Shown here: positions 1 to 64,000 of the stretch, in pieces | Position numbering within the stretch: position 1 is the stretch's first letter | Layout of the letters: the number at the start of each line of letters is the position of its first letter | Origin: Candidatus Micrarchaeia archaeon | GTDB taxonomy: Archaea; Micrarchaeota; Micrarchaeia; CABMEP01 | Assembly: GCA_038881595.1 (NCBI GenBank) | Contig: JAVZPM010000002.1 | Location: forward strand, 59,254-123,253 | DNA: 64,000 nt | Direction of reading: 5' to 3' | Notes under the pieces: generated by a model | Seen by the model: only the letters and a program-made list of their open reading frames with translations | Told to the model about the DNA's origin: nothing | The model's database searches: none | Made by a program: the position numbers and the translations under genes

Positions 1-48
1 ATTACAAGTTGTATTGATAGGTTTGATGAGGGCAGGAAGGCCTATAAT

Positions 49-1101
49 ATGAGAAGGGATTGTATGATATTTAGTAATCTGCTAAAAAATTTAGAAGACA
101 GGGTACCAATGTATATTAAAAAAAAGATTCAAAAATTGCTTTTATATGCAGGGGAGGAAGAAGCGCCAGAATCTTGGTTTATAAAGAATTTAATAGTTTC
201 ATTGCTCTTTGGCCTTGCTTTTCTCTCTGCACCAACTATATTCTTTAGTTATCTATCTGAAGCAGGCTTGAATCTTACAGAGACAAGGTTTCTCATATTA
301 TCGTTTATAATTGGGTTGACTGCATTCATTGTTTACTGGATATTTGTTTTTTCAGCATTGTATCTTAAAATAGAATATAGAAAAAGAAGAACAAATGAAA
401 TATTACCTGATTTTCTTTCAAGCGTTGCAATGAATATAAGGGCAGGAATGGAACCGATTTCAGCACTCTATGTTTCTTTAAGGCCTGATTTTGATCCAAT
501 AACATCTGAAATGATGAAGATAAGGTCTTTAGCCATAGGATCAAAATCAATATTGGATCAGCTGTCTTATCTTACTTCTAAGATTGATTCTAATGCACTT
601 AGAAGAACAGTTGCAATTATAGATAGAGCATCAAGGTCTGGAGGAGAGTTAGGAAGACTGTTGCTATCTGTAGCTGATGATTTAAGAGATACAAATAGAG
701 TACAGAAAGAATTAGAGACGTCAACAAGAGGATACGTATATTTCATTTCATTCCTTACTATATTGGGAATTCCGTTGCTTCTTTCTGTTTCATCAGTTTT
801 CATTAGTGCAACTGCAAAACAAAGCCAACAGTTTACTGGGGGATTCGGAGGTTTAATAAGCGTGATTCCAATATCAAATGTAGTTACTTCTCAAACTTTA
901 GATCCATCAGCAGTTTTAACTATATTCATAATTCTTATATCTATAGGTGCTATCTCCGCTTCACTTATGTTGGGTGTATTATGGCATGGAGAGGTAAAGC
1001 AAGGGTTTAGATATTCAATAATATTATTACCCTTAGCGATTATTGCATTTTTAATATTTAGATCTGCCATGTTCTCTCTAATCGCCTCTTTTGGAATCTA
1101 A
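49..1101 (+). CDS. Type IV pilus/archaellum assembly membrane protein, TadC/FlaJ-like (T2SS-F domain); frame is open to window start, so possibly 5'-partial
   Basis: Polytopic membrane protein with a T2SS-F-like cytoplasmic segment (NIRAGMEPISALYVSL...LRRTVAIIDRASRSGGELGRLL); no in-frame stop between position 1 and the first ATG at 49; followed by a pilin gene. Confidence 0.6.
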   Translation: MRRDCMIFSNLLKNLEDRVPMYIKKKIQKLLLYAGEEEAPESWFIKNLIVSLLFGLAFLSAPTIFFSYLSEAGLNLTETRFLILSFIIGLTAFIVYWIFVFSALYLKIEYRKRRTNEILPDFLSSVAMNIRAGMEPISALYVSLRPDFDPITSEMMKIRSLAIGSKSILDQLSYLTSKIDSNALRRTVAIIDRASRSGGELGRLLLSVADDLRDTNRVQKELETSTRGYVYFISFLTILGIPLLLSVSSVFISATAKQSQQFTGGFGGLISVIPISNVVTSQTLDPSAVLTIFIILISIGAISASLMLGVLWHGEVKQGFRYSIILLPLAIIAFLIFRSAMFSLIASFGI

Positions 1102-1199
1102 AAAAAAGATTTTTATACCTTGCATTATAATCATAATAATCAGTAAACATATCGGTAAAAAATATCACGATATGTGGAAAATTTAATTGAGGTGGATAT

Positions 1200-1682
1200 A
1201 TGTTTGGAAAGAAAAAAGGTCAGGCAACAATTGAATATTTGGTTTTGCTTGCAGTGGCAATAATAATTGCACTGGTAATATTTGCATTTATGGGATGGAT
1301 ACCTGGCTTTGCAGGTAGCCTAAAGGAAAGACAAGTCAAACTCTACTGGTCTTCTCAATACCCAATACAAATAAGAGAATACAAGTTTTTCAATCAAAGT
1401 GGTGATGGTAATTTAACATTACAAGTACAAAATGTTGCTGACTATCAAATAAATATAACAGGTTTTTCAACTAGAAGCGCTTCAAACAATACACCAACCT
1501 ATATATTATTACCTGGTGAAACAAAAGTAATTTCATATATATTGGGTTCTTACAATACCATTTGTAGTAAAGTCGGAGATCCATACGAATTAACAGAAGT
1601 AAAAATAAACTATACGATTATTGGTGGAATTCAAAATATGGTAGAAACTGGTGATAGACCACTTGTAGGAACCTGCCAGTAA
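1200..1682 (+). CDS. Archaeal type IV pilin-like protein (class III signal peptide)
   Basis: N-terminus MFGKKKG|QATIEYLVLLAVAIIIALVIF: basic stretch, G-Q cleavage motif, E at +5, hydrophobic helix; sits immediately downstream of the TadC-like gene. Confidence 0.6.
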   Translation: MFGKKKGQATIEYLVLLAVAIIIALVIFAFMGWIPGFAGSLKERQVKLYWSSQYPIQIREYKFFNQSGDGNLTLQVQNVADYQINITGFSTRSASNNTPTYILLPGETKVISYILGSYNTICSKVGDPYELTEVKINYTIIGGIQNMVETGDRPLVGTCQ

Positions 1683-1868
1683 ATTAATTAGTTAGTTTTT
1701 TTATTTTTATTTTTTATTCTTTTATTAATTTTTCGTGTGCTCTGGTTTTGATCTTATTTTTGATTTTATTTAACTATTTAAATGTCCAGTCCACTATTGG
1801 ACTATTTACTTTTTTATAGCTAGCTAGTTATTTTAGTCATATTTTATTGTAATCTTATTTTTGTTTTT

Positions 1869-2996
1869 TCATTTCAAATATTCTTGCAATTCTTTTTTCA
1901 TATTCTCTATGTTTAGAATAAAATCAGCGTATCCTATCCATTCTCCATCTTCAAAACTATACATGTCACTGTCACTTATCACGATCATTAATTCATTTAT
2001 TCCATTTTTTAAAACAGGCAGTTTAATCTCTTTTCCTATCTCTCCCATATATGAACCATCTTGCGGTTCAATTAGTTCAGCCCCATTAAGAAGATTAATT
2101 TGAGAGCTATTATTTATTTTATATTGAGAAAAGGCAACTACACAATGTCCTAGCGAAGGTTCTTTTAGATAACAAACAACATAAGGATAAATATTTCCTG
2201 GTTTAAGCTCTTTTGCTTCTACATCTCTAATGAACCAGGTATTTCTATTGTTTATGAAATATCTATTACCGTTTTCTATTGGAATGTATGACTCAATAAT
2301 TATCTTTTTATTGCTGCATTTGCTTAATACATTATTCATTTCTGCCTTAAAAAACAGGGAATAATCTTCACAATCGCCCCCTTTATTTGCAATAAATTCT
2401 TCTAATGAACTTAGTTTATCTTTTTTATTATAAAGAGAGGTATCTGAAATATACTTCAGCCCATAAAATTCATCATTAACCAGATAAAAGCAAGCAGTTT
2501 TGATTCTGCATTCATCAAAAACTATTTTATAGCATTCTGTTTTAAGATCGCTTATTAGGCTTGTTTTTAGGCTATTATTCATCTTTTCAATATTTGAATT
2601 TTGAGAAAACCAGCTCATGGATTCATTTATTTTTTGTGAATATTCATCTAACTTTGCTAATAATGCATTTGCTTCATCTTTCAGTTGTTCATATCTGCTT
2701 CCTAAAAGAGTATAATTTTGAGTCAACATCTGATATTCATTTTGCAGCTTAGAGTAATTTTCTTCAGTTTCACTAAGCTTTTTTTTCAAATTTTCATTTT
2801 TTTCTAAAGCAGATTGAAGAGAAGTGATAAGTTGTTGCTTTTCTGAATTTAATTTCTCTATATTTGAAGTTGTATTTTCTACATATTTAAGATGCAGTTC
2901 TCTAAGGGAATTGTAACTGTTGAACTGATATATATTCAATAAAATAAGGAAGAGAACTGCGACTGCAAGAATTTTTTCATTTTCCATTTTATTCAA
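1869..2996 (-). CDS. Membrane-anchored coiled-coil protein with a putative transglutaminase-like (Cys-His-Asp) domain
   Basis: N-terminal TM anchor, about 100 aa heptad-like coiled coil, then GGDCEDYSLFF (Cys motif), LGHCVVAF (His) and a downstream Asp; pattern resembles the transglutaminase-like cysteine protease core. Confidence 0.35.
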   Translation of the reverse strand: MNKMENEKILAVAVLFLILLNIYQFNSYNSLRELHLKYVENTTSNIEKLNSEKQQLITSLQSALEKNENLKKKLSETEENYSKLQNEYQMLTQNYTLLGSRYEQLKDEANALLAKLDEYSQKINESMSWFSQNSNIEKMNNSLKTSLISDLKTECYKIVFDECRIKTACFYLVNDEFYGLKYISDTSLYNKKDKLSSLEEFIANKGGDCEDYSLFFKAEMNNVLSKCSNKKIIIESYIPIENGNRYFINNRNTWFIRDVEAKELKPGNIYPYVVCYLKEPSLGHCVVAFSQYKINNSSQINLLNGAELIEPQDGSYMGEIGKEIKLPVLKNGINELMIVISDSDMYSFEDGEWIGYADFILNIENMKKELQEYLK

Positions 2997-3010
2997 CTTT
3001 TAATGTTTAA

Positions 3011-3083
3011 TAGCCCCGACCGGATTCGAACCGGTGTCTCGGGCTCCAAAGGCCCGCATACTTGACCGCTATACGACGGGGCT
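3011..3083 (-). tRNA. tRNA-Gln (anticodon UUG), no intron
   Basis: Reverse complement folds as a 73-nt cloverleaf: acceptor AGCCCCG/CGGGGCT, anticodon stem CGGGC/GCCCG, loop CTTTGGA, T-loop TTCGAAT; CCA not encoded. Confidence 0.85.
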
Positions 3084-3128
3084 ATACAATTATTTATAGC
3101 TAATCAAAATTTTAAATACTTGCTTATT

Positions 3129-3656
3129 TCACCAAGGTACACTTTTGAGCTTTAGTTTATATGCAATTATATTTGACAAATAATGAATTATTAAAGTTAT
3201 TATTGCCAATATTGATAGTATTATCAAATCAAATTCCTTTGGTAAGTATGGAGAAGCAAATAAAAGTGCAAAAACATAGAAGCTAAGCTGATCAAGAATT
3301 GGGACAGATTTTCCACTCTTTACATTTATTCTTCTTTTTATAAAGCTACCAACCGCATCTCCAGTCATTGTACCGACTGAAAGCAGAAATGCAACCAGGA
3401 CGTGGGTTTCAAATGTAGAATACATATTAAGGATGCCTAAAAACCAGGTAATTATTCCAATAATCGTACCAGTTAAAATTCCAATAAAGAATCCAGTCCA
3501 TGTTTTTCCTTTCCCCAATATTCTCCTGCTGTCATAAAACTTTACTCCATAATCCATCGGTGTTTTGCTTGTTCCAGTTTTGAATAAAACTGGTGCTGCG
3601 TTCGCAAAATATGCAGGAAGTATGAATATAATTGCCTTAATAATTAAATCAATCAT
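3129..3656 (-). CDS. carS: CDP-archaeol synthase (CarS family, DUF46)
   Basis: Motifs PAYFANAAPVL, GKTWTGF and GDAVGSFIKRR in a polytopic membrane protein; start chosen at the internal Met (MIDLIIKA) to avoid overlap with the divergent sppA. Confidence 0.7.
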   Translation of the reverse strand: MIDLIIKAIIFILPAYFANAAPVLFKTGTSKTPMDYGVKFYDSRRILGKGKTWTGFFIGILTGTIIGIITWFLGILNMYSTFETHVLVAFLLSVGTMTGDAVGSFIKRRINVKSGKSVPILDQLSFYVFALLFASPYLPKEFDLIILSILAIITLIIHYLSNIIAYKLKLKSVPW

Positions 3657-3717
3657 TTTTTCACTTATTAGCATTAATAGCATAAATATTTTTAAATATA
3701 CCAAACAATCTATTAAT

Positions 3718-4641
3718 ATGCGATCAACACAACACATAATAAAGCAAGATGGTGCAACCACTATCAGTGCTGGAACAATAATTCTTTATATAATTGCAAT
3801 ATTAGTTATTGCAATGTTCCTTCTCAATTTCTTATCAGTTGTAGGAGTTGGAGGGTGCGTTGGGGTAATAGAGGTAAATGGAGAGATTTCCACTTCTAAA
3901 GGATATGGATTAGTTTCTTCATCTGAAATTATTAGTTTGCTTAAGGAAGTAGAATCCAGGCCAGATATAAGAAGTGTTGTTTTAGTAATGAATACTCCTG
4001 GCGGTTCAGCAGTTGCTTCTAATGAAATTTATTTATATCTAAAAGGCATGAAGAAGCCAACTGTTACATATATAAGTGAAATGGCAACTTCCGGAGGATA
4101 TTTCATATCTCTTGGAACAGATTATATCTATTCAAATCCCTATGCAGTTACAGGGAGCATAGGTGCAAGAACTGGGTGGGTCATTGACATGTCAAGATGG
4201 CTAAATAATACAGGAATAAATATGAGTGTGATAAAAAGCGGAGAGATGAAAGATTCCGGTGATATTTATAGACCTATGACAGAAGAAGAGAAAAAAGTAT
4301 TTCAAGAAATAATTGATGAAATAGGAGGTTCTTTCCTCAATCTTACAATATCAGAAAGATCTAAGAATGCAAGATTTAGCCAGAATTCCATATCTTTAAT
4401 ATCTGACGCAAGGATATTTACAGGAAAACAAGCATTTGAAATTGGATTGGTTGATGAACTTGGAACAAGGCAAGATGCAATAAATAAGGCTGCAGCAATG
4501 GGAGGATTAGACCAGAGCCCGAGCATCTGCGTTCTTGAGACAAAGAAAGATTTCTTAAGTACTATGTTTAATGAGATGGGAAGAGGTATAGGTGAAACTT
4601 TAAGCAATAAGTTATCATTTAATAGTCTTCGTATACAATAA
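3718..4641 (+). CDS. sppA: Signal peptide peptidase SppA (S49 family)
   Basis: VLVMNTPGGSAVASNEIY...SEMATSGGYFISLGTDYIYSNPYAVTGSIGA is typical of SppA/ClpP-fold S49 peptidases; TM anchor after Met at 3718; TTTAAATATA box about 25 bp upstream. Confidence 0.75.
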   Translation: MRSTQHIIKQDGATTISAGTIILYIIAILVIAMFLLNFLSVVGVGGCVGVIEVNGEISTSKGYGLVSSSEIISLLKEVESRPDIRSVVLVMNTPGGSAVASNEIYLYLKGMKKPTVTYISEMATSGGYFISLGTDYIYSNPYAVTGSIGARTGWVIDMSRWLNNTGINMSVIKSGEMKDSGDIYRPMTEEEKKVFQEIIDEIGGSFLNLTISERSKNARFSQNSISLISDARIFTGKQAFEIGLVDELGTRQDAINKAAAMGGLDQSPSICVLETKKDFLSTMFNEMGRGIGETLSNKLSFNSLRIQ

Positions 4642-4695
4642 ATATCAATAAATATAAATAGCCTAGGATAAAAGGCAATCTAACCAAGTGAGAAA

Positions 4696-5268
4696 ATGGG
4701 AAAAAATAAGAAAAATGCATTTATATTCACAACAGATGCATTTCTTGCTCTCCCACTAGTTGTTTTGGCAGTGTCTACATTTATTGCATTTTCAGTTACT
4801 CTTCGAGATAATATTACTGTACAAGAATATGCCTACATAATTGCAAAAGATGCAATAAATGTTTTAATCGATTCAAACCCACAGCATATCGGGGGATCTG
4901 GAGATAATTCATTTGCTTATATAATTGCGCAGAATATTGTTGATTCAGATTTAAATAGCGCAAACAGTACTGCATCTGTTATCGATTCCATTGTTCCTTC
5001 TAATGCAGCGTATATACTTGAATATAAATCCGCTTCTGATAACCAATGGAAAGAGATAAGGATTTTAGACAGAGGGAACAAGATAGCGCAAAACAAATAT
5101 TCAATTCAGGTCTCAAGTACAAGGTTAATCGCAGATATCTCGCAACCAAGACTTAATCCAAGTGGCGACTGTCCAAGTGAAATAGTATGTTCTTTCCCAT
5201 CAATATCACAGTATACACCAGGTTCAACAGTTGGTCCACTACTACTCAGGATAAGGGTATTCATATAA
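4696..5268 (+). CDS. Hypothetical membrane-anchored extracellular protein (possible pilus-associated)
   Basis: Basic N-terminus followed by a hydrophobic helix (KKNAFIFTTDAFLALPLVVLAV); first gene of a co-directional cluster of pilin-like genes. Confidence 0.3.
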   Translation: MGKNKKNAFIFTTDAFLALPLVVLAVSTFIAFSVTLRDNITVQEYAYIIAKDAINVLIDSNPQHIGGSGDNSFAYIIAQNIVDSDLNSANSTASVIDSIVPSNAAYILEYKSASDNQWKEIRILDRGNKIAQNKYSIQVSSTRLIADISQPRLNPSGDCPSEIVCSFPSISQYTPGSTVGPLLLRIRVFI

Positions 5269-5296
5269 TAAATATATTCAAAGGATAAGTGTTTAT

Positions 5297-6715
5297 ATGT
5301 TAGGAAAAGAAAATTTCAAAACAAAAAAATCAAAAATGCAATATAGTAAGCAGAGAAAGGGATTTGTATTTACAATCCTAACCTTAGTTATAATAGTATT
5401 CATGATTATAGAACTTAACATATATTTCAGGACATACGAATTGAAACTTGCTAATGAGCCAACGAAATTAAGGCTTCAGGTAATACAGGATTTCATAAGA
5501 GCATATTCTCCAAACTATTTCAATGAAACTGCATATTCTTTCATTTATTCCTCTTTATATGAACTTAACAAAGATTCAATCCAATATCCACCATCCCAAT
5601 CAAGTTTAGCTGAATTAATTTGGAATATATCTTATTCAGGAAAGAGAACAGACAGCCGTACAGTACAGCTAATAGATCAGACTAAAACACTATCATCTTA
5701 TGATTCAAATCTATCTGCTCTTGCAAAGTCAATGAATATTGATTTGGTTGTTAATTATAAGGATTTCAACATCACACAAATAGATTATTGGACTGTACAG
5801 TACAATTTTACAATTGCAGTTTCAATAAATGATAAAGCATCCAGTACAAGTGTTAAGTTCACTTCTCCTATTTCATTAAACATCTCAATAATTGGATTTG
5901 AAGATCCTTGGCTCGCAAGAATGGGATTCAGAAATAAGAGTATAATACCTGTAGATCAGATTCAGATTGATCAGATAAGGCCTTCCCTTTTAATGAACGG
6001 GACAAGAGGAAGAGGATGGTTTTATGGCGAACCAATAATAGTGACAAGCTGTCCTTCTGCTGATTTTGAATTCAGTGATTCTTTCTTAGAGAATAAGACC
6101 AAGATAATGGTTACAGACAACACAGGAGTTGCTAGGGAATGCGGTCAGCTTTTTGGAGCAGTTATAGTAGTATCTGATCAAAACGCAAACACAAATCCAT
6201 TTGTTGGATTAGATGTCCCATTATTCATAAACTCTTCAGCAAAAATCTCAGATATTCCAAGGCAACCTATCTTAATAGTTTCAGATAACGATACAGTAAT
6301 AACAGATGACAGTTCAGGTCATTATCATTACATGCTTGACATAAACAATCTAAGAAGTGGAATAGAATGCGGAAGATATTTTGTAAGGCCATATAATAAT
6401 TATGGCTATCTAAGAAGGCTCACAAACAACGTTACTGGAGTTTTTGATGAATTTGGTATAGAAACCATTCTGTCAGGTACAACACAAGCAATCCCAACTT
6501 CGAGATCCTCTTATAGTTTTGTTGACAGAGAATACAACTCATCCATCCCCGGTAATCTAATTAAGGGTCTTCCAGGTTGCAGTAATCAATTGATATGCAA
6601 TTATACAAAGGATTATCATTCTTCTTCAATACCTTATCCGACACGATTAAGTACGGATGCAGCTAGATATTATTTAGGTTTATTTAACTCCTCAATGATT
6701 ATAAAAAGAGATTAG
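5297..6715 (+). CDS. Large pilin-like or pilus-associated secreted protein
   Basis: N-terminus RKG|FVFTILTLVIIVFMII resembles a class III signal peptide; large Ser/Thr/Asn-rich ectodomain; co-directional with the following pilin-like genes. Confidence 0.35.
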   Translation: MLGKENFKTKKSKMQYSKQRKGFVFTILTLVIIVFMIIELNIYFRTYELKLANEPTKLRLQVIQDFIRAYSPNYFNETAYSFIYSSLYELNKDSIQYPPSQSSLAELIWNISYSGKRTDSRTVQLIDQTKTLSSYDSNLSALAKSMNIDLVVNYKDFNITQIDYWTVQYNFTIAVSINDKASSTSVKFTSPISLNISIIGFEDPWLARMGFRNKSIIPVDQIQIDQIRPSLLMNGTRGRGWFYGEPIIVTSCPSADFEFSDSFLENKTKIMVTDNTGVARECGQLFGAVIVVSDQNANTNPFVGLDVPLFINSSAKISDIPRQPILIVSDNDTVITDDSSGHYHYMLDINNLRSGIECGRYFVRPYNNYGYLRRLTNNVTGVFDEFGIETILSGTTQAIPTSRSSYSFVDREYNSSIPGNLIKGLPGCSNQLICNYTKDYHSSSIPYPTRLSTDAARYYLGLFNSSMIIKRD

Positions 6716-6716
6716 G

Positions 6717-7169
6717 ATGATAACAATGGGAAATGAATTGTTGTTTAAAGGTCAAATAATGCTTGAAACTCTAATAATAGTCTCATTCCTCTTGCTTATC
6801 CTAATTCCTACTGTAATTTACATCTTGTCTGTTCTTTCCACCGAGTCATGGAAGACAGATGCAAATCAAGCATATTCAACATTGACAAAAATCGTTTCGA
6901 TATCTAACAAGCTAGCAATGCTAGGCAATGGTTCATCTTCTTATGAATCTATATTTCTTCCATCAAGCACTCAACGAATGAATGTATCAAGTGATGGAAG
7001 AGAAATCTTCATTACTTTAAAAGGACCTAAATCAGATGATTTGCAAGTTGTTGCTTTAAGTCCAGTCATTATAAGATTGAATTCAACTCAAGACTGGACC
7101 AATATTAAAGGAGCACAAACACTTATGTTTGTTGTTCAAGATGGAGAGGTAATAATATCAAAAACATAA
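6717..7169 (+). CDS. Archaeal type IV pilin-like protein
   Basis: N-terminus ...FKG|QIMLETLIIVSFLLLIL (G-Q, E at +5, hydrophobic helix). Confidence 0.5.
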   Translation: MITMGNELLFKGQIMLETLIIVSFLLLILIPTVIYILSVLSTESWKTDANQAYSTLTKIVSISNKLAMLGNGSSSYESIFLPSSTQRMNVSSDGREIFITLKGPKSDDLQVVALSPVIIRLNSTQDWTNIKGAQTLMFVVQDGEVIISKT

Positions 7170-7242
7170 TATATTCTAATAGAAAGATTAGTAATTTGAA
7201 TATCAGAATTAGCAATGTTTATTTTATTAATGGTGTGGTTTC

Positions 7243-7695
7243 ATGAAGAAAATTAATAATCTCGTAAAAAAAGGACAAGTTGCATTTGAATTCCTTCTCA
7301 TTTATAGCTTTTTCATATTTGTATTTCTTTCTTCGCTTTATATAATCTCTGGACAGGCAGTTCAACAACAAAGGTATGCAGAAGGATTGTATGCGAGAGA
7401 ATTTATTGTAACAATTGCAGATGAGATAAACGCAGCAGCTATGATTGAAGGCTACGAAAAGAATTTAAATATTCCAACTACAATGAGCAGCGTCCCATAT
7501 CAACTATATGTATATAAAGGTATGATTGGATTAAATTACAGCTCAATAACGAATATAGATCTACTATATCCTTTAGCAACAGATAAAGTATTTGTAAATG
7601 GAGTAGATACATCTAAGTACATTGGATATATTAATACAGCAAAAGGAAAGTTAAAAATAATAAGCTCACAGGGCATGGTGATCTTAAATGACTAA
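7243..7695 (+). CDS. Archaeal type IV pilin-like protein
   Basis: N-terminus MKKINNLVKKG|QVAFEFLLIYSFFIFVFL (class III signal peptide pattern). Confidence 0.5.
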   Translation: MKKINNLVKKGQVAFEFLLIYSFFIFVFLSSLYIISGQAVQQQRYAEGLYAREFIVTIADEINAAAMIEGYEKNLNIPTTMSSVPYQLYVYKGMIGLNYSSITNIDLLYPLATDKVFVNGVDTSKYIGYINTAKGKLKIISSQGMVILND

Positions 7696-8200
7696 AATTT
7701 TTAATTCAAATGAAAACAAAATAAAATACAGAACTAAAAAAGGCCAGTTTTTTTCGTATGATGCGATAGTAGCTGGAATACTTTTCATTCTTCTTTTGAC
7801 AATACTTTATAATTATTGGAATTCATTAAGAACAACAGTTTCAATAAGGATTGATGATTCATCAAGAATTGCATTAAGTGTTTCGAACATGCTTCTGACA
7901 CCTGGTTATCCTTTAAATTGGAATTCATCTAACTTTAATCAGATAGGATTAACAGAAAACTATAATACAATAAAACTTAATGAAGCAAAGGTTTCAAATC
8001 TCACTCTTATTTCTTATATAAATTATGAATTGATGAAAGAAAGGCTGGGGGTAGGACCTTATGAGATATATATTACAATCGGAGATGAAAGAATAGGCAA
8101 TGCTCCTTTAAATCCGACATCCAAGGTCACAATAACAAGGCCAGCCATATATAAGGATAGATTAGAAAATTTATCCGTAACTATTTGGAGTACAAAATGA
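7688..8200 (+). CDS. Archaeal type IV pilin-like protein
   Basis: N-terminus ...YRTKKG|QFFSYDAIVAGILFILLLTIL; overlaps the preceding gene by 8 bp, consistent with an operon. Confidence 0.5.
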   Translation: MTKIFNSNENKIKYRTKKGQFFSYDAIVAGILFILLLTILYNYWNSLRTTVSIRIDDSSRIALSVSNMLLTPGYPLNWNSSNFNQIGLTENYNTIKLNEAKVSNLTLISYINYELMKERLGVGPYEIYITIGDERIGNAPLNPTSKVTITRPAIYKDRLENLSVTIWSTK

Positions 8201-8226
8201 TTTTTTGTATTTAGACTTATTTGGAC

Positions 8227-8733
8227 TTACTTATCTTTTTCTTTATTTAAAAAGAATTTCATTCTGTCTATTAATCCTATATTTTCATTTTTTCTAGATT
8301 CTGCTTCGATTTCATCTTTGACATTTGTTTTTTGACTCGTTTCTTCTATTTTTACTTTATCTTCTTCGTTCTTTCTTTTATATTCAGAGTAAAACTTTTC
8401 AACTGTTCTCCTGTTGACATAATCGTGCTGCCTGAATCCTCCTCCGAATGATTTAGGTATGTGCAGCAACTCATGAATCAATACTTTCGTTCTTTCTTCT
8501 TCATTCATTTTGTCGAATCTCTCACTAATTACCTCTATAACATAAAAAGGATCTGTATTCATCCCAAGTTGCATCACTTTCGGTAGTCCATGACATCTAG
8601 CAATTACTCTTCTTGAGTTAGTTCCATAGCTTCTAAAACAAGCAATCCTCTCTATGTTTACATAGTTGATATTTAGTTTTTCAACTATGTCTTTTATCTT
8701 TTCTTCCAAGTCCCTTGCTCTTTCGTATTTCAT
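8227..8733 (-). CDS. Predicted Zn-dependent metallopeptidase (HExxH motif, SprT/DUF45-like)
   Basis: HELLHIPKSFGGGFRQH motif within a small soluble protein; exact family not resolved. Confidence 0.4.
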   Translation of the reverse strand: MKYERARDLEEKIKDIVEKLNINYVNIERIACFRSYGTNSRRVIARCHGLPKVMQLGMNTDPFYVIEVISERFDKMNEEERTKVLIHELLHIPKSFGGGFRQHDYVNRRTVEKFYSEYKRKNEEDKVKIEETSQKTNVKDEIEAESRKNENIGLIDRMKFFLNKEKDK

Positions 8734-8808
8734 AAAATAAGATTTGATGTAAATGATTTTAAATCTAGAGTTAATTTTATTTCCAATAAGATGAGTTTAA
8801 AATATGAT

Positions 8809-9261
8809 TTACCAGTTTGGATATTTGGATTTTAGTTCATTAAGATAAAATTTATATGCTTCAATAGAATCCATATTGTGGTTTCTTGTGAATCTTTCAT
8901 TCATTTTATGTGGATTCAGCATTGCATTTATTGTCTTCAACAATGCCATCTCTTCTATTGTTATTTTTTCATTCCTATTGACGATCTTCTTTCTTATTAT
9001 CTGAAGAGAAGGATTCCAGGCCATATGAAAATTTTTAACACACCATCGTGCGCCACGATCAATTAGTATATTAACTATTTTTTCTGCTATATATCCGTTT
9101 TCTAGTCTTTCACTTTTATTTATTCTACCTCTACTTTCTTCTAACCTTTTTATCAAAGGCAAGAAGTCAATTATCTCTAGTTTATCCTGATGGGGCTCGC
9201 CAAAATTCTTATTCGATTTGGATGCATTACCGTCTTCCATGAATCTGAATTTTTCCATAAA
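8809..9261 (-). CDS. Hypothetical protein
   Basis: ORF with no recognisable motif; start placed at the internal Met (MEKFRF) to avoid overlap with ppdK. Confidence 0.3.
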   Translation of the reverse strand, partial: FMEKFRFMEDGNASKSNKNFGEPHQDKLEIIDFLPLIKRLEESRGRINKSERLENGYIAEKIVNILIDRGARWCVKNFHMAWNPSLQIIRKKIVNRNEKITIEEMALLKTINAMLNPHKMNERFTRNHNMDSIEAYKFYLNELKSKYPNW

Positions 9262-9376
9262 ACCACATATAAAGCCATCATAATATTTATAGAATTTAAA
9301 ACATTCAATCTTTATATTTCTTTCTATTTTATTATTATTGCTTATTTTATACAATTTAGATTTGAAAGTGATTATT

Positions 9377-12031
9377 ATGGCAAAAATAAAAGAGGTATAT
9401 CTGTTTAAAGAAGGTTCAAGCAAGATGAGGCAAATACTTGGGGGTAAAGGTTGTGAATTGTCTGAGATGACAAGAATCGGATTGCCAGTTCCACCTGGAA
9501 TTGTAATAACTACAGAACAGTGTCTTATTTATCAGAAGACCAAGAAAATCTCAAAAGATCTTGAAAATAAAATATTTAAAGCACTTTCAAGTGTTGAGAA
9601 GCAAGTTGGTAAGAAGTTTGGAGACGAAAAAAATCCACTTTTAATTTCAGTAAGATCCGGAGCACCAGTTTCAATGCCAGGTATGATGGATACGATTTTA
9701 AATCTAGGATTAAACGATAAGACAGTCATAGGTTTTGCAAAAAATACAAATGAAAGAACAGCTTATGATGCATATAGAAGATTGATACAGATGTTCGGAG
9801 AGGTTGTTCTTGGAATCAAGAAAGAAAAATTTGATAAAATATTTGATTCTGTAAAGGAAGAGCATGGAAGAAAGCAGGATATAGAATTAAGTGTTGATGA
9901 GCTTAAAGAGATAATTTCAAAATACAAGCATCTTGTTCATCAAGAAACTGGAAAGGAATTTCCAGACGATCCAAGAAAGCAGCTTTTAATGGCTGTGGAA
10001 GCAGTGTTTAACTCTTGGAACAATCCAAGAGCGATAACTTACAGAAACTTGTATAATATTCCACACGAGATGGGAACTGCAGTAGTCATCCAAGCAATGG
10101 TGTTTGGAAATAGTGGAGAAAAGAGTGGTACTGGAGTTGCATTTACAAGAAATCCATCAACGGGTGAGAAAAAGCTTTATGGCGAATATCTAATTAATGC
10201 ACAAGGAGAGGATGTAGTTGCAGGAATAAGAACACCACAACCTATAGAAAAAATGAAAAAAGAATTGCCACAGGCCTACAAAGAATTAGAAAAAATAGCA
10301 AAGCTTCTTGAAAAACACTATAGAGAAATGCAGGATATGGAGTTTACAATTGAAAATGGAAAGTTATGGATGCTCCAGACAAGAGCAGGTAAGAGAACTG
10401 CAGCTGCAGCTGTAAAGATTGCAGTAGATATGGTCAAAGAAAAACTAATAACAAAGGAAGAGGCAATAATGAGAGTTTCGCCCTCTCAGATAGATCAGTT
10501 GCTACATAGACAAATAGATCCAAGTGTTAAAGTCAATCCGATTGCAAAAGGATTGCCTGCAAGCCCAGGTGCAGCAACTGGAAAGATTGTATTTACAGCA
10601 GATGAAGCTGCAGAAAAAGGTAAGAAGGAAAAGGTAATTCTTGTTGCAGTTGAAACCACTCCAGATGACATCCATGGTATGATCGCATCTCAAGGAATTC
10701 TTACCAGCAGAGGAGGAATGACTTGTCATGCAGCAGTGGTAGCAAGAGGTCTAGGTCTACCATCAGTTGTAGGATGCGAGGCTGCAAAAGTAGATATCGA
10801 TAAGAAAATACTTACAATAAACGGAAAGGTATTCAAAGAAGGAGATTTGATCACTATTGATGGTTCAACAGGGAATGTGATAGAGGGAGAGGTAAAATTA
10901 GTTGAGCCATCAATCTCAGGTGAATTCGATGTATTTTTGAACTGGTGCGATTCAGTTGCAAGGATGAAAGTAAGAGCGAATGCAGACACTCCTTCTGCTG
11001 CAAAAGGAGCACGCAACTTTGGGGCAAAAGGAATTGGGTTATGCAGAACAGAAAGAATGTTCAACGATCCAGAGAGACTTCCTTTTGTACAAAAGATGAT
11101 TCTCTCAGAGACAGCAGAGGAGAGAAAGAAATGGCTAGCAAAGCTTAAGGAATTTCAGGTTAAGGATTTCTATGAGATTTTCCTTGCAATGGATGGTTTG
11201 CCAGTAACTGTCCGTTTGCTAGATCCACCACTTCATGAATTTCTGCCTAAGCTCGAAGAATTGCTTGCAGAAATAGCAGAACTCAGTTCAAAGAAGGTTG
11301 ATGAAAGAGTTATTGAGGAGAAGCAGGCAATGCTTAAGAAGGTAAGAGAGCTGCAGGAATTCAATCCAATGTTAGGCCATAGAGGATCAAGATTAGGAAT
11401 CACTTATCCAGAGATTTACGAAATGCAAGTCTCTGCAATATTTGAAGCAGTTGCAAGATTAAAGAAAGAGAAAAAGAATCCAATCGTAGAAGTGATGGTT
11501 CCATTGATAGGAAACATCAATGAACTAAAGATATTAAAGCCAATAATAAAGAAGACTGCTGATGAAATATTAGAAAGAGAAAAAGTAAAACTAAATTATA
11601 CGATTGGAACAATGATAGAGATCCCAAGAGCTGCATTAACAGCAGATGAAATAGCACAAGAGGCAGAGTTCTTCTCATTTGGAACCAATGACCTTACTCA
11701 AACAACACTTGGATTTAGCAGAGATGATGCAGAGGCCAAATTCTTGCAGCTTTATCTCAATAAAGGAATTTACAAGTCTAATCCATTTGAAGTAATAGAT
11801 TATGGGGTAGGAAAGCTTGTGGACATGGCAGTTAAGCTTGGAAGATCTACAAGAAAGAACCTTAAGGTCGGAGTATGTGGAGAAACAGGTGGAGAACCTA
11901 CTTCAATCAAATTTTATCATGATGTAGGATTAGATTATGTAAGCTGCTCTCAATACAGAGTTCCAATTGCAAGATTGGCTTGCGCTCAGGCAGCTTTAGC
12001 AGAAAAAATGAAAGTGAAAAATGCAGAATGA
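9377..12031 (+). CDS. ppdK: Pyruvate, phosphate dikinase
   Basis: Full-length match to PPDK architecture: N-terminal ATP-grasp (MAKIKEVYLF...GGKGCELSEMTRIGLPVPPG), central phospho-His domain (TSRGGMTCHAAVVARG), C-terminal PEP-utilizing TIM barrel. Confidence 0.95.
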   Translation: MAKIKEVYLFKEGSSKMRQILGGKGCELSEMTRIGLPVPPGIVITTEQCLIYQKTKKISKDLENKIFKALSSVEKQVGKKFGDEKNPLLISVRSGAPVSMPGMMDTILNLGLNDKTVIGFAKNTNERTAYDAYRRLIQMFGEVVLGIKKEKFDKIFDSVKEEHGRKQDIELSVDELKEIISKYKHLVHQETGKEFPDDPRKQLLMAVEAVFNSWNNPRAITYRNLYNIPHEMGTAVVIQAMVFGNSGEKSGTGVAFTRNPSTGEKKLYGEYLINAQGEDVVAGIRTPQPIEKMKKELPQAYKELEKIAKLLEKHYREMQDMEFTIENGKLWMLQTRAGKRTAAAAVKIAVDMVKEKLITKEEAIMRVSPSQIDQLLHRQIDPSVKVNPIAKGLPASPGAATGKIVFTADEAAEKGKKEKVILVAVETTPDDIHGMIASQGILTSRGGMTCHAAVVARGLGLPSVVGCEAAKVDIDKKILTINGKVFKEGDLITIDGSTGNVIEGEVKLVEPSISGEFDVFLNWCDSVARMKVRANADTPSAAKGARNFGAKGIGLCRTERMFNDPERLPFVQKMILSETAEERKKWLAKLKEFQVKDFYEIFLAMDGLPVTVRLLDPPLHEFLPKLEELLAEIAELSSKKVDERVIEEKQAMLKKVRELQEFNPMLGHRGSRLGITYPEIYEMQVSAIFEAVARLKKEKKNPIVEVMVPLIGNINELKILKPIIKKTADEILEREKVKLNYTIGTMIEIPRAALTADEIAQEAEFFSFGTNDLTQTTLGFSRDDAEAKFLQLYLNKGIYKSNPFEVIDYGVGKLVDMAVKLGRSTRKNLKVGVCGETGGEPTSIKFYHDVGLDYVSCSQYRVPIARLACAQAALAEKMKVKNAE

Positions 12032-12155
12032 ATGATAGATTCAAAATGTTTGATAGATAATTTTTTTGTTTTTGTTTTTTATTTTAGTTATTTTTTTATT
12101 AGTCTTTATCTCTTTTATTTTTTATTTTCTTTCTTTTTTGTTGTCTATTATCTTA

Positions 12156-12923
12156 TTATCTAACGTCTTCGTATTCCTGCTTCGACTTTCCAGTAAGGGT
12201 GTATTTTATTAGATTTGTGGCATGGAAGAAAAAGAACTTCTTGTATCCCCAGTGCTTGAGTCGCCTCGCTGAAGTATATGTTACTGCATCAACAAATCTT
12301 ATCTTTCCTTTTTTCTTTATTCTGTTAAAGAGGTCTATGTCTTCTGCAGTTTTAAGATCAAGATTGAATCCTCCTATTTGATTAAAAGCGTCTTTTCTGA
12401 CAGCCATGTTCATTCCTGCAACAGCAGGCTTTCCAATTAGATCAGTGAATCTTATATAAGGTGTGAATAATCTTGCCAGTATATTATCTATCTTGCTTCC
12501 ATCTCTCATCAAAACTCTTCCATAAACAGCTACAACTTTTTCATCTTTAGAGAATGCATCCGCTATTTTCCTCAACCAATCCTTCTCTGCGATTGTGTCA
12601 GAATCAATAAATGCAATTATCTTTCCTTTAGCTATTTCAGCTCCCTTCTGTCTCTCTGCTGCTGCAGATCTCCTTTTTTCAATTATCACTTTGTCTGCAT
12701 ACTTTCTTGCAATTTCTCTTGTTTTATCTTCGCTGTTTCCGTCGCATACAATTATCTCTAAAGGTTTGTAAGATTGGTTCTTTAACGATTTTAAGCATGA
12801 TTCTATATATTTCTCTTCATTCAATGCAGGAACTACAACACTTATTTCAAGCTTATTATTCGTCTTTCTTTTTTCTTTTTTTTCTTGCACCTTTTCATTA
12901 TCTCTTTTTTTATCTTTTTTCAT
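12156..12923 (-). CDS. Family 2 glycosyltransferase (dolichyl-phosphate sugar transferase-like)
   Basis: ISVVVPALNEEKYI...IIVCDGNSEDKT...IAFIDSDT motifs typical of GT2 (DxD). Confidence 0.8.
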   Translation of the reverse strand: MKKDKKRDNEKVQEKKEKRKTNNKLEISVVVPALNEEKYIESCLKSLKNQSYKPLEIIVCDGNSEDKTREIARKYADKVIIEKRRSAAAERQKGAEIAKGKIIAFIDSDTIAEKDWLRKIADAFSKDEKVVAVYGRVLMRDGSKIDNILARLFTPYIRFTDLIGKPAVAGMNMAVRKDAFNQIGGFNLDLKTAEDIDLFNRIKKKGKIRFVDAVTYTSARRLKHWGYKKFFFFHATNLIKYTLTGKSKQEYEDVR

Positions 12924-12987
12924 TTAGGCACCTTAAAATTTTAAAAGAAAGATCGAATTAAAAATAAATAAAATAAAAACAGAAAAA

Positions 12988-15180
12988 TTAGTCCATAAAG
13001 TCCTTTGCTGTTGGAGGTTCTTTAGGTTCCCCTTTTCTTTCACGGACTTTGGTTACTAATTCGTTCTGCAGTGAAGTTGGAACGAGCTCGTATCCTGCAT
13101 ATTCATGATACCAGATTGCTCTTCCCTGTGATGCAGATCTTAAATCATTGGACATTCCAAATGTCTCTGATACTGGCAGCTTTGCCTTAACAGTGGATAA
13201 GTCTCCTTCCTGTCCAATCTCAAGTATTTCACCACGTCTTCCCTGCAATGCAGTTATTATGTTTCCTGCATATTCCTGTGGTGATTGTACAAGGAATATT
13301 TGCTTAGGTTCCATGAGCCTTACTCCAGAGGTAAGCATGCTTGCATAGATAGGTCTTTTTATTGCAGGCATAATTTGTGCAGGACCTCTGTGTGCAGGAT
13401 CTTCGTGAATTATTGCATCTGTTAACAATACCTTCACACCAACAACCTTTTCTTTTGCAAGAGGTCCCTTATCTACTGCTTCCTCGAATGCCTTGAGCAC
13501 TAATTCCATAATTTCCTGCATGTACTGTACTCCTTTCGTTGCATCCACAAGCACGCATCTGTTCTTTATGTCTAGGACCTTCTTTGCCTGATCTCTTTCC
13601 ATTCCTGCCTCTACAAGCGCATCAACAATAGCCTTTCCTTTAGGTCTTCCCTCAGGAATCTTTCCTTCTACTATTGCATTGTAAACTCCTTCTTCAAGAG
13701 GTTCAACTTTTATCTTGAATTTGTTGTGTTTATTAGGTGATTTTCCTTCAAGTTCAGGCCCTGGTTTGAGTATTGTTTCTCTGTAAACCACGATTGGTGG
13801 TGATGTTTCTATTTCCACTCCTTTCTCCTTTGAAATTTTGTATTCTACAATCTCAAGATGCAGTTCACCCATACCACTTATAAGGTGCTCACCGGTTTCC
13901 TGGTTGATCTCTACTTTAAGGGTTGGGTCTTCTTTTGACATCTGTCTTAGAACTTCAATTAACTTGACAAGATCTTTTGTGTTCTTTGCTTCTATAGACT
14001 TTGTAACTACAGGTTCAGAGTAGTGTTTTATCTGTTCGAATGGTTCAAAGTTCGGATTTTCACTTATTGTTTCTCCAACATAAAGATCTCTCAATCCCAC
14101 TATCGCAGCAATGTTTCCTGCCGGCACTTCTTCTGCAGGGATTCTGTCTGGACCCATGTAAATTCCTACTTGTTGAACCTTTGCTGAAGTGTGTTTTGAT
14201 GCAACAGTTAATTCTGTACCTTTTCTTACTGTTCCGCTGAATATTCTTGCAACTCCTACTTCTCCAGCATGCTTGTCTACAACCACACCGAATATAATTC
14301 CACATACCTTTGCATTAGGGTCAGTATTTAACATTGCCTTTCCATCTTCTGTGTTTAAATCACCGTGCCACAAGATTGGAATTCTATATACTTGTGCCTC
14401 TTGTGGGTTTGGAAGATGTTGGATTACCATTGTAAGAACGACCTCATCTATTGGTGCCTTTTCAACCAATGTTTTGTGATCATTTTTAGTACACAACTCA
14501 TATATATCTGTAAATTTAACTCCCTTTGACTTCATATATGCAAACGATGTAGCCCACTTATTGAAAGCAGATCCGAAAGCAATGTTTCCTTTTTCTACAT
14601 TTATCTTCCATTCATCTTTCTTGTCTGCAGGTGCATATTTGTCTATTAGCTTGTTTATATCTGTAATCAGTTTGACTAGTCTTTCTTGAGTCTGCTGTGG
14701 TGTGTATTTTAACTCATTGATTAATCTATCAATCTTATTAATGAATACTGTTGGCTTTGATTTTTCCTTTAAAGCCTGTCTTAATACCGTTTCGGTTTGA
14801 GGCATAATACCTTCAACTGCGTCTACTACTAAAATAATTCCATCTACCGCTCTCATTGCTCTTGTAACATGACCTCCGAAGTCTACGTGTCCTGGAGTGT
14901 CAATAAGATTGATGACATATGGCTCTCCGTTATACTCAAAACCGAGAGAGATGTTTGCAGATTTAATTGTAATTCCTCTCTTCTGTTCAAGTTCCTCAAA
15001 GTCCATGACTCTCTGTTCTCCTGCAAGCTCTTTGCTAATCAAGCCTGCCCTTGCTACTAGAGAATCTGCTAGTGTTGACTTACCATGATCTACGTGTGCC
15101 ACTATAGCAATGTTTCTCACATACTTTAGATTTTTCATAATTTTCTGTACTTCTTCTACAACTAATTCTTTTCTTACCAT
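12988..15180 (-). CDS. fusA: Translation elongation factor 2 (aEF-2)
   Basis: G domain AHVDHGKSTL, DTPGHVDF, 730 aa; conserved position downstream of S7. Confidence 0.95.
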   Translation of the reverse strand: MVRKELVVEEVQKIMKNLKYVRNIAIVAHVDHGKSTLADSLVARAGLISKELAGEQRVMDFEELEQKRGITIKSANISLGFEYNGEPYVINLIDTPGHVDFGGHVTRAMRAVDGIILVVDAVEGIMPQTETVLRQALKEKSKPTVFINKIDRLINELKYTPQQTQERLVKLITDINKLIDKYAPADKKDEWKINVEKGNIAFGSAFNKWATSFAYMKSKGVKFTDIYELCTKNDHKTLVEKAPIDEVVLTMVIQHLPNPQEAQVYRIPILWHGDLNTEDGKAMLNTDPNAKVCGIIFGVVVDKHAGEVGVARIFSGTVRKGTELTVASKHTSAKVQQVGIYMGPDRIPAEEVPAGNIAAIVGLRDLYVGETISENPNFEPFEQIKHYSEPVVTKSIEAKNTKDLVKLIEVLRQMSKEDPTLKVEINQETGEHLISGMGELHLEIVEYKISKEKGVEIETSPPIVVYRETILKPGPELEGKSPNKHNKFKIKVEPLEEGVYNAIVEGKIPEGRPKGKAIVDALVEAGMERDQAKKVLDIKNRCVLVDATKGVQYMQEIMELVLKAFEEAVDKGPLAKEKVVGVKVLLTDAIIHEDPAHRGPAQIMPAIKRPIYASMLTSGVRLMEPKQIFLVQSPQEYAGNIITALQGRRGEILEIGQEGDLSTVKAKLPVSETFGMSNDLRSASQGRAIWYHEYAGYELVPTSLQNELVTKVRERKGEPKEPPTAKDFMD

Positions 15181-15249
15181 AATACCTACCTTTATATCAA
15201 TATAAATGAGAAAAGCGAGCGAAAGCCCGCATGAAAATAAAAGAAGAAT

Positions 15250-15855
15250 TTATCTTGCGCTTCTTGCCATTCTTTCTGTTTCATCCTTCTTCTTTATTGC
15301 ATAGCTGTTTACATCTCCAGTTGCTGCAAGTATTATTTCATTTGCAAGCGCTTCTGCGAGTGTGGCTTTCTTATCGAAAGATGAAATTATTGCTGCAAGG
15401 CTTATGTTTCTAAGAGCCATGTCCACTCTTCTCTTTGGAGAAACGTCTACTGCAACCTGGTATCTTACTCCTCCGTATTCCACTCTTGTCACATCTTCTC
15501 TTGGAGCGCTGTTTTCTATTGCTTTTATGAGGTACTGGATTGGGTTTTGCTTTGTTTTTTCATGGATGATGTCGAAAGCTTCTTCTACTATTTTTATTAC
15601 TCTTGTCTTTTTGCCTTGCAATTTTCCATGGGTTCTTATGAGCTTTCCTCCTACCTTTTCACCAGTTCCTCCTCTCATCAGCTTGTTTACGAGTCTTTCC
15701 ACTATATTCTTTTCTATTCTTTTCTTTCTTTTTCCAACTCTACCAAAAGTGTGAGGCATTACTGAAGGTCTTAAATTTATGTAATCCTTCATTGTCTCAT
15801 CAGTGATTTGTACATTGTAATCATATTTGTTGAAAAGCTTATCATTGATTTCCAT
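15250..15855 (-). CDS. rps7: 30S ribosomal protein S7 (uS7)
   Basis: Sequence characteristic of archaeal S7; located between S12 and EF-2. Confidence 0.95.
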   Translation of the reverse strand: MEINDKLFNKYDYNVQITDETMKDYINLRPSVMPHTFGRVGKRKKRIEKNIVERLVNKLMRGGTGEKVGGKLIRTHGKLQGKKTRVIKIVEEAFDIIHEKTKQNPIQYLIKAIENSAPREDVTRVEYGGVRYQVAVDVSPKRRVDMALRNISLAAIISSFDKKATLAEALANEIILAATGDVNSYAIKKKDETERMARSAR

Positions 15856-15893
15856 ATTATCACTCTATTAAATTAAATTAAGAGAATAGAAAA

Positions 15894-16316
15894 TCATCTT
15901 CTCGGTTTTTCTTTCTTACCTCTTCTTATCTCTTCAAGAGAAGTATTGTTTACGGCGATCACCTTGTATCTGACGCCAGGAATTGAACCCATCTGTCCTC
16001 TTTGTGATCCACCAAGTCCTTCTACTAAAACTTCATCATGTTCATCTATGTGATTTATCGCTCCGTCTCTGGGTGCGAATGCAGTGATTATCTTTCCATT
16101 CTTTATCAACTGGATCTTTACACATTTGATAAGACCAGAGTGAGGCTGCTTTTGCTCAAGCACTTTCTTTTCTAACACTATTCCTCTTGCTGCATGAGCT
16201 CCCTCGAGAGGATCGTATTTCTCTTTGAGTTTTTCAACCTTTCTTCTCCATGTTTTCTTTAACCATCTGTATTTCTTTCTTTTCTTTAATATATCTCTTC
16301 CAGAGAATTCTCCCAT
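15894..16316 (-). CDS. rps12: 30S ribosomal protein S12 (uS12)
   Basis: Conserved S12 core ([18 protein letters not shown]...[22 protein letters not shown]). Confidence 0.95.
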
Positions 16317-16528
16317 ATAATTACACCTTATAATGTTTAACAGCTTCAGCTGATAAACTTAAGAACACTCATTTAGAGTGTTATAAGCATAAGTGTATTA
16401 ACATATTAAGCCCGATGCACAGAAAAAGTTCTGTAAGGGCAGCATTGATGAAATTTGAATATATATTAGAGATGATACATAATATATATGTTTGTAGTGT
16501 TTTTAAATCTTATTTTATTACTCTTCAA

Positions 16529-16930
16529 TCATGCTCTTATCTCAATTTTCTTAAAGTTTCTTTCAACAAGTATATTTGCGAGCTTTATTTTATTTCCACC
16601 TCTTCCGATGACATACTTCCTATCTTCAGAGCTAGTTATTATCTTAGCAGTGTTACCTTCTATTACAACATTCACTTTTATAGGTGCAAATATGTTGCTA
16701 ATAAATCTTTCGAGTTCTTCAGACCATTCTACAACTACTATATCTCTTTTAAGTTTCTTTTTAAGACTATTAATCATCTTTCCTCCAGGTCCTATAACCT
16801 TTCCAACATCTCCTTCTGCAACTACTATAGCAAGCGTTTTCCCATCATCATATACATCTCTTATTGCTGCGCGAGTTGCATCCTGAAGGAACATCATCAT
16901 TTTAATGTCTTCATTAGATAGTTTTGTCAT
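16529..16930 (-). CDS. nusA: Archaeal NusA-like protein (two KH domains)
   Basis: Two KH-type GxxG motifs (VIGPGGKMIN, VIGRGGNKIK); conserved position between L30e and S12. Confidence 0.85.
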   Translation of the reverse strand: MTKLSNEDIKMMMFLQDATRAAIRDVYDDGKTLAIVVAEGDVGKVIGPGGKMINSLKKKLKRDIVVVEWSEELERFISNIFAPIKVNVVIEGNTAKIITSSEDRKYVIGRGGNKIKLANILVERNFKKIEIRA

Positions 16931-16953
16931 TAGATCTCCTTTTTTTTTATACT

Positions 16954-17256
16954 TTACTCAGCGATTTTTAGAATCTCTGAATCACCAGGTTCTATTATGG
17001 CCATCATAAGTACAGGAAAAGGTTTTCCAGCTAATGATCCTAACTCTAGTGATGGATAATTCAATTCCTTATAAGGAACTTTGGAATTTTTACATATTTC
17101 TATTATTTCATTCTTCAAATTTTTTGGGCAATTTCCAGCTAAAAGTATAAGCTTTGCATTTCCACGTGCAGCTAGATATTTGCAGGTTCTTGTTCCAAAT
17201 TCTACCTTTCCAGTGTCAACGCATATTCTTATTGATTTTTCAATATCTATATTCAT
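16954..17256 (-). CDS. rpl30e: 50S ribosomal protein L30e (eL30)
   Basis: 100 aa, L30e/L7Ae-fold sequence; conserved position after rpoA''. Confidence 0.9.
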   Translation of the reverse strand: MNIDIEKSIRICVDTGKVEFGTRTCKYLAARGNAKLILLAGNCPKNLKNEIIEICKNSKVPYKELNYPSLELGSLAGKPFPVLMMAIIEPGDSEILKIAE

Positions 17257-17283
17257 ATTTTCACCCTATAGTAAAATCAATTT

Positions 17284-18345
17284 TTATTTAGTTTCATGTT
17301 TCATTGTAAGCTTAACAAGACCAGTTCCTAATGGAACAGGTTGTCCTATTAGTATGTTTTCAGTTACTCCTTTCAATCTATCTTCTTCTCCATTTATTGC
17401 AGCATTAACTAAGTGTTTAACAGTTTCTTCAAATGCTGCTCTTGCAAGAACAGACGGTTTTCTTCCGCTAAGACCATGTCTTCCTACTGAAATAACCTCT
17501 CCATCAACAGTCATCGCGTCCGCAAGAAGACAGATATGTCTTATATCAACATCTGTTTTCTGAATTTTCATAGTAGTATATATCTCATTAACTATTGCAT
17601 TTCTTGCAGCTTCTATTCCAAATAAATTGTAGATTTCAATTATGTCATTTGTAATGGATCTGGTAGGATCTACATATGGTAATTTAAATAATTCTGTAAG
17701 GTTTGATCCTCCTGCAATAATTATCCATTCACCATTTTCATCTTGGGTTACAACTGGTTTTGTTATTCCACTAACACCTTTAATATGTAGATTTTTCAAT
17801 TTATTTGTGAATTTTCTTAACATTCTTAATGGTGTATTTTTGGCTATAAGAAGAACTTTATCAGCTTGATGTTTCATTGTAATGTTAGGTTCTAATTCTG
17901 CCTTTATTTTCTTCTTTACTTGAATCAGATCTATATTTCTTTGCTTTATTTCATTTTTGTCTATCTTTATCAATACTTGTTTCTTTTTAAAGTCTTCAGA
18001 AAAAGTTGCAATATCATTGAGTATAACTTGGTCTATCTCATTTGCTATTTCTTCTACTTTTTTCTTGTCTTTATATTTCTCTTTGAGGTATATCATAACG
18101 ATGGGTTTTTTAGGTTTCTTTTTTGCATCTACTATTTCAATGAGTCTTGGAAGACCAGTTGGTACTGCCTCGACTACACCAGGAAGGTGGAAGGTACGCA
18201 TAGTCATTTGTGTTCCAGGTTCACCTAAGGAATGTGCAGTAAGTATCCCTACTCCTTCTCCAGGGGTTATCATAATATCTTTTTTCTCTTTATCAATATG
18301 CTTTGTCATTATATCACCATTATATTTATTCTTTTTCAGGTACAC
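17284..18345 (-). CDS. rpoA2: DNA-directed RNA polymerase subunit A'' (true start may be the internal Met near 18309)
   Basis: Conserved A''/Rpb1 C-terminal region (PGEGVGILTAHSLGEPGTQMTMRTFH); the first ATG overlaps the rpoA' stop by 20 bp. Confidence 0.9.
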   Translation of the reverse strand: MYLKKNKYNGDIMTKHIDKEKKDIMITPGEGVGILTAHSLGEPGTQMTMRTFHLPGVVEAVPTGLPRLIEIVDAKKKPKKPIVMIYLKEKYKDKKKVEEIANEIDQVILNDIATFSEDFKKKQVLIKIDKNEIKQRNIDLIQVKKKIKAELEPNITMKHQADKVLLIAKNTPLRMLRKFTNKLKNLHIKGVSGITKPVVTQDENGEWIIIAGGSNLTELFKLPYVDPTRSITNDIIEIYNLFGIEAARNAIVNEIYTTMKIQKTDVDIRHICLLADAMTVDGEVISVGRHGLSGRKPSVLARAAFEETVKHLVNAAINGEEDRLKGVTENILIGQPVPLGTGLVKLTMKHETK

Positions 18346-20920
18346 CTACAGGTGTTAATAGCTCTTCTTTTATTTTCTTTATTTTCATAGTGTCTCTTCC
18401 ATCTCCACCGTATATGAATTGTATTATCTTTCCACTTCCGTCTCTAACACTGTAATCATCTTTTACAACTAAGTCCTGAAGTGCATTAATCATTCTTCTT
18501 TGCATGTATCCTGATCTTGCAGTTCTTATTGCAGTGTTAACTATAGATTCTCTTGCAGACATGGATTGGAAGAAGTACTCAATTGGATTAAGACCATCTA
18601 TGAAATTGGATCTAATAAATCCTCGAGCTACAGCACTTAAATCCTTTGGTTTGAAGTGAGAGAGCGTTCTATATCTATACCCTCTATGTAATCTTTTTTC
18701 TCTTACTACTTGCTGTGCGATTGCTCCAGACATCTGAGTAACGTTTGTCATAGAACCTCTTGCTCCGATCTTTGCTATTATAATCGCCTTATTTTCCTGA
18801 CCTAAGTCCTCTTCTAATACTTTACTTATATCGTTTCTAATTTTTCCAAGAGTATCAACTGATTTACTCTCTAAGGTTTCTTTAAGGCTCTTTCCAGGTT
18901 CTCTTTCAAGAGTTTTATTCTTATATTGCATTATGTATACATTTACTTGCTTTTCTGCATTTTCAACAATTTCTTTGATCTTTTTCTTTCCTTCTTCAGA
19001 TATAGTATAATCCTTCAAACTTACAGTCATTCCCTTTATAGTTATAATTTCAGCTGCAATTCTTCCGATAGCATCTATGAATTTTCTTGCTTCTTCATTT
19101 CCATAATTTAGGGTTATTGCTTCTACAATCGCATTTAACGATTTCTTTTCAAAGTATCCACTTATTACTTTTCCATCTTTTATTTCAACAATGCTTTTAT
19201 CACTTCCTTTCTTTCCAATTTTAGATTCAACTCTAAGATTCAATCCCTTTGGCAAAATTTGAGAGAGTATCAATTTTCCACTATATCTATCTTTTACATC
19301 TGGTTTAGGAAGTTCATATATTCCTGCCATAGCTAAAAGGTCTGCTGCTTGACTTTTTGTAAAGGTTGTTTCATCCAGCGATAAGAGATAGGTTCCAGTT
19401 ATACGATCTTGTGTTGGTCCGATTATTGCATGTCCATGACGTGGTGAAATGATTTGTTTCTCTACTAGCATTAATGTTTCGGCCTCTGCTCTTGCCTCTT
19501 CTTTCTGAGGAACATGTATATTCATTTCATCTCCATCGAAATCAGCATTGTATGGAGTTGTAACAGATGGCGGAACTCTGAATGTTTTTCCAGGTAATAT
19601 CTTTACTCTGTGGGCCATTATAGACATTCTGTGGAGTGATGGATAACGATTGAATAATACTATATCTCCATCCATGAGTTGTCTTTCAACAGTCCATCCA
19701 GCAGCAATTTCCTTTATTAATTCTTCTTTATTAGCATCTGTAACCTTTCTTCTTCTTCCGTTTGGAGAGGTTACATAAATAGCTCTTGGTTTTTCGTTTG
19801 AATTTATCATTTTCTTGCATTCTTCAAGGTTCCAGTCAGTAACTTTTACAGGTACAGTTAATTCATCAGCTATCTGTTGTGGCACTCCTACTTCATTTAT
19901 AGATATACATCCATCTGGAGATACTACAGTTCTTGCACTGAAGTTTACTCTCTTTCCAGAAAGGTTATATCTGAATCTTCCCTCCTTCCCTTTGAGACGT
20001 TGTGCCAATGTTTTTAATGGCATTCCTGATCTGTGTGTTGCAGGAGGTATGTTAGGACTTTCATTATTGAAATAAGTAGTAACATGGTATTGTAAGAGTT
20101 CCCATAAATCTTCTATGATAAGTTGTGGCGCTCCTGCGTTTATATTAGATTCCAATCTCTGATTTATTCTCAAAACTTCTACAAGTTTATGAGTAAGGTT
20201 GTCTTCGCTTCTTTCACCGCTTTCAAGAGTTATAGAAGGTCTCACATTGACAGGTGGGACAGGTAAAACAGTGAGAACTGCCCATTCGGGTCTGCTGTAT
20301 TCTGGATCAAAGCCAAGTTCTCTTAAGTCGTCATCTGAAATCTTTGCAAGCCTATCTCTTACCTCTGTAGGAAGCATTAATCTGTCATCTTCATAGAAGT
20401 TGGTTGGTCTTTCAAACTTTATTTCTTTTTGTTCAGTTTGACAGTGAGGACATTTTTTAACTTTCTTAGTTCTTGCAAGAAATGTTGCAATCATTTCATC
20501 TCTTGTCATTAAGCTACTTTTTATTTCATCTATTTCCTCCTTTGCAAGTAGTACCTTTCCACATGAATTACAAGTTGACCTTAGAAACATATATATCATT
20601 GGAGCAAATTCTGGATGTATCACAGGCCTTATCAGTTCTATTGAACCAAAGTGACCAGGGCAAGTTCTGACTGTTCCTCCACATGTCTTGCATCTTAAAC
20701 CAGGATCTATAACACCCATTCTTAAGTCTGCAAACCCTCCTTCGATAGGATACCCATCATCATTATATGTATCAGGTACAAAAAGTTTTACTGCAGACAT
20801 TTTTCTAATCATCTCTGGAGAGAAAAGAGTGAATTTTATCTTACTTATGTATTTTTCTAAAATTTCATTTTCATCCAATGTAACCACGATACCACCATTA
20901 ATGTTATAAAAACTATTCAT
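18326..20920 (-). CDS. rpoA1: DNA-directed RNA polymerase subunit A'
   Basis: 864 aa with Zn-binding Cys clusters and the NADFDGDEMN catalytic motif. Confidence 0.95.
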   Translation of the reverse strand: MNSFYNINGGIVVTLDENEILEKYISKIKFTLFSPEMIRKMSAVKLFVPDTYNDDGYPIEGGFADLRMGVIDPGLRCKTCGGTVRTCPGHFGSIELIRPVIHPEFAPMIYMFLRSTCNSCGKVLLAKEEIDEIKSSLMTRDEMIATFLARTKKVKKCPHCQTEQKEIKFERPTNFYEDDRLMLPTEVRDRLAKISDDDLRELGFDPEYSRPEWAVLTVLPVPPVNVRPSITLESGERSEDNLTHKLVEVLRINQRLESNINAGAPQLIIEDLWELLQYHVTTYFNNESPNIPPATHRSGMPLKTLAQRLKGKEGRFRYNLSGKRVNFSARTVVSPDGCISINEVGVPQQIADELTVPVKVTDWNLEECKKMINSNEKPRAIYVTSPNGRRRKVTDANKEELIKEIAAGWTVERQLMDGDIVLFNRYPSLHRMSIMAHRVKILPGKTFRVPPSVTTPYNADFDGDEMNIHVPQKEEARAEAETLMLVEKQIISPRHGHAIIGPTQDRITGTYLLSLDETTFTKSQAADLLAMAGIYELPKPDVKDRYSGKLILSQILPKGLNLRVESKIGKKGSDKSIVEIKDGKVISGYFEKKSLNAIVEAITLNYGNEEARKFIDAIGRIAAEIITIKGMTVSLKDYTISEEGKKKIKEIVENAEKQVNVYIMQYKNKTLEREPGKSLKETLESKSVDTLGKIRNDISKVLEEDLGQENKAIIIAKIGARGSMTNVTQMSGAIAQQVVREKRLHRGYRYRTLSHFKPKDLSAVARGFIRSNFIDGLNPIEYFFQSMSARESIVNTAIRTARSGYMQRRMINALQDLVVKDDYSVRDGSGKIIQFIYGGDGRDTMKIKKIKEELLTPVGVPEKE

Positions 20921-22751
20921 CTGTCTTATTGCTTGTAATCATTCTCGGGAATATTCCAAGTGATTTTATTTCATCAATTAGGAGTTTGAATGCATAAGAC
21001 ATTTCTACTTGTGAGAAGTTTGTAGAATCGCAGATAGGACAGATTGGTTTGTTCTTTAGATAGTCATAATATGCAAATGATCCACAATCATTGCAGATTA
21101 TTTGGACTGTTTTATCAGATTCATCCATTAAACGCTCTTTTAGTAGCATTGTTGCTCCATATCCTATAATACAGTCTCTTTCCATTTCACCTAATCTAAG
21201 ACCACCTTCTCTTGATCTTCCTTCTGTTGGTTGGTGGGTCAAAAGTTGTACTGGACCTCTGCTTCTTGCATGTATTTTGTTAGAGACAAGATGCTGTAGT
21301 CTTTGATAGTAGATTACACCTATGAATATTTCTGCTTCAATTCTTTCTCCTGTAACACCATCATAAAGAACTTCATAACCATCAGATTCAAATCCATATT
21401 TCTTTAAAGTTTCTTTGGCCTCCTCCAAATTCGCTGGTGTGAAAGTAGTTCCATCAACACGTTTTCCTTCGAAACAAGCAGCCTTTCCTAAGAGTGTTTC
21501 AAGAAGATGACCAACTGTCATACGAGAAGGAATTGCATGTGGGTTAATAATCAAATCAGGTACGATACCGTCTTTTGTAAATGGCATACTCTCCTGAGGC
21601 ACAAGTAACCCTATAACTCCTTTTTGTCCATGTCTAGATGCAACTTTATCACCATTTTCTGGTATTTTAGTTTCTCTTACTCTAACTTTTACCATTTTGT
21701 TTCCAGATGGACTTTGAGTAATAAGAACAGAGTCAACAATTCCTTTTTCTTCTGCCTTAAGGGTAACCGAACTTTCTTTCTTTTTCTCTTCAGCAATTCC
21801 AAATGCGCTTACTTCTTCAAGGAATCTTGGAGGAGAGGTTTTTCCTATTAACACATCTCTTCCTCCTACTTCTACCCCTGGTGAGATTAATCCGTCCTCA
21901 TCTAAATACTTATATGCTGTCTCTCCTCTATATCCGTTAACTGTAGGAGCAGGAATTTCAAATCTATCCTTTTGTCCTCCTGGATATCTTCTTTCCTCTG
22001 TTGAATATGTTTTAAACATTTCAACTCTAAGTAATCCTCTATCTACAGCAGATTTGTTAACAACAACCGCATCTTCCATGTTGAATCCTCTATAACTCAT
22101 TACTGCAACAACCAAATTATTTCCTCCGATTCTTTTATCAGTTCCAAGTATTCTTTGAGGTCTAGTTGTTACAATTGGAGTTTGAGGATAAAACATTACA
22201 TATGCCTTTGTATCATATCTTAATGAATAATTGGAAGCAAATAACCCAAGTGCCTGTTTAGCCATAGAGCAAGCCATGGTAGTTCTTGGTGATGAATTGT
22301 ATTCTTGCATTGGCAGTTGAGATGTGACAAAACTGAGTATACCTACAGGATCAATTTCAAGATGTGTATGCTCTGGTGTTATGTCTTCTTCTCTAACTGC
22401 TATGTAAGAAAGAGTATCTTCCTCTCCTGGATCCAAATATTCTATTATACCGTTTCTTATTAAATCCTTCCATTCGATTTCGTTGTTTTTTATTTTTGCT
22501 TTGATTTCTGGGGTTAGTTTTGATTTTCCATTTTCTACTATTATTAAAGGTCTTCTGCTTCTGCCTCCATCGCTGTTTATGTAGACTTCTTTAAGCTTCG
22601 GATAAAATTCTACATTAACCTCGTGATTTATTTCTCCATTTCTTCTTTTTCTAATTATTTCACGTACAAGCTCTTCACCATTTGGATGAGAACCAACAAT
22701 TTTACCATTAAGATATACTATGAATTCATCATTTTTCTTTGCCACGTTCAC
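20913..22751 (-). CDS. rpoB1: DNA-directed RNA polymerase subunit B' (C-terminal half of split RpoB)
   Basis: Rpb2 C-terminal domains including GEMERDC and a C-terminal Cys4 Zn ribbon. Confidence 0.95.
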   Translation of the reverse strand: MNVAKKNDEFIVYLNGKIVGSHPNGEELVREIIRKRRNGEINHEVNVEFYPKLKEVYINSDGGRSRRPLIIVENGKSKLTPEIKAKIKNNEIEWKDLIRNGIIEYLDPGEEDTLSYIAVREEDITPEHTHLEIDPVGILSFVTSQLPMQEYNSSPRTTMACSMAKQALGLFASNYSLRYDTKAYVMFYPQTPIVTTRPQRILGTDKRIGGNNLVVAVMSYRGFNMEDAVVVNKSAVDRGLLRVEMFKTYSTEERRYPGGQKDRFEIPAPTVNGYRGETAYKYLDEDGLISPGVEVGGRDVLIGKTSPPRFLEEVSAFGIAEEKKKESSVTLKAEEKGIVDSVLITQSPSGNKMVKVRVRETKIPENGDKVASRHGQKGVIGLLVPQESMPFTKDGIVPDLIINPHAIPSRMTVGHLLETLLGKAACFEGKRVDGTTFTPANLEEAKETLKKYGFESDGYEVLYDGVTGERIEAEIFIGVIYYQRLQHLVSNKIHARSRGPVQLLTHQPTEGRSREGGLRLGEMERDCIIGYGATMLLKERLMDESDKTVQIICNDCGSFAYYDYLKNKPICPICDSTNFSQVEMSYAFKLLIDEIKSLGIFPRMITSNKTDE

Positions 22752-22798
22752 ACCTTTTAATTTAGTATTAACATTAAATATTGAAATTTATCATCGAC

Positions 22799-24265
22799 TC
22801 ATTTCATAGCTTTTACTCCAATTTTCTTTAGAATACTTTCCACTTCTTTTTCATCTACTCCAATTGAAATCTCATTTGTTAAGGCCATATTCTTAACTAG
22901 AGAGGCAGATGAGCCTTCAGGAGTTTCGTTTGGACATAATCTTCCAAATTGAGTTCCATGCAGATCTCTTGCTTCAAAGTGAGGATGCACTCTGCTAAGT
23001 GGTGAATTGATTCTTCTTAAATGGGAAACTGTCGCTAGATAAGAGACTCTATCAAGAAGCTGACATACTCCGGTTTGCCCCGCTATCCAGTTTCCAGTAG
23101 CCATCGCATATCTTATTCTATCACTTAAAGAATCAGGTCTAACAAATGTTTGTACATCTTGCAACCTTCTTCCTCTTGCAACAGCTCTTTCTGCTTGGTA
23201 GGCTATATCTCTTACCAAGAACTGGAATGAGTATCTAAATAACTCTTCCATCAAAACTCCACTTAATTTAATTCTTTTATTTCCATAATGATCTTTATCA
23301 TCTGCAGGATATTTCTTGTTTGCTACAAGTGTTGTTCTTTGTGCCATTAATGCAAGGAATTTTGCTTTAAGATGCTTTGCAGCAGGAGTAGTTCCAAAGT
23401 GAGGTAGTAAATAATTGTTTAATAACACTTCTACTCTTTTGTCTCTATATTCTTTGGGTTGTCCAGGAACTGCTTTTTTACCGATCTCATCTATTGCATC
23501 ATCAACAGTCTTTACCTCACCAATTTCTATATTTAAAAGCACATCATTGATTACATGCTTATCATCGTCAAATAATTCAAGTATATCATCATCTTTCTTT
23601 ATTCCAAGAGCACGAAGTACAACCATAAATGGTAGTTTAGGTGGAGCAGCTGGAAATTCAATAGTCCATGTACCATCTTCTGATCTGTTTACCGCACATC
23701 TCATTCTTGCTCCGCCGCTCTGTGAAAATATTTTCGCTGTGATTATCGATCCTTGTTTTTCTTTGGTTACCATAATTCTATTTGCAATCAAATCTTCTAT
23801 TCCGATTAAAACTCTCTCTGTTCCATTTATGATCATATATCCTCCTGGATCCATTGGGTCTTCTCCTGCTTTTATCAGTTCTCCTCTGGACATTCCTTCG
23901 GTATAACATATTTTTGACCTTACCATAGCAGGGACATCTCCGATATAAGCAATTGTGGTTTTTCTTTCAATATCATTTATTATAGGGGTTATTTCCATGT
24001 ATACTCTTCCAGCATAAGTAAGATCTCTTTGCCTAGCTTCCATAGGTAAAATAGGTCTTGTTGCAGAATCAGATTCGATAACAATAGGTTTTTCAACCCA
24101 GGCCCTCCCAAGTTTAAGTTCATAATTCGGAACATTAGGTCTTATTACTCCAACTGAACTTACTATTTTTTGTATCCCTTCTTCTATAAATCTATTATAT
24201 GAGTCAAGATGCTGCTTGACTAATTTATTTTCATTTAAATATTTCTCTAATAGATCCTTTGTCAC
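22799..24265 (-). CDS. rpoB2: DNA-directed RNA polymerase subunit B'' (N-terminal half of split RpoB)
   Basis: Rpb2 N-terminal protrusion/lobe region; immediately upstream of B'. Confidence 0.95.
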   Translation of the reverse strand: MTKDLLEKYLNENKLVKQHLDSYNRFIEEGIQKIVSSVGVIRPNVPNYELKLGRAWVEKPIVIESDSATRPILPMEARQRDLTYAGRVYMEITPIINDIERKTTIAYIGDVPAMVRSKICYTEGMSRGELIKAGEDPMDPGGYMIINGTERVLIGIEDLIANRIMVTKEKQGSIITAKIFSQSGGARMRCAVNRSEDGTWTIEFPAAPPKLPFMVVLRALGIKKDDDILELFDDDKHVINDVLLNIEIGEVKTVDDAIDEIGKKAVPGQPKEYRDKRVEVLLNNYLLPHFGTTPAAKHLKAKFLALMAQRTTLVANKKYPADDKDHYGNKRIKLSGVLMEELFRYSFQFLVRDIAYQAERAVARGRRLQDVQTFVRPDSLSDRIRYAMATGNWIAGQTGVCQLLDRVSYLATVSHLRRINSPLSRVHPHFEARDLHGTQFGRLCPNETPEGSSASLVKNMALTNEISIGVDEKEVESILKKIGVKAMK

Positions 24266-24350
24266 GTAATCATCCCCATGAGCTAGATTTTATATTTTTT
24301 AGATCTCATTCGAGATCTAAACTTTTAGATCGAGATCAAAATAAGACTCA

Positions 24351-24617
24351 TCAAACAACTACTCTGTAATAAATGTTTTTTGCATGTTTTTCTTCTCTGT
24401 GTATTCTTATTATGTCTCCTTTTTTCGGATTAAGATGCCTTATAGCTGGATCATCTATTTTTATTTTTGGTAACTGTTCCTTTGTAGCATTAAGGCTCTC
24501 CAGTAACTTTTTTTCATCTTCTTCTTTTACTATTTCATGTTTAGGAATTAGTTTATGCACTATAGGTTCATTTTCAAAATTCGAAATTTTGGGTTTTTTA
24601 ACCTTAGTTTTGGCCAA
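24351..24617 (-). CDS. rpoH: DNA-directed RNA polymerase subunit H (Rpb5-like)
   Basis: 88 aa, HKLIPKHEIV...YRVVV matches RpoH; first gene of the RNAP operon. Confidence 0.85.
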   Translation of the reverse strand: MAKTKVKKPKISNFENEPIVHKLIPKHEIVKEEDEKKLLESLNATKEQLPKIKIDDPAIRHLNPKKGDIIRIHREEKHAKNIYYRVVV

Positions 24618-24845
24618 ATTATCACCATAGAATGCCGGTTAGATATCACTAAGGATAGCCTAACAACTAGCATTTCTTTCAGAGATCTAGATCTAAAAGC
24701 AAATTATATTAGTTATTAAGATTTATAAATATTTTGTTACTTTTAGATTTTTTTCTTTTTAATCTACCAGTGATATTTTTTGGTTAGTTTTTTAAAACTC
24801 ACTATATATTTCAATAATATAATTTAATGTTTAATCAGTGATAAG

Positions 24846-25214
24846 ATGAACGATATAGGAGAGCAGCTTTCTTTAGTACTTAAAGAAATTAAAAGTTCAG
24901 GAGATGTCGAGGCTTCTGTTATAATGAGAAGAGATGGAATAATTATATCTTCAGATTTTCAAGATATTTCTTCAAAAAATCTTTCAGTTATGTCCTCACT
25001 TATTTCAGTTGCTGAGTTATCTTCTTTAGAATTAAAACGTGGCGTTTTTCAAGAGATGATGATTGAAAGTGAAAATGGTAAGATTATTTTGATCAATGCA
25101 GGAAAAAATGCAGTTTTACTTTCATTTGTTAAAAAAGAAGGAAATATAGGTTTTATTTTAATTACTTTAGAAAGTGCAGCAAAAAAAATACAAAGTATAA
25201 TTGATAAAATTTAG
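24846..25214 (+). CDS. Roadblock/LC7 (MglB-like) domain protein
   Basis: About 120 aa with a Roadblock-like pattern (ASVIMRRDGIIISS ... KIILINAGKNAVLLSFV). Confidence 0.55.
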   Translation: MNDIGEQLSLVLKEIKSSGDVEASVIMRRDGIIISSDFQDISSKNLSVMSSLISVAELSSLELKRGVFQEMMIESENGKIILINAGKNAVLLSFVKKEGNIGFILITLESAAKKIQSIIDKI

Positions 25215-25230
25215 ATATTATATTTGATAG

Positions 25231-25977
25231 GTGGATCGAATGGAAAATACAGTAAAGAAAAAGTTATTCTTTACCTCTCTTCCTAGGGTTCCTTCAGGTA
25301 TATTTGGACTTGATGACATGATGGAGGGAGGTTTCGAAAAAAACAGTTTAAATCTCATATGTGGAGAATCGGGTTCAGGAAAAACTTTGTTTGCAATGCA
25401 ATTCATTTTCTTCGGTGCACAAAAATATAACGACAATTCATTATTCATATCATTTGAAGAGACAAAGGATGAATTAAAAAGGAGAATGGCGAGATTCGGA
25501 TTTGATCTTACAGCACAAGAGGCGAGTGGAAAACTTTTGATTTATTCTTATTCTCTAAGAGAAGTAAACAAATTTATTGAAGATCTTCCTAATATAGAAA
25601 GTTTGATAAAAAAGAATAAAATATCTAGAATAGCATTTGATTCTCTTACAACCTACTCTGCTTTCTTCGATAATCCTTCAAGAAGAACACTTGAGATAAT
25701 TTCATTGATCGATAAATTCAAAAAACTAGATTGCACAATTGTTATCACTTCTGATCTTAAAATACCTTCTAAGACATTAGAAGCAGAGGAAGGATTGATC
25801 AATGAATATTTAGTTGATTCGGTAATTTCACTTTATTCTGTGAGAAGGGGAGATATTAGAGATTTTGGACTTGAGATAATAAAAATGAGGGGTACAAATC
25901 ATAGCAGAAAAATTGTTCCAATGAGAATAGTACCTACGGGGATGATAGTATATCCAGATATGCCATTTATTAAGTAA
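25231..25977 (+). CDS. KaiC-like RecA-superfamily ATPase
   Basis: VPSGIFGLDDMMEGGF...ICGESGSGKTLFAMQF (Walker A) plus a downstream hydrophobic-Asp Walker B; single KaiC-type domain. Confidence 0.7.
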   Translation: MDRMENTVKKKLFFTSLPRVPSGIFGLDDMMEGGFEKNSLNLICGESGSGKTLFAMQFIFFGAQKYNDNSLFISFEETKDELKRRMARFGFDLTAQEASGKLLIYSYSLREVNKFIEDLPNIESLIKKNKISRIAFDSLTTYSAFFDNPSRRTLEIISLIDKFKKLDCTIVITSDLKIPSKTLEAEEGLINEYLVDSVISLYSVRRGDIRDFGLEIIKMRGTNHSRKIVPMRIVPTGMIVYPDMPFIK

Positions 25978-26016
25978 TTCTAGAACGATTTGTTTTAATT
26001 GTAAGTTATTTTTTAA

Positions 26017-28041
26017 TTAGACTTTTAGTTCTTTTCTTAGTTCTTTTATTAACTTCTCTTTTCTCTTACTGTCTTTGATTGCATGTTCAATTACATCTAT
26101 GAGGTTGTTTACAGCTATTATCTCTATTTTCTTTCTTTTTTCTTCATCCAATACGATATCATCTAAATTCTCTTTCGGAACAATTACTGCTTTTAATCCT
26201 GCATCAACAGCAGCTTCAACTTTAGCTGTAACTCCGCCTACTGGAAGAACTTCTCCTCTTACGCTTAATGAACCAGTCATTGCAACATCTTGTCTTATTG
26301 CAACTCCTTCCATTGCGCTTAAGACCGCAAGAGCAACAGAAATAGAGGCGCTATCTCCTTCTACACCTTCGTATGTTTGTAAAAATTGAATATGTATGTC
26401 ATAACCAGTTACATCTTTTTTCATATGTTTCTTTATTATTGCACTTACATTGTCAACTGCTTCTTTTGCAATTTCCCCAAGTTTTCCGGTTGCTATAACC
26501 TTTCCTTCGAATTTAGATGAAGCAGGAGTCACTTCTGCAACTATCGGCATTACCAATCCACTGCTTCCATCACCTATCACCGCTAACCCATTCACTCTTC
26601 CGACTTTCGCACCATGAGTCTCTAAAACACTGTATTCTTTCTTTTGTTCAATCATCATATGTGCAATTTGTTGTTCTATTGTTTTTGCAACTCCTTTTGC
26701 CTTAAGTACATGTGATACGTCAGTCACAGGAGAGTTTTCACTTTTTGCTATATCTCCAGCAGCCCTTATAAGACCACCTAGTTCTCTTAATTTTAATGTA
26801 AGTCTTCTTTTTCTACCAGCTTTTCTTTTTGCCTCTTTGATTATTTCTATAACAGCATCTCTTGTGAAGTGAGGTATTTTTCCGTCCTTCTTTACCTCCT
26901 GTGCAACGAATCTAACTAATTTCTCCCTATTTTCCTTAGTGTCCGGCATAGTGTCATTAAGGTATACTTCATATCCGTATCCTCTTATTCTTGATCTTAA
27001 TGCAGGGTGCATATTTTGAAGATCATTTAAATTTCCTGCTGCAACGAGAACAAAGTCACATGGAACTGGTTCAGTTCTAGTTAAAGCACCACTTGACATC
27101 TCACTTTGACCTGTAATTGGGAATTTCTTTTCCTGCATTGCAGTGAGCAGATCTTGTTGTGATTTTGGATTTAACGTTCCAATTTCATCTATATAAAGAA
27201 CACCCATATCAGCTCTATGAATCGCTCCACTCTCAACTCTGAGATGTGCCGGAGTACCCAAACCCCCTGTTTGTAGTGGATCATGTCGTACGTCTCCAAA
27301 AAGGGCTCCTGCTTTAGCACCAGTAGCTTCGATGAAAGGTGCGGTTCTTCTTCCAGTGTTGTCAACTATAAGCTTTGGTTCATTATATTCTTCCCTTCTG
27401 ATTCCACTTTGAAGTCTTGACGTAAACATCCACATTGCAAGAAAGAACAATCCTCCAAGTACAATAGCAGCAATTATTGAAGAGTATTTCTCAATTTCTG
27501 AAAGTACTGAAAGGTCTACGAATTGAAATATTAGCAAACCGATTATGAGAATGATAAGTAATGTAGTTATCCAAGATATGCCACTTTGTTTTTTTGGCAT
27601 TAGTTTTTGCATCTTGCTTGCAAGTATTATTTTTCTTCCTTGTCCAATTTTTTCCTCTTCAGGCGCATTTTCAGGTGGAAGTCCATTAGGGTAGGTAAGT
27701 ACTGTTTTAATCTTTGGATTATTTTCATCGAATTCATTTGGATATACTAATACATCTCTCAGGTTTTCTGCAGGCATTAATTCAGCCATTCCTTGTGCAA
27801 GCATACTTTTCCCAGTACCTGGAGAACCAAGAAGAAGAACGTTTCTTCTCTGTGCAGCAGCTTTCTTTACTATTTCTACTGCCTTATCCTGTCCTATTAT
27901 TTGATCGATTATTTTTTCAGGTATTTTTATTTCTGCGGTTGTATTAAATTTAGGAATAGTTTTTTCAATATCTTCTAAATCTTCACTTATTTTTCTTGTT
28001 TTTTTATTTTCTTTTTTTAATTTTAAAGTTTTCTCTTTCAT
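26017..28041 (-). CDS. lonB: ATP-dependent Lon protease, archaeal membrane-bound LonB type
   Basis: AAA+ Walker [17 protein letters not shown] insertion within the ATPase domain, C-terminal Lon proteolytic domain. Confidence 0.9.
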
Positions 28042-28122
28042 TAAATCACATTATTAATCATATAATATTAATCTAAAAATTTAAAAAAAATATATTTTCA
28101 AAAATATTACATTTTCATCACT

Positions 28123-28911
28123 TTATTTCAATCTTGAAAAAGCAGTATCTCCAGATGGCAGAAGATGAAGTAATTCATCTTTTTTAACATTTAGTTGCTT
28201 TGCGATTTTTTCTGCAACTATATCTTTTGAATATCTTCCAGGTTGCAGAGTAAAACAAATCTTGAATTTATCGGCTCCACTCTCTTCTGGAAGACACAGA
28301 AGTTCACCATTTTCATTTAATCCGATAAGTAATTTTAATTGAACTCCTCTGAAGTAATTTTTTCTTCCTGAAATAAAAAAACTTCCTTTTTGTAGATATT
28401 CTCCAGATGGCGGGGATTTACTTACTTGATCTTTCGTTACATAATAGACATCGACACTTCCATATCCTGTCTTCCATGCGGATGAATAACAAGCAGCAAA
28501 TTGAGCAGTTTGTTTAAGAGAGGATTCTGGTGCATTTTTCCCTTTTTTAAGTACTACAGCAGGAGCTCCAATTATGTCAGCGTGAAAAAATAAATCATCG
28601 TTCTCAAGCCTTTTTTTGACTATTTCTTCATTCTGTCCTGCGCTTTTTCCACCTATTGCTAAAAATCCATCTGTTGTAAAGAACCAATGATACTGACTAT
28701 ACCATTCTTTCTTCTCTTGTTTTTTTTCTTGTTTCTTCTCTTTTTTTTCTTTTAGTCTTTCCGTTTCTTTTTCCATTTCTTTTTTCGTTTCTTCTATTGC
28801 TTTTTTCGTTTCTTCCAGTTTTCTTTTCAACTTTTTGGCATTTTCAAAATAAGTATTTGCATTGTCAAAAACTTCCTTATTTGGATCGATTATTATTTCC
28901 ATATCTATCAA
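28123..28911 (-). CDS. NFACT-R (DUF814) domain protein with N-terminal coiled coil
   Basis: WFFTTDGFLAIGGKSAGQNEEIVKK...LFFHADIIGAPAVVLKKG...AAC YSSAW pattern of the NFACT-R/DUF814 domain; Lys/Glu-rich coiled coil. Confidence 0.55.
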   Translation of the reverse strand: MIDMEIIIDPNKEVFDNANTYFENAKKLKRKLEETKKAIEETKKEMEKETERLKEKKEKKQEKKQEKKEWYSQYHWFFTTDGFLAIGGKSAGQNEEIVKKRLENDDLFFHADIIGAPAVVLKKGKNAPESSLKQTAQFAACYSSAWKTGYGSVDVYYVTKDQVSKSPPSGEYLQKGSFFISGRKNYFRGVQLKLLIGLNENGELLCLPEESGADKFKICFTLQPGRYSKDIVAEKIAKQLNVKKDELLHLLPSGDTAFSRLK

Positions 28912-28969
28912 TACTCGAAATATTATAAATCAGATATTAAGAAGAAAATAAAGATCTTAAAATAAGTCT

Positions 28970-29158
28970 TTATTCTTTTATTTTTGCTGCATATCTACCT
29001 GGGGACTTTATACCTAATTTCTTTGCGATCTCAGAAACTTCTGGATTAATTATTATTACCTCTCCACTCCATCTATCTGTTAATCGTTCGCTTCCACAGA
29101 GCGGACACTTGTTTTGACCTTTTGAAATATATTTACAATCTTTGCATGCTTTTTCCAT
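28970..29158 (-). CDS. spt4: Transcription elongation factor Spt4 / RNAP subunit E''
   Basis: 62 aa Zn ribbon (CKDC...CPLCGS) with C-terminal RYA; adjacent to rpoE. Confidence 0.8.
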   Translation of the reverse strand: MEKACKDCKYISKGQNKCPLCGSERLTDRWSGEVIIINPEVSEIAKKLGIKSPGRYAAKIKE

Positions 29159-29186
29159 ATAAACACCTGTGATTCTTTATATTAAA

Positions 29187-29813
29187 TTATTTTTTCTTTC
29201 CTTTTTCAGTTTTCTTCTCTTTATCTTCTTCTTTTTCTACTTTCTTTGTTTTCTTTCCTTTCTCTTCTTCATATAACCAAGTTAAATTTCCTAATCCATC
29301 TCCCTTCATTGTCATTGCAATCTTAGTTTCAGGAATTGTTGGTTTCATACTAACAGATACTATTCTTGCTCTTACAATATCTCCTTTCTTTACAGTATGT
29401 TTGCTTCCTTTTAGAAGAAGGCTTCCTGTTTTTTTATCAAATGTTATAAAGTCATTTGCGATTTGAGATAAGTGAACAAGTCCATCAAATGGGCCTATAT
29501 TTATAAATATTCCAAAATCCATAACCTCTGTTACTTCTCCATTAACAATTTCATGTGTTTCTGGAATATATACAAGTACATTATATTTGACGTCGTAGTA
29601 TGCAGCTCCATCACCTAATACAACCTTTCCTCCTTTTATGTCATGTATATTCCATATTTTTAATACAACTCCATATTCTAGGTCAACTTTTCTTTCGTAT
29701 TTGTCTTGTAATATTCTTAATATGGAATCATTAAGTTCCATTGTGAAATATGAAGGAGGCACTCTGATTGTATCAGAAATCGTTATAACTTTGTACATAA
29801 GATCAAACCTCAC
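29187..29813 (-). CDS. rpoE: DNA-directed RNA polymerase subunit E' (Rpb7-like, S1 domain)
   Basis: MYKVITISDTIRVPPSYF N-terminus and S1 domain; Lys/Glu-rich tail; upstream of spt4. Confidence 0.85.
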   Translation of the reverse strand: MRFDLMYKVITISDTIRVPPSYFTMELNDSILRILQDKYERKVDLEYGVVLKIWNIHDIKGGKVVLGDGAAYYDVKYNVLVYIPETHEIVNGEVTEVMDFGIFINIGPFDGLVHLSQIANDFITFDKKTGSLLLKGSKHTVKKGDIVRARIVSVSMKPTIPETKIAMTMKGDGLGNLTWLYEEEKGKKTKKVEKEEDKEKKTEKGKKK

Positions 29814-29950
29814 GATTCAAATCAATGTTTTATATTTGGCAAAATCCAGTAGGACATTGCCATATAATTAATACAATACCTGACTAGCCACTTATAATAG
29901 GAATATATTAAATACTATATTTGATTCAGAAAATTTTAAATTGTATTGAT

Positions 29951-30370
29951 TTAGTCTCTAAGCATTATAATTTGTGCGCCCAACCTTTTTAAATATTGCT
30001 TGAGTTTTTTATCGTACGTTACTATAGATAGTTTTTGTTTCTTTGCTATTTTTATGAACCATCTATCTAAAGGTGGGTCTGCTTTCTCTACGTTTATTTT
30101 CTTGTCAGTTTCCCATTTTTTGATTATTTTTAGTGCTATAGTTGCATTTCTTTTTTCAGACAAACTACTCTTCTTTGAGTTGATAATTTTTTCTAATTCA
30201 TCATATATTCCAGAAGGAATTACTACAATTGATTTGATCCCTCTAATTTTTTTATGGAGTGTTTCTAAAATGTCAATCTTTTTTTGTATAGAATAAATAA
30301 TCGCATTGGTATCAAACGTCAATATTTGTTTTTCTTCTTTCCTTTCTATCTCTTTATTTTCAAATTTCAT
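29951..30370 (-). CDS. PIN-domain protein (putative ribonuclease)
   Basis: ILTFDTNAII (N-terminal acidic motif) and a later acidic residue in VTYD; about 140 aa. Confidence 0.45.
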   Translation of the reverse strand: MKFENKEIERKEEKQILTFDTNAIIYSIQKKIDILETLHKKIRGIKSIVVIPSGIYDELEKIINSKKSSLSEKRNATIALKIIKKWETDKKINVEKADPPLDRWFIKIAKKQKLSIVTYDKKLKQYLKRLGAQIIMLRD

Positions 30371-30374
30371 TTAA

Positions 30375-32978
30375 TCACTGTTTCGTTTTTATTAGACGTT
30401 TCTTAGCTTCGAATATTATTGTAATAATTACAATAAGAGGAATAATGTACATCCATTGCATCATAGTAAGAGGTTTAAGTTCAAATAAAGATGACAAAAA
30501 TGGTATGTAAAATGCAGCAAATAGAATTAGAAATGTTAAACAAATAGAGAGAATAGTATCTGCAGAAATATGTTTCCATGATTCAAGTAAGCTATCTTTT
30601 ATTGATATTGAGTTTATAGATATTGTTAATACAGTTATAGATAATATTGCTATTGCTAATGTTCTACTATATCCTTCAAATATTGGGATTAATGTTAAAT
30701 ATCCAAAGTATATTGATACAACTAGTGCAATTAAAAGCATCGCAAGGTATTCATTCGTTTCAGGAAATCTTTTTGATGTTTTAATTGCCAATGATTTTTC
30801 ATATAATCTTTCCTTCGAGAAATTTGTTGCAATTGCAACATCTGCAATTAAATTTATAAGCAGTATCTGGGTTGCAGTCATCATGTCTCCTGTAAATACT
30901 ATTGCGCTTATCATAACAGTAAAAAATATTGCCATATCTGATGCTGATAAAGCATAAAAAGTTCTTTCTATATTTCTTCTCATATCCCTGGATTCCTCTA
31001 TTAGATCTGCTATACTTTCATATCTATCGTTCTTTATTATTCCATCGGCATTATTCTTTATTATTCCTGGAGCACTCTCAACTGCCAGAGACACATTCGT
31101 GTATAATAATGGACTGTAGTCTGTTCCTATGGATTCGATGTATGTGACATGATGCCCTTCTTTTTTAAGCGTATCTAATATCATAGCCTCATATTCTTCT
31201 GTAGATTCCGAGAAAACAACGGATTCAAGTATTCTTTTTGTTCTTTCTTCAGCTCTCATATATTTTAGTTCTTCACATATAACTGCTTTGTCTTTTTCAG
31301 TCATTATTCCAATTTCTCTTGCAAAGCTTACTGCCTCTCCACTTTTTGCTTTAGTTATTATAATTGGCTTTATTCCTGCTTCTTTAAGTTCTTGTACTGT
31401 TTTTTTGACTTCTTGCTTTGGTGGATCATATATACCTAATAAAGAAAGGAATGTAAAGTATTTCGGCTCTTCTTTTTTCCAGGCAAATGCAATTGCATAT
31501 GGTGTTTGTCCATTTGCAGTCATTTTGATTTCTTGATTTTCTATTTCTTCTTTAATTTTTTCATCAATCTTTAGGAATTTTCCATTCGAGTAGAGTGATT
31601 TGCATCTTTCTTTTACTTTTTCAGAAGGTCCAAACATAACAAATGCAATTCTGTTTCTTTTCTTTATCTTAACAATTTTTACATCTTCTGTTTCTTTACT
31701 TTCAAGCAACACCCATTCTCCTCTTATATTTGTTATTGGAATTCTATTTTTCATTGCCATTACTACTAGTGCACCTTCGATTGGATCGCCGTCAAGATAG
31801 GGTATATTATCTTTGTACTCTAGTGTTGCTTCTGTAGCAGCTGCAGCCATTTCTGTCATCATATCTATAGTTGCGTAATTTTTTGTTCCTTTGAAAATAC
31901 CAAGAACATCCCATCCATCTCCAGTTACATATACTTCTTTTCTATCTATCCATATTCTTCTTACTGTAGGTTCGTTTCTTGTCAGTGATTTTAACATTTC
32001 TGTAACTACAACTGTAGTCCTGCCAATTTTATCTGCCGCAGCTTCTCTTCTAAGCACAATGAATTTAGACATCCTTTCTATCGTCGATGCATATATATAA
32101 GTTGCAACACTAAATATAGTGTCAGGGATTGCAGCTACTGCAGCGGCAGCAGCGATTACGATTGCATTAAATAATGGCATTCCGTCTGCAACTAGTTGAA
32201 ATACGATAATAAGTGAAGCGAGATACACCACATTTCCAAAAGAATCAGTGGCTCTCTTTACTCTGCTTATCGAATCGTTTTTCTTTGGATCTGTTGATAA
32301 AATGTTTTTAATTCCAAAAACAGTATAGTATTTCGTATTCTTTCCTGTAGCTGTGACTGTTATTGTACATTCTCCCTTTTTAATAAAAGTTCCGGCATAA
32401 ACAGACGACGGATCTGATTTATATGGCCTAAAGGTTTTTTCTACTTCCATTTCTGGTACTTTTTCTACAATTCCTCTTTGGAATATGTTTTCATCAACCA
32501 AACAGTTTTTAGCTTTAATAACTATTCCATCTGCAGGAACAAGCATTCCTTCTTCAAGTATTAATATGTCACCTGGAACGATCTCTTCTATATCAAGTCT
32601 AATTATCTTTCCATTTCTGTATGCTTTTACATACCCATAAAATTCTTTAAGATTTTTTATTATTTTTTCTTCACTTTCTCTATTTCTTATCCAATTTATG
32701 GAAACTGTTAGCAAGATTATCGAGATGATTAATAGACTATGAGCAATATTCACTGTAGCAAGAAATATAGCTGCAAGAATTAGAATAATAATAGGATAGC
32801 TAAATTGTGAAAAAAGTAGTTCCAATTCACCTGTTCTCGCATATTGATAAATAACGTTTTTTCCATTTCTCTTGAGTCGTTCATTCGCTTCTTCTGTTGT
32901 TAATCCAATAGGTAGATTTTTAATTTCATTACTAATTTTTTCTTTTTTTTCATTTATTTCTTTTTTTCTCTCCGCCAT
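30375..32978 (-). CDS. P-type ATPase homolog with divergent catalytic motifs
   Basis: Cation-ATPase N-terminus (GLTTEEANERLKRNGKN), PGD..PADG actuator segment, DPPK and a polytopic C-terminus; DKTGT, TGES, TGD and GDGxND positions are altered. Confidence 0.7.
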   Translation of the reverse strand: MAERKKEINEKKEKISNEIKNLPIGLTTEEANERLKRNGKNVIYQYARTGELELLFSQFSYPIIILILAAIFLATVNIAHSLLIISIILLTVSINWIRNRESEEKIIKNLKEFYGYVKAYRNGKIIRLDIEEIVPGDILILEEGMLVPADGIVIKAKNCLVDENIFQRGIVEKVPEMEVEKTFRPYKSDPSSVYAGTFIKKGECTITVTATGKNTKYYTVFGIKNILSTDPKKNDSISRVKRATDSFGNVVYLASLIIVFQLVADGMPLFNAIVIAAAAAVAAIPDTIFSVATYIYASTIERMSKFIVLRREAAADKIGRTTVVVTEMLKSLTRNEPTVRRIWIDRKEVYVTGDGWDVLGIFKGTKNYATIDMMTEMAAAATEATLEYKDNIPYLDGDPIEGALVVMAMKNRIPITNIRGEWVLLESKETEDVKIVKIKKRNRIAFVMFGPSEKVKERCKSLYSNGKFLKIDEKIKEEIENQEIKMTANGQTPYAIAFAWKKEEPKYFTFLSLLGIYDPPKQEVKKTVQELKEAGIKPIIITKAKSGEAVSFAREIGIMTEKDKAVICEELKYMRAEERTKRILESVVFSESTEEYEAMILDTLKKEGHHVTYIESIGTDYSPLLYTNVSLAVESAPGIIKNNADGIIKNDRYESIADLIEESRDMRRNIERTFYALSASDMAIFFTVMISAIVFTGDMMTATQILLINLIADVAIATNFSKERLYEKSLAIKTSKRFPETNEYLAMLLIALVVSIYFGYLTLIPIFEGYSRTLAIAILSITVLTISINSISIKDSLLESWKHISADTILSICLTFLILFAAFYIPFLSSLFELKPLTMMQWMYIIPLIVIITIIFEAKKRLIKTKQ

Positions 32979-33003
32979 ATAGATCAGCTAGTAAAAGCAT
33001 TTA

Positions 33004-34227
33004 TTACTTTACAATTATTCTTTCTCCTACGCTGCTTATTCTCTCAAGTTTTATAGGTATTTTTGTTCCTACAGGAGTCTGTGCTATCGCAGTTCCCGCT
33101 TTTTTATCTATTCCTATTACTTTTCCGATATATGCACCTATCTCTGTTATTATCTCCTTTCCTTCTAATCTTATCTTCGCTGCGACCCTTATCTTTAACG
33201 TTCTAGCAAATTCTGTTGCAAGTAATGTTACGATTATAGAGAGAATTATGGCGATTAAAAATTCATAGAACCACGCCTCTCCTACTATCCAAGAGAGAGC
33301 AAGATATGATAAGAAAGAGACAACTATCCCATTAAATGAATATAATCCACTATCTATAAGTTCAAACAAACTTCCTTTTGGATAAAGTTCAATCGCCCTT
33401 CCAATCATTATTAAAATTATTATAAATACTGCAAAGGGCCATAGTATAGGTCGTAGTCCAAATGATAAAGATTCAAAAAAGCTATAGCCATTTGAGCTTG
33501 CATTAATAAATTCATTTACACCTATTGAGATAGATATCAAAGCTAATGCGAATATAGGCACATAAACCACAAGTGTAGTTCTTGTAGAGGATGAAAACAA
33601 ATTTCTAACTGTATTTATAATAAAATCTTCTATACCAAATCCTTTAAGTAAGAGATATAAACCAACAATACCCACTATAGGTCTCCATCCATATCCAAGC
33701 ATATCGCTAATAAGAAAAGAAATCAATATTAAAGCAGGAACTCCGAAGAAAAGTTTTGCATAATATGGCTCTTTTAGTTTGCTTAAAAGAGTAACGTATG
33801 TTTTTTCAAGCTCTTTTGCTTGCTTCATAACTACGGTTTTCTTTGAGTCAAGTTTTACTCTTGAAGAGATTAAAGGAAGCAGTTCTTCGTCATCAGCTCC
33901 ATCAGTTACAAAAATACATGATGTTGCATGAAACTGTTGAAGAATAGACTCTAATTGTGTAACTATTTTCTTATCTGCATGATACCCTAATCGACTATCT
34001 CCAGTAATAGTTACAACCTCTGCTTTTTTAGTTTTTATTATTTCATCATAGATCTTTACTGCCTGAAACATTGCATTTGCATCTGTATCTTCTGGATCGT
34101 TTAGAAGAAGATTAGTTGCAGCATGTATATTTGCTTGTCTTCCTATTACTGGCCCAGTTATTCGTGCTTTTTTACCTAAATCATCATCACGATCTACACA
34201 TAATATTAGTATATTTTCTTTCGTCAT
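33004..34227 (-). CDS. Archaeal membrane protein, DUF373-like
   Basis: Soluble N-terminal domain (ILILCVDRDDDLGKK...) followed by multiple TM helices; family assignment from memory of the N-terminal pattern. Confidence 0.4.
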   Translation of the reverse strand: MTKENILILCVDRDDDLGKKARITGPVIGRQANIHAATNLLLNDPEDTDANAMFQAVKIYDEIIKTKKAEVVTITGDSRLGYHADKKIVTQLESILQQFHATSCIFVTDGADDEELLPLISSRVKLDSKKTVVMKQAKELEKTYVTLLSKLKEPYYAKLFFGVPALILISFLISDMLGYGWRPIVGIVGLYLLLKGFGIEDFIINTVRNLFSSSTRTTLVVYVPIFALALISISIGVNEFINASSNGYSFFESLSFGLRPILWPFAVFIIILIMIGRAIELYPKGSLFELIDSGLYSFNGIVVSFLSYLALSWIVGEAWFYEFLIAIILSIIVTLLATEFARTLKIRVAAKIRLEGKEIITEIGAYIGKVIGIDKKAGTAIAQTPVGTKIPIKLERISSVGERIIVK

Positions 34228-34369
34228 TCAAGCACCATTGAGTTTTTTTTCTATGAATAAATGTTATTAAATATTTATAAATTCTATTATTGTATATAAT
34301 ATAATCTTACGTAATTATAAATCTAAGACCTATTTTAATTGATTAATAATTTAAGAGTTAATTTTAAAG

Positions 34370-35086
34370 TTGGTAGTTATGGAAAAAGATAGAGAAGTTA
34401 TAGCTGTTCCTGGAGATATACTTGGAACAGAAGAGGAATTTCTTCCTGGAGAGGGAACATATACAGATAAAGATGGAAATATTCGTGCATTAAACGCAGG
34501 AATTGTTGAAATCAGCGATGATAGGCGAATATCTGTTTTTTCAGATAGAGAACCTGAAAAACTTAAACCAGGTGATGTAGTTTATGGTAGAGTAGAAGAA
34601 ATGTTTGAGTCAGTCGCATTCCTTACTATCGAGCATCCAAATTCTTCAAGTATAGAACGAATTGATAGGATGTCAGCAGTTATTCCAATTTCAGAGATAA
34701 AAGAAGGATATGTTAAATCAATACGAGATGCAATTCATGTTGGTGATATCATAATTGGTGCAGTTAAAGAAGTTACTCCATTAAGAATAATTGTTACTCT
34801 TAAACCAAAAGGAATGGGCGTAGTAATGGCGTATTGTAGTTACGATCGAAAGCCAATGTTATTGAAAGGAAGGTCTCTTATTTGTAGTAAATGTGGACAA
34901 AAAGAGGAACGTCTTATTGCAGATAGCTATGGAAAATTTGAATACATTGAATCTGCACAAATAATTCCAGAAAGAAAAGATAGATTTCAGAAATTAAGAT
35001 TAGTAAAAGGAAGGTTTTCTGGAAGAAAGAAATATAGATATTTTCAGGAAAAATTTCAATTTAAAAAAAGAAGATCAAGATTCTAA
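34370..35086 (+). CDS. csl4: Exosome complex RNA-binding protein Csl4
   Basis: N-terminal domain, S1 domain and C-terminal Zn ribbon (CSYD...CSKCG); conserved neighbourhood with rpoL. Confidence 0.8.
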   Translation: MVVMEKDREVIAVPGDILGTEEEFLPGEGTYTDKDGNIRALNAGIVEISDDRRISVFSDREPEKLKPGDVVYGRVEEMFESVAFLTIEHPNSSSIERIDRMSAVIPISEIKEGYVKSIRDAIHVGDIIIGAVKEVTPLRIIVTLKPKGMGVVMAYCSYDRKPMLLKGRSLICSKCGQKEERLIADSYGKFEYIESAQIIPERKDRFQKLRLVKGRFSGRKKYRYFQEKFQFKKRRSRF

Positions 35087-35151
35087 TAGTTTTAGTATTT
35101 TAAAGTTTTGTCTACAATAGTTTTAATATTGTATAATAATGAGGTGTTTAA

Positions 35152-35415
35152 ATGTCTGAATTAAAGGTTAATAAAGTAGATAAGAATCATGTAGAGATTC
35201 ATTTTTTTGGTGAGGACATTGCTTTTGTTCATGCTCTTAGAGAATTTGTTATCGAAAACGATGATGTTGAGTTTGCAGCAGTTAAGCAGGAACACATAGA
35301 AGTGGGAGAACCTATTCTTGTTGTGAAAACAAAGAAAGGAAATCCAATCCCTATCGTTGCAAAAGCTGCTGCAAAGCTTGCAAAGACAGCTGAAGATCTT
35401 GTAAAATCAATTTAA
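35152..35415 (+). CDS. rpoL: DNA-directed RNA polymerase subunit L (Rpb11-like)
   Basis: 87 aa with characteristic RpoL sequence (HFFGEDIAFVHALREF). Confidence 0.85.
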   Translation: MSELKVNKVDKNHVEIHFFGEDIAFVHALREFVIENDDVEFAAVKQEHIEVGEPILVVKTKKGNPIPIVAKAAAKLAKTAEDLVKSI

Positions 35416-35453
35416 TAGATAAATCAAATAATCTAATAGAATTATCTGATTAG

Positions 35454-36044
35454 ATGACAAATCTTGTCCGGAAAGAAAGTATAAAAATAGACAAAAATAT
35501 TAGAATTCTTGCAGTGGACGATTCCCCTAGAATCAATTCTTCTTCCTTTCTTATAGGGATTGTTTATAGGAATGGAATTGTAGAAGGAGCTGTCAGTACT
35601 AATATAACATACGATGGAGATGATAGTACAGAACAAATAATAAAGATGGTAAAGAGATCTCGTTTTTCAAATCAAATAAAATTAATTCTGCTAAATAGCA
35701 TTACAATGGGAGGTTTAAATATAATAGATATATCTGAATTGTCTAATTCTCTTTCAATACCTGTTATTGCAATCACTCGTCACTTGCCAAGAGTTTCTGA
35801 ACTAGAGAAAGCAGTTGATAGGCTTGAGATTTCGAAAGAGGAAAAAGAAAGAAAACTTAATGCAATCAAGAATGCTGGAGAACCGTTTAAAATCAAAACA
35901 AAGCCAATACTCTATGCTCAGGTAGCAGGCATAGACAGGTTTAAGGCAATGGAAGCAATCAAAGATATAGGCATAGAACCTTTGAGATTATCACATATAA
36001 TTGCTTCTGCGCTTGTTTTAGGAGAATCAAAGGGAAGATTCTAA
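35454..36044 (+). CDS. DUF99/UPF0215 family protein
   Basis: About 195 aa; conserved archaeal family commonly next to csl4/rpoL; assignment by context and pattern. Confidence 0.45.
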   Translation: MTNLVRKESIKIDKNIRILAVDDSPRINSSSFLIGIVYRNGIVEGAVSTNITYDGDDSTEQIIKMVKRSRFSNQIKLILLNSITMGGLNIIDISELSNSLSIPVIAITRHLPRVSELEKAVDRLEISKEEKERKLNAIKNAGEPFKIKTKPILYAQVAGIDRFKAMEAIKDIGIEPLRLSHIIASALVLGESKGRF

Positions 36045-36306
36045 TTAATTTTAATTTTTGCAATATTGTTTCTAAAGTAGTGCCACCCAGATATAAGTAG
36101 AGCAAATAAATCTTATTTTGTGGTTTGGATCTAGATCTAATATCTTTTTTATATCTTTTTCTTTTATATCGCATTTCTTTTATCCTAATACTTAACTGCA
36201 TACTTTTTTATTTAATATTTAATTTTACTTTTTAGTTTTTGTTTTCAGTTATATTTATCTATTTTTTTATTTATAATTATTTTATCCGTAATTAATAGAT
36301 CTTAAT

Positions 36307-36486
36307 GGGCCAGTAGCTCAGAGGTAGAGCGCTTCGTTCGCATAAACTTTCTTAGAAAGAGAGTTTGATCAAGGAATTTTCTAAGAAACTCTTTATCAAA
36401 TAGTTTCATCAAAATAAGTGATTGAACTTTCCTAACATGAAAGTAGTAAAGTTTCGGAAAACGAAGAGGTCGCGAGTTCGAATCTC
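36307..36486 (+). tRNA. tRNA-Ala (anticodon CGC) with an approximately 108-nt intron at the canonical 37/38 position
   Basis: Exon 1 36307-36342 (GGGCCAG...CTTCG TTCGCA), exon 2 36451-36486 (A CGAAG...CTGGTCC A); G3:U70 Ala identity pair; T-loop TTCGAAT. Confidence 0.8.
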
Positions 36487-36528
36487 GCCTGGTCCATAAT
36501 TAGTATATAATCAATTAGAGAGGTTAAC

Positions 36529-37773
36529 ATGAAAAAAAATGAAGGAAAAAAGAATACTAAAAGTAATGTCTTTTGGCTTGGGATCGTAAGCCTTCTTGCA
36601 GATGCTTCTTCAGAGATGATCGCTCCGGTTATGCCACTATTTCTATCTAGTGTTCTTGGGGCAAGTGGATTTATGATAGGATTAATTGAAGGGATTGCAA
36701 AATCTGCTGAGAGACTACTCTCATTTGTTTTTGGATGGTATTCTGATAAGATTGGAAAAAGAAAGCCTGTGATTGCGTTTGGTTACTTTCTTTCATCAAT
36801 TATGAAGGGAGCATTCGCATTCACAACTGTATGGACTGAATTTTTGTTTGCAAGAGTTATTGAAAGAACAGGAAAGGCAATAAGAGATGCACCAAGAGAC
36901 GCATTGCTTGCTTCTTCAACCGGAGATTCACTTGAGGAGAGAAGAAAGGGATTTGCACTGCATAGAATGTTAGATACGCTTGGTGCCATCATCGGTCCTC
37001 TGATAGCACTTCTTTTTGTAGCCTCTCTAACGCTAGATTTCGAAAGTACTGTAAGGAATCTTTTCATTCTTTCACTTATACCTGGTCTTCTTGGTGTCTT
37101 AATAGTATTAATTTTTGTAAAAGATGTTGAGCTGAAGAAATCAGAAAGAACTAAGAAATCAATCTCAAAATCATTTTCTATAGAGTATGGAGATAGCTAC
37201 AAGCAATTTTTATTTTCCTTAGTTCCGTTTTTCCTTTTTGCCCCTCCGCTTGCATTCATATATCTGCAAGCTAGCGAATTCGGTCTTGTTCTATCAGGGG
37301 TGATAACGCTTGGCTTTTTGTATTCCGTCTTTTACATATTAGGAGCAAATCTAATCAATTTTGCTTCAGATAAATTTAAGATGAAAATAGGAAGAAAGCA
37401 GGGAATTGAGATTTCACTTTTGTTTGTGATGCTTTCGTTCTTAGTAGTTTTTCTTGTCCAATATTTGCAATTAGATCAGGGCAATGCTCTTACGTTTATT
37501 TTTCTTATTTTAGCATTAGTTCTTTATGGAATAGGTATGGGTATGTTTGAAGTGGAATCTAAATCCTATATCTCTCTTCTTGTAGAGAAAAAAGAAATGG
37601 GCGGAGCATTCGGCGCATATCAAACCATCAGCGGAGTAATGATAATATTCTCTGGCTTGATATTTGGATTTATTTGGGACTTTTCACCTGGATTTGCATT
37701 TTTGTTGGCCGGAATTAGTACATTTGTATCGCTCTTTTTATTTAGATTTTTCACATACACTACAGTAAAATAA
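36529..37773 (+). CDS. Major facilitator superfamily transporter
   Basis: About 12 predicted TM helices, MFS-like loop motif (GWYSDKIGKRKP). Confidence 0.75.
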   Translation: MKKNEGKKNTKSNVFWLGIVSLLADASSEMIAPVMPLFLSSVLGASGFMIGLIEGIAKSAERLLSFVFGWYSDKIGKRKPVIAFGYFLSSIMKGAFAFTTVWTEFLFARVIERTGKAIRDAPRDALLASSTGDSLEERRKGFALHRMLDTLGAIIGPLIALLFVASLTLDFESTVRNLFILSLIPGLLGVLIVLIFVKDVELKKSERTKKSISKSFSIEYGDSYKQFLFSLVPFFLFAPPLAFIYLQASEFGLVLSGVITLGFLYSVFYILGANLINFASDKFKMKIGRKQGIEISLLFVMLSFLVVFLVQYLQLDQGNALTFIFLILALVLYGIGMGMFEVESKSYISLLVEKKEMGGAFGAYQTISGVMIIFSGLIFGFIWDFSPGFAFLLAGISTFVSLFLFRFFTYTTVK

Positions 37774-37851
37774 ACAGTAAAATAAAAGTTTAAATTTAAA
37801 TTTTCTAAATTTCATCAATCAATATTGTGGATGAATTGCAAAAATCTTGTT

Positions 37852-38349
37852 TTATTTTTTGAGATCGTTTATTCCATCTTCTTCATTCACATCTCTTATT
37901 TTATCCATCGGAGCATTTTCTGGCTTTGGTTGGAAGTTTATTTCATTTTCAAAGTAAGTCTCTCTAGGATTTTCTTTTCTCTCTCCTTTTTCTTTCATCT
38001 TTTCCTCTTCTAATTCTCTTATTACTTCTTTTTTTATTTTGTCCCATATTTCCTTCCATGTCATTTTGTCATTCGAATCTTCATTTTCTTTTTCATTTTT
38101 TTCTTTTAAATCCCTTATTTCTTCATGTAAGACATCGCTTTTTCTTTTTTTCTCTGGAATTTCATCGCATTCCTTAAAACGTTTATAATTATTATTAGAA
38201 GATTCATCACTAGAATCTTTTTTCTCTCTGAACATGAACCATTCCATAACATCACTAAATAACATAGCATTTTTTAAATATATAAATATTTCGTTTTGGT
38301 GGCTTTGTAGAAATCCTATGGAGGTAAAACAGTTTCTCTTAGATGTCAC
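37852..38349 (-). CDS. Hypothetical highly charged (Glu/Lys-rich) protein
   Basis: ORF only; low-complexity charged sequence. Confidence 0.25.
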   Translation of the reverse strand: MTSKRNCFTSIGFLQSHQNEIFIYLKNAMLFSDVMEWFMFREKKDSSDESSNNNYKRFKECDEIPEKKRKSDVLHEEIRDLKEKNEKENEDSNDKMTWKEIWDKIKKEVIRELEEEKMKEKGERKENPRETYFENEINFQPKPENAPMDKIRDVNEEDGINDLKK

Positions 38350-38470
38350 TTTTATCGTGATAAGTCATAAGAGATACCTAATAATTTAAAAAATCCTGTA
38401 GAACCACTCAGATTTACTTTTTTCTCTGGTTTTGAATGAGGGTGCTACGAAAGTAGACGTTATAATATAA

Positions 38471-39370
38471 TTAATGTAGCAAAATTGTGTCGCATCCTTC
38501 TGGTTCTCCATAATATGCAGGACCGCTTATAACTAGTTTTACATATCCAAGTATCGGTATTCTGAAGATTACCTTTCCTTTTATGTCACTTTCTCTAACA
38601 ATATCAAAATAGCTAATGTCCATGTAGTTATTGTTGTCTCCCTTTGTTAGCAGATAATAACTTTCTCCCACTTTGAGCTTAAGAAATACCCTGTGGACTA
38701 TATCCATGTTTGTATAAGTTCCATTTACATGTGATGCGTAAACTATGACATCATTAGTGAGATTTTCATTTATTTCTTTTCCATTAATATATATTGATCT
38801 AACGCATTCGGGGGAATAACCTATCAGTTTCTTTGTTGATGAAGAAATTCTTGGACACATGCTCTGGCATTTGTAAGTGATACTTCCATTCTTGCTAGTA
38901 CCACATAGAACTTTAGAATTGTTTATGTCATTCAATTCTTCTTCTGTTATTTCAATTGTAGGCGCATTGATATCTTTTGCCTTTATTCCCTGCACTATTA
39001 CAAAGTCTCCTCTCTCATATGATGGCAGGAGAGAGCATGAAACCACTCCACTGATTGGGACAGAGGTTCCAAGCAAAAATGATATAGATGAAAATATAAT
39101 TATTGCAAGTGCAGCAGCCTTCAATATCTCAATTATTTCTTGTTTCCAGCTTGTTTGCGATGCACTTACGTAAATGTCAACAAAAAAATACGCAATAAGG
39201 GAAAAGCCTGAAAGAAATGCGAAGATTATGGACTTTGTCAAAAGATAAAGCACGAACGATATTCCAAAAACAATCAGTAGCAGATTGCTTTTATGTAGTT
39301 CTGTTAGTTTTTCTTTCTGTTTCTCTTCCTTTTCTATTTTTTTTGCATTTTTTTCTAATTTGTCTTCCAT
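38471..39370 (-). CDS. Signal peptidase I, archaeal Sec11 type, with a Cys-containing insertion
   Basis: N-terminal TM anchor; catalytic boxes VVSCSLLPSYERGD (Ser box), DIVHRV (His) and TKGDNNNYMD. Confidence 0.7.
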   Translation of the reverse strand: MEDKLEKNAKKIEKEEKQKEKLTELHKSNLLLIVFGISFVLYLLTKSIIFAFLSGFSLIAYFFVDIYVSASQTSWKQEIIEILKAAALAIIIFSSISFLLGTSVPISGVVSCSLLPSYERGDFVIVQGIKAKDINAPTIEITEEELNDINNSKVLCGTSKNGSITYKCQSMCPRISSSTKKLIGYSPECVRSIYINGKEINENLTNDVIVYASHVNGTYTNMDIVHRVFLKLKVGESYYLLTKGDNNNYMDISYFDIVRESDIKGKVIFRIPILGYVKLVISGPAYYGEPEGCDTILLH

Positions 39371-39510
39371 GATTATATTTGTTTGTAAAGTAATTAAAAT
39401 ATATCTTAAATATCTTAAAAATAGAATTAAGAAAAATAAACGATTGAAATAAAAAATAGAATATAAAAAAAGAAAAAATTAAGGCGATTGCAATGACAGA
39501 CTAGTTATGT

Positions 39511-40605
39511 TTACCACATAACTTCTTCTATCATTTCATATGCCTTGTGTTCCTGTTTCTGTGGTTCAAGGTTTCCAAGCAATGATGTGGAGGTAACTCC
39601 GGTCATGATTGCAGTGACAACAACCTTGTCTCCAAGTTCTGGCATGAGTCTTGCTCCCCAGATGACATTTGCATTGTTGTCAAATGCTGCAGTTATTCCT
39701 TCACCAATCTTGGTTGCCTCACCCAATGTAAGATTTGGACCACCTGCTATGTGGATAAGCGCTCCCTTTGCACCTTCATAGCTCACATCAAGCAATGGGT
39801 GTTCTAATGTGCTCTTTATTGCATCCTCAACCTTGTTTGTTCCCTTTCCTTCTCCAACAGAGAGCATTGCAACTCCACCGTTGCCCATGATTGCTCTTAT
39901 GTCGGCAAAGTCAATGTTGATAAGGGATGGGGTCATTATAGTATCAGATATTCCCTTTATTGCTCTTGCAAGTATTTCATCTGCTACATTGAATGCCTCG
40001 TTCATAGGTAAGTTTGGCACGTACTGAACTAATCTGTTGTTGTCAATTACAACTACAGTGTCACATGTTTTTCTTAATTCTTCCAATCCCCATCTTGCCT
40101 TTTCTGTTCTTGCTCTCTCAAGAGAAAATGGGTATGTAACCATACCAACTACTATTGCACCCTCTCTCTTTGCAACCTCTGCAACAACTGGTGCAGCACC
40201 TGTACCTGTACCTCCTCCCATACCTGCTGTAATGAATACTAAATCTGCTCCACTTAATGCCTCTGCAAGCTTGTCTTTTGATGCCTCAGCTGCCTTTCTT
40301 GCAACCTCCGGATATCCTCCAGCACCAAGACCTCTTGTTATGGACTGACCAATTAAGAGTCTCTTGTGAGCCTCTGTTATCTTCAGGTGGTTGACATCAG
40401 TGTTAATTGCTATCGTGTCTGCGGTTTTTATTCCAGATCTCATTATTCTAGTGATGCTGTTGCATCCTCCTCCACCTACTCCTACTACAGTAATTCTGAT
40501 CTTGTCTGATCCAAGGTAATCCTTCTCCGGTGCCTTGGTCGCCTTAACTGTGGTTCCAGATGTAAACGAACTTAGGAAACTTTCCATTTCAACACCCTGC
40601 CTCAA
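39511..40605 (-). CDS. ftsZ: Cell division GTPase FtsZ (paralog A)
   Basis: Tubulin/FtsZ signature [24 protein letters not shown]. Confidence 0.95.
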
Positions 40606-40668
40606 ATTAAATATTATTTTCCACTAAAAAATTAAGTGGAATGGCTGCAAAGCAGCCACTTAACAAAT

Positions 40669-41730
40669 TTAACCAATTATTTCAATGTCACCATATATTG
40701 GTGATTCTACTTTTTGCTCTTCAAGTGGTACTCCAACAACACTTGCACCCTTTACTCCAGTTACGATTGCAACTATTTCTATCTTGCCATCATATCCTGG
40801 AATGAGTCTTGCACCCCACTTGACGCTTGCCGTTGAATCCATTCTTTCAGTTATTATTTCTCCTGCCTTGATTGCATCTCCTAATGTCAGGTCGTTTCCA
40901 CCAGAGATGTGGATCAAAGCACCTTTTGCTCCTTCGAAGTCAACATCAAGCAATCTGTTCTTTAGAACTCCTTCTGCAGCTGCCTGAACCTTGTTTGTTC
41001 CTCTTCCTTCACCTACCGCAATGAAACCAACATCACCTTGAGACATAATTGCTCTTACATCTGCAAAGTCAATGTTGATTAATGAAGGTTGTGTTATCGT
41101 CCAGACAAGTCCACCAATTGCTCTTGCAAGTATCTCATCTGCAACTCCAAAAGCCTCATTCATTGGGAGATTTGGAACCAATTGAACCAGTCTGTTGTTG
41201 TCAATTATAATAACACTGTCTGCATGTTTTCTAAGCATCTGAATTCCTTCGTCTGCTTTGCTTCTTCTTGCCTTTTCAAGTGCGAATGGGTAGGTAACCA
41301 TAGCAACTACTATTGCACCTTGTTCTTTTGCAATTTCTGCAACAACAGGAGCACTTCCTGTACCTGTACCTCCTCCCATACCTGCACAGATAAAAACTAA
41401 TTGTGCATCTTTTAGTGCTCTTTCGATTAAAGGCTTGTCAATTTCTGCAGCCTTTCTCCCTACATCAACATATCCTCCAGCACCAAGACCTCTTGTTATA
41501 GATTTACCTATAAGAATCTTTTGAATCCTTTCATCTAATGTCAATAAGTGCTGATTATCTGTATTAATTGCAATCAGATCAGCACCCTTAACACCATATC
41601 TAAGAAGTCTCTGAAGGGTGTTGTTTCCTCCACCACCGCAGCCCACGACTGCGATCTTAATTCTTTCAACTGGACCAAGATTTGACTCAGCCTCAGTGTG
41701 TCCTGTAACAGATTTGATTAAGCTTTCCAT
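40669..41730 (-). CDS. ftsZ: Cell division GTPase FtsZ (paralog B)
   Basis: [25 protein letters not shown]; second FtsZ directly upstream of the first. Confidence 0.95.
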
Positions 41731-41895
41731 TACAATCGCCTCAATATTGCTATTAATATATAATATTTAAATATGTTTCTTTTTTTCTTTTTTCTTCGTC
41801 GTAAATTTTTTGAAAAATTTTCAATTTTGAAGAAAGAAAATAACTATTTCATACATTTTCAGTTTTTTTGACGGCTCAAAAATAAAAAGATAATT

Positions 41896-41962
41896 TTAAA
41901 AATTTTGAATTATAATTCTTATCATTATATATAAAATTATTAAAAATTTTGAATTATAATTC
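41896..41962. promoter_or_regulatory. Two exact copies of a 23-bp direct repeat (TTAAAAATTTTGAATTATAATTC), 44 bp apart, in a divergent promoter region
   Basis: Copies at 41896-41918 and 41940-41962, between ftsZ (minus) and the DUF134 gene (plus). Confidence 0.4.
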
Positions 41963-42016
41963 ATTTAACTTGTATATTATGTGCTGTCAAAATATAGTTA
42001 GTATTCAAGTGATTAA

Positions 42017-42298
42017 ATGCCAAAAAAGAGAAAATATAGAAAGATAGGTTCAATTCCTAATGTAAGATTATTCAAGCCATTCGGAAATAAAGTAAATCAT
42101 TTAGATGAGATCATATTAACAATCGATGAATTCGAAGCACTAAGACTTAGTGAATTAAACAACCTTAAACAGAAACAAGCAGCAAATAGAATGTGGATTT
42201 CTCAATCTACTTTCAATCGTCTTCTTAAATCTGCTAGAAAAAAGATTGCTTTGGCAATTATAGCAGGAAAACAAATTAGAATTGAATCAAGCAAATAA
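42017..42298 (+). CDS. DUF134/UPF0251 family DNA-binding protein (sigma-70 region 4-like HTH)
   Basis: 93 aa; LTIDEFEALRLSELNNLKQKQAANRMWISQSTFNRLLKSARKK matches the DUF134 pattern. Confidence 0.6.
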   Translation: MPKKRKYRKIGSIPNVRLFKPFGNKVNHLDEIILTIDEFEALRLSELNNLKQKQAANRMWISQSTFNRLLKSARKKIALAIIAGKQIRIESSK

Positions 42299-42322
42299 AT
42301 AAAAAGTAAAAGAATTTAGAGA

Positions 42323-43468
42323 TTAGATTATTTCTTCAATATTACCATCTGCAGCTTTTTCGATTCTTTCCATTATCGCTCTTCCAATTCCAAATTCATA
42401 AACCCCTTCAATTAATATAACATCGAAATTATTTTTATCGGCATTTCTCAACTCTTTAAATAGACAACGTGCCATTTGAATATGATTTTCATATTCCGTA
42501 ACGCTTCCTAATTTAGAAAATTCTTTCTTCATTTTTTCAGGGATTGGTTCTGAGAATATTATCTTTACTTTTTTCTTTTTATTGGATAATTTTTCTGCAG
42601 CATATGCCATATTAATTATTGTTTTTATCCTTCCATCTTTTCTTCTTCCTATAAATACCTTTGCATCTGGAGAATAATTTTTATATTTCATACCTGGTGA
42701 AAGATGTTTTTCACAGTCTTTTTTACAGATTTCAATATTCTTTTTGAGTTCATTCTCTATTTGCTCTTTTGTTATATATCCTTCTCTTAAAATAGTATAG
42801 GGTTCAGATACCATATTAATTACAGTTGATTCAATACCTATCTTACATTGACCGCCATCTATAATTAATGGAACCTTTCCTTGAAGATCAGAAAATGCAT
42901 CCTTTGCATTGGTAGCACTTGGTTTTCCTGAAAGATTAGCAGAAGGAGCAGCTATAGGAAATCCTGATGTTTCGATTATGTCTAATGCAACAGAGTGATT
43001 TGGCATTCTTATTGCAATAGTATCTAATCCTGCAGTTGTTATCTCTGGTACTAAATTATTTTTCTTTAATATCAAAGTTAAAGGACCTGGCCAAAATTTA
43101 TTTATTAGTCTATTAGCATCTTCACTTATCTCCTCAACTAAGAATTTTAGCATTTCTACAGATGATATATGAACAATTAATGGATTGTCTTTAGGTCTAT
43201 TCTTAATTTTAAATATCTTAGAAACAGCACTAGAGTCAAATGCATTTGCACCTAATCCATATACAGTTTCAGTTGGAAATACTATAACTTCTCCAGAATT
43301 TAGTAACGAGGAAACTTCTTCGATTATTCTTTTATATTCAAGTGCATGTAGTTTTCTTACATCGATTATTTTAGTGTTGATAATTTGTTCTTCTTTTGGA
43401 TTGAGAATTTGCTTATCTTTATTTTTTCCTTTTATCTCTTTCTCTTTTTTATTTCTTTTCAAATCCAT
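42323..43468 (-). CDS. sua5: L-threonylcarbamoyladenylate synthase (Sua5/YrdC with C-terminal Sua5 domain)
   Basis: YrdC motifs VIVFPTETVYGLGANAF, PLIVHIS; about 380 aa including the Sua5 C-terminal domain. Confidence 0.9.
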   Translation of the reverse strand: MDLKRNKKEKEIKGKNKDKQILNPKEEQIINTKIIDVRKLHALEYKRIIEEVSSLLNSGEVIVFPTETVYGLGANAFDSSAVSKIFKIKNRPKDNPLIVHISSVEMLKFLVEEISEDANRLINKFWPGPLTLILKKNNLVPEITTAGLDTIAIRMPNHSVALDIIETSGFPIAAPSANLSGKPSATNAKDAFSDLQGKVPLIIDGGQCKIGIESTVINMVSEPYTILREGYITKEQIENELKKNIEICKKDCEKHLSPGMKYKNYSPDAKVFIGRRKDGRIKTIINMAYAAEKLSNKKKKVKIIFSEPIPEKMKKEFSKLGSVTEYENHIQMARCLFKELRNADKNNFDVILIEGVYEFGIGRAIMERIEKAADGNIEEII

Positions 43469-43570
43469 AATCTACACCATACAATATGGCAGAACTAATT
43501 TTAACTTAAAATTTAACGATTATGTTCTTTATATATTTAACGATTTGTTCAATATAATGTAAAATTAGAT

Positions 43571-44500
43571 CTAGACTTTTATTTTTCCAATTATTCTCAT
43601 CTTTCCTTCTGGCTTCAATAAAAGATATTCATTTCCAGGAATGATTGCAATATCTCTATCTGATTTAAGTTTTATTTTTCCTTCTGAAATGCTTACAACA
43701 TCAACTTGCCTGTATTGAAGATGTGCAGCAATAAATATTTTGCTGTTTTCTTTTAATTCTTCTGTATAGTACTTATTCTTTATGAAATCGCCCTCTATTT
43801 CTCTTATAGATTTTAATTCCTGTTTTGAAAATAAATGCCCTCGTTCTACATCTTCAACACTGACTCCTTTTAGAGCCAGGCCTACTCTTTCTCCTATTTC
43901 AGCGGATTTTACATCTTTATCATGGACTTGTATAGAACGGATAGTTACTTTTTTTCCTCCAGGATATATTCCAAATTCATCATGGACATTTACATTCCCT
44001 CTTGCAACACCAAGAACAACAGTCCCAACACTTTTAACATCGAAAGCAGAATCTATTATTATGTATTCTATTTCTGATTTTTTATTTTCAAATTTTGCAA
44101 TTCTTGGATATATTTCAGATGGAACCTTATCCACAATTATAAACGATTCAAGAACAGTTCCTCTTACTAGATTTACAAATTTGTCTTTTTCGACGTAGTC
44201 ATCAAATATTATCAATCCTTTTTTTATTCCTAAAAGGTCAAGTGCAATTATGTATTCTCCCAATTCTTTATCTAATTTTTTAACAACTAAAATTGCTGCA
44301 TCAGCCATTGCTAAACAATGTGTAAGAGATTGGAGTTTTTCTGGATAGCTTGTAGGAACTAAGAAAGTTGCAGTTAGTTCTCCACCTTGCATGTCACTTC
44401 CTTTGTAATTATATATTGTAAAATCAGTAACAGTTCCTTTTTTTCCTAGTTCTTTTGCAAATTCGTTGTCTCCTAAAATTACTACATTTATATTTTTCAT
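43571..44500 (-). CDS. EF-Tu/SelB/aIF2-gamma-fold protein with degenerate G domain (putative pseudo-GTPase)
   Basis: Domain II beta-barrel pattern (VGTVVLGVARGNVNV...GERVGLALKGVSVEDVERG); the N-terminal region lacks the GHVDHGK P-loop and DxxG. Confidence 0.5.
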   Translation of the reverse strand: MKNINVVILGDNEFAKELGKKGTVTDFTIYNYKGSDMQGGELTATFLVPTSYPEKLQSLTHCLAMADAAILVVKKLDKELGEYIIALDLLGIKKGLIIFDDYVEKDKFVNLVRGTVLESFIIVDKVPSEIYPRIAKFENKKSEIEYIIIDSAFDVKSVGTVVLGVARGNVNVHDEFGIYPGGKKVTIRSIQVHDKDVKSAEIGERVGLALKGVSVEDVERGHLFSKQELKSIREIEGDFIKNKYYTEELKENSKIFIAAHLQYRQVDVVSISEGKIKLKSDRDIAIIPGNEYLLLKPEGKMRIIGKIKV

Positions 44501-44603
44501 TTTTCACACCATAGATAAGATTTACAAAATAGATAATAATTAGTAAATTATAATTGAAATTAATATTTATAATGTTTAGCAAGCTAATTTTTCTGTTGAT
44601 TCT

Positions 44604-45338
44604 ATGGCTCAGTTTGTAAAATTACATAAATTTTCGAATATTTCAGTTTCACAACTTTGGTCGTTTACTGTAGCTGCAAGAAAGATGCCTAAAGGGTTTT
44701 ATCAACTTAATCCAATTTCGTTTGTAAAAGAAAATGATGGAGAGATGTTTATATTGGGAAAGGATTTAGAAAATTTTTCTAAATCTTTTTCTGGACCTAT
44801 GTCTTCAAATGAAGTTCAAAATGCATTGATTCAAAATTTCTTTTCAGAATGGCTTAAATCTTACGAATCAGCAAAAATTTCGCTTAATGATCTTAATGGG
44901 CTTTCATTTTCTTCCCTTTCAAATGATGTCCTTTATAAAGTTTATTCTATAATAAGTACACAAAGCAGTGATGTTGGAAGAATGCTTTTCTTTTCAAAAA
45001 TTCTTGAAGCAGCAAATAAAGATGCTTATTTAAAATTGAGAGATCTCCTTTCAAATAAATCAATATCTTACGAAGAAATTTTTTCTCTTTCTTTGAACCT
45101 ATTTAAAGATGATTTATTTGAAGAGATAGGAAAGCGAATATACAAGAATAAAAAAGAAACATTATTGTTGTCTCCAGAAGAGTTTTATTCTTCCTTATAT
45201 GGCGGAGTATTCGATGAACAGGAAATCGAAGAAAGAAAAACAAATTACATAATGGTTTATGATCTTGAAAAGGATGCGCCACATATCTATAGCGGAGAAA
45301 AAGCAAGGGCAATGGAAGCCTCTTTATTGAAAAGTTAA
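44604..45338 (+). CDS. Hypothetical protein
   Basis: ORF only, no recognised motif. Confidence 0.3.
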   Translation: MAQFVKLHKFSNISVSQLWSFTVAARKMPKGFYQLNPISFVKENDGEMFILGKDLENFSKSFSGPMSSNEVQNALIQNFFSEWLKSYESAKISLNDLNGLSFSSLSNDVLYKVYSIISTQSSDVGRMLFFSKILEAANKDAYLKLRDLLSNKSISYEEIFSLSLNLFKDDLFEEIGKRIYKNKKETLLLSPEEFYSSLYGGVFDEQEIEERKTNYIMVYDLEKDAPHIYSGEKARAMEASLLKS

Positions 45339-45362
45339 TTATGTATATTTCAGGGTGGTAAT

Positions 45363-45647
45363 ATGATGTCTAAAATCCCTATAAAATTGGATAAAGTGAA
45401 TAAGAAAGATATAGATAAAGAAATTTTAAGAGCAGGAATAATTGCAGAACTTGATGCAATAAATCTATATGAGCAAATGGCAGCATTGGCTCAAGACAAA
45501 AATATAAAAGCTATACTTCTTGACATTGCAAAAGAAGAGAAGACCCATGTCGGCGAGTTTCAAAGGCTTCTTTTGAATCGAGATAAGCAACAGGCAGAAG
45601 AATTAGAAAAAGGAAAGGAAGAAGTAATGAAAGAAGTAGGAGAATAG
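45363..45647 (+). CDS. Small ferritin/rubrerythrin-like helical-hairpin protein
   Basis: AELDAINLYEQMA and EEKTHVGEF (ExxH) suggest a half-ferritin diiron-type hairpin; tentative. Confidence 0.35.
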   Translation: MMSKIPIKLDKVNKKDIDKEILRAGIIAELDAINLYEQMAALAQDKNIKAILLDIAKEEKTHVGEFQRLLLNRDKQQAEELEKGKEEVMKEVGE

Positions 45648-45676
45648 CATTATTTTAAAGAAAACAGAAAACAAAG

Positions 45677-45787
45677 GGCCGCAGAGGGGAATCGAACCCC
45701 TGCTTGGAGGTTTCTGCATTTTTGATGAAACTTTCTTTTAGAAAGTTTCTCCACAGCCTCCCGTCCTACCATTAGACGACCGCGGCC
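45677..45787 (-). tRNA. tRNA-His (anticodon GUG) with an encoded G-1 and an approximately 38-nt intron in the anticodon loop
   Basis: Reverse complement: G-1 + GCCGCGG acceptor, anticodon stem GGAGG/CCTCC, loop CTGTGG|intron|A, T-arm AGGGG TTCGATT CCCCT, discriminator C. Confidence 0.75.
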
Positions 45788-45847
45788 ATATTTTATGATT
45801 TCAATGTCCTTTAAAACTAAATTATATTATTTTTAAAAGATATAAAC

Positions 45848-46942
45848 TTATCTGGTTATCTTTGCATTTTCAATTACCTGTTTTGTTTCTGCAGCTTCCT
45901 TATTTTTCTTGAAATATTCTCTGATCGGTTCAAGTATTTCTATTAAATTTTCTGCAATTGAATTTTTAAGATCCATCGGATGAAGTTTTCCTTGAGAATA
46001 AATATTTGTTAGTTCCTCAAAAGACTGAATCTCAATCTTCCCTCCAAATTTGGCAGGTCTTTCTATTATCATTTCATTTTTTTCTCTAAAGATGACGTGT
46101 TTTGCAAGATCCATCATTGGATTATTTTCGACTTCCTTTTCTGGACAGAATGCCTTTGAAATCTTTATTCTTATATCTTCTGGTTCATCATAAATGAATA
46201 TTGCTGTATTCGGTTTTGATTTTGACATCTTTACTGCACTTAGTGCTTCCTTTCTTTCAGTTGGATTTTTTGGCAAAGGCCAAATTGGAGGTTTTACAAG
46301 ACCTTGCAATAGATGGTGATGGACAGGAACAGGTTTCCAGAATCCTATCTTTTCTCCAACCTCCATTGCAACTACATTTGCCTTTCTCTGGTCCATTCCT
46401 AATTGAGGAATCTGAACACCAAAATGAAATATGTCTGCAACCTGCATTGGAGTGTAAAGAAGAGAAGCAAGTTTCAAACCTTCGCTTTCTTTTCTTCCAG
46501 CTATTTCCAATGTTCTTATTCCTCTTGCAAGTGTCATTTCTTTCGCAACCTTTACAACTATCTCCCAGTAATCAAGGTCATCATAAAGTTGGTCTGGCCA
46601 GATGAATTCTATTTTATCTTCAGGCACTCCTAATGAGACCCATGAATGCTTAAAGTGAAGAGCAGCCTTCTTAATTAATTCTCTGTCTCCACCAAGCTTG
46701 TCATTGATCCAGGCATGCCAAGTTGCAAGATATACCTTGAATTTTATTCCTGCCTGAATGAAATCCTTCATTTTGTAAGAACATATCAAACCAGTTCCTA
46801 GATGAACTTTTCCCGATGGTTCAAATCCATTATATGCTACTGGCCTGTCGTTTGTCTCTAGAAGTTCTCTTAATGCCTGGATAGTTATAATTTCATCTGT
46901 AGGTGATCTTGCAATCAGTTCAATTTTTGTTTCAATATCCAT
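45848..46942 (-). CDS. tyrS: Tyrosyl-tRNA synthetase (archaeal type)
   Basis: Class I motifs GFEPSGKVHLG (HIGH-type) and KMSKS. Confidence 0.85.
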   Translation of the reverse strand: MDIETKIELIARSPTDEIITIQALRELLETNDRPVAYNGFEPSGKVHLGTGLICSYKMKDFIQAGIKFKVYLATWHAWINDKLGGDRELIKKAALHFKHSWVSLGVPEDKIEFIWPDQLYDDLDYWEIVVKVAKEMTLARGIRTLEIAGRKESEGLKLASLLYTPMQVADIFHFGVQIPQLGMDQRKANVVAMEVGEKIGFWKPVPVHHHLLQGLVKPPIWPLPKNPTERKEALSAVKMSKSKPNTAIFIYDEPEDIRIKISKAFCPEKEVENNPMMDLAKHVIFREKNEMIIERPAKFGGKIEIQSFEELTNIYSQGKLHPMDLKNSIAENLIEILEPIREYFKKNKEAAETKQVIENAKITR

Positions 46943-47385
46943 AAGCTATTTTTCTAGCTAAGACTTATAAATATTTAACAGCTAAAGAAAGATATAAAAA
47001 TTAATTTATACAAATATATCTGAACATTCAAAATTTTTATTAGGTGATTATTTGGGTTCTAGACCAAGAAAATGGAAGAAAAAAGGAAAAATGAGATGGA
47101 AATGGATCAAGAAGAGAAGAAAGAAAATGAGAAGAATGCAAAAGAGAAGAGTAGGAGAACTGTAAGGTGTTTTTATGACAAGAAGCTTCATAAAAAACAT
47201 GTCTTCATGGTTCAAGTCAACTTTTTGGGATAGGGTTTTCTCTAAAAAAACCAGAATCATATTCCAAAAAGAAAAAAACACCTAAACAGTACTATAAAGG
47301 AAAAGAACGCCAACAAATCTCTTCCATGAAAAAGAAAAGATAATTTTTTAGATTTTTATTTTATATTTTTAAATCGGCGTGTCTT

Positions 47386-48192
47386 ATGGTAAAAAGATCA
47401 ATAAAAATAAAAGGTAAATCTGCAAAAAGCAATACTCATTCTAATTCTTCAAAAAAGGAATACAGCCTTTATAAGCTTATAACAAGCAGAAATATCGGTG
47501 CATTGTCTGAAAAGGAACAGGATATTCTTTTTAATGCAAAGATTGCAGTTGTCGGCTGCGGTGGTCTTGGAGGGATTGCTATAGATCTCCTTGCAAGGGC
47601 AGGAGTTGGAAACCTGACCATTGCAGATGGAGATGTATTTGAAATTTCAAATCTAAACAGACAGATCTTTAGTAGCTATTCAGTAATTGGCAAAAAGAAA
47701 GTGGATATAATAAAGAAAAGAGTATTAGATATTTCTCCTTCGACTAAGATTAAAACTTATGACAAATTTGTTGATTCAGAAGAAGCAGCGTTTAATCTAT
47801 TGAAAGGTCATGATGTAGTAGTTGATGGTTTAGATAATGTTCTTTCAAGAATCTATCTTTCAAGAGCAGCAAAGGACTTGCAGATACCTTATGTCTTTGG
47901 TGCAGCAGAAAAGACGAGAGGATATTCAACCATATTCCTTCCAAAAGGTCAGAGCTACGAATCAATATTCATGCTTCCTTCAAATGGTAAGAAAATAGAT
48001 GAAAAATTGAAAGAAAGGTTGCAAAAGGCAGGGGGCTGTTATTCCATACTTGGCATAACTGCAAATATCATAGGTTCAATAGAAGCAATGCAGACCATTA
48101 ATCTTCTCTTAAATAAGCCATATGTGTGCGCTCCAGATTTTATTCATTTTTCTTTATTTGATTCAGTTCCATTTAGAATTTCACCTCTCTAA
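47386..48192 (+). CDS. ThiF/MoeB/HesA-family E1-like protein
   Basis: Nucleotide-binding VGCGGLGG and downstream RQ motif typical of E1-like adenylyltransferases. Confidence 0.85.
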   Translation: MVKRSIKIKGKSAKSNTHSNSSKKEYSLYKLITSRNIGALSEKEQDILFNAKIAVVGCGGLGGIAIDLLARAGVGNLTIADGDVFEISNLNRQIFSSYSVIGKKKVDIIKKRVLDISPSTKIKTYDKFVDSEEAAFNLLKGHDVVVDGLDNVLSRIYLSRAAKDLQIPYVFGAAEKTRGYSTIFLPKGQSYESIFMLPSNGKKIDEKLKERLQKAGGCYSILGITANIIGSIEAMQTINLLLNKPYVCAPDFIHFSLFDSVPFRISPL

Positions 48193-48236
48193 TCAAAACA
48201 ACTTTAACTCAAATAGTTAATTAAATTAGTGATTTT

Positions 48237-49067
48237 ATGAAATTTGGCACAGCTGGAGTTCCAATCTCATGTGAAAAAAGAGATTCAATTTCTGGAATAG
48301 AATGTGTTTATAACTTAGGTTTAGATGCATTTGAGTTAGAATTCGTGCATGGATGTAGAATGAATGAAGGAAGTGCCAAGGAAGTAGGACAGATTGCTAA
48401 AAAATATAACATAGTTCTAAGCGCTCATGCTTCTTATTACTTGAATCTACTTTCTGAAGAAAAGCTGAAATATAAGAAAACAGTAGATGAAATAATTAAG
48501 ACAGCAAAGATACTTCATATCGCAGGAGGAGACAGGCTAGTGTTTCATCCTGGTTTTTTCTTAAAGATGGGTCATGATAAGGCATATGAGCGAATGAAAG
48601 GAGAATTTAAGTCTCTTGCAAAGCAGATAAAAGAAAATAATTTTCATGTTCATCTTGCTCCAGAGACAACTGGAAAACCAACTGCATTCGGTTCATTTGA
48701 AGATCTTTTTTCTCTTGCAGAAGAAATTGGATATGATTTAATAAGGCCAACGATTGATTGGGCACACATGCATGCAAGAGAAAATGGAAGGTTTAGAACA
48801 AAAGAAGATTATGTTAAGGTATTAGAGTTTGTAGAGAAAAAAGTAGGAAAAGAAGGATTAAAGACACTTCATTGTCACATGTCATCAATCAACTTCACTT
48901 CTAAAGGAGAGAGGAATCATCTTACAATGGATAATGACATTCCTCCAGTCAAACCTCTTTTTGAAGCATTACATGAATTCAAATGCGACGGTGTGATAAT
49001 ATCTGAATCACCAAACATTGAAAAAGATGCAATATATATGAAGAGATTATTCAATTCTATAAAGTAG
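48237..49067 (+). CDS. AP endonuclease family 2 / endonuclease IV-like TIM-barrel protein
   Basis: SAHASYYLNL resembles the Endo IV HAPYLINL motif, with several conserved His/Glu/Asp positions. Confidence 0.5.
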   Translation: MKFGTAGVPISCEKRDSISGIECVYNLGLDAFELEFVHGCRMNEGSAKEVGQIAKKYNIVLSAHASYYLNLLSEEKLKYKKTVDEIIKTAKILHIAGGDRLVFHPGFFLKMGHDKAYERMKGEFKSLAKQIKENNFHVHLAPETTGKPTAFGSFEDLFSLAEEIGYDLIRPTIDWAHMHARENGRFRTKEDYVKVLEFVEKKVGKEGLKTLHCHMSSINFTSKGERNHLTMDNDIPPVKPLFEALHEFKCDGVIISESPNIEKDAIYMKRLFNSIK

Positions 49068-49142
49068 ATACATTCTATAAATATTATTTGCGTCACAATT
49101 GATTGGACATCACTTTTTTAAATTATATCACTAAATCATTTT

Positions 49143-50357
49143 ATGGCAAAGAGAATCAAACCTTCTGGCAAATCTAAATCAGTAGGTCCAAAGAGGCCTA
49201 GATCTTTAATTTCAAAACGCATTCCTGAGAGCAGGAGTGAAAGAAAAGATCTTGTTTTCATGGATTATGCATCATCTACACCAATACGCGAAGAAGTTTT
49301 AGAGGCAATGCAACCATATTTTAAATATAAGTTCGGAAATCCATCATCCCTTCATTCTTATGGCCGTGATGCAAAGTTGGCAATAGAACAATCAAAGGAA
49401 ATAATTGCAAAGACAATTAATGCATCACCAGATGAAATTGTTTTCACCTCAGGTTCAACAGAATCTTCAGTTCTTGCAATAAGAGGAGTAGCCAAAGCAA
49501 AGATCGCATATGGTAGTCATATATTATCTTCAGCAATAGAACACGATCCAGTTTTTTCAACATGTAAATCACTAGTTACAGAAGGTTATACCCTTTCAAG
49601 TCTTCTTGTAGATGTTGATGGAATGATAAGTATAGCGGATTTAAGATCAAAGATAACTCCAAAGACAATACTTGTGTCTATACAGCATTCAAACGGAGAG
49701 ATAGGAACAATTCAGCAGATAGAGGACGTAGGAAGAATAACTAAAGAAAAAAACGTGACTTTACATACCGATGCAACATTTTCTTATGGCTGGGTTCCAT
49801 TAGATGTAAAAAAGATGAATGTAGATCTAATGAGTTTCGATGCACACCACTCTTATGGTCCTAAGGGAATAGGTGCACTCTATGTAAAGAACGGAACTCC
49901 TATAAAGCCGATATTTCCAAATAGAGAGAACATTCTCCGCCCAGGTACACTAAGTGTTGCATCTATAGTAGGTTTTGCCGTTGCAGCAGAGTTAGCACAT
50001 AAGGAAATGAGTAAGACTCAAAAGAATCTAATTAAGCTTCAAAAGATGTTCATTGATTATGTAGAAGAAAACATAAAATTCGTGAAACTTAATGGTCATC
50101 TTACAAAAAGATTGCCAAATAATGTCAACTTTAGTTTCAGTGGGATAACCGGTACGGAACTTGTTAAGCAACTCGAGGAGAAAGGATTTATTACCTCAAC
50201 TTGCATAGATTGCAGAGTTCTTGAGGCGATAGGTGTCAAGGGAGAGAAATTTACTGGATCTGTAAGATTTACATTTGGAAAAGACACAACTCCTGAAGAA
50301 GTAAAAAGTTTGTCTATAACATTGAAGTCACTAGTGGAAACAGCGAGACAGGGCTAA
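49143..50357 (+). CDS. NifS/IscS-like class V aminotransferase-fold protein lacking the PLP-binding lysine
   Basis: Overall IscS-like (FGNPSSLHSYGR, TSGSTES, GSVRFTFG), but the SxHK site reads DAHHSYGPKG and the catalytic Cys loop is replaced by TSTCIDCRV. Confidence 0.7.
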   Translation: MAKRIKPSGKSKSVGPKRPRSLISKRIPESRSERKDLVFMDYASSTPIREEVLEAMQPYFKYKFGNPSSLHSYGRDAKLAIEQSKEIIAKTINASPDEIVFTSGSTESSVLAIRGVAKAKIAYGSHILSSAIEHDPVFSTCKSLVTEGYTLSSLLVDVDGMISIADLRSKITPKTILVSIQHSNGEIGTIQQIEDVGRITKEKNVTLHTDATFSYGWVPLDVKKMNVDLMSFDAHHSYGPKGIGALYVKNGTPIKPIFPNRENILRPGTLSVASIVGFAVAAELAHKEMSKTQKNLIKLQKMFIDYVEENIKFVKLNGHLTKRLPNNVNFSFSGITGTELVKQLEEKGFITSTCIDCRVLEAIGVKGEKFTGSVRFTFGKDTTPEEVKSLSITLKSLVETARQG

Positions 50358-50390
50358 CGTATTTAATTTTTTATCTATTTTTAATTTAAT

Positions 50391-52514
50391 TTGATAATTT
50401 GTGATTTAATGGTTGGAATAAAAGAAGTTCAAAAAAGAGACGGTTCAATAGTGAAATTTGATCAATCTAAAATCACAAATGCAGTTTACAAAGCAACTGA
50501 GGCTGCTAAAACGCCAGATATGAAATTTGCACAAAAGATTTCAGATAGAGTGGTTAAAAAACTATCTGCTATTTTTAAAAATAAAATACCTTCAGTTGAA
50601 GAGATACAAGATATCGTTGTAGAGGAACTTTTAAAGGAGAATAAAAAAATTGCAAAACTTTACATCAATTACAGGAGGGAGAGAGCAGAGATAAGAGAAA
50701 AGAAAAAAGTTCTTTTTGGCGTTTATGATGATCTTAAATTAGATCTAAATGCAACTAAGGTATTAGCTTCAAGATATCTACAGAAGGATGTTAGCGGAAA
50801 AATTATAGAGACTCCAAAGCAAATGTTTAAACGAGTCGCAAAGAAAATTGCAGAATCAGATCGTATTTATGGAGAAGATGTGAAAAAATCAGAAAAAATT
50901 TTCTATGAAATGATGAGTAATCTTGAATTCCTACCAAATTCACCAACTTTAATGAATGCAGGAACGAGATTAGGACAGCTTTCTGCGTGTTTTGTTCTTC
51001 CAATAGATGATTCTTTAGAAAGTATTTTTGAGACATTGAAGTATGCAGCCCTTATACATCAAAGTGGAGGAGGGACTGGTTTTTCATTTTCAAAAATTAG
51101 GCCAAAAGGTGACTTAGTACGTTCTACAATGTCAATTGCATCAGGTCCTGTTTCATTCATGAAGATATATGATGCGATGACAGAAACGATAAAACAAGGG
51201 GGAAGAAGACGCGGTGCAAACATGGGTGTTCTTAGATGTGATCATCCAGATATAATTGAATTTATTAATTCCAAAAAACAAGGTGGACTGAAAAACTTTA
51301 ACATTTCAGTAGCAGCAACAGATAATTTCATGAAAGCAGTTCAAAAAGATGACGATTATGAATTAATAAATCCAAGAACTGGGGAAGTAACTAAAACAAT
51401 CTCTGCAAGGGAAGTTTTTAATCTTGTAGCTGAGCAAGCTTGGGAAATAGGTGACCCGGGTCTTATATTTATAGATAGAATTAATAAATTACATCCATTA
51501 AGAAAAATTGGAGAAATAGAGGCTACAAATCCTTGTGGTGAGCAGCCTTTATTACCATATGAATCTTGTAATTTAGGAAGCATAAATCTTACTAAATTCA
51601 TACTTTCAGATGGAAGTGATTTTGATTGGGATAGATTAGAAATTGCAGTTCAAAACGCAGTGCATTTTTTAGACAATGTTATTGATGCAAATTCAATTCC
51701 TATTCGTGAAATAGACCAAGTTACAAAAGCAAATAGAAAGATAGGATTAGGTATAATGGGATGGGCAGATTCTCTCATTCTTCTTGGAATTAGATACGAT
51801 AGTAAAGAAGCGATTTTAATGGCTGAAAAGCTAATGAGATTTATAAGACAGATATCATATAATACTTCTATAGATCTTGCAAATGAAAGAGGAAGCTATC
51901 CTAATTTTAAGTTTTCGATTTATCCATCAAAATATAAGCGATTAAGAAACGCAACATTAAATACTATTGCACCAACAGGTTCACTTTCAATAATTGCAGG
52001 TGTATCTTCTGGAATCGAACCTTTATTTGCAGTTGCTTATTATAGACAAGTTCTAGAAAATATGAAGCTAATAGAAATAAACAGAATCTTTCATTCTATG
52101 TCTATTGAAAGAGGTTTCTATAGCAGATCATTAATGGAAAAGATCTCACATGGTTTATCAATACAGAAAATGAGTGAAATTCCAAGGGATGTAAGAGATT
52201 TGTTTGTTACTGCTTATGATATTGAACCTATATGGCATTTAAAAATGCAAGCAGCTTTCCAAAAATATGTTGATAATGCAGTTTCAAAAACAATAAATTT
52301 ACCTTATGAAGCGACCGTTGAAGAGGTACAGGATATTTATATGAAAGCTTATGAATTAGGAATAAAGGGAATAACAATCTATAGATATGGAAGTAAAACA
52401 GAACAAGTTATATATTTAGGTCTTCCAAAAGAAGCTAGTGAAGAGCAGAAAAGAAAGATTACTGTTTCTTCTGAATTTGCAGGTCACTGTTCTTCAGGTA
52501 TTTGTCAAATTTAA
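50391..52514 (+). CDS. nrdJ: Ribonucleoside reductase, class II (adenosylcobalamin-dependent) with N-terminal ATP-cone
   Basis: ATP-cone (VQKRDGSIVKFDQSKI), active-site NPCGEQPL, C-terminal Cys pair; single-chain about 700 aa. Confidence 0.9.
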   Translation: MIICDLMVGIKEVQKRDGSIVKFDQSKITNAVYKATEAAKTPDMKFAQKISDRVVKKLSAIFKNKIPSVEEIQDIVVEELLKENKKIAKLYINYRRERAEIREKKKVLFGVYDDLKLDLNATKVLASRYLQKDVSGKIIETPKQMFKRVAKKIAESDRIYGEDVKKSEKIFYEMMSNLEFLPNSPTLMNAGTRLGQLSACFVLPIDDSLESIFETLKYAALIHQSGGGTGFSFSKIRPKGDLVRSTMSIASGPVSFMKIYDAMTETIKQGGRRRGANMGVLRCDHPDIIEFINSKKQGGLKNFNISVAATDNFMKAVQKDDDYELINPRTGEVTKTISAREVFNLVAEQAWEIGDPGLIFIDRINKLHPLRKIGEIEATNPCGEQPLLPYESCNLGSINLTKFILSDGSDFDWDRLEIAVQNAVHFLDNVIDANSIPIREIDQVTKANRKIGLGIMGWADSLILLGIRYDSKEAILMAEKLMRFIRQISYNTSIDLANERGSYPNFKFSIYPSKYKRLRNATLNTIAPTGSLSIIAGVSSGIEPLFAVAYYRQVLENMKLIEINRIFHSMSIERGFYSRSLMEKISHGLSIQKMSEIPRDVRDLFVTAYDIEPIWHLKMQAAFQKYVDNAVSKTINLPYEATVEEVQDIYMKAYELGIKGITIYRYGSKTEQVIYLGLPKEASEEQKRKITVSSEFAGHCSSGICQI

Positions 52515-52561
52515 TTTTGAATTAAACATTATCCTGAAAACTTTTTTGTTTCTTTGTGCGT

Positions 52562-53179
52562 TCATTCGCTTTCTTCATCTTTATCTCCTTTTCTTTTCTG
52601 ATATCTGCCTCTCTTCTCTATTTCATCCATTTGTCTTACTACTTTTTTCCATTCTTTAAATGTTTTGTACCCTTCTAAAAAATGTTTGAAATTTTTTCCT
52701 ATCGATCTTTTCATTAATAAAACATCTATTGCTCTCTCTTCTGGATCATTTGAAAATTCTGCTAAACCAAAATCTATAATATATGGTTCGTTTTTTACAA
52801 ACATTACATTCGCTGGGGTGAAGTCACCATGTGTTATTCCTATTGAATGAAGTTTAGATAGTATCTTTCCGACTTCTTTGTAATCCTTAGTAGAATTTTT
52901 TCTATCTTTCATTAATTTTCCTTCAAGCCTTTCAAGAATCAACTCGTATCTGCCGGCATGATATATTTTTGGAACATTTATACTACTTTTTAATGCATGA
53001 AGTATACATCTTGCTTCTGTTTTGTTCCTCATTTTTCTAAGTATTTCATCTAATTCGCTTATTCTGTATTCTTTTTTGTCTCTAACTTTTACAACAACAG
53101 GAAGACCGAATAATTCAGAGAAATAGACTTTTGCTTCTGCACCTCTGCTTTTGTAATTCTTTTGTTTACTTTGGCTCAC
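52562..53179 (-). CDS. bud32: Bud32/PRPK-like kinase (KEOPS subunit)
   Basis: Small atypical kinase: GAEAKVY, catalytic HGDFTPANVMF, IIDFGLA. Confidence 0.8.
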   Translation of the reverse strand: MSQSKQKNYKSRGAEAKVYFSELFGLPVVVKVRDKKEYRISELDEILRKMRNKTEARCILHALKSSINVPKIYHAGRYELILERLEGKLMKDRKNSTKDYKEVGKILSKLHSIGITHGDFTPANVMFVKNEPYIIDFGLAEFSNDPEERAIDVLLMKRSIGKNFKHFLEGYKTFKEWKKVVRQMDEIEKRGRYQKRKGDKDEESE

Positions 53180-53862
53180 TCTTCTCCCTTCTTTTCTTTC
53201 AGAACAGTCGGTCCTCTCTTTAAAAATTCACCCAAGCTCTTTGCTCCGCTTTTTGTTATGATGTAAGAACCTGTGAATACTATTGCTGCGACAAATGGAT
53301 TTAATCCGAGTGCCAATGCGCCTATGCTTCCTCCGCCTATCAAGGGTAAAGAGGGTGAAGTGAGCAACTCGGCTATTTTTTCACTTAGCGTAGGTGGCGT
53401 TTTAGTGAATGGATTTATTTCTATTAATGTCTTTCCATTCTTCATAATCCTTACAGCACCATCTTCTTCACTTGAGATTATAGAAATAGTTCCTGGCACT
53501 TCAGATATTCCAAGTGCAGCGCTATGTCTTGTGCCATGTCCTTTGTAATGTTTCGTTTTTTTAATTTGGGCTCCATATGCAATAAGATATCCTTCTTCGT
53601 CAATTATTATTGCACCATCAAGTTCAGCAAGCTTCTTTATTACTGGAAGTATTTTTTTATTGTTTATTTTAACCTTAGTCTTTTCAAGTATATCTGTATA
53701 TAACCATGAATAATATGGTTTAAGATTTCTATTAGTAATTATGAAGAACGAACCTTTTTTTTCCTGTCCAAATTCCATTGCTAGATCAATAACTAACTTA
53801 ACAACGTTCTTCTCTAAATCTATGTCATTAATTATCTTTTCTTTAGTTTTTTTATCTACCAT
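53176..53862 (-). CDS. dacZ: Diadenylate cyclase (DAC/DisA_N domain, DacZ-like)
   Basis: DAC motifs LDGAIIIDEEG (DGA) and GHGTRHSAALGISE (RHR-type); hydrophobic C-terminal region. Confidence 0.8.
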   Translation of the reverse strand: MVDKKTKEKIINDIDLEKNVVKLVIDLAMEFGQEKKGSFFIITNRNLKPYYSWLYTDILEKTKVKINNKKILPVIKKLAELDGAIIIDEEGYLIAYGAQIKKTKHYKGHGTRHSAALGISEVPGTISIISSEEDGAVRIMKNGKTLIEINPFTKTPPTLSEKIAELLTSPSLPLIGGGSIGALALGLNPFVAAIVFTGSYIITKSGAKSLGEFLKRGPTVLKEKKGEE

Positions 53863-53970
53863 TATTTCCCTCTAAAGCAATCTAATATCTATCGTATCAA
53901 ATTGGTCGTATATTATTAATTAGTAGACAAACGTATATAAACTTTAATACTATTTTTTAAAATTTGCAAG

Positions 53971-54969
53971 CTATTTCCATTTTACTAAAAATTCATCAGT
54001 TCTGAACTTAGGTTTTGGAATGATTTTGTTTGGAGATAAAAGGTATTTTCTTTGATTATTCTCATCTAATTTCGATATTAGATAACCGACATATGCAATC
54101 ATTCCACCATTATCTGCATTGAATTCATTTGGTGCTACTCCGAATTTACAGTTCCATTCTTTTGCCATTTCTGAAAGCATTTTTTGCAATCTTTTATTTT
54201 GCGCAACCCCTCCACAGATCGTTATTTCTTTTTTTCCAGTTAACGCTAGTGCTCTTTCTGTTATTTCACACAATGCTGCATACGATGTTTCTTGTAATGA
54301 GTAGCATATATCTTCTATTTTCTCTTTTCCTATTAGTTTTTCTGAATGTGTCAATATCCCGCTGAATGAAGCATCCATTCCTTTTACAGAATATGGCATT
54401 GGTATATACTTCTTTCCATTCAGGGCTTTTTCTTCCACATCTTTTGCATTTTTTAACCCTGCAGATCTTGCAAATGTATCTAACATATTTCCAATTCCAA
54501 TATCAAGTGTTTCTCCAAGAATATGATATTTATTTTCCTTCTTAATAAGTATCTGTGTATTTCCACCACTTACGTAAAGAACAAGAGGATCTTTAAATCC
54601 AGTGAAATATTTAGAGATCTCTATATGTGCAACACAGTGGTTAACACCTACAACAGGTTTATTGAATGAAATTGTAAACGTTCTTGCTGCTATAGATGAG
54701 ATTCTTAGACAAGGCCCTATTCCTGGTCCCTGAGAGAATGATATTAAATCAACATCTTGTAATTTAATTCCAGCTTTTTTAAGAGCCGTTTCCATCACTT
54801 GTTGGAATGCATCTGCATGGTGATCTGCTGTCTTTCTTGGATGGATTCCATACTCAAAAAGCATACTTTTTTCGTTTGCAATTATTCTTCCATTTTTCAC
54901 TATACCTACTCCTAGTGTATGTGCAGTACTTTCAATTCCTAGTACTACTTTTATTCTATTCAGCTTCAT
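53971..54969 (-). CDS. kae1: tRNA N6-adenosine threonylcarbamoyltransferase Kae1
   Basis: LGIESTAHTLGVGIV, FSQGPGIGPCLR and ASKH-fold motifs of Kae1/TsaD. Confidence 0.95.
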   Translation of the reverse strand: MKLNRIKVVLGIESTAHTLGVGIVKNGRIIANEKSMLFEYGIHPRKTADHHADAFQQVMETALKKAGIKLQDVDLISFSQGPGIGPCLRISSIAARTFTISFNKPVVGVNHCVAHIEISKYFTGFKDPLVLYVSGGNTQILIKKENKYHILGETLDIGIGNMLDTFARSAGLKNAKDVEEKALNGKKYIPMPYSVKGMDASFSGILTHSEKLIGKEKIEDICYSLQETSYAALCEITERALALTGKKEITICGGVAQNKRLQKMLSEMAKEWNCKFGVAPNEFNADNGGMIAYVGYLISKLDENNQRKYLLSPNKIIPKPKFRTDEFLVKWK

Positions 54970-55027
54970 ACCTACCTATTCATCTTTAATCCGAGCAATT
55001 TAAATTGTTTTCTGGTTTATTTATATT

Positions 55028-55096
55028 AGATGATGACAATGGATGAATCTGAGTTCTAGTTTGCTAGGACAGTGACGAATGATTGGCGGTCTGATA
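55028..55096 (+). ncRNA. Candidate C/D box sRNA (2'-O-methylation guide)
   Basis: C box AGATGATGA (55028-55036), 12-nt guide, D' CTGA (55049-55052), C'-like TGACGA (55073-55078), 12-nt guide, D box CTGA (55091-55094); intergenic. Confidence 0.4.
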
Positions 55097-55150
55097 AAAT
55101 GAATCATTAAATTATTATATCTTTAAATTTCTTTTTGTCAATATAACTTC

Positions 55151-56731
55151 ATGCTATTTGAACTGATATTTATTCTTGCAGGAGTTGCAATATTTATCTA
55201 TAGTATTGAACAGCTTAGTGATCAGCTCCTGAGAGTTTCAAAAGAAAGACTTAAAGAAATACTTCAAAGATTTACAGATAAACCTATAAAAGCATTAGGG
55301 ACAGGTTTAATAGTAACTGCAATTATTCAGTCCAGTACTGCAACTACTTCTATCTTAGTTTCTCTTGTCAATGCAGGTTTAATATCGTTTGAACAAAGTC
55401 TCGGTGTCATAGCCGGTGCACATATAGGAACAACAGTTACAGCACAACTTGTGGCGTTTAGATTTATGGGATTTGCACCTGTTTTTATATTATTAGGGTT
55501 CCTATTAAGTTTGTTCCAGAGATATAACCTTCTAGGGAAGTCAATCTTTCTTTTTGGTCTTGTATTTTTTGCACTTTCTATAATATCAGAAGCAACAGGT
55601 CCATTTAAAGAGAGCCAAGAATTAAAGGACTTGCTTGTTTCTTTAGATAATCCATTATATTCTATTATTGCAGGTATTGTTTTAACCTTATTACTTCAAT
55701 CCAGCTCAATAGTCACTGCGCTTGCAGTTTTGCTTACGATGGAAGGTTTGATTCCTGTATCCATATCAATTCCATTAGTATTGGGAAGTAACATAGGAAC
55801 CACATCTACAGTTTTATTTGTTTCAAAGAATATGGACATATATGCAAAGAGGACTGCTTACGCGCATTTTCTTTTCAGCACTGTAGGTGTCATTCTTATT
55901 TATCCTTTTCTTAGTGACTTCACTTATTTTGTAAATTCTATAAGTTTTAATGAAGGTTCAGCTGTTGCAAATGCACATACGATATTTAATGTGATGATGG
56001 CTGTTATATTTCTCTTTTCATTGCCTTTTTTCATAAAATTAATAGAGAAATTAACTCCGACTACAGAAAAGCAGATTTTATTCACACCTAAATATATAAA
56101 GAAAATACCACGTGATACAGATCTCGCAATAGAAAAAATAAAACTCGAGTTAATTAATCATTTACAAATATCTAAAGAGATGTTTACAATTGCAACTGAT
56201 ATGATTGCAAATAAGGACATATCAAAATTGCAAACAATAGAGAAGTATGAATCTTTAAGCGACTATCTAGACTCTAAGATAACCAGTGCGCTTGTTGAGC
56301 TTTCTCAAAGAAATCTTACAGAAAGGCAATCTTCTCAGATCGTTATTCTTTCGAAAATATCCAATGAAATTGAAAGATTGGCAGACACTGCTCATGATTA
56401 TGCATATATAACGCAAAAATTGAATGAGAACAATTTAGAGTTTTCAAAAGATTCCATCAGGGACATATTGAAAATAAAGTTCGCTCTTGATGAAATTTAT
56501 GATTTTATTGAATTCAATTTCAATTCAATTAATAATTCTAAATTATCAAAGATAATCAAAATGAGAAAAAATGTAGATAAGCTTATATCTTCTTCGCATA
56601 GATTAAGAATTAAACTGCTTTCAGATGAAAAGATCGGTACGTACTCCACTGTTTTATTTATTGATGCAATTTCTTCTTTTGAGGAAGCAGTTTCAGTTTT
56701 GGTAAGAATATCAAAGAATCTAAAAATGTAA
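55151..56731 (+). CDS. Na+/phosphate cotransporter (NptA type II-like) with C-terminal PhoU-like region
   Basis: Duplicated Na/Pi cotransporter motifs (IIQSSTATTSILVSL and LLQSSSIVTALAVLL) and a C-terminal helical domain. Confidence 0.85.
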   Translation: MLFELIFILAGVAIFIYSIEQLSDQLLRVSKERLKEILQRFTDKPIKALGTGLIVTAIIQSSTATTSILVSLVNAGLISFEQSLGVIAGAHIGTTVTAQLVAFRFMGFAPVFILLGFLLSLFQRYNLLGKSIFLFGLVFFALSIISEATGPFKESQELKDLLVSLDNPLYSIIAGIVLTLLLQSSSIVTALAVLLTMEGLIPVSISIPLVLGSNIGTTSTVLFVSKNMDIYAKRTAYAHFLFSTVGVILIYPFLSDFTYFVNSISFNEGSAVANAHTIFNVMMAVIFLFSLPFFIKLIEKLTPTTEKQILFTPKYIKKIPRDTDLAIEKIKLELINHLQISKEMFTIATDMIANKDISKLQTIEKYESLSDYLDSKITSALVELSQRNLTERQSSQIVILSKISNEIERLADTAHDYAYITQKLNENNLEFSKDSIRDILKIKFALDEIYDFIEFNFNSINNSKLSKIIKMRKNVDKLISSSHRLRIKLLSDEKIGTYSTVLFIDAISSFEEAVSVLVRISKNLKM

Positions 56732-56807
56732 TTATTTTAAGATAAATTTGAATATATTAATTCAACTACTTTATGTTTGGTTAATGATTATGTTTGGTTA
56801 ATGAAGA

Positions 56808-57398
56808 TTAGTAATCGACCCCCCATCTTGCAAGAATTCCTTTGTCAAATGGGTGCTTTATTTTTTTAACTTCACTGACTAAATCGGCGATTTCGATTAT
56901 TTTTTCATTAGGCTTAAACCCAGTGAGTATAACTTCTGTATACTTATTTTTTTTCTTTAGAATATCAAGTATTTCATCGTATGTGAAATGCCCAAATGCA
57001 GCTGCAGTATTTATCTCGTCTAAAATAACTAAATCATATTCCCCTGAAGAAAGAAGTTTTTTGCTTAGTTTTAAACCTTTCTTAGATTTTTCAATTATGT
57101 GTTTATCATAATCAAAATAAATCTTAGTAATTTTCGCTTTTCCATCTCTTACAAGTTTATCATATTCTTTTCCAGCAGAAGGCCCCAATTCAAATATTTT
57201 TATTTTGTGTTTTTTAAGATAGTTAAATTCTCCGCTTATTCCTCCATCTTTAAGAAATTGAACTACCGCAACTTTTAATCCATGCCCAGCTGCTCTGATC
57301 GCGGTTCCAATTGCCGCGCTTGTCTTTCCTCTTCCATCACCATAAAATACCTGGATTAATCCAATTTCTAATTTTTTCTTTTTATTATTCTTTTCCAT
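56808..57398 (-). CDS. cobA: Cob(I)yrinic acid a,c-diamide / corrinoid adenosyltransferase (CobA/BtuR)
   Basis: GLIQVFYGDGRGKTSAAIG P-loop and the length are typical of CobA/BtuR. Confidence 0.85.
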   Translation of the reverse strand: MEKNNKKKKLEIGLIQVFYGDGRGKTSAAIGTAIRAAGHGLKVAVVQFLKDGGISGEFNYLKKHKIKIFELGPSAGKEYDKLVRDGKAKITKIYFDYDKHIIEKSKKGLKLSKKLLSSGEYDLVILDEINTAAAFGHFTYDEILDILKKKNKYTEVILTGFKPNEKIIEIADLVSEVKKIKHPFDKGILARWGVDY

Positions 57399-57488
57399 GT
57401 TTTAATTATGATGTGTTCATTTTAAATCCTTTATGGATTTGTTATTGCAATGTTAAAGGTTTAAAAACTTAACAGTGTAAAGTTATTT

Positions 57489-57857
57489 ATGATACCTTGC
57501 GAATTCATGGTTACTGAACTTCTTCCTACAATAAGAAAGGAAACTGTGAAGTTTCTTATTTCAAAAAATTACTCTCAAAGAGAGGTTTCAAAAATGATAG
57601 GTATTTCAGAAGCGGCAGTTTCATTATACTTGAAAAAGAAAAGAGGATTGCATAAGAAGGAATTAGAAAAAATTATTACAGATTACATTCAAAAAAACTA
57701 TGATTTCAATAGAACATTCACTGAGAATGTTTGTAATCTTTGCAATGATTTTAGAAAATCCGGTTATTTCTGTAAAAGCCATAGAATAATATCAAAAATA
57801 CCTAAAGAAGAGTGCAAAGGTTGTTTCATAAATCATAAAGATGGTGAGATTAAATGA
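57489..57857 (+). CDS. HTH transcriptional regulator with C-terminal Cys cluster (putative Fe-S/Zn-binding)
   Basis: HTH-like segment (YSQREVSKMIGISEAAVSLYLKKKRG) and C-terminal CNLC...C...C..C; overlaps the iscS start by 4 bp. Confidence 0.45.
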   Translation: MIPCEFMVTELLPTIRKETVKFLISKNYSQREVSKMIGISEAAVSLYLKKKRGLHKKELEKIITDYIQKNYDFNRTFTENVCNLCNDFRKSGYFCKSHRIISKIPKEECKGCFINHKDGEIK

Positions 57858-59026
57858 AAAGAATATATCTTGATTATGCAGCCACTACTCCTGTAAGAGA
57901 TGAAGTTATTAAGGAAATGTTGCCTTATTTTAACAAGAATTTTGGAAATGCTTCTTCTCTTCATATGGATGGAAGAATTGCTGCAAATGCATTAAAAAAA
58001 GCAAGAGAAAAAATTGCAAATATAATAAATGTCTTACCGGAAGAGATAGTATTTACTTCAGGAGGGACGGAATCTGATAATCTTGCAATAAAAGGAATTG
58101 CTTATGCAAATAAAGACAAAGGAAATCATATAATAACTTCTTCAATTGAACATCATGCTGTACTAAATACGGTAAAGGAGTTAGAAAAAGAAGGCTTTAA
58201 AGTTACTTTTCTTCCCGTTAATAAATTCGGAGAAGTGAGTCCTAAAGATGTTGAGAATGCAATAACGGATAAGACAATATTAATTTCTATTATGCATGCA
58301 AATAATGAGATAGGTACAATCCAGCCTATAGATAAGATAGGTAAGGTAGCAAAGAAGTATAATATTCCTTTTCATGTAGATGCAGTTCAGAGTTTTTGCC
58401 ACATTCCAGTTGATGTAAAGAAAATGAATATCTCTCTTTTATCAGTCTCATCACACAAAATTGGGGGGCCAAAAGGAGTAGGAGCACTTTATGTCAGAAA
58501 AGATTTAAAATTGAAACCTCTGCTTACTGGCGGGCCGCATGAATTCAATAAAAGAGCAGGAACAGAAAATATTCCAGGAATTGTTGGCTTTGCAAAAGCA
58601 GCTGAAATATCATCAAATGAAATGGAGAAGGAAAGCAAAAGGTTGTCAAGGCTTAGAGACAAACTAATCAAATCAATTCTTTCAGAAGTTCCAGGATCAA
58701 GATTAAATGGACATCCTAAGAATAGGCTTCCAAACAATGTAAATTTTGGTTTTATTGGCGTAGAAGGAGAGGCATTACTTCTAATGCTTGATTCTTTAGG
58801 AATTTCAGCTTCAACAGGATCTGCATGTTCATCACATGATCTTTCACCTTCTCATGTATTACTTGCATTAGATCCCGATCCAGTTAAGGCGCATGGTTCT
58901 CTTAGATTAACATTAGGATATAAAACAAAAGAAGAAGAAATAGATAAAGTAATAAAGGTCATTCCTAAGATTGTTAATCAGATAAGAAAGATTACACCAA
59001 GAATAGAGGGGGTAACTACTTACTGA
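57854..59026 (+). CDS. iscS: Cysteine desulfurase (IscS/NifS)
   Basis: Canonical PLP site SSHKIGGPKG and catalytic loop STGSACSSHDLSPSHVL. Confidence 0.9.
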   Translation: MKRIYLDYAATTPVRDEVIKEMLPYFNKNFGNASSLHMDGRIAANALKKAREKIANIINVLPEEIVFTSGGTESDNLAIKGIAYANKDKGNHIITSSIEHHAVLNTVKELEKEGFKVTFLPVNKFGEVSPKDVENAITDKTILISIMHANNEIGTIQPIDKIGKVAKKYNIPFHVDAVQSFCHIPVDVKKMNISLLSVSSHKIGGPKGVGALYVRKDLKLKPLLTGGPHEFNKRAGTENIPGIVGFAKAAEISSNEMEKESKRLSRLRDKLIKSILSEVPGSRLNGHPKNRLPNNVNFGFIGVEGEALLLMLDSLGISASTGSACSSHDLSPSHVLLALDPDPVKAHGSLRLTLGYKTKEEEIDKVIKVIPKIVNQIRKITPRIEGVTTY

Positions 59027-59050
59027 TATAAAATCTAAAATGGTGATTAT

Positions 59051-59503
59051 ATGGTAAAAAATGAGCGTACAAAAAAGAACAAAAGCGCAGAGAAGACCAA
59101 AAGTCAGGAAATTACAAATTCATCTCTTTATACTCAAAAAGTAATGGAACATTTCATGAATCCGCATAATATGGGTGAGATAAAGGACGCAGATGCAATT
59201 GGAGAGGCAGGCAATGCAGTCTGCGGAGATGTTATGTATCTTTATCTGAAGATCAAGGATAATAGGATAAAAGACATAAAATTTAAGACACTGGGATGCG
59301 CTGCAGCTATAGCAACCAGTAGTATGGTGACGGATTTGGCGAAGGGAAAAACATTGGAGGAAGCGATTAAGATAACAAACAAAGAAGTTGCAGAAGAACT
59401 TGGTGGTCTTCCAGCTGTTAAAATGCATTGCTCTGTACTTGCACAGCAAGCATTAAAGAATGCAATTGAAAACTATTGGAAGAAACAGAAAAAGAAAGAA
59501 TAG
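59051..59503 (+). CDS. iscU: Fe-S cluster assembly scaffold IscU/NifU-like
   Basis: Three conserved Cys (AVCGDVMYL, LGCAAAIA, MHCSVLA) in the IscU pattern. Confidence 0.9.
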   Translation: MVKNERTKKNKSAEKTKSQEITNSSLYTQKVMEHFMNPHNMGEIKDADAIGEAGNAVCGDVMYLYLKIKDNRIKDIKFKTLGCAAAIATSSMVTDLAKGKTLEEAIKITNKEVAEELGGLPAVKMHCSVLAQQALKNAIENYWKKQKKKE

Positions 59504-59549
59504 AGATTTTTGTAATCTATAAAAACAAATATTTATATATTAAGATGTA

Positions 59550-60038
59550 GTGTTATTTTTTATGCAAAATCAAAATTTCAAGCAAACAAATCAAAATAGT
59601 TTAAATTTAGGAGTTCGTTGCTATTCAAAATTTACAAAATTATTAGAAGAAGGATATATTAGTTCAGTGGAGTATATTAAAAATAATCCAGCGAGAGTTT
59701 TAAAATTAGGTTCTACCACTATTCTTTTTTCATTTATGCTAGGATATGTTTTAGGAACTAAGAATGTTAGTGAAAATATGGTTAGATCTGTCAATTCCAC
59801 TCTCTCATCTATTGATAGACAGAATCTTAAGATTATTTCAAAATTAGAAGAGATATCTGTAATGCAGAATAATTTGAATGAAAGAGTAAAGTCTTTGGAA
59901 CAGCAATCTAAAGCTAGATTAGATACTATAGAAAACAAAATTCAGTTCCAAAAAGCATCGGAAGAAGGTCAAAAAAAGGTAGAAGAAATCAAAAAGAAAA
60001 ATAAGTGGAAGAAATTGCTTCCATGGAATTGGTTCTAA
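59550..60038 (+). CDS. Hypothetical membrane-anchored coiled-coil protein
   Basis: ORF with one predicted TM segment and a coiled-coil C-terminus. Confidence 0.3.
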   Translation: MLFFMQNQNFKQTNQNSLNLGVRCYSKFTKLLEEGYISSVEYIKNNPARVLKLGSTTILFSFMLGYVLGTKNVSENMVRSVNSTLSSIDRQNLKIISKLEEISVMQNNLNERVKSLEQQSKARLDTIENKIQFQKASEEGQKKVEEIKKKNKWKKLLPWNWF

Positions 60039-60106
60039 AAATATTGTATTAGTAAGGGAGTTGTTTTTAATTCTTTTTTTACATATTATTTTCATTATTA
60101 TTTGAT

Positions 60107-60213
60107 GCCCCTGTAGCTCAGCTTGGATAGAGCGACTGTCAGACTTAACTTGTTGTTTTGTCTGGTCGAACCTCCTAAGCAGTAGGTCGAGGGTTCAAAT
60201 CCCTCCGGGGGCG
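60107..60213 (+). tRNA. tRNA, probably Arg (anticodon CCU), with a 32-nt intron at a non-canonical position (32/33)
   Basis: Acceptor GCCCCTG/CGGGGGC, D-arm GCTC...GAGC, anticodon stem ACTGT/GCAGT, T-arm GAGGG TTCAAAT CCCTC; a canonical loop (CTCCTAA) forms only if 60141-60172 is spliced out. Confidence 0.6.
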
Positions 60214-60277
60214 CTAAAAACCCCTTTTATTTAAATTCTACAGAATAAGATAATTATTTAAATATTTCCGAATATAT

Positions 60278-60481
60278 ATGTATGAGGCAGATAAAATGGA
60301 AAAGGTAAAGATAGGTATCCAGGTTCGTAAATCAAAGCAGACTCTTTTGCAAAGAAGCATAGGGACATTAGAGCGAGGCATAAGGACCTTTAAATCGATA
60401 GCAGTTGAAGGCATCTTTAAGAAAAAGAAATTTACAAAAGAAGAATTAGAGCAAGCTGAACAAGCTTGGATCAGGGGCTGA
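60278..60481 (+). CDS. Small hypothetical basic protein
   Basis: 67-aa ORF between a tRNA and fibrillarin; no motif recognised. Confidence 0.2.
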   Translation: MYEADKMEKVKIGIQVRKSKQTLLQRSIGTLERGIRTFKSIAVEGIFKKKKFTKEELEQAEQAWIRG

Positions 60482-60612
60482 ACACTAATTTTCATTATAC
60501 ATTAATTCCATTATATATTTATATTCATTTAAAGTTATTTCACTTGCTTTTTCCTTTCATGATTTTCTAGAATAAAATCAACATTTTTAAAATTATTGAT
60601 TAAACTATTCTT

Positions 60613-61305
60613 ATGAATAAAAAAGAAAAAAGATCCAAACACGATTTGCTTCAGATATTTCCAGGCATATTCAAAATAGACGACAAGTTAGCTACTCTTA
60701 ATGCCTACCCTGGAAATACAGTTTATGGTGAGCGATTAATAGATGTAGAAGATAAAGAATATAGATTATGGGATCCATTCAGATCAAAGCTTGCAGGAGC
60801 AATAAAAAAAGGTCTTAAATCGAGCGGGATAAAGAAAGGAGATTCCGTGCTTTATCTTGGAGCTGCAAGCGGAACAACTTGTTCTCATATTTCAGATATC
60901 ATAGGAAAGAATGGCATTATTTACTGTGTTGAGTTTTCAGAGAGGCCTTTGAGAGATCTTATCTCAGTCTGCGAAATAAGAGACAACATGATTCCGATAT
61001 TGGGTGATGCACGAAAACCTCAAGAATATAAGAAGTATATTGAAAGTAAGGTAGATTTCATATATCAAGATGTTGCACAGCCAGATCAGATAAGAATATT
61101 CAAGCTTAACTCTGACATGTTTTTGAAGGAAGGTGGAGAAGGATTCATATGCATAAAGTCTCAATCAATTGATGTCACAAAGGCATCAAAAGAAGTATAT
61201 AAGGAATCATTAAAAGAACTTAAAGATTATGGTTTTACGATTTTACAGGTGATTGAGCTTTCCCCTTATGATTTAAATCATCTTTTTGTTCATGTTAAAA
61301 AATAA
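60613..61305 (+). CDS. flpA: Fibrillarin-like rRNA/tRNA 2'-O-methyltransferase
   Basis: SAM-binding LYLGAASGTTCSHISDI and a conserved fibrillarin C-terminal region. Confidence 0.9.
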   Translation: MNKKEKRSKHDLLQIFPGIFKIDDKLATLNAYPGNTVYGERLIDVEDKEYRLWDPFRSKLAGAIKKGLKSSGIKKGDSVLYLGAASGTTCSHISDIIGKNGIIYCVEFSERPLRDLISVCEIRDNMIPILGDARKPQEYKKYIESKVDFIYQDVAQPDQIRIFKLNSDMFLKEGGEGFICIKSQSIDVTKASKEVYKESLKELKDYGFTILQVIELSPYDLNHLFVHVKK

Positions 61306-61349
61306 TAAAATAGACAAGAATAATAAAAAAATAAAGTCTTCTATTTTTA

Positions 61350-62297
61350 TTATTCTTTACATTGTTCCAGTTTTGGATATAAGTAACAATAGGCATTGTT
61401 TATGTATGCTGGATAAATTATATACATGCAATCTACAACAATCATTGGGGTTGTTGGTTTGCCAATAAATGTTTCTGCAAATCTTTCATCAGTTCTTAAT
61501 TCTCCTTTCGGATAGTCATCATTTACACATTTCTTTATCAAATCTATATTTCCTCCGTTTTGTTGAATACACGTTAAAAGTTCTTCTTCAGAAAGGAATT
61601 CTTTCTTTTCATTGTATCTGTTTATTACGCAGGTTTTGAATTCATTGAAATAGTCTTTATCTTTTGTGCATTCATAATATAAAAGCGCAATATATGCAGA
61701 GGAATTTACATTTTCTGTTATGTCTTTATAGGTGTATGTTGAAAGAATCCTGTAGTTTAGTCGTATGTCTTCATTGAATGTTTGAATGAATTTTTTGATT
61801 TCGCTATCGTATTTTATTGACCACGGATCATATGGATCAATATAAACATCAACCGTCTTTTTATCTCCAACGCTGCATCCAATTTCTTTTCCAGTTTTTC
61901 TAATGGTGGAAGGTTCTGATGGTATTACTAGATTTTGGCTTACTTTGTTAATCGTAAAATCATTTGCATTCATCCATAAATCAATATTTACTATTCCATC
62001 TGTTGAGTATCCGTTAATATTTATTTTCCATATTCCATTTTCAAGAGTTTTATTGTTTATAGTGATATTTACTATGCCATAGTATAGATTAAGGAAACGT
62101 ATAGCTCTGTTGTCGATAATAGCCGATGGCCCTTCGTCTCCAAATGGAATTTTGATTCCAAGAACAAATAAAGCAAAAATAAATGCGAATATTACAAAAA
62201 ATAGTAAGTATGGAAAGCTTATTTTTTCTTTTACTTTTTCTTTTACCGAGTGTAGTACCTGTCTTATCTTTGATTTGTTCTGTCTTCTTGATTTCAT
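61350..62297 (-). CDS. Membrane-anchored extracytoplasmic protein with a DsbA/thioredoxin-like region (non-canonical active site)
   Basis: N-terminal TM anchor; VDVYIDPYDPWS aligns to the DsbA-type FxDxxCPxC region with DPWS in place of CPxC; cis-Pro-like TTPMIVV. Confidence 0.35.
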   Translation of the reverse strand: MKSRRQNKSKIRQVLHSVKEKVKEKISFPYLLFFVIFAFIFALFVLGIKIPFGDEGPSAIIDNRAIRFLNLYYGIVNITINNKTLENGIWKININGYSTDGIVNIDLWMNANDFTINKVSQNLVIPSEPSTIRKTGKEIGCSVGDKKTVDVYIDPYDPWSIKYDSEIKKFIQTFNEDIRLNYRILSTYTYKDITENVNSSAYIALLYYECTKDKDYFNEFKTCVINRYNEKKEFLSEEELLTCIQQNGGNIDLIKKCVNDDYPKGELRTDERFAETFIGKPTTPMIVVDCMYIIYPAYINNAYCYLYPKLEQCKE

Positions 62298-62319
62298 TTA
62301 ACCACCTTTCTGTATATCT

Positions 62320-62865
62320 TTATCTGCATTGCGATAGAAATAAGTTTAATTCAGATTCTGAATTAAAACTTCCAATATGTATCTGAGAATTTTTCAAGCA
62401 TATATATGTAGGAGTGCCTTCCAATTCAAATGAGTTCATGCAATTCATGAATTTGATCAGCTGTTCAGTATTTTCTGTACTTATCATTCTTATATTATAT
62501 TCAGTTTTCATTTTAGCTATCCAAGGGGTGTTCTTCTGTGAATAAACACAATCCTCTCCGTATATATAAATAACTGACTCATTAATTCCATATCCAGTTA
62601 GACATTCTGTAGTTGTTTTTCCAGCACTTTGCTTTATAATTATTGAAACGTTAGTTTTATTCACATTATTAATCTGGCCTTCTTGATTCTCTCTGAATAA
62701 TATAATCAAAGATATAAATGCAATAAACACTAATATAATTAGAACTGCAATTATACTTCTATTCTTGTTATTTATATTACTTGTATTTCTGTTTATTTCC
62801 TCATCCCTTTTCTTGCTTTCTAGCTCTTTAGCTGTTTTTTTCTTTTTATTCTTTTTCTTTGCCAT
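62320..62865 (-). CDS. Membrane-anchored thioredoxin-like protein with CxxS motif
   Basis: N-terminal TM anchor; GEDCVYS (CxxS) and a GTPTYICL cis-Pro loop in thioredoxin-like spacing. Confidence 0.4.
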   Translation of the reverse strand: MAKKKNKKKKTAKELESKKRDEEINRNTSNINNKNRSIIAVLIILVFIAFISLIILFRENQEGQINNVNKTNVSIIIKQSAGKTTTECLTGYGINESVIYIYGEDCVYSQKNTPWIAKMKTEYNIRMISTENTEQLIKFMNCMNSFELEGTPTYICLKNSQIHIGSFNSESELNLFLSQCR

Positions 62866-63003
62866 AATCTAAATTGAATATAAAGGATTAAAAATTTAAA
62901 GTAGATAATATAATAAAACATATATGGATAACTATCGTGGTTAGAGCAATAATTTAATATTTTTACTTACAGATATATATTTATGTAATGGGTTGAGCGT
63001 CAT

Positions 63004-63115
63004 CCCACCGTAGCTCAATCTGGCAGAGCATCTCGCTGTAGTCCAGCCTGTCAGATCCTCTGACAGTCGTTTTGTAGAAACGAGAGGGTTGCTGGTTCAA
63101 ATCCGGCCGGTGGGA
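63004..63115 (+). tRNA. tRNA-Tyr (anticodon GUA) with an approximately 38-nt intron at 37/38
   Basis: Acceptor CCCACCG/CGGTGGG (C1:G72), anticodon stem TCTCG/CGAGA, loop CTGTAG|intron|A, T-arm GCTGG TTCAAAT CCGGC. Confidence 0.75.
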
Positions 63116-63129
63116 CTTGAAAAAAATGC

Positions 63130-63239
63130 GCTTGGGTGGTGTAGAACCTTGTTGCGCAGGTTCTGCGCACATGGTGCACAGTGGTCTAGCATTGCGGCCT
63201 GTCACGCCGCCGACCCGGGTTCGAATCCCGGCCCAGGCG
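63130..63239 (+). tRNA. tRNA-Asp (anticodon GUC) with an approximately 37-nt intron in the D-loop
   Basis: Exon 1 GCTTGGGTGGTGTAG, exon 2 TGGTCTAGCAT T GCGGC CTGTCAC GCCGC...CCGGG TTCGAAT CCCGG CCCAGGC G; the mature 73-nt cloverleaf requires removing 63145-63181. Confidence 0.65.
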
Positions 63240-63324
63240 CTTTTATATTCATTTTTATATTCTTATTTTTATAAATAAGAATAATTAAATTTAAGAATAA
63301 CTAAATTAAGTCATTTTCATTAAC

Positions 63325-63660
63325 TTATTTTGGGCATTCTCCTTCTGTCCAATATTCAACTTTAGGATCTTGGCATGCGAAACATTTATTAGAATACGTT
63401 GCTGCACAAGGATATCTCACACATTTTATTGATTCATTAAACCATCCACATACTGGCTCATATAAAGCAATGCAAACCTCTGCTTTTCTTGACTCTGGCG
63501 TACAATAATTCTGTTTTTTATAATCAAAATGATCAGAATTTTCTTTAATCACTTTATCTGCAATGTAAATTAAAGCAGCTATTGCAATTATAGCTATCAC
63601 AAAGTAGAAAACAATTTTCATTTTTTTATACATTTTAATTTTCACTTCCTTTCCCTTCAT
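63325..63660 (-). CDS. Membrane-anchored Kazal-like domain protein (putative protease inhibitor)
   Basis: N-terminal TM anchor; Cys pattern with PVCG and TYSNKCFAC resembles the Kazal-type core. Confidence 0.5.
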   Translation of the reverse strand: MKGKEVKIKMYKKMKIVFYFVIAIIAIAALIYIADKVIKENSDHFDYKKQNYCTPESRKAEVCIALYEPVCGWFNESIKCVRYPCAATYSNKCFACQDPKVEYWTEGECPK

Positions 63661-63700
63661 AAGATCACTCTCAGATATTTTACAAATAACTCCATAAATA

Positions 63701-64000
63701 TTATCTTTTAGAAAACCATTCTATTAGTTTTTTGAAATCCATTGTATTTAAAATATCATTCTTTTCACACCACCCTCTTCTTGCCACTCCAATTCCATAT
63801 TCTATATAATTAAGATGGTCAACTGCATGTGCGTCAGTGTTTATACATAATTTTATTCCCATCTCCTTTGCTTTTCTTGCATATATGTCATTTAAGTCTA
63901 ATCTTAATGGAAAGCTATTTATTTCCATTGCTATCTTTCTCTCTTTACATACTTCCATAATCTGATCCATGTCAACTTCATAAGGCATTCTTTCATTTAT
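63701..64000 (-). CDS. PHP-domain phosphoesterase, C-terminal part (gene continues beyond window end)
   Basis: INTDAHAVDHL...GVARRGW resembles the C-terminal metal-binding region of PHP-family hydrolases; the ORF is too short to be complete. Confidence 0.4.
   Translation of the reverse strand: MNERMPYEVDMDQIMEVCKERKIAMEINSFPLRLDLNDIYARKAKEMGIKLCINTDAHAVDHLNYIEYGIGVARRGWCEKNDILNTMDFKKLIEWFSKR

Follow-up and report, generated by a model that had tools for sequence, protein, structure and literature searches.

Positions 60107-60213 of the window (the whole 64-kb stretch of DNA analysed here) hold a tRNA-Arg(CCU) gene of an archaeon of the Micrarchaeia (DPANN). The gene is very probably interrupted at 30/31, within the anticodon stem, by a 32-nt intron that is presented in a strict BHB motif and spliced by EndA. 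The motif was read from the gene itself and recurs in diverged relatives with covariation in one of its helices, and an intron-less allele carries the exon junction expected from excision at 30/31.

The tRNA-Arg(CCU) gene

The Rfam tRNA model RF00005 matched the full span of 60107-60213 on the plus strand with a score of 50.6 bits (gathering cut-off 29 bits) over model positions 1-71. Its alignment placed an insertion of about 32 nt in the anticodon arm. ARAGORN did not call the gene in its default no-intron mode; with introns allowed (-i) it reported tRNA-Arg(cct) with a 32-nt intron. The original prediction, which was made from the sequence, had proposed this span, an arginine anticodon CCU in the loop CUCCUAA and an intron of roughly 32 nt at a non-canonical position. 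The exact span was matched by Rfam, the anticodon and loop were reproduced by ARAGORN and a cloverleaf check, and the Rfam insertion, ARAGORN -i and a BHB scan all confirmed the intron. A tRNA was found, and no predictor gave a 37/38 intron with another anticodon.

The spliced 75-mer was folded by ARAGORN as a complete cloverleaf tRNA-Arg(cct) and also passed the separate cloverleaf check. It has a 7-bp acceptor stem, a D arm, a 5-bp anticodon stem and a T arm with UUCAAAU. The anticodon loop is of 7 nt, with U33 present and a purine at position 37. The 5' exon contains the 5' strand of the acceptor, the D arm, G26 and A27 C28 U29 G30. The 3' exon contains C31, the loop CUCCUAA, the 3' strand GCAGU of the anticodon stem, the variable loop AGGUC, the T arm and the 3' strand of the acceptor. 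Coordinates are collected in Table 1.

An A/T-rich box, TTTTTAATTC, lies upstream of the gene. Its core TTTTTAAT is invariant and the rest near-identical in five orthologous loci, and the adjacent bases vary. The box is probably an archaeal TATA/BRE promoter element. The downstream oligo-T TTTTATTT is a probable transcription stop. A fibrillarin gene follows about 400 nt downstream of the tRNA gene.

Table 1. Positions of the tRNA-Arg(CCU) gene, its parts and flanking elements, and of the other tRNA genes of the window (↓, cut predicted from the motif)
Feature	Position	Strand	Basis or remark
Whole tRNA-Arg(CCU) gene	60107-60213	+	107-nt precursor body, 75 nt spliced; Rfam, ARAGORN
A/T-rich box TTTTTAATTC	60064-60073	+	34-43 nt upstream; conserved across orthologous loci
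5' exon, tRNA positions 1-30	60107-60138	+	strict BHB scan; end of L215/L222 BLAST block
Helix h, 5' strand GAG (D-stem bases 22-24)	60130-60132	+	pairs with CUC 60172-60174
Helix H (central, 4 bp), 5' strand CGAC (tRNA positions 25-28)	60133-60136	+	pairs with GUCG 60165-60168
5' bulge UG↓U	60137-60139	+	cut between 60138 and 60139; motif geometry
Intron UCAGACUUAACUUGUUGUUUUGUCUGGUCGAA, 32 nt	60139-60170	+	only cloverleaf-compatible excision with strict hBHBh'
Helix h', 5' strand CAGAC	60140-60144	+	pairs with GUCUG 60160-60164
Helix h', 3' strand GUCUG	60160-60164	+	motif scan, fold, covariation
Helix H, 3' strand GUCG, intronic	60165-60168	+	motif scan; invariant in 16/16 related introns
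3' bulge AA↓C	60169-60171	+	cut between 60170 and 60171; motif geometry
3' exon, tRNA positions 31-73	60171-60213	+	motif scan; C31 as in intron-less ortholog L121
Helix h, 3' strand CUC (tRNA positions 32-34)	60172-60174	+	motif scan, fold
Anticodon CCU (reads AGG, arginine)	60174-60176	+	parsed genes, ARAGORN
Discriminator G73	60213		CCA not encoded
Oligo-T TTTTATTT	60225-60232	+	downstream; read from sequence
tRNA-Gln	3010-3084		only uninterrupted one
tRNA-Ala(CGC)	36307-36496	+	insertion
tRNA-His(GUG)	45677-45787	-	insertion
tRNA-Tyr(GUA)	63004-63115		insertion
tRNA-Asp(GUC)	about 63130-63241	+	insertion

A strict BHB motif in the anticodon arm

Splice sites were located with a strict scan for a helix h, a 3-nt bulge, a 4-bp helix H, a second 3-nt bulge and a helix h', with the cut placed after the second bulge base. 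A single solution yielded a tRNA, namely excision of the intron at 30/31. The motif belongs to the strict hBHBh' class. It has two opposite 3-nt bulges with exactly 4 bp between them, and its outer helices h and h' comprise 3 and 5 bp, with at least 2 bp taken as the criterion. The complementarity between CAGAC and GUCUG that was pointed out in the original prediction is real and, by fold and scan, constitutes helix h' of the splicing motif. The relaxed BHB assigned there gave way to a strict 3-4-3 motif in both the scan and the fold. The relaxed forms HBh', hBH and BHL were rejected because neither outer helix is missing and each bulge has 3 nt. A canonical 37/38 intron was rejected because the whole loop CUCCUAA is contiguous in the 3' exon, and at 32 nt the insertion is too small for a group I/II intron or an intron-encoded C/D RNA.

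The unconstrained minimum free energy fold (RNAfold), computed for the whole 107-nt precursor and for the arm alone, reproduced exactly the 3-4-3 motif around 60139-60170. When the 32 intron bases were shuffled 20,000 times, 55 shuffles contained any cloverleaf-compatible strict motif and 1 matched the observed quality. In the endonuclease–RNA structures of ARMAN-2 and A. fulgidus, the scissile phosphate lies between the second and third nucleotides of the bulge (PMC12397907). Applied to the strict-BHB tRNA-Ala gene of the window, the rule of cutting after the second bulge base gives exactly 37/38.

Helices h and H draw on bases from both the D stem and the anticodon stem, and the precursor therefore needs a fold other than the cloverleaf. 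In the predicted precursor, G22-C25, G26 and A27-C28 would pair partly with the intron's 3' end and partly with the beginning of the 3' exon. Helix h' would be capped by an intronic hairpin, and the D stem and anticodon stem would be excluded. EndA would then cut both bulges between their second and third bases, at the two positions given in Table 1, and an RNA ligase would join G30 to C31. The 75-nt product is expected to refold into the cloverleaf with the anticodon stem ACUGC/GCAGU and the loop CUCCUAA. We infer these enzyme steps, and splicing in the cell, because archaeal tRNA splicing is established.

Intron states at the orthologous locus

Loci of close fibrillarin homologs were retrieved for comparison with the tRNA-Arg(CCU) gene of the window. 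The same gene was present in four other MAG loci (L236 and L237, from position 1998; L238, from 432; L240, from 1975). They differ only at the base corresponding to 60152 (G/T/A), which is unpaired and lies in the loop of the intron hairpin. The gene of L121 (2542-2616; fibrillarin 87% identical) is intron-less, with the stem AUUGC/GCAAU and hence a C31-G39 pair. That of L125 (1277-1387; fibrillarin 97% identical) carries a different intron of 36 nt at the canonical 37/38 position, and its exon also departs from that of the window at position 47 and through a compensatory change at 28/42. Because their flanks can be aligned, all five loci are orthologous, and three intron states (30/31, 37/38 and none) occur among them. 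Intron sliding finds no support: the 37/38 intron of L125 showed no convincing sequence similarity to the one at 30/31.

The history of the locus can be read in more than one way. The anticodon arm, the variable loop and the intron might have been swapped in recently by recombination with another tRNA-Arg allele. This bears on origin only: the 30/31 intron would be a recent arrival at the locus and its splicing mechanism would be unchanged. Such a swap is possible, if somewhat doubtful. It would explain why L125, with a fibrillarin 97% identical and flanks that can be aligned, has a different intron at 37/38, and the exon of L125 resembles that of the more distant L121 at 28/42 and 47. The metagenomic genes with 30/31 introns described below moreover share the ACUGC/GCAGU, AGGUC and GAGGG arm of the window. 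Nevertheless, just a handful of alleles were seen, and the two introns have no detectable similarity beyond that imposed by the motif.

A broader proposal, plausible but less likely than not, is that tRNA-Arg introns undergo active turnover in Micrarchaeia and related uncultured archaea, and that the 30/31 intron belongs to this set. It starts from the three intron states of this locus in close relatives and from near-identical contigs that differ by the exact presence or absence of introns. Were it true, gain would be ongoing, by insertion or by gene conversion among tRNA-Arg paralogs with a common 5' half GAGCGACUG. Precise loss would proceed via recombination with spliced tRNA that had been reverse-transcribed, and gain and loss alike would operate on population time scales in a DPANN lineage.

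Position of the splice junction

Three 32-nt excisions leave a legal cloverleaf with the loop CUCCUAA and the anticodon CCU. Excision of 60139-60170 (30/31) gives a complete helix H (4/4), with 3 bp in h and 5 bp in h', and an anticodon stem ACUGC/GCAGU in which all pairs are Watson-Crick. Excision of 60140-60171 (31/32) scores 0/0/0 for H/h/h', and excision of 60141-60172 (32/33) retains 2/4 pairs of H, 1 of h and 1 of h'; both leave the stem ACUGU/GCAGU. The products of excision at 30/31 and 32/33 differ at one base, having C31-G39 (C60171) and U31·G39 (U60139), respectively. The predicted exon junction is ...GAGCGACUG^CCUCCUAAGCAGU... under 30/31 and ...GACUGUCUCCUAAG... (U31) under 32/33.

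The original prediction had placed the intron at 32/33. In that reading 60141-60172, or equivalently 60140-60171, would be removed from a relaxed motif by a broad-specificity endonuclease, leaving U31·G39 in the stem. The cloverleaf is legal, the anticodon is still CCU, and ε2 endonucleases are able to cut relaxed motifs (PMC3239211). ARAGORN -i likewise put the intron at 31/32, reporting 'actgt-Intron-ctcct'; U31·G39 counts as a legal pair, and ARAGORN has no BHB model. Such an excision is nevertheless very unlikely. Its motif scores (0/0/0 and 2/1/1) compare with 4/3/5 at 30/31, two bases upstream, and relatives of the gene speak against it in three further ways.

Firstly, U31 was found in no intron-less relative. 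A collection of genomes was scanned with a gapped pattern in which position 31 could be C or T and introns of zero length were permitted. Among the matches listed, all 119 intron-less bacterial tRNA-Arg(CCU) genes with the same anticodon arm have C31 (119/119); the matches listed included no archaeal relatives. When metagenomes were scanned with the 5' exon GTAGCTCAGCTTGGATAGAGCGAYTG, 110 stretches were obtained, from which 83 distinct complete genes were parsed by enumeration preferring the fewest introns. The 29 intron-less genes among them have C31-G39 in 26 cases and U31 in none. The remainder comprises 36 distinct genes with a 37/38 intron, 6 with a 30/31 intron only, 5 with both 30/31 and 37/38 introns, 4 with an intron at 28/29 in a relaxed motif without helix h, and 3 that enumeration left unsolved and that were read by hand as 30/31 plus 37/38 with a 27-43 mismatch.

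Secondly, two metagenome contigs provide a natural control. Over 632 bp on the upstream side of the gene and 835 bp on the downstream side, L215 (gene start 2477) and L222 (6276) show 99.4-99.6% identity. The tRNA-Arg(CCU) gene of L215 has a 14-nt intron at 30/31 and a 13-nt intron at 37/38, and that of L222 has neither. L222 reads GAGCGACUGCCUCCUAAGCAGU (GACUG^CCUCCUA^AGCAGU), which is exactly the spliced product predicted for L215 with excision at 30/31. In the BLAST comparison of the two, the 5' alignment block ends after base 32 of the gene, which is G30.

Thirdly, among 16 related introns the equivalent of the 32/33 or ARAGORN placement creates an A31•G39 mismatch in 11, as these introns start with A, and the 30/31 placement gives a Watson-Crick 31-39 pair in every case.

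A family of introns at 30/31

The 16 different introns that follow GAGCGACUG are 13-89 nt long, all end in GUCGAA, and occur in Arg-CCU, Arg-UCU and Arg-UCG genes. Over the first three pairs of h', 33 of 36 cells are paired, compared with 17.6 ± 2.6 when the partners were shuffled, and none of 5000 shuffles reached 33. Sliding the h' partner by one or two columns reduced the number of paired cells to 9-20. The first pair of h' among the longer introns is variously C-G, U-A, A-U or G·U. Covariation is assessable in h' alone, the upper strands of H and h and the first two bases of the 5' bulge being fixed by the search pattern; for these elements the evidence consists of the invariance of the intronic partners GUCG and AA only. 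The same AA↓N 3' bulge ends the canonical tRNA-Ala intron of the window and most of the related tRNA-Arg introns.

That the tRNA-Arg(CCU) gene is instead a pseudogene, broken by a chance insertion and left unspliced, as its absence from the default ARAGORN calls could suggest, is hardly credible: both exons are intact, splicing yields a product with the score of a normal tRNA, the motif quality was reached in 1 of 20,000 shuffles, the gene is kept in five MAG loci with variation in the intron loop only, the same architecture occurs in 16 diverged genes with a covarying h', and the Rfam tRNA model detected no second tRNA-Arg(CCU) gene in the 64-kb window.

Apart from the 30/31 introns, two other arrangements were observed among related tRNA-Arg genes. 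A sister family (L146, L169, L202 and L206, with a truncated member in L218) has its intron two bases further 5', at 28/29, in the form GAGCGAC↓UG...CGCUAA↓AGC. Here H is AGCG/CGCU and h' covaries; no outer helix h is present, and the motif is thus a relaxed HBh'.

The second arrangement is found in L142 (minus strand, start 5813), L148 (minus strand, 4072) and L213 (minus strand, 5726). In these tRNA-Arg genes two mutually exclusive splicing paths are available, both through strict BHB motifs. Removal of a 52/53-nt intron at 37/38 gives the loop UUCCGAA with the anticodon CCG. Removal of a 30/31 intron together with a 17-19-nt intron at 37/38 gives the loop CUUCGGA with the anticodon UCG. Variants with an extra T-loop insert occur in L150, L193, L194 and L216. 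As read from sequence, such a gene might yield two isoacceptors; the second path may also be coincidental, as UUCCG is needed as helix h' of the 30/31 motif as well.

Other tRNA genes in the window

The proteins of the window are listed by NCBI under Candidatus Micrarchaeia archaeon. The window has a G+C content of about 32%, and its tRNA exons are G+C-rich. Six matches to the tRNA model were found, five of which are interrupted (Table 1). The canonical introns of tRNA-Ala, tRNA-His and tRNA-Tyr, read by hand, all end with the 3' bulge AA↓A. In tRNA-Ala(CGC) the canonical intron is of 118 nt (36343-36460) and has a strict motif. A second strict BHB is nested within it at 36358-36437, with h of 6 bp, H formed by UUAG/CUAA and h' of 13 bp. 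The nested motif might mark a second intron inside the first, or an RNA processed from the intron.

In tRNA-Asp(GUC) the 5' part of the D arm contains an insert of 35 nt. The sequence UGGUG is present at both junctions, which makes the site ambiguous between 7/8 and 12/13, and the strict scan found no strict BHB that fits the insert. Among relatives, the tRNA-Asp gene of L124 (6208-6279) is without the insert and that of L125 is interrupted in the same way. Helix h' is poor in both tRNA-His and tRNA-Tyr. From their sequences, the introns of tRNA-Asp, tRNA-His and tRNA-Tyr look relaxed.

Splicing endonuclease

Splicing endonucleases of the α4 and α'2 types require the strict 3-4-3 motif, and those of the (αβ)2 and ε2 types also accept relaxed motifs (PMC3239211, PMC5829648). 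On motif shape alone, the 30/31 intron needs no broad-specificity enzyme because its motif is strict. The original prediction had called for such an enzyme. That part of it does not follow from the motif, but the host lineage is indeed one known for the ε2 enzyme: in ARMAN-2 (Micrarchaeum), 56% of the tRNA genes are disrupted and the ε2 endonuclease cuts both strict and relaxed motifs (PMC3239211).

Using an M. jannaschii query validated against PDB 1a79, no EndA was detected in the 64-kb window; nor was EndA among the best 25 of 92 Pfam families matched by the 65 ORFs of the window. A search seeded with segments of ARMAN-2 EndA, taken from PDB alignments, gave 1404 proteins at E ≤ 1e-10. Nearly all of the best 120 of these are 380-406 aa in length, a length that matches the three-unit EndA of ARMAN-2, and many bear the name Micrarchaeota or Micrarchaeia. 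The EndA of the host MAG was absent from the ten clusters of EndA matches that were checked by accession.

Seven contigs (L131, L141, L143, L144, L160, L208 and L233) were observed to carry a related tRNA-Arg gene together with a single-unit EndA of about 175-190 aa. Their tRNA-Arg genes are intron-less or interrupted at 37/38 only, which fits the relationship published for enzyme and intron types.

Comparison with known systems

The 30/31 site, strict non-canonical introns in Micrarchaeota and differences in intron state between relatives are all already published, and the gene described here reveals no new mechanism. No published description of this tRNA-Arg(CCU) gene or its intron was found, the full catalogues of SPLITSdb and GtRNAdb lying outside the comparison. 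The corrected annotation has an intron at 60139-60170 and C31, and adds a tRNA-Arg of Micrarchaeia to the known 30/31 introns. tRNA finders that have no BHB model miss the gene (ARAGORN default) or missplice it to U31 (ARAGORN -i). Completeness estimates of DPANN MAGs and inferences on codon reading hinge on the correct calling of such genes. The related loci also provide a compact natural series for intron gain and loss, with no intron, an intron at 37/38, at 30/31, at both or at 28/29.

Position 30/31 and the neighbouring 29/30 are catalogued sites of non-canonical introns in Crenarchaeota and Nanoarchaeota (Yoshihisa 2014, PMC4090602), and 30/31 is also where the tRNA-Lys(CUU) of Nanoarchaeum equitans and Staphylothermus is split (PMC4090602). 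The intron of the window shares with the catalogued 30/31 introns its position in the tRNA, a motif of two 3-nt bulges around a 4-bp helix built partly from exon bases, and the enzymes expected to act on it, and in related genes a second intron at 37/38 likewise accompanies it. It differs in its host, a MAG of the Micrarchaeia (DPANN), and in its tRNA, Arg(CCU).

Intron transposition in tRNA genes of Thermoproteales (Fujishima 2010, cited through PMC4090602) and heterogeneous tRNA introns in a natural Caldiarchaeum population (PMC3293823) are further parallels. Orthologous tRNA genes of close relatives differ there in the presence and position of introns, as they do here. The present examples differ in coming from Micrarchaeia and metagenome contigs, and the introns at different sites are without detected similarity, so that transposition is not shown.

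The closest parallel in lineage is ARMAN-2 (Candidatus Micrarchaeum acidiphilum), whose three-unit ε2 splicing endonuclease has been described (Fujishima 2011, PMC3239211; Hirata 2012, PMC3488258) and was studied in complex with RNA in 2025 (PMC12397907). Both belong to the same phylum-level lineage, both have a high fraction of intron-containing tRNA genes (5/6 in the window and 56% in ARMAN-2), and in both strict hBHBh' motifs occur at non-canonical sites. The examples from ARMAN-2 shown in that work (PMC3239211) lie in the T loop, at 53/54 and 59/60, whereas the intron of the window is at 30/31.

Follow-up and report, generated by a model that had tools for sequence, protein, structure and literature searches.

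Three neighbouring minus-strand genes on a Micrarchaeia (DPANN) chromosome raise the question of whether they encode one surface system or several. The initial annotation read them together as a surface redox or protease-control module. We analysed the whole 64,000-nucleotide stretch of DNA that contains them (hereafter the window) and consider it reasonably probable that they represent two separate things side by side: a putative protease inhibitor (P3) and a gene pair (P2-P1). All three folds are known, while these versions are unannotated and unstudied. The locus is laid out as follows.

61350..62297, minus strand: P1, a 315-aa type II membrane protein (ORF list, topology, AF2 model, Foldseek, 18 homologues).
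62298..62319, minus strand: the P2-P1 spacer of 22 nt; immediately before the ATG of P1 it contains GGTGG, which resembles a ribosome-binding motif (sequence).
62320..62865, minus strand: P2, a 181-aa type II membrane protein (ORF list, alignment, topology, profile searches).
63004..63115, plus strand: tRNA-Tyr(GTA) with an intron at the canonical position (Rfam, 52.6 bits; ARAGORN with intron option).
63128..63240, plus strand: tRNA-Asp(GTC) (probable), interrupted towards its 5′ end, in the acceptor/D-arm region, by ~38-41 nt of non-canonical intron (Rfam partial match; ARAGORN deletion scan).
63325..63660, minus strand: P3, a 111-aa type II membrane protein (ORF list, homologues, topology).

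All three ORFs were confirmed, and because their homologues score strongly (E values of 1e-54 to 1e-199 for P1, 1e-37 to 1e-110 for P2 and 1e-10 to 1e-60 for P3), they are real genes rather than chance reading frames. In each product a membrane anchor at the N terminus leads into a cysteine-rich domain on the outside: the only strongly hydrophobic 19-mer (Kyte-Doolittle 2.9-3.6) is close to the N terminus, behind a basic stretch with 7-14 K+R, and all cysteines come after it. ORF coordinates and hydropathy agree with the earlier description of three N-anchored minus-strand genes flanking a tRNA pair, and translation reproduced the motifs quoted there (DPWS, CVYS, PVCG and TYSNKCFAC). Scanned singly, the window proteins all fell under the Pfam and NCBIfam cut-offs; the lack of significant profile hits, named beforehand as evidence against the fold assignments, thus applies to these proteins alone but not at the family and structural level.

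P3 comprises a TM helix (aa 16-34) joined by a short linker to a C-terminal Kazal-type domain with eight cysteines (8-Cys), spaced C53-x9-C63-x7-C71-x8-C80-x4-C85-x7-C93-x2-C96-x12-C109.

63328..63504, minus strand: the Kazal-type domain of P3 (aa 53-111), with PVCG and TYSNKCFAC inside it (translation).
63448..63474, minus strand: the equivalent of the reactive-site loop, C63-I-A-L-Y-E-P-V-C71 (translation; PDB alignments).

The six-cysteine Kazal pattern is present (C53, C63-x7-C71, C93-x2-C96 and C109), and the domain conforms to the Kazal fold, a short helix packed on a small antiparallel sheet. Both the canonical loop scaffold (C-I-A-L-Y-E-P-V-C-G) and the spacer asparagine (T-Y-S-N-K-C) are in place. 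PDB alignments give the loop the same spacing as the CTLEYRPLC loop of ovomucoid, in a register that agrees with those of PSTI and SPINK1. In register with OMTKY3, C63 occupies subsite P3, I64 subsite P2, A65 subsite P1, L66 subsite P1′ and Y67 subsite P2′. The two further cysteines, C80 and C85, lie in 11 inserted residues that separate the C3-G motif from T-Y-x-N. The predicted disulfides are C53-C96, C63-C93 and C71-C109 (Kazal 1-5, 2-4 and 3-6), together with C80-C85.

Against Pfam Kazal, P3 alone scored 15.6 bits (cut-off 21); among 31 members of the 8-Cys family, 22 matched Kazal_1 and one, P0014, exceeded the cut-off (24.1 bits). A search of the PDB with the 8-Cys profile returned almost only Kazal inhibitors, with weak scores (best E 0.014). 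The Kazal-like reading of the 111-aa protein was established by profile-profile comparison: hhalign aligned the 8-Cys family with seven DPANN Kazal domains, most of them in regions above the Pfam Kazal_1 cut-off, at 98.8% probability (E 1.1e-16) with one 11-residue gap. Relative to classic Kazal inhibitors (MEROPS I1; Pfam Kazal_1/Kazal_2, PF00050/PF07648; turkey ovomucoid third domain, SPINK1), P3 differs by this 11-residue insertion, which in proteins of its type adds an invariant pair of cysteines (putatively a fourth disulfide) and frequently an N-x-S sequon, and by a short C5-C6 segment of 12 residues. The 8-Cys type also differs in its hosts, an archaeal lineage (DPANN), and in having an N-terminal TM helix or lipobox that fixes it to the membrane, where the classic inhibitors are secreted; a hydrophobic N-terminal segment is present in 88 of 89 family proteins.

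At least 136 species genomes, most of them under a DPANN label, encode the 8-Cys Kazal domain, which retains 54-100% identity over a length of 63 residues in Micr-, Woese-, Pace-, Nano-, Aenigm-, Alti-, Iain- and Parvarchaeota. Kazal domains had been described as rare in archaea, a statement that needs qualifying: the 8-Cys variant is common in DPANN-labelled genomes, and canonical Kazal domains occur in DPANN too. Among the 20 longest proteins of the 8-Cys family, six also contain canonical Kazal domains and seven contain DUF333. In one locus (L035) the 8-Cys domain is fused with a serpin plus DUF333, and in another (L022) it accompanies chagasin I42, with an alpha-2-macroglobulin gene adjacent. 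These fusions to canonical Kazal, serpin, chagasin and DUF333 support a role in protease inhibition.

In our reading P3 displays, on a membrane anchor and facing outward, a homologue of canonical Kazal domains that has a fourth cysteine pair in the insertion. Most likely it inhibits extracellular serine proteases by the standard mechanism (substrate-like, tight-binding). In the Micrarchaeia host it would present the loop C63-I-A-L-Y-E-P-V-C71 with Ala65 at subsite P1, and it could plausibly shield the surface of a small episymbiont from proteases of the cell itself, of its host or of neighbouring cells. A point against this reading is that the window contains no gene for a secreted serine protease.

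The principal alternative is that P3 serves as a disulfide-stabilised binding or spacer module, comparable to the Kazal-like domains of agrin, follistatin, SPARC and SLCO, for attachment to host cells or the S-layer. Across the family, the commonest residue equivalent to subsite P1 is Glu (32%), which counts against inhibition because it is unusual for strong Kazal inhibitors, and the insertion, which adjoins the hairpin after the reactive-site loop, could change the canonical binding of proteases or prevent it altogether. Conservation points the other way. Among 86 unique sequences, conservation is 98-100% for the cysteines, 96% for Y67 and 100% for P69, G72 and N91, with V70 and C71 also in the 96-100% range, whereas positions 64, 65, 66 and 68 are hypervariable (2.1-3.4 bits); positions equivalent to inhibitor contacts vary more, at 2.29 bits against 1.39 for the rest (one-sided Mann-Whitney p 0.013). 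A rigidly kept loop scaffold (C-x3-Y-x-P-V-C-G) and spacer Asn combined with variable contact positions argue against a binding or spacer role, as does the repeated occurrence of the domain in polypeptides with canonical Kazal, serpin and chagasin domains or beside an alpha-2-macroglobulin gene. We therefore regard this alternative as rather unlikely and retain protease inhibition as the preferred reading of P3.

The second component of the locus comprises P2 and P1, whose families share no detectable similarity with each other. P1 has a basic N tail, a TM helix (aa 30-48), an alpha/beta domain (~aa 57-135) and a DsbA-fold domain (~aa 140-315).

61350..61880, minus strand: the DsbA-like domain of P1 (alignment, AF2 model, Foldseek).
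61818..61829, minus strand: the pseudo-active site of P1, D157-P158-W159-S160 (translation; conserved in 18/18).

The AF2 model of P1 (pLDDT 81, pTM 0.72) gave 118 Foldseek hits against the PDB at E<=1e-3, and the top 50 were all DsbA or DsbA-like (TM-target 0.6-0.7; for 3h93, E 3.5e-7, TM-target 0.69). Model and matches together describe a thioredoxin fold with an inserted helical domain, bearing out the proposal of a DsbA-like protein with DPWS where CPxC is expected. D-P-W-S occupies the junction of strand beta-1 with the first helix (DSSP: strand 146-153, helix from 158), where DsbA has C-P-x-C; we infer the match of D157 and S160 to the DsbA CxxC from secondary structure and profile registers. 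Pfam Thioredoxin_5 matched P1 partially (aa 151-197 on profile positions 2-46; 13.8 bits, cut-off 27), and Pfam DSBA was weakly matched by 7 of 18 family members (best E 9e-4, under the cut-off). A PDB profile match to 3f4r spans the helical domain through the TTP loop (E 0.096).

The P1 alignment contains 49 invariant columns in 18 sequences that share 33-94% identity, including the motif D-x-Y-x-D-P-Y-D-P-W-(S/T), a T-T-P284 loop of putative cis-Pro type (both in 18/18) and eight cysteines (C141, 210, 223, 243, 257, 290, 304 and 313). The T-T-P284 loop aligns with V-P151 of E. coli DsbA in hhalign, non-significantly. In a homologue of only 26% identity (L089) the motif reads D-P-Y-E-P-W-S, keeping an acidic residue at the first-cysteine position, and the cis-Pro-type loop is replaced by T-K. 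Because the invariant D-P-W-S replaces C-P-x-C, P1 cannot be a thiol oxidase; because the surrounding acidic/aromatic motif is invariant, we propose a redox-dead yet functionally constrained binding module.

Like DsbA, BdbD and MdbA (Pfam DSBA, Thioredoxin_4/5; PF01323/PF13462/PF13743), P1 combines a thioredoxin fold with an inserted helical domain; it has a T-P loop where the cis-Pro would lie, and it shares anchoring outside the membrane with Gram-positive DsbA-like proteins. Unlike them, it has lost both catalytic cysteines to an invariant D-P-W-S, has gained an N-terminal alpha/beta domain and eight other conserved cysteines, and fails the Pfam cut-offs, and so is no functional DsbA. Closer in use are the redox-inactive modules in which the fold, lacking a working CxxC, serves protein binding: the b/b′ domains of PDI, F-plasmid TraF and the YjbH adaptor, the last of which was among the Foldseek matches. 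The comparison is an analogy of use, with subfamily homology not demonstrated, and P1 differs from the PDI b/b′ domains in being a separate polypeptide rather than a domain of a catalytic protein.

P2 consists of a TM helix (aa 38-56) and an extracytoplasmic thioredoxin-fold domain (~aa 85-181), the fold being assigned from sequence profiles, not from a structure model.

62539..62550, minus strand: the active-site motif C-V-Y-S of P2 (translation; CVYSQ invariant in the 8 closest homologues).

This monothiol motif, C106-V-Y-S109, retains the first cysteine but has serine in place of the resolving one. The pattern CxYSQ-NTPW is invariant in close homologues, as is the G-T-P152 loop at the cis-Pro position (8/8), whose proline is invariant throughout a 40-sequence family alignment. 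Profile searches recovered 113 representative relatives, in which the column aligned with CVYS reads CPHC in 33, CGWC in 10, CGYC in 8 and C-x-x-S in ~35. The CPHC relatives score 23.5-28.1 bits against Pfam Thioredoxin (PF00085; cut-off 23.5), 6 of 8 family members weakly match Pfam TraF, and some relatives are fused to foldases, either SurA_N plus Rotamase (SurA/parvulin) or FKBP. Searched against the PDB, the family profile found TXNDC5 (3.8e-9), PDI (2e-5), thioredoxin (6e-5) and glutaredoxin (E values ranging to 1e-4). The family profile upholds the earlier view of a thioredoxin-like protein with CxxS, including superfamily membership, motif and GTP loop. Judged by these profiles, P2 is a member of a DPANN-wide extracytoplasmic thioredoxin family, in a Micrarchaeota branch with CxYS and a single active-site thiol. 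Four further cysteines are conserved (C88, 142, 156 and 180), which makes five in P2 against six in CPHC relatives and would leave C106 unpaired.

ERp44 and TMX5 are PDI-family proteins with a CRFS active site, CxxS "natural trapping mutants", of which TMX5 is membrane-anchored (PMC7563315). They resemble P2 in placing a thioredoxin-type domain with C-x-x-S in an oxidising, extracytoplasmic-equivalent compartment, and TMX5 also in its membrane anchor. No specific relationship to P2 beyond the thioredoxin superfamily was detected, and P2 differs in its four extra conserved cysteines, its type II anchor and the DsbA-fold partner encoded alongside.

P2 and P1 form a conserved pair. The 22-nt spacer with its GGTGG motif fits co-transcription; tight spacing of 4-36 nt recurs in L001, L002, L003 and L089, and the order P2, P1, convergent fibrillarin is kept in the window and in L001, L002, L003, L006 and L089. 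The pairing, always adjoining fibrillarin, persists down to 26-31% identity, with active-site variants CSYS (L002), CQFS (L003) and CSFS (L089) in the distant pairs. Gene order alone suggests that the two proteins may interact physically. P2 would be a plain thioredoxin domain derived from the DPANN-wide extracytoplasmic CPHC oxidoreductase family; with its nucleophilic cysteine alone it would attack substrate disulfides and form mixed disulfides, itself unable to hold or donate a disulfide. Because only the nucleophilic cysteine is kept, P2 is best read, by analogy with the CRFS proteins ERp44 and TMX5, as a putative disulfide isomerase or thiol-trapping quality-control factor, and P1 most likely as the half that binds substrates or partners, comparable to the non-catalytic b′ domain of PDI.

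It is also conceivable, and in our judgement unlikely, that P2 is a net thiol oxidase/reductase using an extra cysteine as a distal resolving residue, and that P1 has an unrelated small-molecule or enzymatic role, as in GST-kappa or HCCA isomerase. P2 does carry four additional invariant cysteines, but the same four are conserved in CPHC relatives, where no resolving role is needed, so that they are most simply structural. The invariant P1 pocket motif is what a catalytic or ligand site would show, and the DsbA-like Pfam family includes cysteine-free enzymes such as these two; against this, P1 is anchored on the cell exterior, where cofactors of the glutathione type would not be expected, and its tight conserved pairing with P2 argues for a common function.

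Whether P3 belongs with this pair can be judged from its linkage. P2 and P1 might be dedicated oxidative-folding or isomerisation machinery for a four-disulfide P3, with all three genes co-regulated. In favour of this, P3 would depend on forming four disulfides correctly, all three proteins face the same compartment, and P3, P2 and P1 are adjacent in the window and in several related Micrarchaeia/Micrarchaeota genomes, namely L001/L010, L006, L008 and L009 (L007 shows P3 and P2 only). Two opposite-strand tRNA genes nevertheless lie between P3 and P2, joined in L001 by an extra 283-aa gene on the other strand. Of the more distant P2-P1 loci, L002 has no Kazal-like ORF in ~5 kb on each side and L003 has none in ~2 kb upstream and 6 kb downstream. 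For Kazal-like loci outside the Micrarchaeia group, a surrounding distance of ~6 kb contains neither a P1 nor a P2 relative, and any one neighbour family turns up in at most 8 of the 82 Kazal-like loci. Because the Kazal gene adjoins P2-P1 in close relatives only, a single three-gene module is unsupported, and we hold dedicated three-gene machinery to be distinctly improbable; of the surface module first proposed, the P2-P1 pairing stands and the Kazal gene is linked in close relatives alone. Scarcely credible is the notion that P1 and P2 represent the decaying remains of an earlier Dsb system, without any specific function: catalytic cysteines are lost and DPANN genomes are reductive, yet conservation is strong and extends to the altered sites (49 invariant P1 columns in 18 sequences, CxYSQ-NTPW in P2), and pair and gene order survive to 26-31% identity.

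Most surface proteins of DPANN archaea are unannotated. We tentatively suggest, at less than even confidence, that DPANN as a group may carry a hitherto unrecognised, surface-displayed protease-inhibitor arsenal built around the 8-Cys Kazal domain as a DPANN-specific variant (alone, as in the window, or with canonical Kazal, serpin, chagasin or DUF333), aiding these cell-attached symbionts in survival on, or manipulation of, the proteolytic surface of their hosts, and that the Micrarchaeota pair of a CxxS thioredoxin and a DsbA fold without catalytic cysteines may act as a split, membrane-anchored PDI-like isomerase/chaperone that matures such proteins. The P3-type family offers a concrete, testable handle on DPANN surfaces and on how these archaea interact with their hosts, in a domain of 60 residues that lends itself to expression and assay, and its 8-Cys insertion class extends the Kazal family by a new structural class. 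The P2-P1 pair, a monothiol enzyme beside a catalytically dead DsbA fold with an invariant altered site, is a natural experiment in thioredoxin-fold repurposing and bears on extracytoplasmic disulfide chemistry in archaea without a described Dsb system. Known biology is not overturned, as folds and likely chemistries are familiar.

The two intron-containing tRNA genes, encoded between P2 and P3 on the opposite strand, were both missed by ARAGORN at default settings. With the intron option it called tRNA-Tyr(GTA) with an intron of 38 nt. The second gene gave a partial Rfam match (63172-63231) and, in intron mode, the alternative call tRNA-Glu(CTC); in-silico removal of ~38-41 nt near its 5′ end led ARAGORN to call tRNA-Asp(GTC), which makes tRNA-Asp the probable, though not certain, identity of this gene.

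The locus comprises three minus-strand genes, all encoding proteins recorded as 'hypothetical' in source records, together with two tRNA genes and a convergent fibrillarin gene:

60613-61305, plus strand: fibrillarin gene, convergent with P1
61350-62297, minus strand: P1, DsbA-like-fold protein of 315 aa (ORF call)
62320-62865, minus strand: P2, thioredoxin-like protein of 181 aa (ORF call)
63004-63115, plus strand: intron-containing tRNA-Tyr(GTA), between P2 and P3 (Rfam; ARAGORN with introns allowed)
63128-63240, plus strand: probable tRNA-Asp(GTC), intron-containing, between P2 and P3 (Rfam partial match 63172-63231; deletion scan)
63325-63660, minus strand: P3, eight-cysteine Kazal-type protein of 111 aa (ORF call)

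The sequence motifs quoted in the initial annotation agreed exactly with our translation, and near-identical homologues carry Candidatus Micrarchaeia labels. A single strongly hydrophobic stretch lies near the N terminus of each protein, with a K/R-rich tail before it and all of the cysteines after it. Applying the positive-inside rule to these tails, we infer type II anchoring of all three proteins, with the N terminus inside and the C terminus outside. Sequons lie just outside the membrane in P2 (N-V-S, aa 72-74; N72 and S74 invariant) and P1 (N-I-T, aa 77-79; N77 nearly invariant), while P3 carries N-E-S at aa 75-77 and many of its relatives have a sequon within the Kazal insertion. These N-x-S/T sequons suggest that the three ectodomains are N-glycosylated. 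Single-sequence Pfam/NCBIfam scans gave only sub-threshold matches for P1, P2 and P3, which we did not read as refutation because family-level evidence existed.

The proposal that the three genes constitute one surface module found no support in comparison across genomes. When the neighbourhoods of 82 loci were clustered, no neighbour of the Kazal-like gene proved conserved; this speaks against its having an operon partner or a cognate protease gene. P1 and P2 lie beside the Kazal-like gene only in the Micrarchaeia group, and no Kazal-like ORF was found in the flanking DNA examined around two distant P2-P1 loci (L002 and L003). On these three grounds, the adjacency of P3 and P2-P1 in the window is lineage-specific. 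It is possible that P2-P1 aids the folding of cysteine-rich surface proteins such as P3, an idea to which gene order gives no pointer.

P2 and P1 themselves form a conserved gene pair. The order P2, P1 and convergent fibrillarin recurs at five loci in other genomes (L001, L002, L003, L006 and L089) with gaps of 4-36 nt; in the window the P2-P1 gap is 22 nt, and GGTGG precedes the P1 start. P1 identity to the window protein falls from 66% (L001) through 42% (L002) and 39% (L003) to 26% (L089), and hhalign/HMM comparison recovered the L089 P1-like protein at E 6e-36 and the L002 P2-like protein, which carries CSYS, at E 2.7e-21; the L003 P2-like protein carries CQFS. Since hhalign detected no relationship between the P1 and P2 families, they are not recent paralogues. 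Fibrillarin was the invariant downstream neighbour of P2-P1 at every Micrarchaeota locus examined, over 26-94% P1 identity.

P2 alone yielded only weak TraF, ResA and PedC matches (Pfam/NCBIfam), and a profile of eight close homologues matched PDB entries only spuriously, through the transmembrane region. A search of 1.84 billion representatives with a soluble-domain profile recovered 113 relatives, in which the column of C106-V-Y-S109 reads CPHC (33), CGWC (10), CGYC (8) or C-x-x-S (about 35), and the four other cysteines are kept almost throughout. The CPHC relatives score 23.5-28.1 bits on Pfam Thioredoxin (gathering score 23.5). PDB matches were obtained only once the family was widened beyond the eight close homologues: a 40-sequence profile headed by the window protein matched TXNDC5 (3.8e-9) and PDI (2e-5), along with thioredoxins and glutaredoxins. 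The initial annotation's thioredoxin-like reading with a CxxS site is thus borne out, and P2 is a thioredoxin-superfamily domain, of a family tied to extracytoplasmic protein folding, that keeps the nucleophilic cysteine and lacks the resolving one.

Several P2 relatives also contain SurA_N plus parvulin domains or FKBP domains, and such fusion proteins would be single-chain extracytoplasmic foldases joining disulfide and prolyl chemistry. The CPHC-type fusions are P0084, P0163 and P0067; a Woesearchaeota MAG is the source of one, a groundwater metagenome record that of another. CxxS members of the PDI family, ERp44 and TMX5, are described (PMC7563315) as natural trapping mutants whose mixed disulfides persist for a long time. 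We adopt this mechanism as a model for P2, which would form mixed disulfides through its one active-site thiol, C106. A giant protein, P0068 (3586 aa), contains six repeats matching only the C-terminal half of the P2-type domain (profile positions 56-111); they carry the motif NLEGAPAGNC and lack the active-site half.

P1 alone gave a sub-threshold Thioredoxin_5 match at aa 151-197 (Pfam). Its 18 homologues are labelled Micrarchaeota or Micrarchaeia wherever a source is named; seven match Pfam DSBA weakly (best E 9e-4), and the best match of the family profile among PDB sequences is 3f4r (E 0.096), a Wolbachia DsbA. Comparison with E. coli DsbA was non-significant (hhalign, E 0.096), with a sensible cis-Pro register. 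Modelled with AlphaFold2 from the family alignment (pLDDT 81, pTM 0.72), P1 shows a transmembrane helix followed by an alpha/beta domain (about aa 57-135) and then by a domain in which a helical insert separates beta-alpha-beta from beta-beta-alpha elements. Foldseek returned 118 PDB matches at E<=1e-3, the top list being essentially all DsbA (P. aeruginosa 3h93: E 3.5e-7, TM-target 0.69).

The motif D150-x-Y-x-D-P-Y-D157-P-W-S160 is invariant in the P1 family and spans the end of strand 1 and the start of helix 1, the C-P-x-C site of DsbA; eight further cysteines are also invariant. A 26%-identical homologue reads E-P-W-S, keeping the acidic residue, but its counterpart of the T-T-P loop lacks the proline. 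The earlier description of P1 as DsbA-like with DPWS in place of CPxC therefore stands for the modelled fold and the invariant site, while the family-level profile matches are weak. P1 shares the DsbA architecture but lacks its defining catalytic feature, and should not be classed as a true DsbA. The invariant state of the altered site points to a different function that has been kept, most likely binding. The segment at aa 57-135 (window 61893-62129, minus strand), between the anchor and the DsbA-like domain, was modelled at pLDDT about 90 as a helix plus four strands and was assigned to no family; a PepSY match there, in a single family member at E 0.12, was too weak to accept.

P3 alone scored 15.6 bits on Kazal_1 (cut-off 21), the match being split around an insertion, and 22 of 31 homologues matched Kazal_1, one above the cut-off. 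Its domain profile matched almost exclusively Kazal inhibitors among PDB sequences, weakly, and a Foldseek search with the AlphaFold2 model of the 63-residue domain (pLDDT 80) returned nothing. In several relatives the eight-cysteine domain lies C-terminal to canonical Kazal domains (33-66 bits, Kazal_1), to which its family aligned at 98.8% probability (hhalign, E 1.1e-16, 46% identity), the sole difference being one 11-residue insertion bearing C80 and C85. The Kazal-like assignment holds through this alignment to canonical DPANN domains, and P3 is a Kazal domain that carries an insertion.

When one genome per species was scanned, this domain turned up in 136 species genomes. Of the 80 loci listed, about three quarters bear DPANN labels and about 17 the label 'uncultured Methanosarcinales'; one is labelled 'Dehalococcoidia' and one 'bacterium', as given by the sources. 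In many longer relatives the Kazal-like domain is preceded by two more cysteine-rich modules that lack annotation, one reading A-C-T-x-E-A-K-x-C-P-D-G-S-x-V-G-R-x-x-P-x-C-E-F-x-x-C-P and the other ending in C-G-C-G-C-E (sources: P0011, P0018, P0025-P0028; P0015-P0021, P0026, alignment columns 83-200; L071:5194-6180).

Protease inhibition is the most likely function of P3, a putative assignment that we hold with reasonable confidence. In 86 unique sequences, conservation reaches 98-100% at the cysteines and 96-100% at the loop scaffold (Y67, P69, V70, C71, G72) and the spacer Asn (N91), and positions equivalent to the protease contacts of ovomucoid are more variable than the other positions (means of 2.29 and 1.39 bits, respectively; p 0.013). 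The domain also shares polypeptides with a serpin plus DUF333 (PF03891) at L035, with chagasin I42 at L022, directly downstream of an alpha-2-macroglobulin gene, with canonical Kazal domains, and with DUF333 in 7 of the 20 longest eight-cysteine members. Against inhibition, the insertion lies close to the reactive loop, the commonest residue at the P1-equivalent inhibitor position (A65 in P3) is Glu, and no cognate protease gene lies nearby.

Proteins combining DUF333 and Kazal domains lie at L035:4261-6564, L043:4966-6186, L075:4990-6171, L018:5092-6192, L068:1595-2614, L071:5194-6180 and L058:5380-6189, and include P0025. Because it repeatedly accompanies Kazal domains, once with a serpin, DUF333 is a candidate protease-inhibitor or inhibitor-associated module in DPANN surface proteins. 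The L022 region (546-6528) lies on a 60%-GC contig labelled Dehalococcoidia, where the alpha-2-macroglobulin has 1400 aa and the eight-cysteine plus chagasin protein is a lipoprotein; this arrangement reflects either horizontal transfer of a DPANN domain to a bacterium or a mis-binned contig.

Literature searches found no published work on the three families apart from two Kazal traces: a passing, unverified remark that counts inhibitors of the Kazal type as one of the fold groups unique to DPANN (PMC13607799), and a thaumarchaeal protein with an arCOG annotation as a Kazal inhibitor (PMC6697440). All three folds and their plausible chemistries are well known. New here are the eight-cysteine Kazal class and its breadth across DPANN, its combinations with inhibitor domains, and the conserved pairing of a CxxS thioredoxin with a DsbA-like protein devoid of catalytic cysteines.

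The remaining window genes are ordinary archaeal housekeeping genes, apart from LonB and one weak match to a type-I signal-peptidase family; a survey of the whole window found neither a secreted serine protease gene nor a canonical Dsb or VKOR gene. Pfam annotation of an identical public contig places two adjacent FtsZ/tubulin paralogues at 39511-40605 and 40669-41730 and a diadenylate cyclase (DAC) gene at 53176-53862, all on the minus strand.

ARAGORN at its defaults detected neither tRNA between P2 and P3. The second is probably tRNA-Asp: a deletion scan gives Asp(GTC) once about 40 nt close to the 5' end are taken out, against Glu(CTC) from ARAGORN's own intron mode. Its intron would be non-canonical, lying near the 5' end (acceptor/D-arm) and not at position 37/38. 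Five of the six window tRNA genes are 107-190 nt long (Rfam), implying introns: 36307-36496 (plus), 45677-45786 (minus), 60107-60213 (plus) and the two plus-strand genes between P2 and P3. The sole tRNA called by default ARAGORN in the window is an intron-less tRNA-Gln.

Follow-up and report, generated by a model that had tools for sequence, protein, structure and literature searches.

A probable protein-spliced D-loop intron in the tRNA-Asp(GUC) gene of a tandem tRNA-Tyr/tRNA-Asp unit in Candidatus Micrarchaeota

Close to the end of the 64,000-nt stretch of archaeal DNA analysed here (hereafter referred to as the window), a tRNA-Tyr(GUA) gene is followed by a tRNA-Asp(GUC) gene carrying a 37-nt insert in its D-loop. 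The question raised by this locus is whether the insert is an intron removed from a functional precursor and, if so, what kind of enzyme would remove it and how it arose. An exact-protein look-up assigned the window to JAVZDM010000001.1, a MAG contig of 86 kb in assembly GCA_038873915.1. The window has a low GC content (about 33%) and also encodes the archaeal RNA polymerase (split B and split A subunits), EF-2, ribosomal protein S7, fibrillarin, two FtsZ proteins and Kae1/Sua5. Relatives were identified by scanning one genome per species with the 3' exon of tRNA-Asp. Seven loci were returned, all seven from Micrarchaeota/Micrarchaeia MAGs, and the relatives of the contig were Candidatus Micrarchaeota throughout; the best named relatives of the fibrillarin were from Micrarchaeota, Anstonellaceae and Aenigmarchaeota archaea. 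The host is a Candidatus Micrarchaeota (DPANN) genome.

Six tRNAs were recognized in the window by Rfam (Gln, Ala, His, Arg, Tyr and a partial match belonging to tRNA-Asp; Table 1), and an E-value-threshold Rfam scan over the whole window provided no further hidden tRNAs. ARAGORN detected one of the six, tRNA-Gln, and missed the others, including tRNA-Asp. Introns were delimited with a BHB script, which seeks a 4-bp helix flanked by 3-nt bulges and places the cut two nucleotides into each bulge; one solution per gene yielded a correctly folding tRNA of normal length. Rfam and the script together confirmed that five of the six tRNAs are interrupted, as stated in the initial annotation of this DNA. 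The same annotation considered this density to be unusually high, a view that does not hold: it is normal for Micrarchaeota, with 56% of the tRNA genes of ARMAN-2 (Candidatus Micrarchaeum acidiphilum) disrupted (PMC3239211).

Table 1. Coordinates of the tRNA genes of the window and of the elements of the Tyr-Asp locus (an arrow marks a predicted cut).
Feature	Position	Strand	Description	Source
tRNA-Gln(UUG)	3011..3083	-	uninterrupted, the sole such tRNA in the window	ARAGORN; Rfam 62.2 bits
tRNA-Ala(CGC)	36307..36496	+	118-nt intron 36343-36460 at 37/38; G3-U70 present	Rfam 52.5 bits
tRNA-Ala intron motif			strict hBHBh', central helix UUCG/CGGA, h=5, h'=7	BHB script
tRNA-His(GUG)	45677..45786	-	39-nt intron at 37/38 (45712-45750, + strand numbering); G-1 encoded	Rfam 49.3 bits
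tRNA-His intron motif			central helix CUGU/GCAG, h=5, h'=1	BHB script
tRNA-Arg(CCU)	60107..60213	+	32-nt intron 60139-60170, non-canonical 30/31, anticodon stem	Rfam 50.6 bits
tRNA-Arg intron motif			strict hBHBh', H CGAC/GUCG, h=3, h'=5	BHB script
TATA-like A/T-rich stretch	62974..62984	+	ATATATATTTA, 20-30 nt 5' of tRNA-Tyr	read from sequence
tRNA-Tyr(GUA)	63004..63115	+	exon 1 63004-63041, intron 63042-63079, exon 2 63080-63115	Rfam RF00005, 52.6 bits, full-length
Tyr intron	63042..63079	+	38 nt, canonical 37/38, relaxed hBH, h=5, h'=0	BHB script
Tyr-intron palindrome/hairpin	63048..63066	+	DNA CTGTCAGA-TCC-TCTGACAG; RNA CUGUCAGA-UCC-UCUGACAG	
Tyr-Asp spacer	63116..63129	+	14 nt, CTTGAAAAAAATGC	
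tRNA-Asp(GUC)	63130..63239	+	exon 1 63130-63144 (positions 1-15), intron 63145-63181, exon 2 63182-63239 (positions 16-73)	
Asp motif, 5' half	63139..63148	+	GUGU 63139-63142 (tRNA positions 10-13); bulge A14 G15↓A 63143-63145, cut after 63144; ACC 63146-63148	
Asp intron	63145..63181	+	37 nt, D-loop, between G15 and U16	
Asp-intron apical hairpin	63153..63169	+	UGCGCAG-GUU-CUGCGCA; includes GCGCAG-GTTC-TGCGC 63154-63168	
Asp motif, 3' half	63173..63182	+	GGU 63173-63175; GCAC 63176-63179; AG↓U 63180-63182, cut after 63181	

Two other introns of the window displayed features of their own. Within the intron of tRNA-Ala lies another hBHBh' motif, a perfect one (h=6, h'=13; cuts following 36357 and 36437), of a quality reached by one in 1000 shuffles; excision of the inner 80 nt would leave an intron of 38 nt, the usual size for this genome. 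The literature searched yielded no account of nested BHB introns, and this motif may merit more attention than the tRNA-Asp intron. In the tRNA-Arg(CCU) gene, which lies 5' of the fibrillarin gene, the intron occupies 30/31 in the window and in two relatives (L011 and L013) and 37/38 in L007/L012; the gene is uninterrupted in L002 and L014, the spliced anticodon arm matching that of the intron-less L014 gene.

The first gene of the tandem pair matched the Rfam model with 41 nt occupying the anticodon loop, where the model has 3, and displays the features of an archaeal-type tRNA-Tyr: a C1-G72 pair, the anticodon GUA, the discriminator A73 and no encoded CCA. The spliced form is 74 nt long (CCCACCG…CGGUGGGA). 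The intron at the canonical position and the palindrome within it, both reported in the initial annotation, were recovered. The central helix of the splice motif pairs CUGU (positions 32-35) with GUAG; the 3' bulge (AA↓A) is closed by the 5-bp anticodon stem, and no outer helix closes the 5' site (AG↓U). The position of this intron and its GUAGAA end are retained in six relatives, and a six-sequence consensus fold revealed one compensatory pair in the palindromic hairpin, A-U in three sequences and G-C in the other three. The distance between the two genes was likewise as previously given, and this spacer is too short for a promoter; a single precursor is therefore likely for both genes, with the TATA-like stretch upstream of tRNA-Tyr as a possible archaeal promoter. 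The coding potential over the locus amounted to nothing beyond short spurious ORFs.

Removal of the 37-nt insert yields a tRNA-Asp(GUC) of 73 nt. All 73 positions agree with those of the uninterrupted gene in SKW71 (L010:7097-7169), an isolate with the same Tyr-Asp tandem. The SKW71 gene scored 59.2 bits across the full Rfam model and was called Asp(GTC) by ARAGORN. The identity elements of tRNA-Asp are the anticodon GUC in a 7-nt loop, G73, G10-U25 and C38, and all are present in the spliced sequence, with G73 as the discriminator. The interrupted gene scored 31.3 bits, over model positions 8-63 only (63172-63231), because a repeat of TGGTG (63137-41 and 63172-76) offers a false D-arm: Rfam builds the arm from the second copy and leaves the acceptor stem unmatched. 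The tRNA-Asp gene is also uninterrupted in a Micrarchaeum sp. MAG (L014), unlike that of the window, and in L009/L006, all of which read GGTGTAGTGG across the junction; in a multiple alignment with the SKW71 and Micrarchaeum sp. genes, the insert is a clean 37-nt indel. Since exon 1 and the intron each end in AG, the junction is ambiguous by this dinucleotide (13/14, 14/15 or 15/16), with an identical product in every register, and the bulge rule places the cut at 15/16. The claim that a normal tRNA-Asp is obtained by removing exactly this insert from the D-loop is thus upheld by the intron-less orthologues and by the BHB-type fold described below, and the hairpin reported within the insert was found as well.

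BHB prediction, which the initial annotation had proposed as a check, identified a BHB-type motif at this register. It is of the relaxed HBh' form, with a central helix H (GUGU/GCAC) and the bulge AG↓A closed by h' (ACC/GGU; h=0 and h'=3 with the script); the closing helix h is absent, and the 3' site AG↓U opens into a multiloop. The unconstrained RNAfold MFE structure of the 110-nt pre-tRNA-Asp (-50.3 kcal/mol) contained exactly these pairs and the 3-nt bulge, its elements being the acceptor stem, G10-U13 paired with GCAC, the bulge A14-G15-A, ACC/GGU and the apical hairpin. When the insert was shuffled with its composition retained, 0.43% of the resulting sequences showed a BHB-like pairing at this register. 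In both the Asp and Tyr introns, a 4-bp central helix of BHB type is therefore present at the exon-intron junctions; neither has the strict hBHBh' structure (h=0 for Asp, h'=0 for Tyr), and the Arg and Ala introns of the same window are strict.

Besides the window, four species-level relatives (L008, L011, L012=L007 and L013) and one metagenome contig (L015) carry the Asp intron, giving three sequence variants among six or more independent records drawn from different projects. The intron-bearing genomes share 80-90% identity with the window in the surrounding 4 kb. Most of the intron-bearing MAGs have the isolate prefixes DRTY- or JZ-, which we take to denote hot-spring sites. Among the sequences compared, only a narrow group of Micrarchaeia carries the intron. 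Variable sites were counted in a five-way alignment of the species-level lineages (the window and the four relatives). None of the 73 positions of the Asp exons and none of the 74 positions of the Tyr exons varied, against 128 of 200 columns (64%) in the flanks (p=5e-43 for exons versus flanks); there were three variable sites in the 37-nt Asp intron (p=1e-10 versus flanks), one in the 38-nt Tyr intron and five in the 14-nt spacer. These invariant exons and variable flanks imply that the insert must be removed for tRNA-Asp to function. The variable sites of the Asp intron are 63152, 63159 and 63171, and each change breaks a peripheral pair; the central helix, the bulges and the first three pairs of the outer helix are spared, and the change of intron G15 to A in the relatives, at the tip of the apical hairpin, merely enlarges the loop. 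No compensatory changes were found in the Asp intron among the five lineages, so that covariation is uninformative either way.

Considered together, the invariant exons and the conserved motif point to a real, lineage-specific intron in tRNA-Asp that is probably spliced. Our main reading, to which we give a probability of about 0.9, is that the locus is a functional Tyr(GUA)-Asp(GUC) tRNA unit with protein-spliced introns in both genes and probably a single precursor. In the Asp part of this precursor, GCAC of the intron would take the place of the normal partner of the D-stem 5' strand (G10-U13), generating the 4-bp central helix. The 5' cut would fall within the 3-nt bulge closed by the intron helix, and the 3' cut in an open loop immediately beyond the central helix. 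An endonuclease of broad specificity would cut at both sites and an RNA ligase would presumably join the exons, after which the normal D-arm, expected to read GUGCACAGUGG, could form.

Four other explanations were weighed against this reading. According to the first, the tRNA-Asp gene is an unspliced pseudogene killed by the 37-nt insertion, with an intact second tRNA-Asp elsewhere doing the work; the absence of an ARAGORN call, the partial Rfam match and the relaxed nature of the splice motif are all compatible with this idea. A dead gene would decay, however, and the Asp exons have remained unchanged in five lineages in which the flanks vary at 64% of columns and local identity is 80-90%. 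Exactly at the junction lies a BHB-type motif (p about 0.004) that is itself conserved, which also argues against a pseudogene. Small DPANN genomes carry few tRNA genes, and one per anticodon is expected. ARMAN genomes contain 43-45 tRNA genes (PMC3239211). On this evidence, we consider a pseudogene very unlikely.

The second explanation accepts a functional gene and moves the insert. If the D-arm were built from the second TGGTG copy (63172 onwards), 35 nt would be inserted between 7/8 and 12/13, and this is the arrangement that Rfam itself adopts when aligning 63172-63231 to the model, with GUGC/GCAU as the D-stem. No BHB-type pairing was found at the corresponding registers: cuts at 63136-63141 give none, and the 35-nt candidates with cuts after 63144 or 63145 lead to a 75-nt product with weak pairing. 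Furthermore, the product (…GGUGCACAGUGG…) is unlike all the intron-less orthologues, whereas excision of 37 nt is expected to yield the D-arm given above. This placement is highly improbable.

It is scarcely plausible that the mature tRNA keeps the 37 nt as an additional hairpin arm emerging from the D-loop. In favour of this idea, the hairpin of the insert is stable and the insert is more conserved than the flanks, but in the predicted fold the insert captures the 5' strand of the D-stem, so that no D-arm can form while the insert is present, and cleavage is what the BHB geometry suggests. The elbow contacts of the tRNA would be expected to suffer from an insert between G15 and G18/G19, and we know of no precedent for such an arm. 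Finally, the source is a metagenome-assembled genome, in which assembly or binning errors may occur, but an artefact has a negligible probability, given that six or more records, independent of one another and from different projects, contain the same insert in the same context, as three variants.

Two further candidates were rejected. The insert has 37 nt, against the hundreds of nucleotides of the catalytic core of a self-splicing group I or group II intron, and it gave no meaningful non-tRNA Rfam match. A split or permuted tRNA gene does not fit Asp exons that are collinear, on one strand and 37 nt apart.

The spliced-intron reading of the locus calls for an enzyme able to process relaxed motifs. 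[quoted passage not shown] The reliance on a broad-specificity splicing endonuclease put forward in the initial annotation can soundly be inferred. Judging from the lineage, the enzyme would most likely be an epsilon2-type, three-unit EndA like that of ARMAN-2; the epsilon2 EndA was discovered in this organism and cuts strict and relaxed substrates in vitro (PMC3239211, PMC12397907). Pfam scans of 50 ORFs of the window (150 aa or longer) and of the genes called in the next 10 kb of the contig detected no EndA (tRNA_int_endo domain), a ligase was not found either, a look-up of the leftmost ORF returned no record, and two EndA candidates from NCBI both belonged to assemblies other than that of the window genome. 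ARMAN-2 EndA fragments, taken from a PDB alignment and used as queries, retrieved many Micrarchaeota homologues, and proteins of 300-340 aa that span the alpha-betaC query in full occur commonly in Micrarchaeota and other DPANN. In one relative (L017, GCA_023247085.1), EndA read across N gaps matched all three ARMAN-2 units; in another (L016, GCA_038874595.1, a Micrarchaeia MAG with contig accessions that share the JAVZ prefix of the window contig), the gene is cut at the contig start and its product matched the end of alpha and betaC. Both genomes encode epsilon-like EndA genes (alphaN-alpha-betaC), interrupted by nothing but runs of N. Apparently split EndA genes in relatives (ORFs of 112+127 aa and 197+193 aa) were artefacts of runs of N in scaffolds.

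The phylogenetic distribution of the Asp intron also bears on its origin. As tRNA-Asp is uninterrupted in L010, L014 and L009, gain in an ancestor of the intron-bearing group, after its separation from the lineages with an uninterrupted gene, would be the most parsimonious scenario; loss in L010 is a less favoured alternative. A blastn-short search of the window and all the loci placed the Asp intron in the Asp gene only, and a metagenome scan with the intron core returned a single contig, with the same Tyr-Asp context. The recurrence of TGGTG…AG, together with a tRNA mis-called by ARAGORN in L011 that starts in the intron tail, raised the idea of a partial duplication of exon 1, which was rejected: when exon 1 and its leader were aligned with the intron, 479-991 of 2000 shuffles reached the observed score. 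With no copies elsewhere and no similarity to exon 1, neither transposition nor local duplication is supported. It is also conceivable, but unlikely, that this is a recent lineage-specific gain under purifying selection beyond the needs of the splice motif, and that the intron may have a function. Under such selection, it might hold back modification of the neighbouring archaeosine site, G15, until the intron has been spliced out, or it might protect the gene from integrating elements; it could also simply offer a natural system in which to study the de novo origin of archaeal tRNA introns.

Comparison with known systems places the locus among protein-spliced archaeal tRNA introns. ARMAN-2 (Fujishima et al. 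2011, PMC3239211; Hirata et al. 2012, PMC3488258) belongs to the same phylum as the window host, and the two share a majority of interrupted tRNA genes, canonical and non-canonical intron sites and a mixture of strict and relaxed BHB motifs. An epsilon-like alphaN-alpha-betaC EndA occurs in Micrarchaeia relatives. The intron examples in the main text of PMC3239211 are at 37/38, 53/54 and 59/60, and a tRNA-Asp D-loop intron is not among them. The D-arm is listed among known tRNA intron sites in reviews (PMC6379350, PMC12397907). In Aeropyrum pernix, pre-tRNA-Thr2(UGU) also has a protein-spliced D-loop intron (Hirata et al. 2011, PMC3241643), removed in vitro by EndA alone, more slowly than an anticodon-loop intron (PMC3241643); cleavage of D-loop introns by this enzyme in vitro is likewise described in PMC5829648. 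That intron has a strict BHB motif and a crenarchaeal (alpha-beta)2 enzyme, whereas the Asp intron is relaxed and its enzyme is probably epsilon2. Pre-tRNA-Glu(UUC) of Methanopyrus kandleri (Kaneta et al. 2018, PMC5829648) has a D-loop intron of the same HBh' type, but on the opposite side of the loop (20b/21 versus 15/16) and in a gene that contains a canonical intron too; this intron is cut inefficiently in vitro by the organism's own enzyme, and an HBh' D-loop substrate was cleaved poorly when the enzyme came from A. fulgidus or M. kandleri (PMC5829648). Our literature search found no report of an epsilon2 enzyme tested on an HBh' D-loop substrate. The Thermoproteales, as far as they are summarized in PMC4090602 and PMC4033280 (citing Sugahara 2008 and Fujishima 2010), share the high intron density and the non-canonical sites, including 30/31, and display rapid intron gain and loss between close relatives, as for the Arg(CCU) intron here; introns have been gained there by transposition, of which the Asp intron carries no sign.

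The intron is of a type already well known: protein-spliced, non-canonical and with a relaxed motif, in a lineage with a broad-specificity endonuclease. What would be new is the gene and site (tRNA-Asp, 15/16), the clade, and a pair of intron-plus and intron-minus alleles with identical exons. Current understanding is unchanged, and a specialist would expect such introns in Micrarchaeota. The catalogue of non-canonical archaeal tRNA introns nevertheless gains a well-supported relaxed HBh' case at tRNA-Asp 15/16, with a splice junction fixed by an intron-less orthologue with identical exons. Standard tRNA finders miss such genes, and tRNA-Asp would therefore seem absent from these MAGs. The two alleles, with and without the intron, would lend themselves to assays of epsilon2 endonuclease on a D-loop HBh' motif. 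For the phylum, the locus shows that heavy tRNA gene disruption reaches from the acid-mine ARMAN-2 to a further group of Micrarchaeia.

The 118-nt intron of tRNA-Ala(CGC) was found to contain a second, perfect bulge-helix-bulge (BHB) motif of the strict hBHBh' form, with a central helix H of UUAG/CUAA, the bulges AA|A and CA|U, and outer helices of 6 bp (h, ACUUUC/GAAAGU) and 13 bp (h'). The quality of this inner motif was matched in only one of 1000 shuffles. Removal of the inner 80 nt would leave an intron of 38 nt, the usual intron size in this genome, in which the outer BHB is still predicted to form. The arrangement looks like a nested pair of introns, or like an excisable RNA with BHB motifs at its borders; in the literature searched, BHB introns nested in this way were not found to be described.

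The tRNA-His(GUG) intron has the sequence AAACUUUCU…GAAAGU in common with the outer portion of the Ala intron, and with the inner element of the latter it has an exact match of 13 nt, AGUUUCAUCAAAA (E=0.06 by blastn-short). This sequence sharing hints at a common origin for introns of different tRNA genes. In the tRNA-Tyr(GUA) intron, the 5' nucleotides U(U)CCAGCC (window 63042-63048; columns 39-46 of alignment A2) are invariant in all six relatives, and the remainder of the intron diverges among the same six. RNAalifold offers an alternative pairing to the BHB central helix, between the CAGC of this stretch and G31-G34. The tRNA-Arg(CCU) gene, located upstream of fibrillarin, occurs in three states, with a 32-nt strict-BHB intron at 30/31, with a 36-nt intron at 37/38 or without an intron; the position of the Arg intron turns over among close relatives.

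Coordinates of introns, tRNA-Arg(CCU) genes and EndA gene regions in the window and in loci from relatives
Feature	Locus	Position	Strand
tRNA-Ala(CGC) intron, 118 nt	window	36343-36460	+
Inner element of tRNA-Ala(CGC) intron, 80 nt	window	36358-36437	
tRNA-His intron	window	45712-45750	-
tRNA-Arg(CCU), 32-nt strict-BHB intron at 30/31	window	60107-60213	+
same	L011	1131-1237	
same	L013	4535-4641	
tRNA-Arg(CCU), 36-nt intron at 37/38	L007 (=L012)	1277-1387	
tRNA-Arg(CCU), intron-less	L002	7542-7616	
same	L014 (Micrarchaeum sp. MAG)	2341-2416	
EndA gene region	L016 (Micrarchaeota MAG)	1-733	
EndA gene region	L017 (Micrarchaeota MAG)	2414-3582	

Elsewhere in the window, between the Kae1/TsaD gene and the Na/Pi cotransporter gene, Rfam gives a hit to the C/D-box sRNA family sR2 (55026-55096, + strand) that stays below threshold, at 30.3 bits against a gathering score of 42 (E=0.009). 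Five consecutive ORFs without a Pfam match (4696-8200) lie about 1.6-5 kb from tRNA-Gln (3011-3083); the next ORF (8227-8733) is a “putative phage metallopeptidase”, and the run could be the remnant of an integrated element.

In two Micrarchaeota MAGs the annotation divides the gene for the tRNA splicing endonuclease (EndA) into a pair of short ORFs, a division caused solely by runs of N within the gene. With the gaps read through, all three units of the ARMAN-2 enzyme (alphaN-alpha-betaC) were matched in L017, and the end of alpha and betaC were matched in L016, in which the gene is truncated at the contig start. Many “tRNA splicing endonuclease” entries of 180-220 aa in the protein collection sit on very short contigs, and may therefore likewise be fragments.

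In the relative's locus L011, ARAGORN called a false 72-nt tRNA-Asp (4217-4288) starting inside the 37-nt D-loop intron of tRNA-Asp (window equivalent 63145-63181), and an A-to-T variant in this intron yields CTTGG, a mimic of the acceptor strand. This false call exemplifies how intron-bearing tRNA-Asp genes become mis-annotated.
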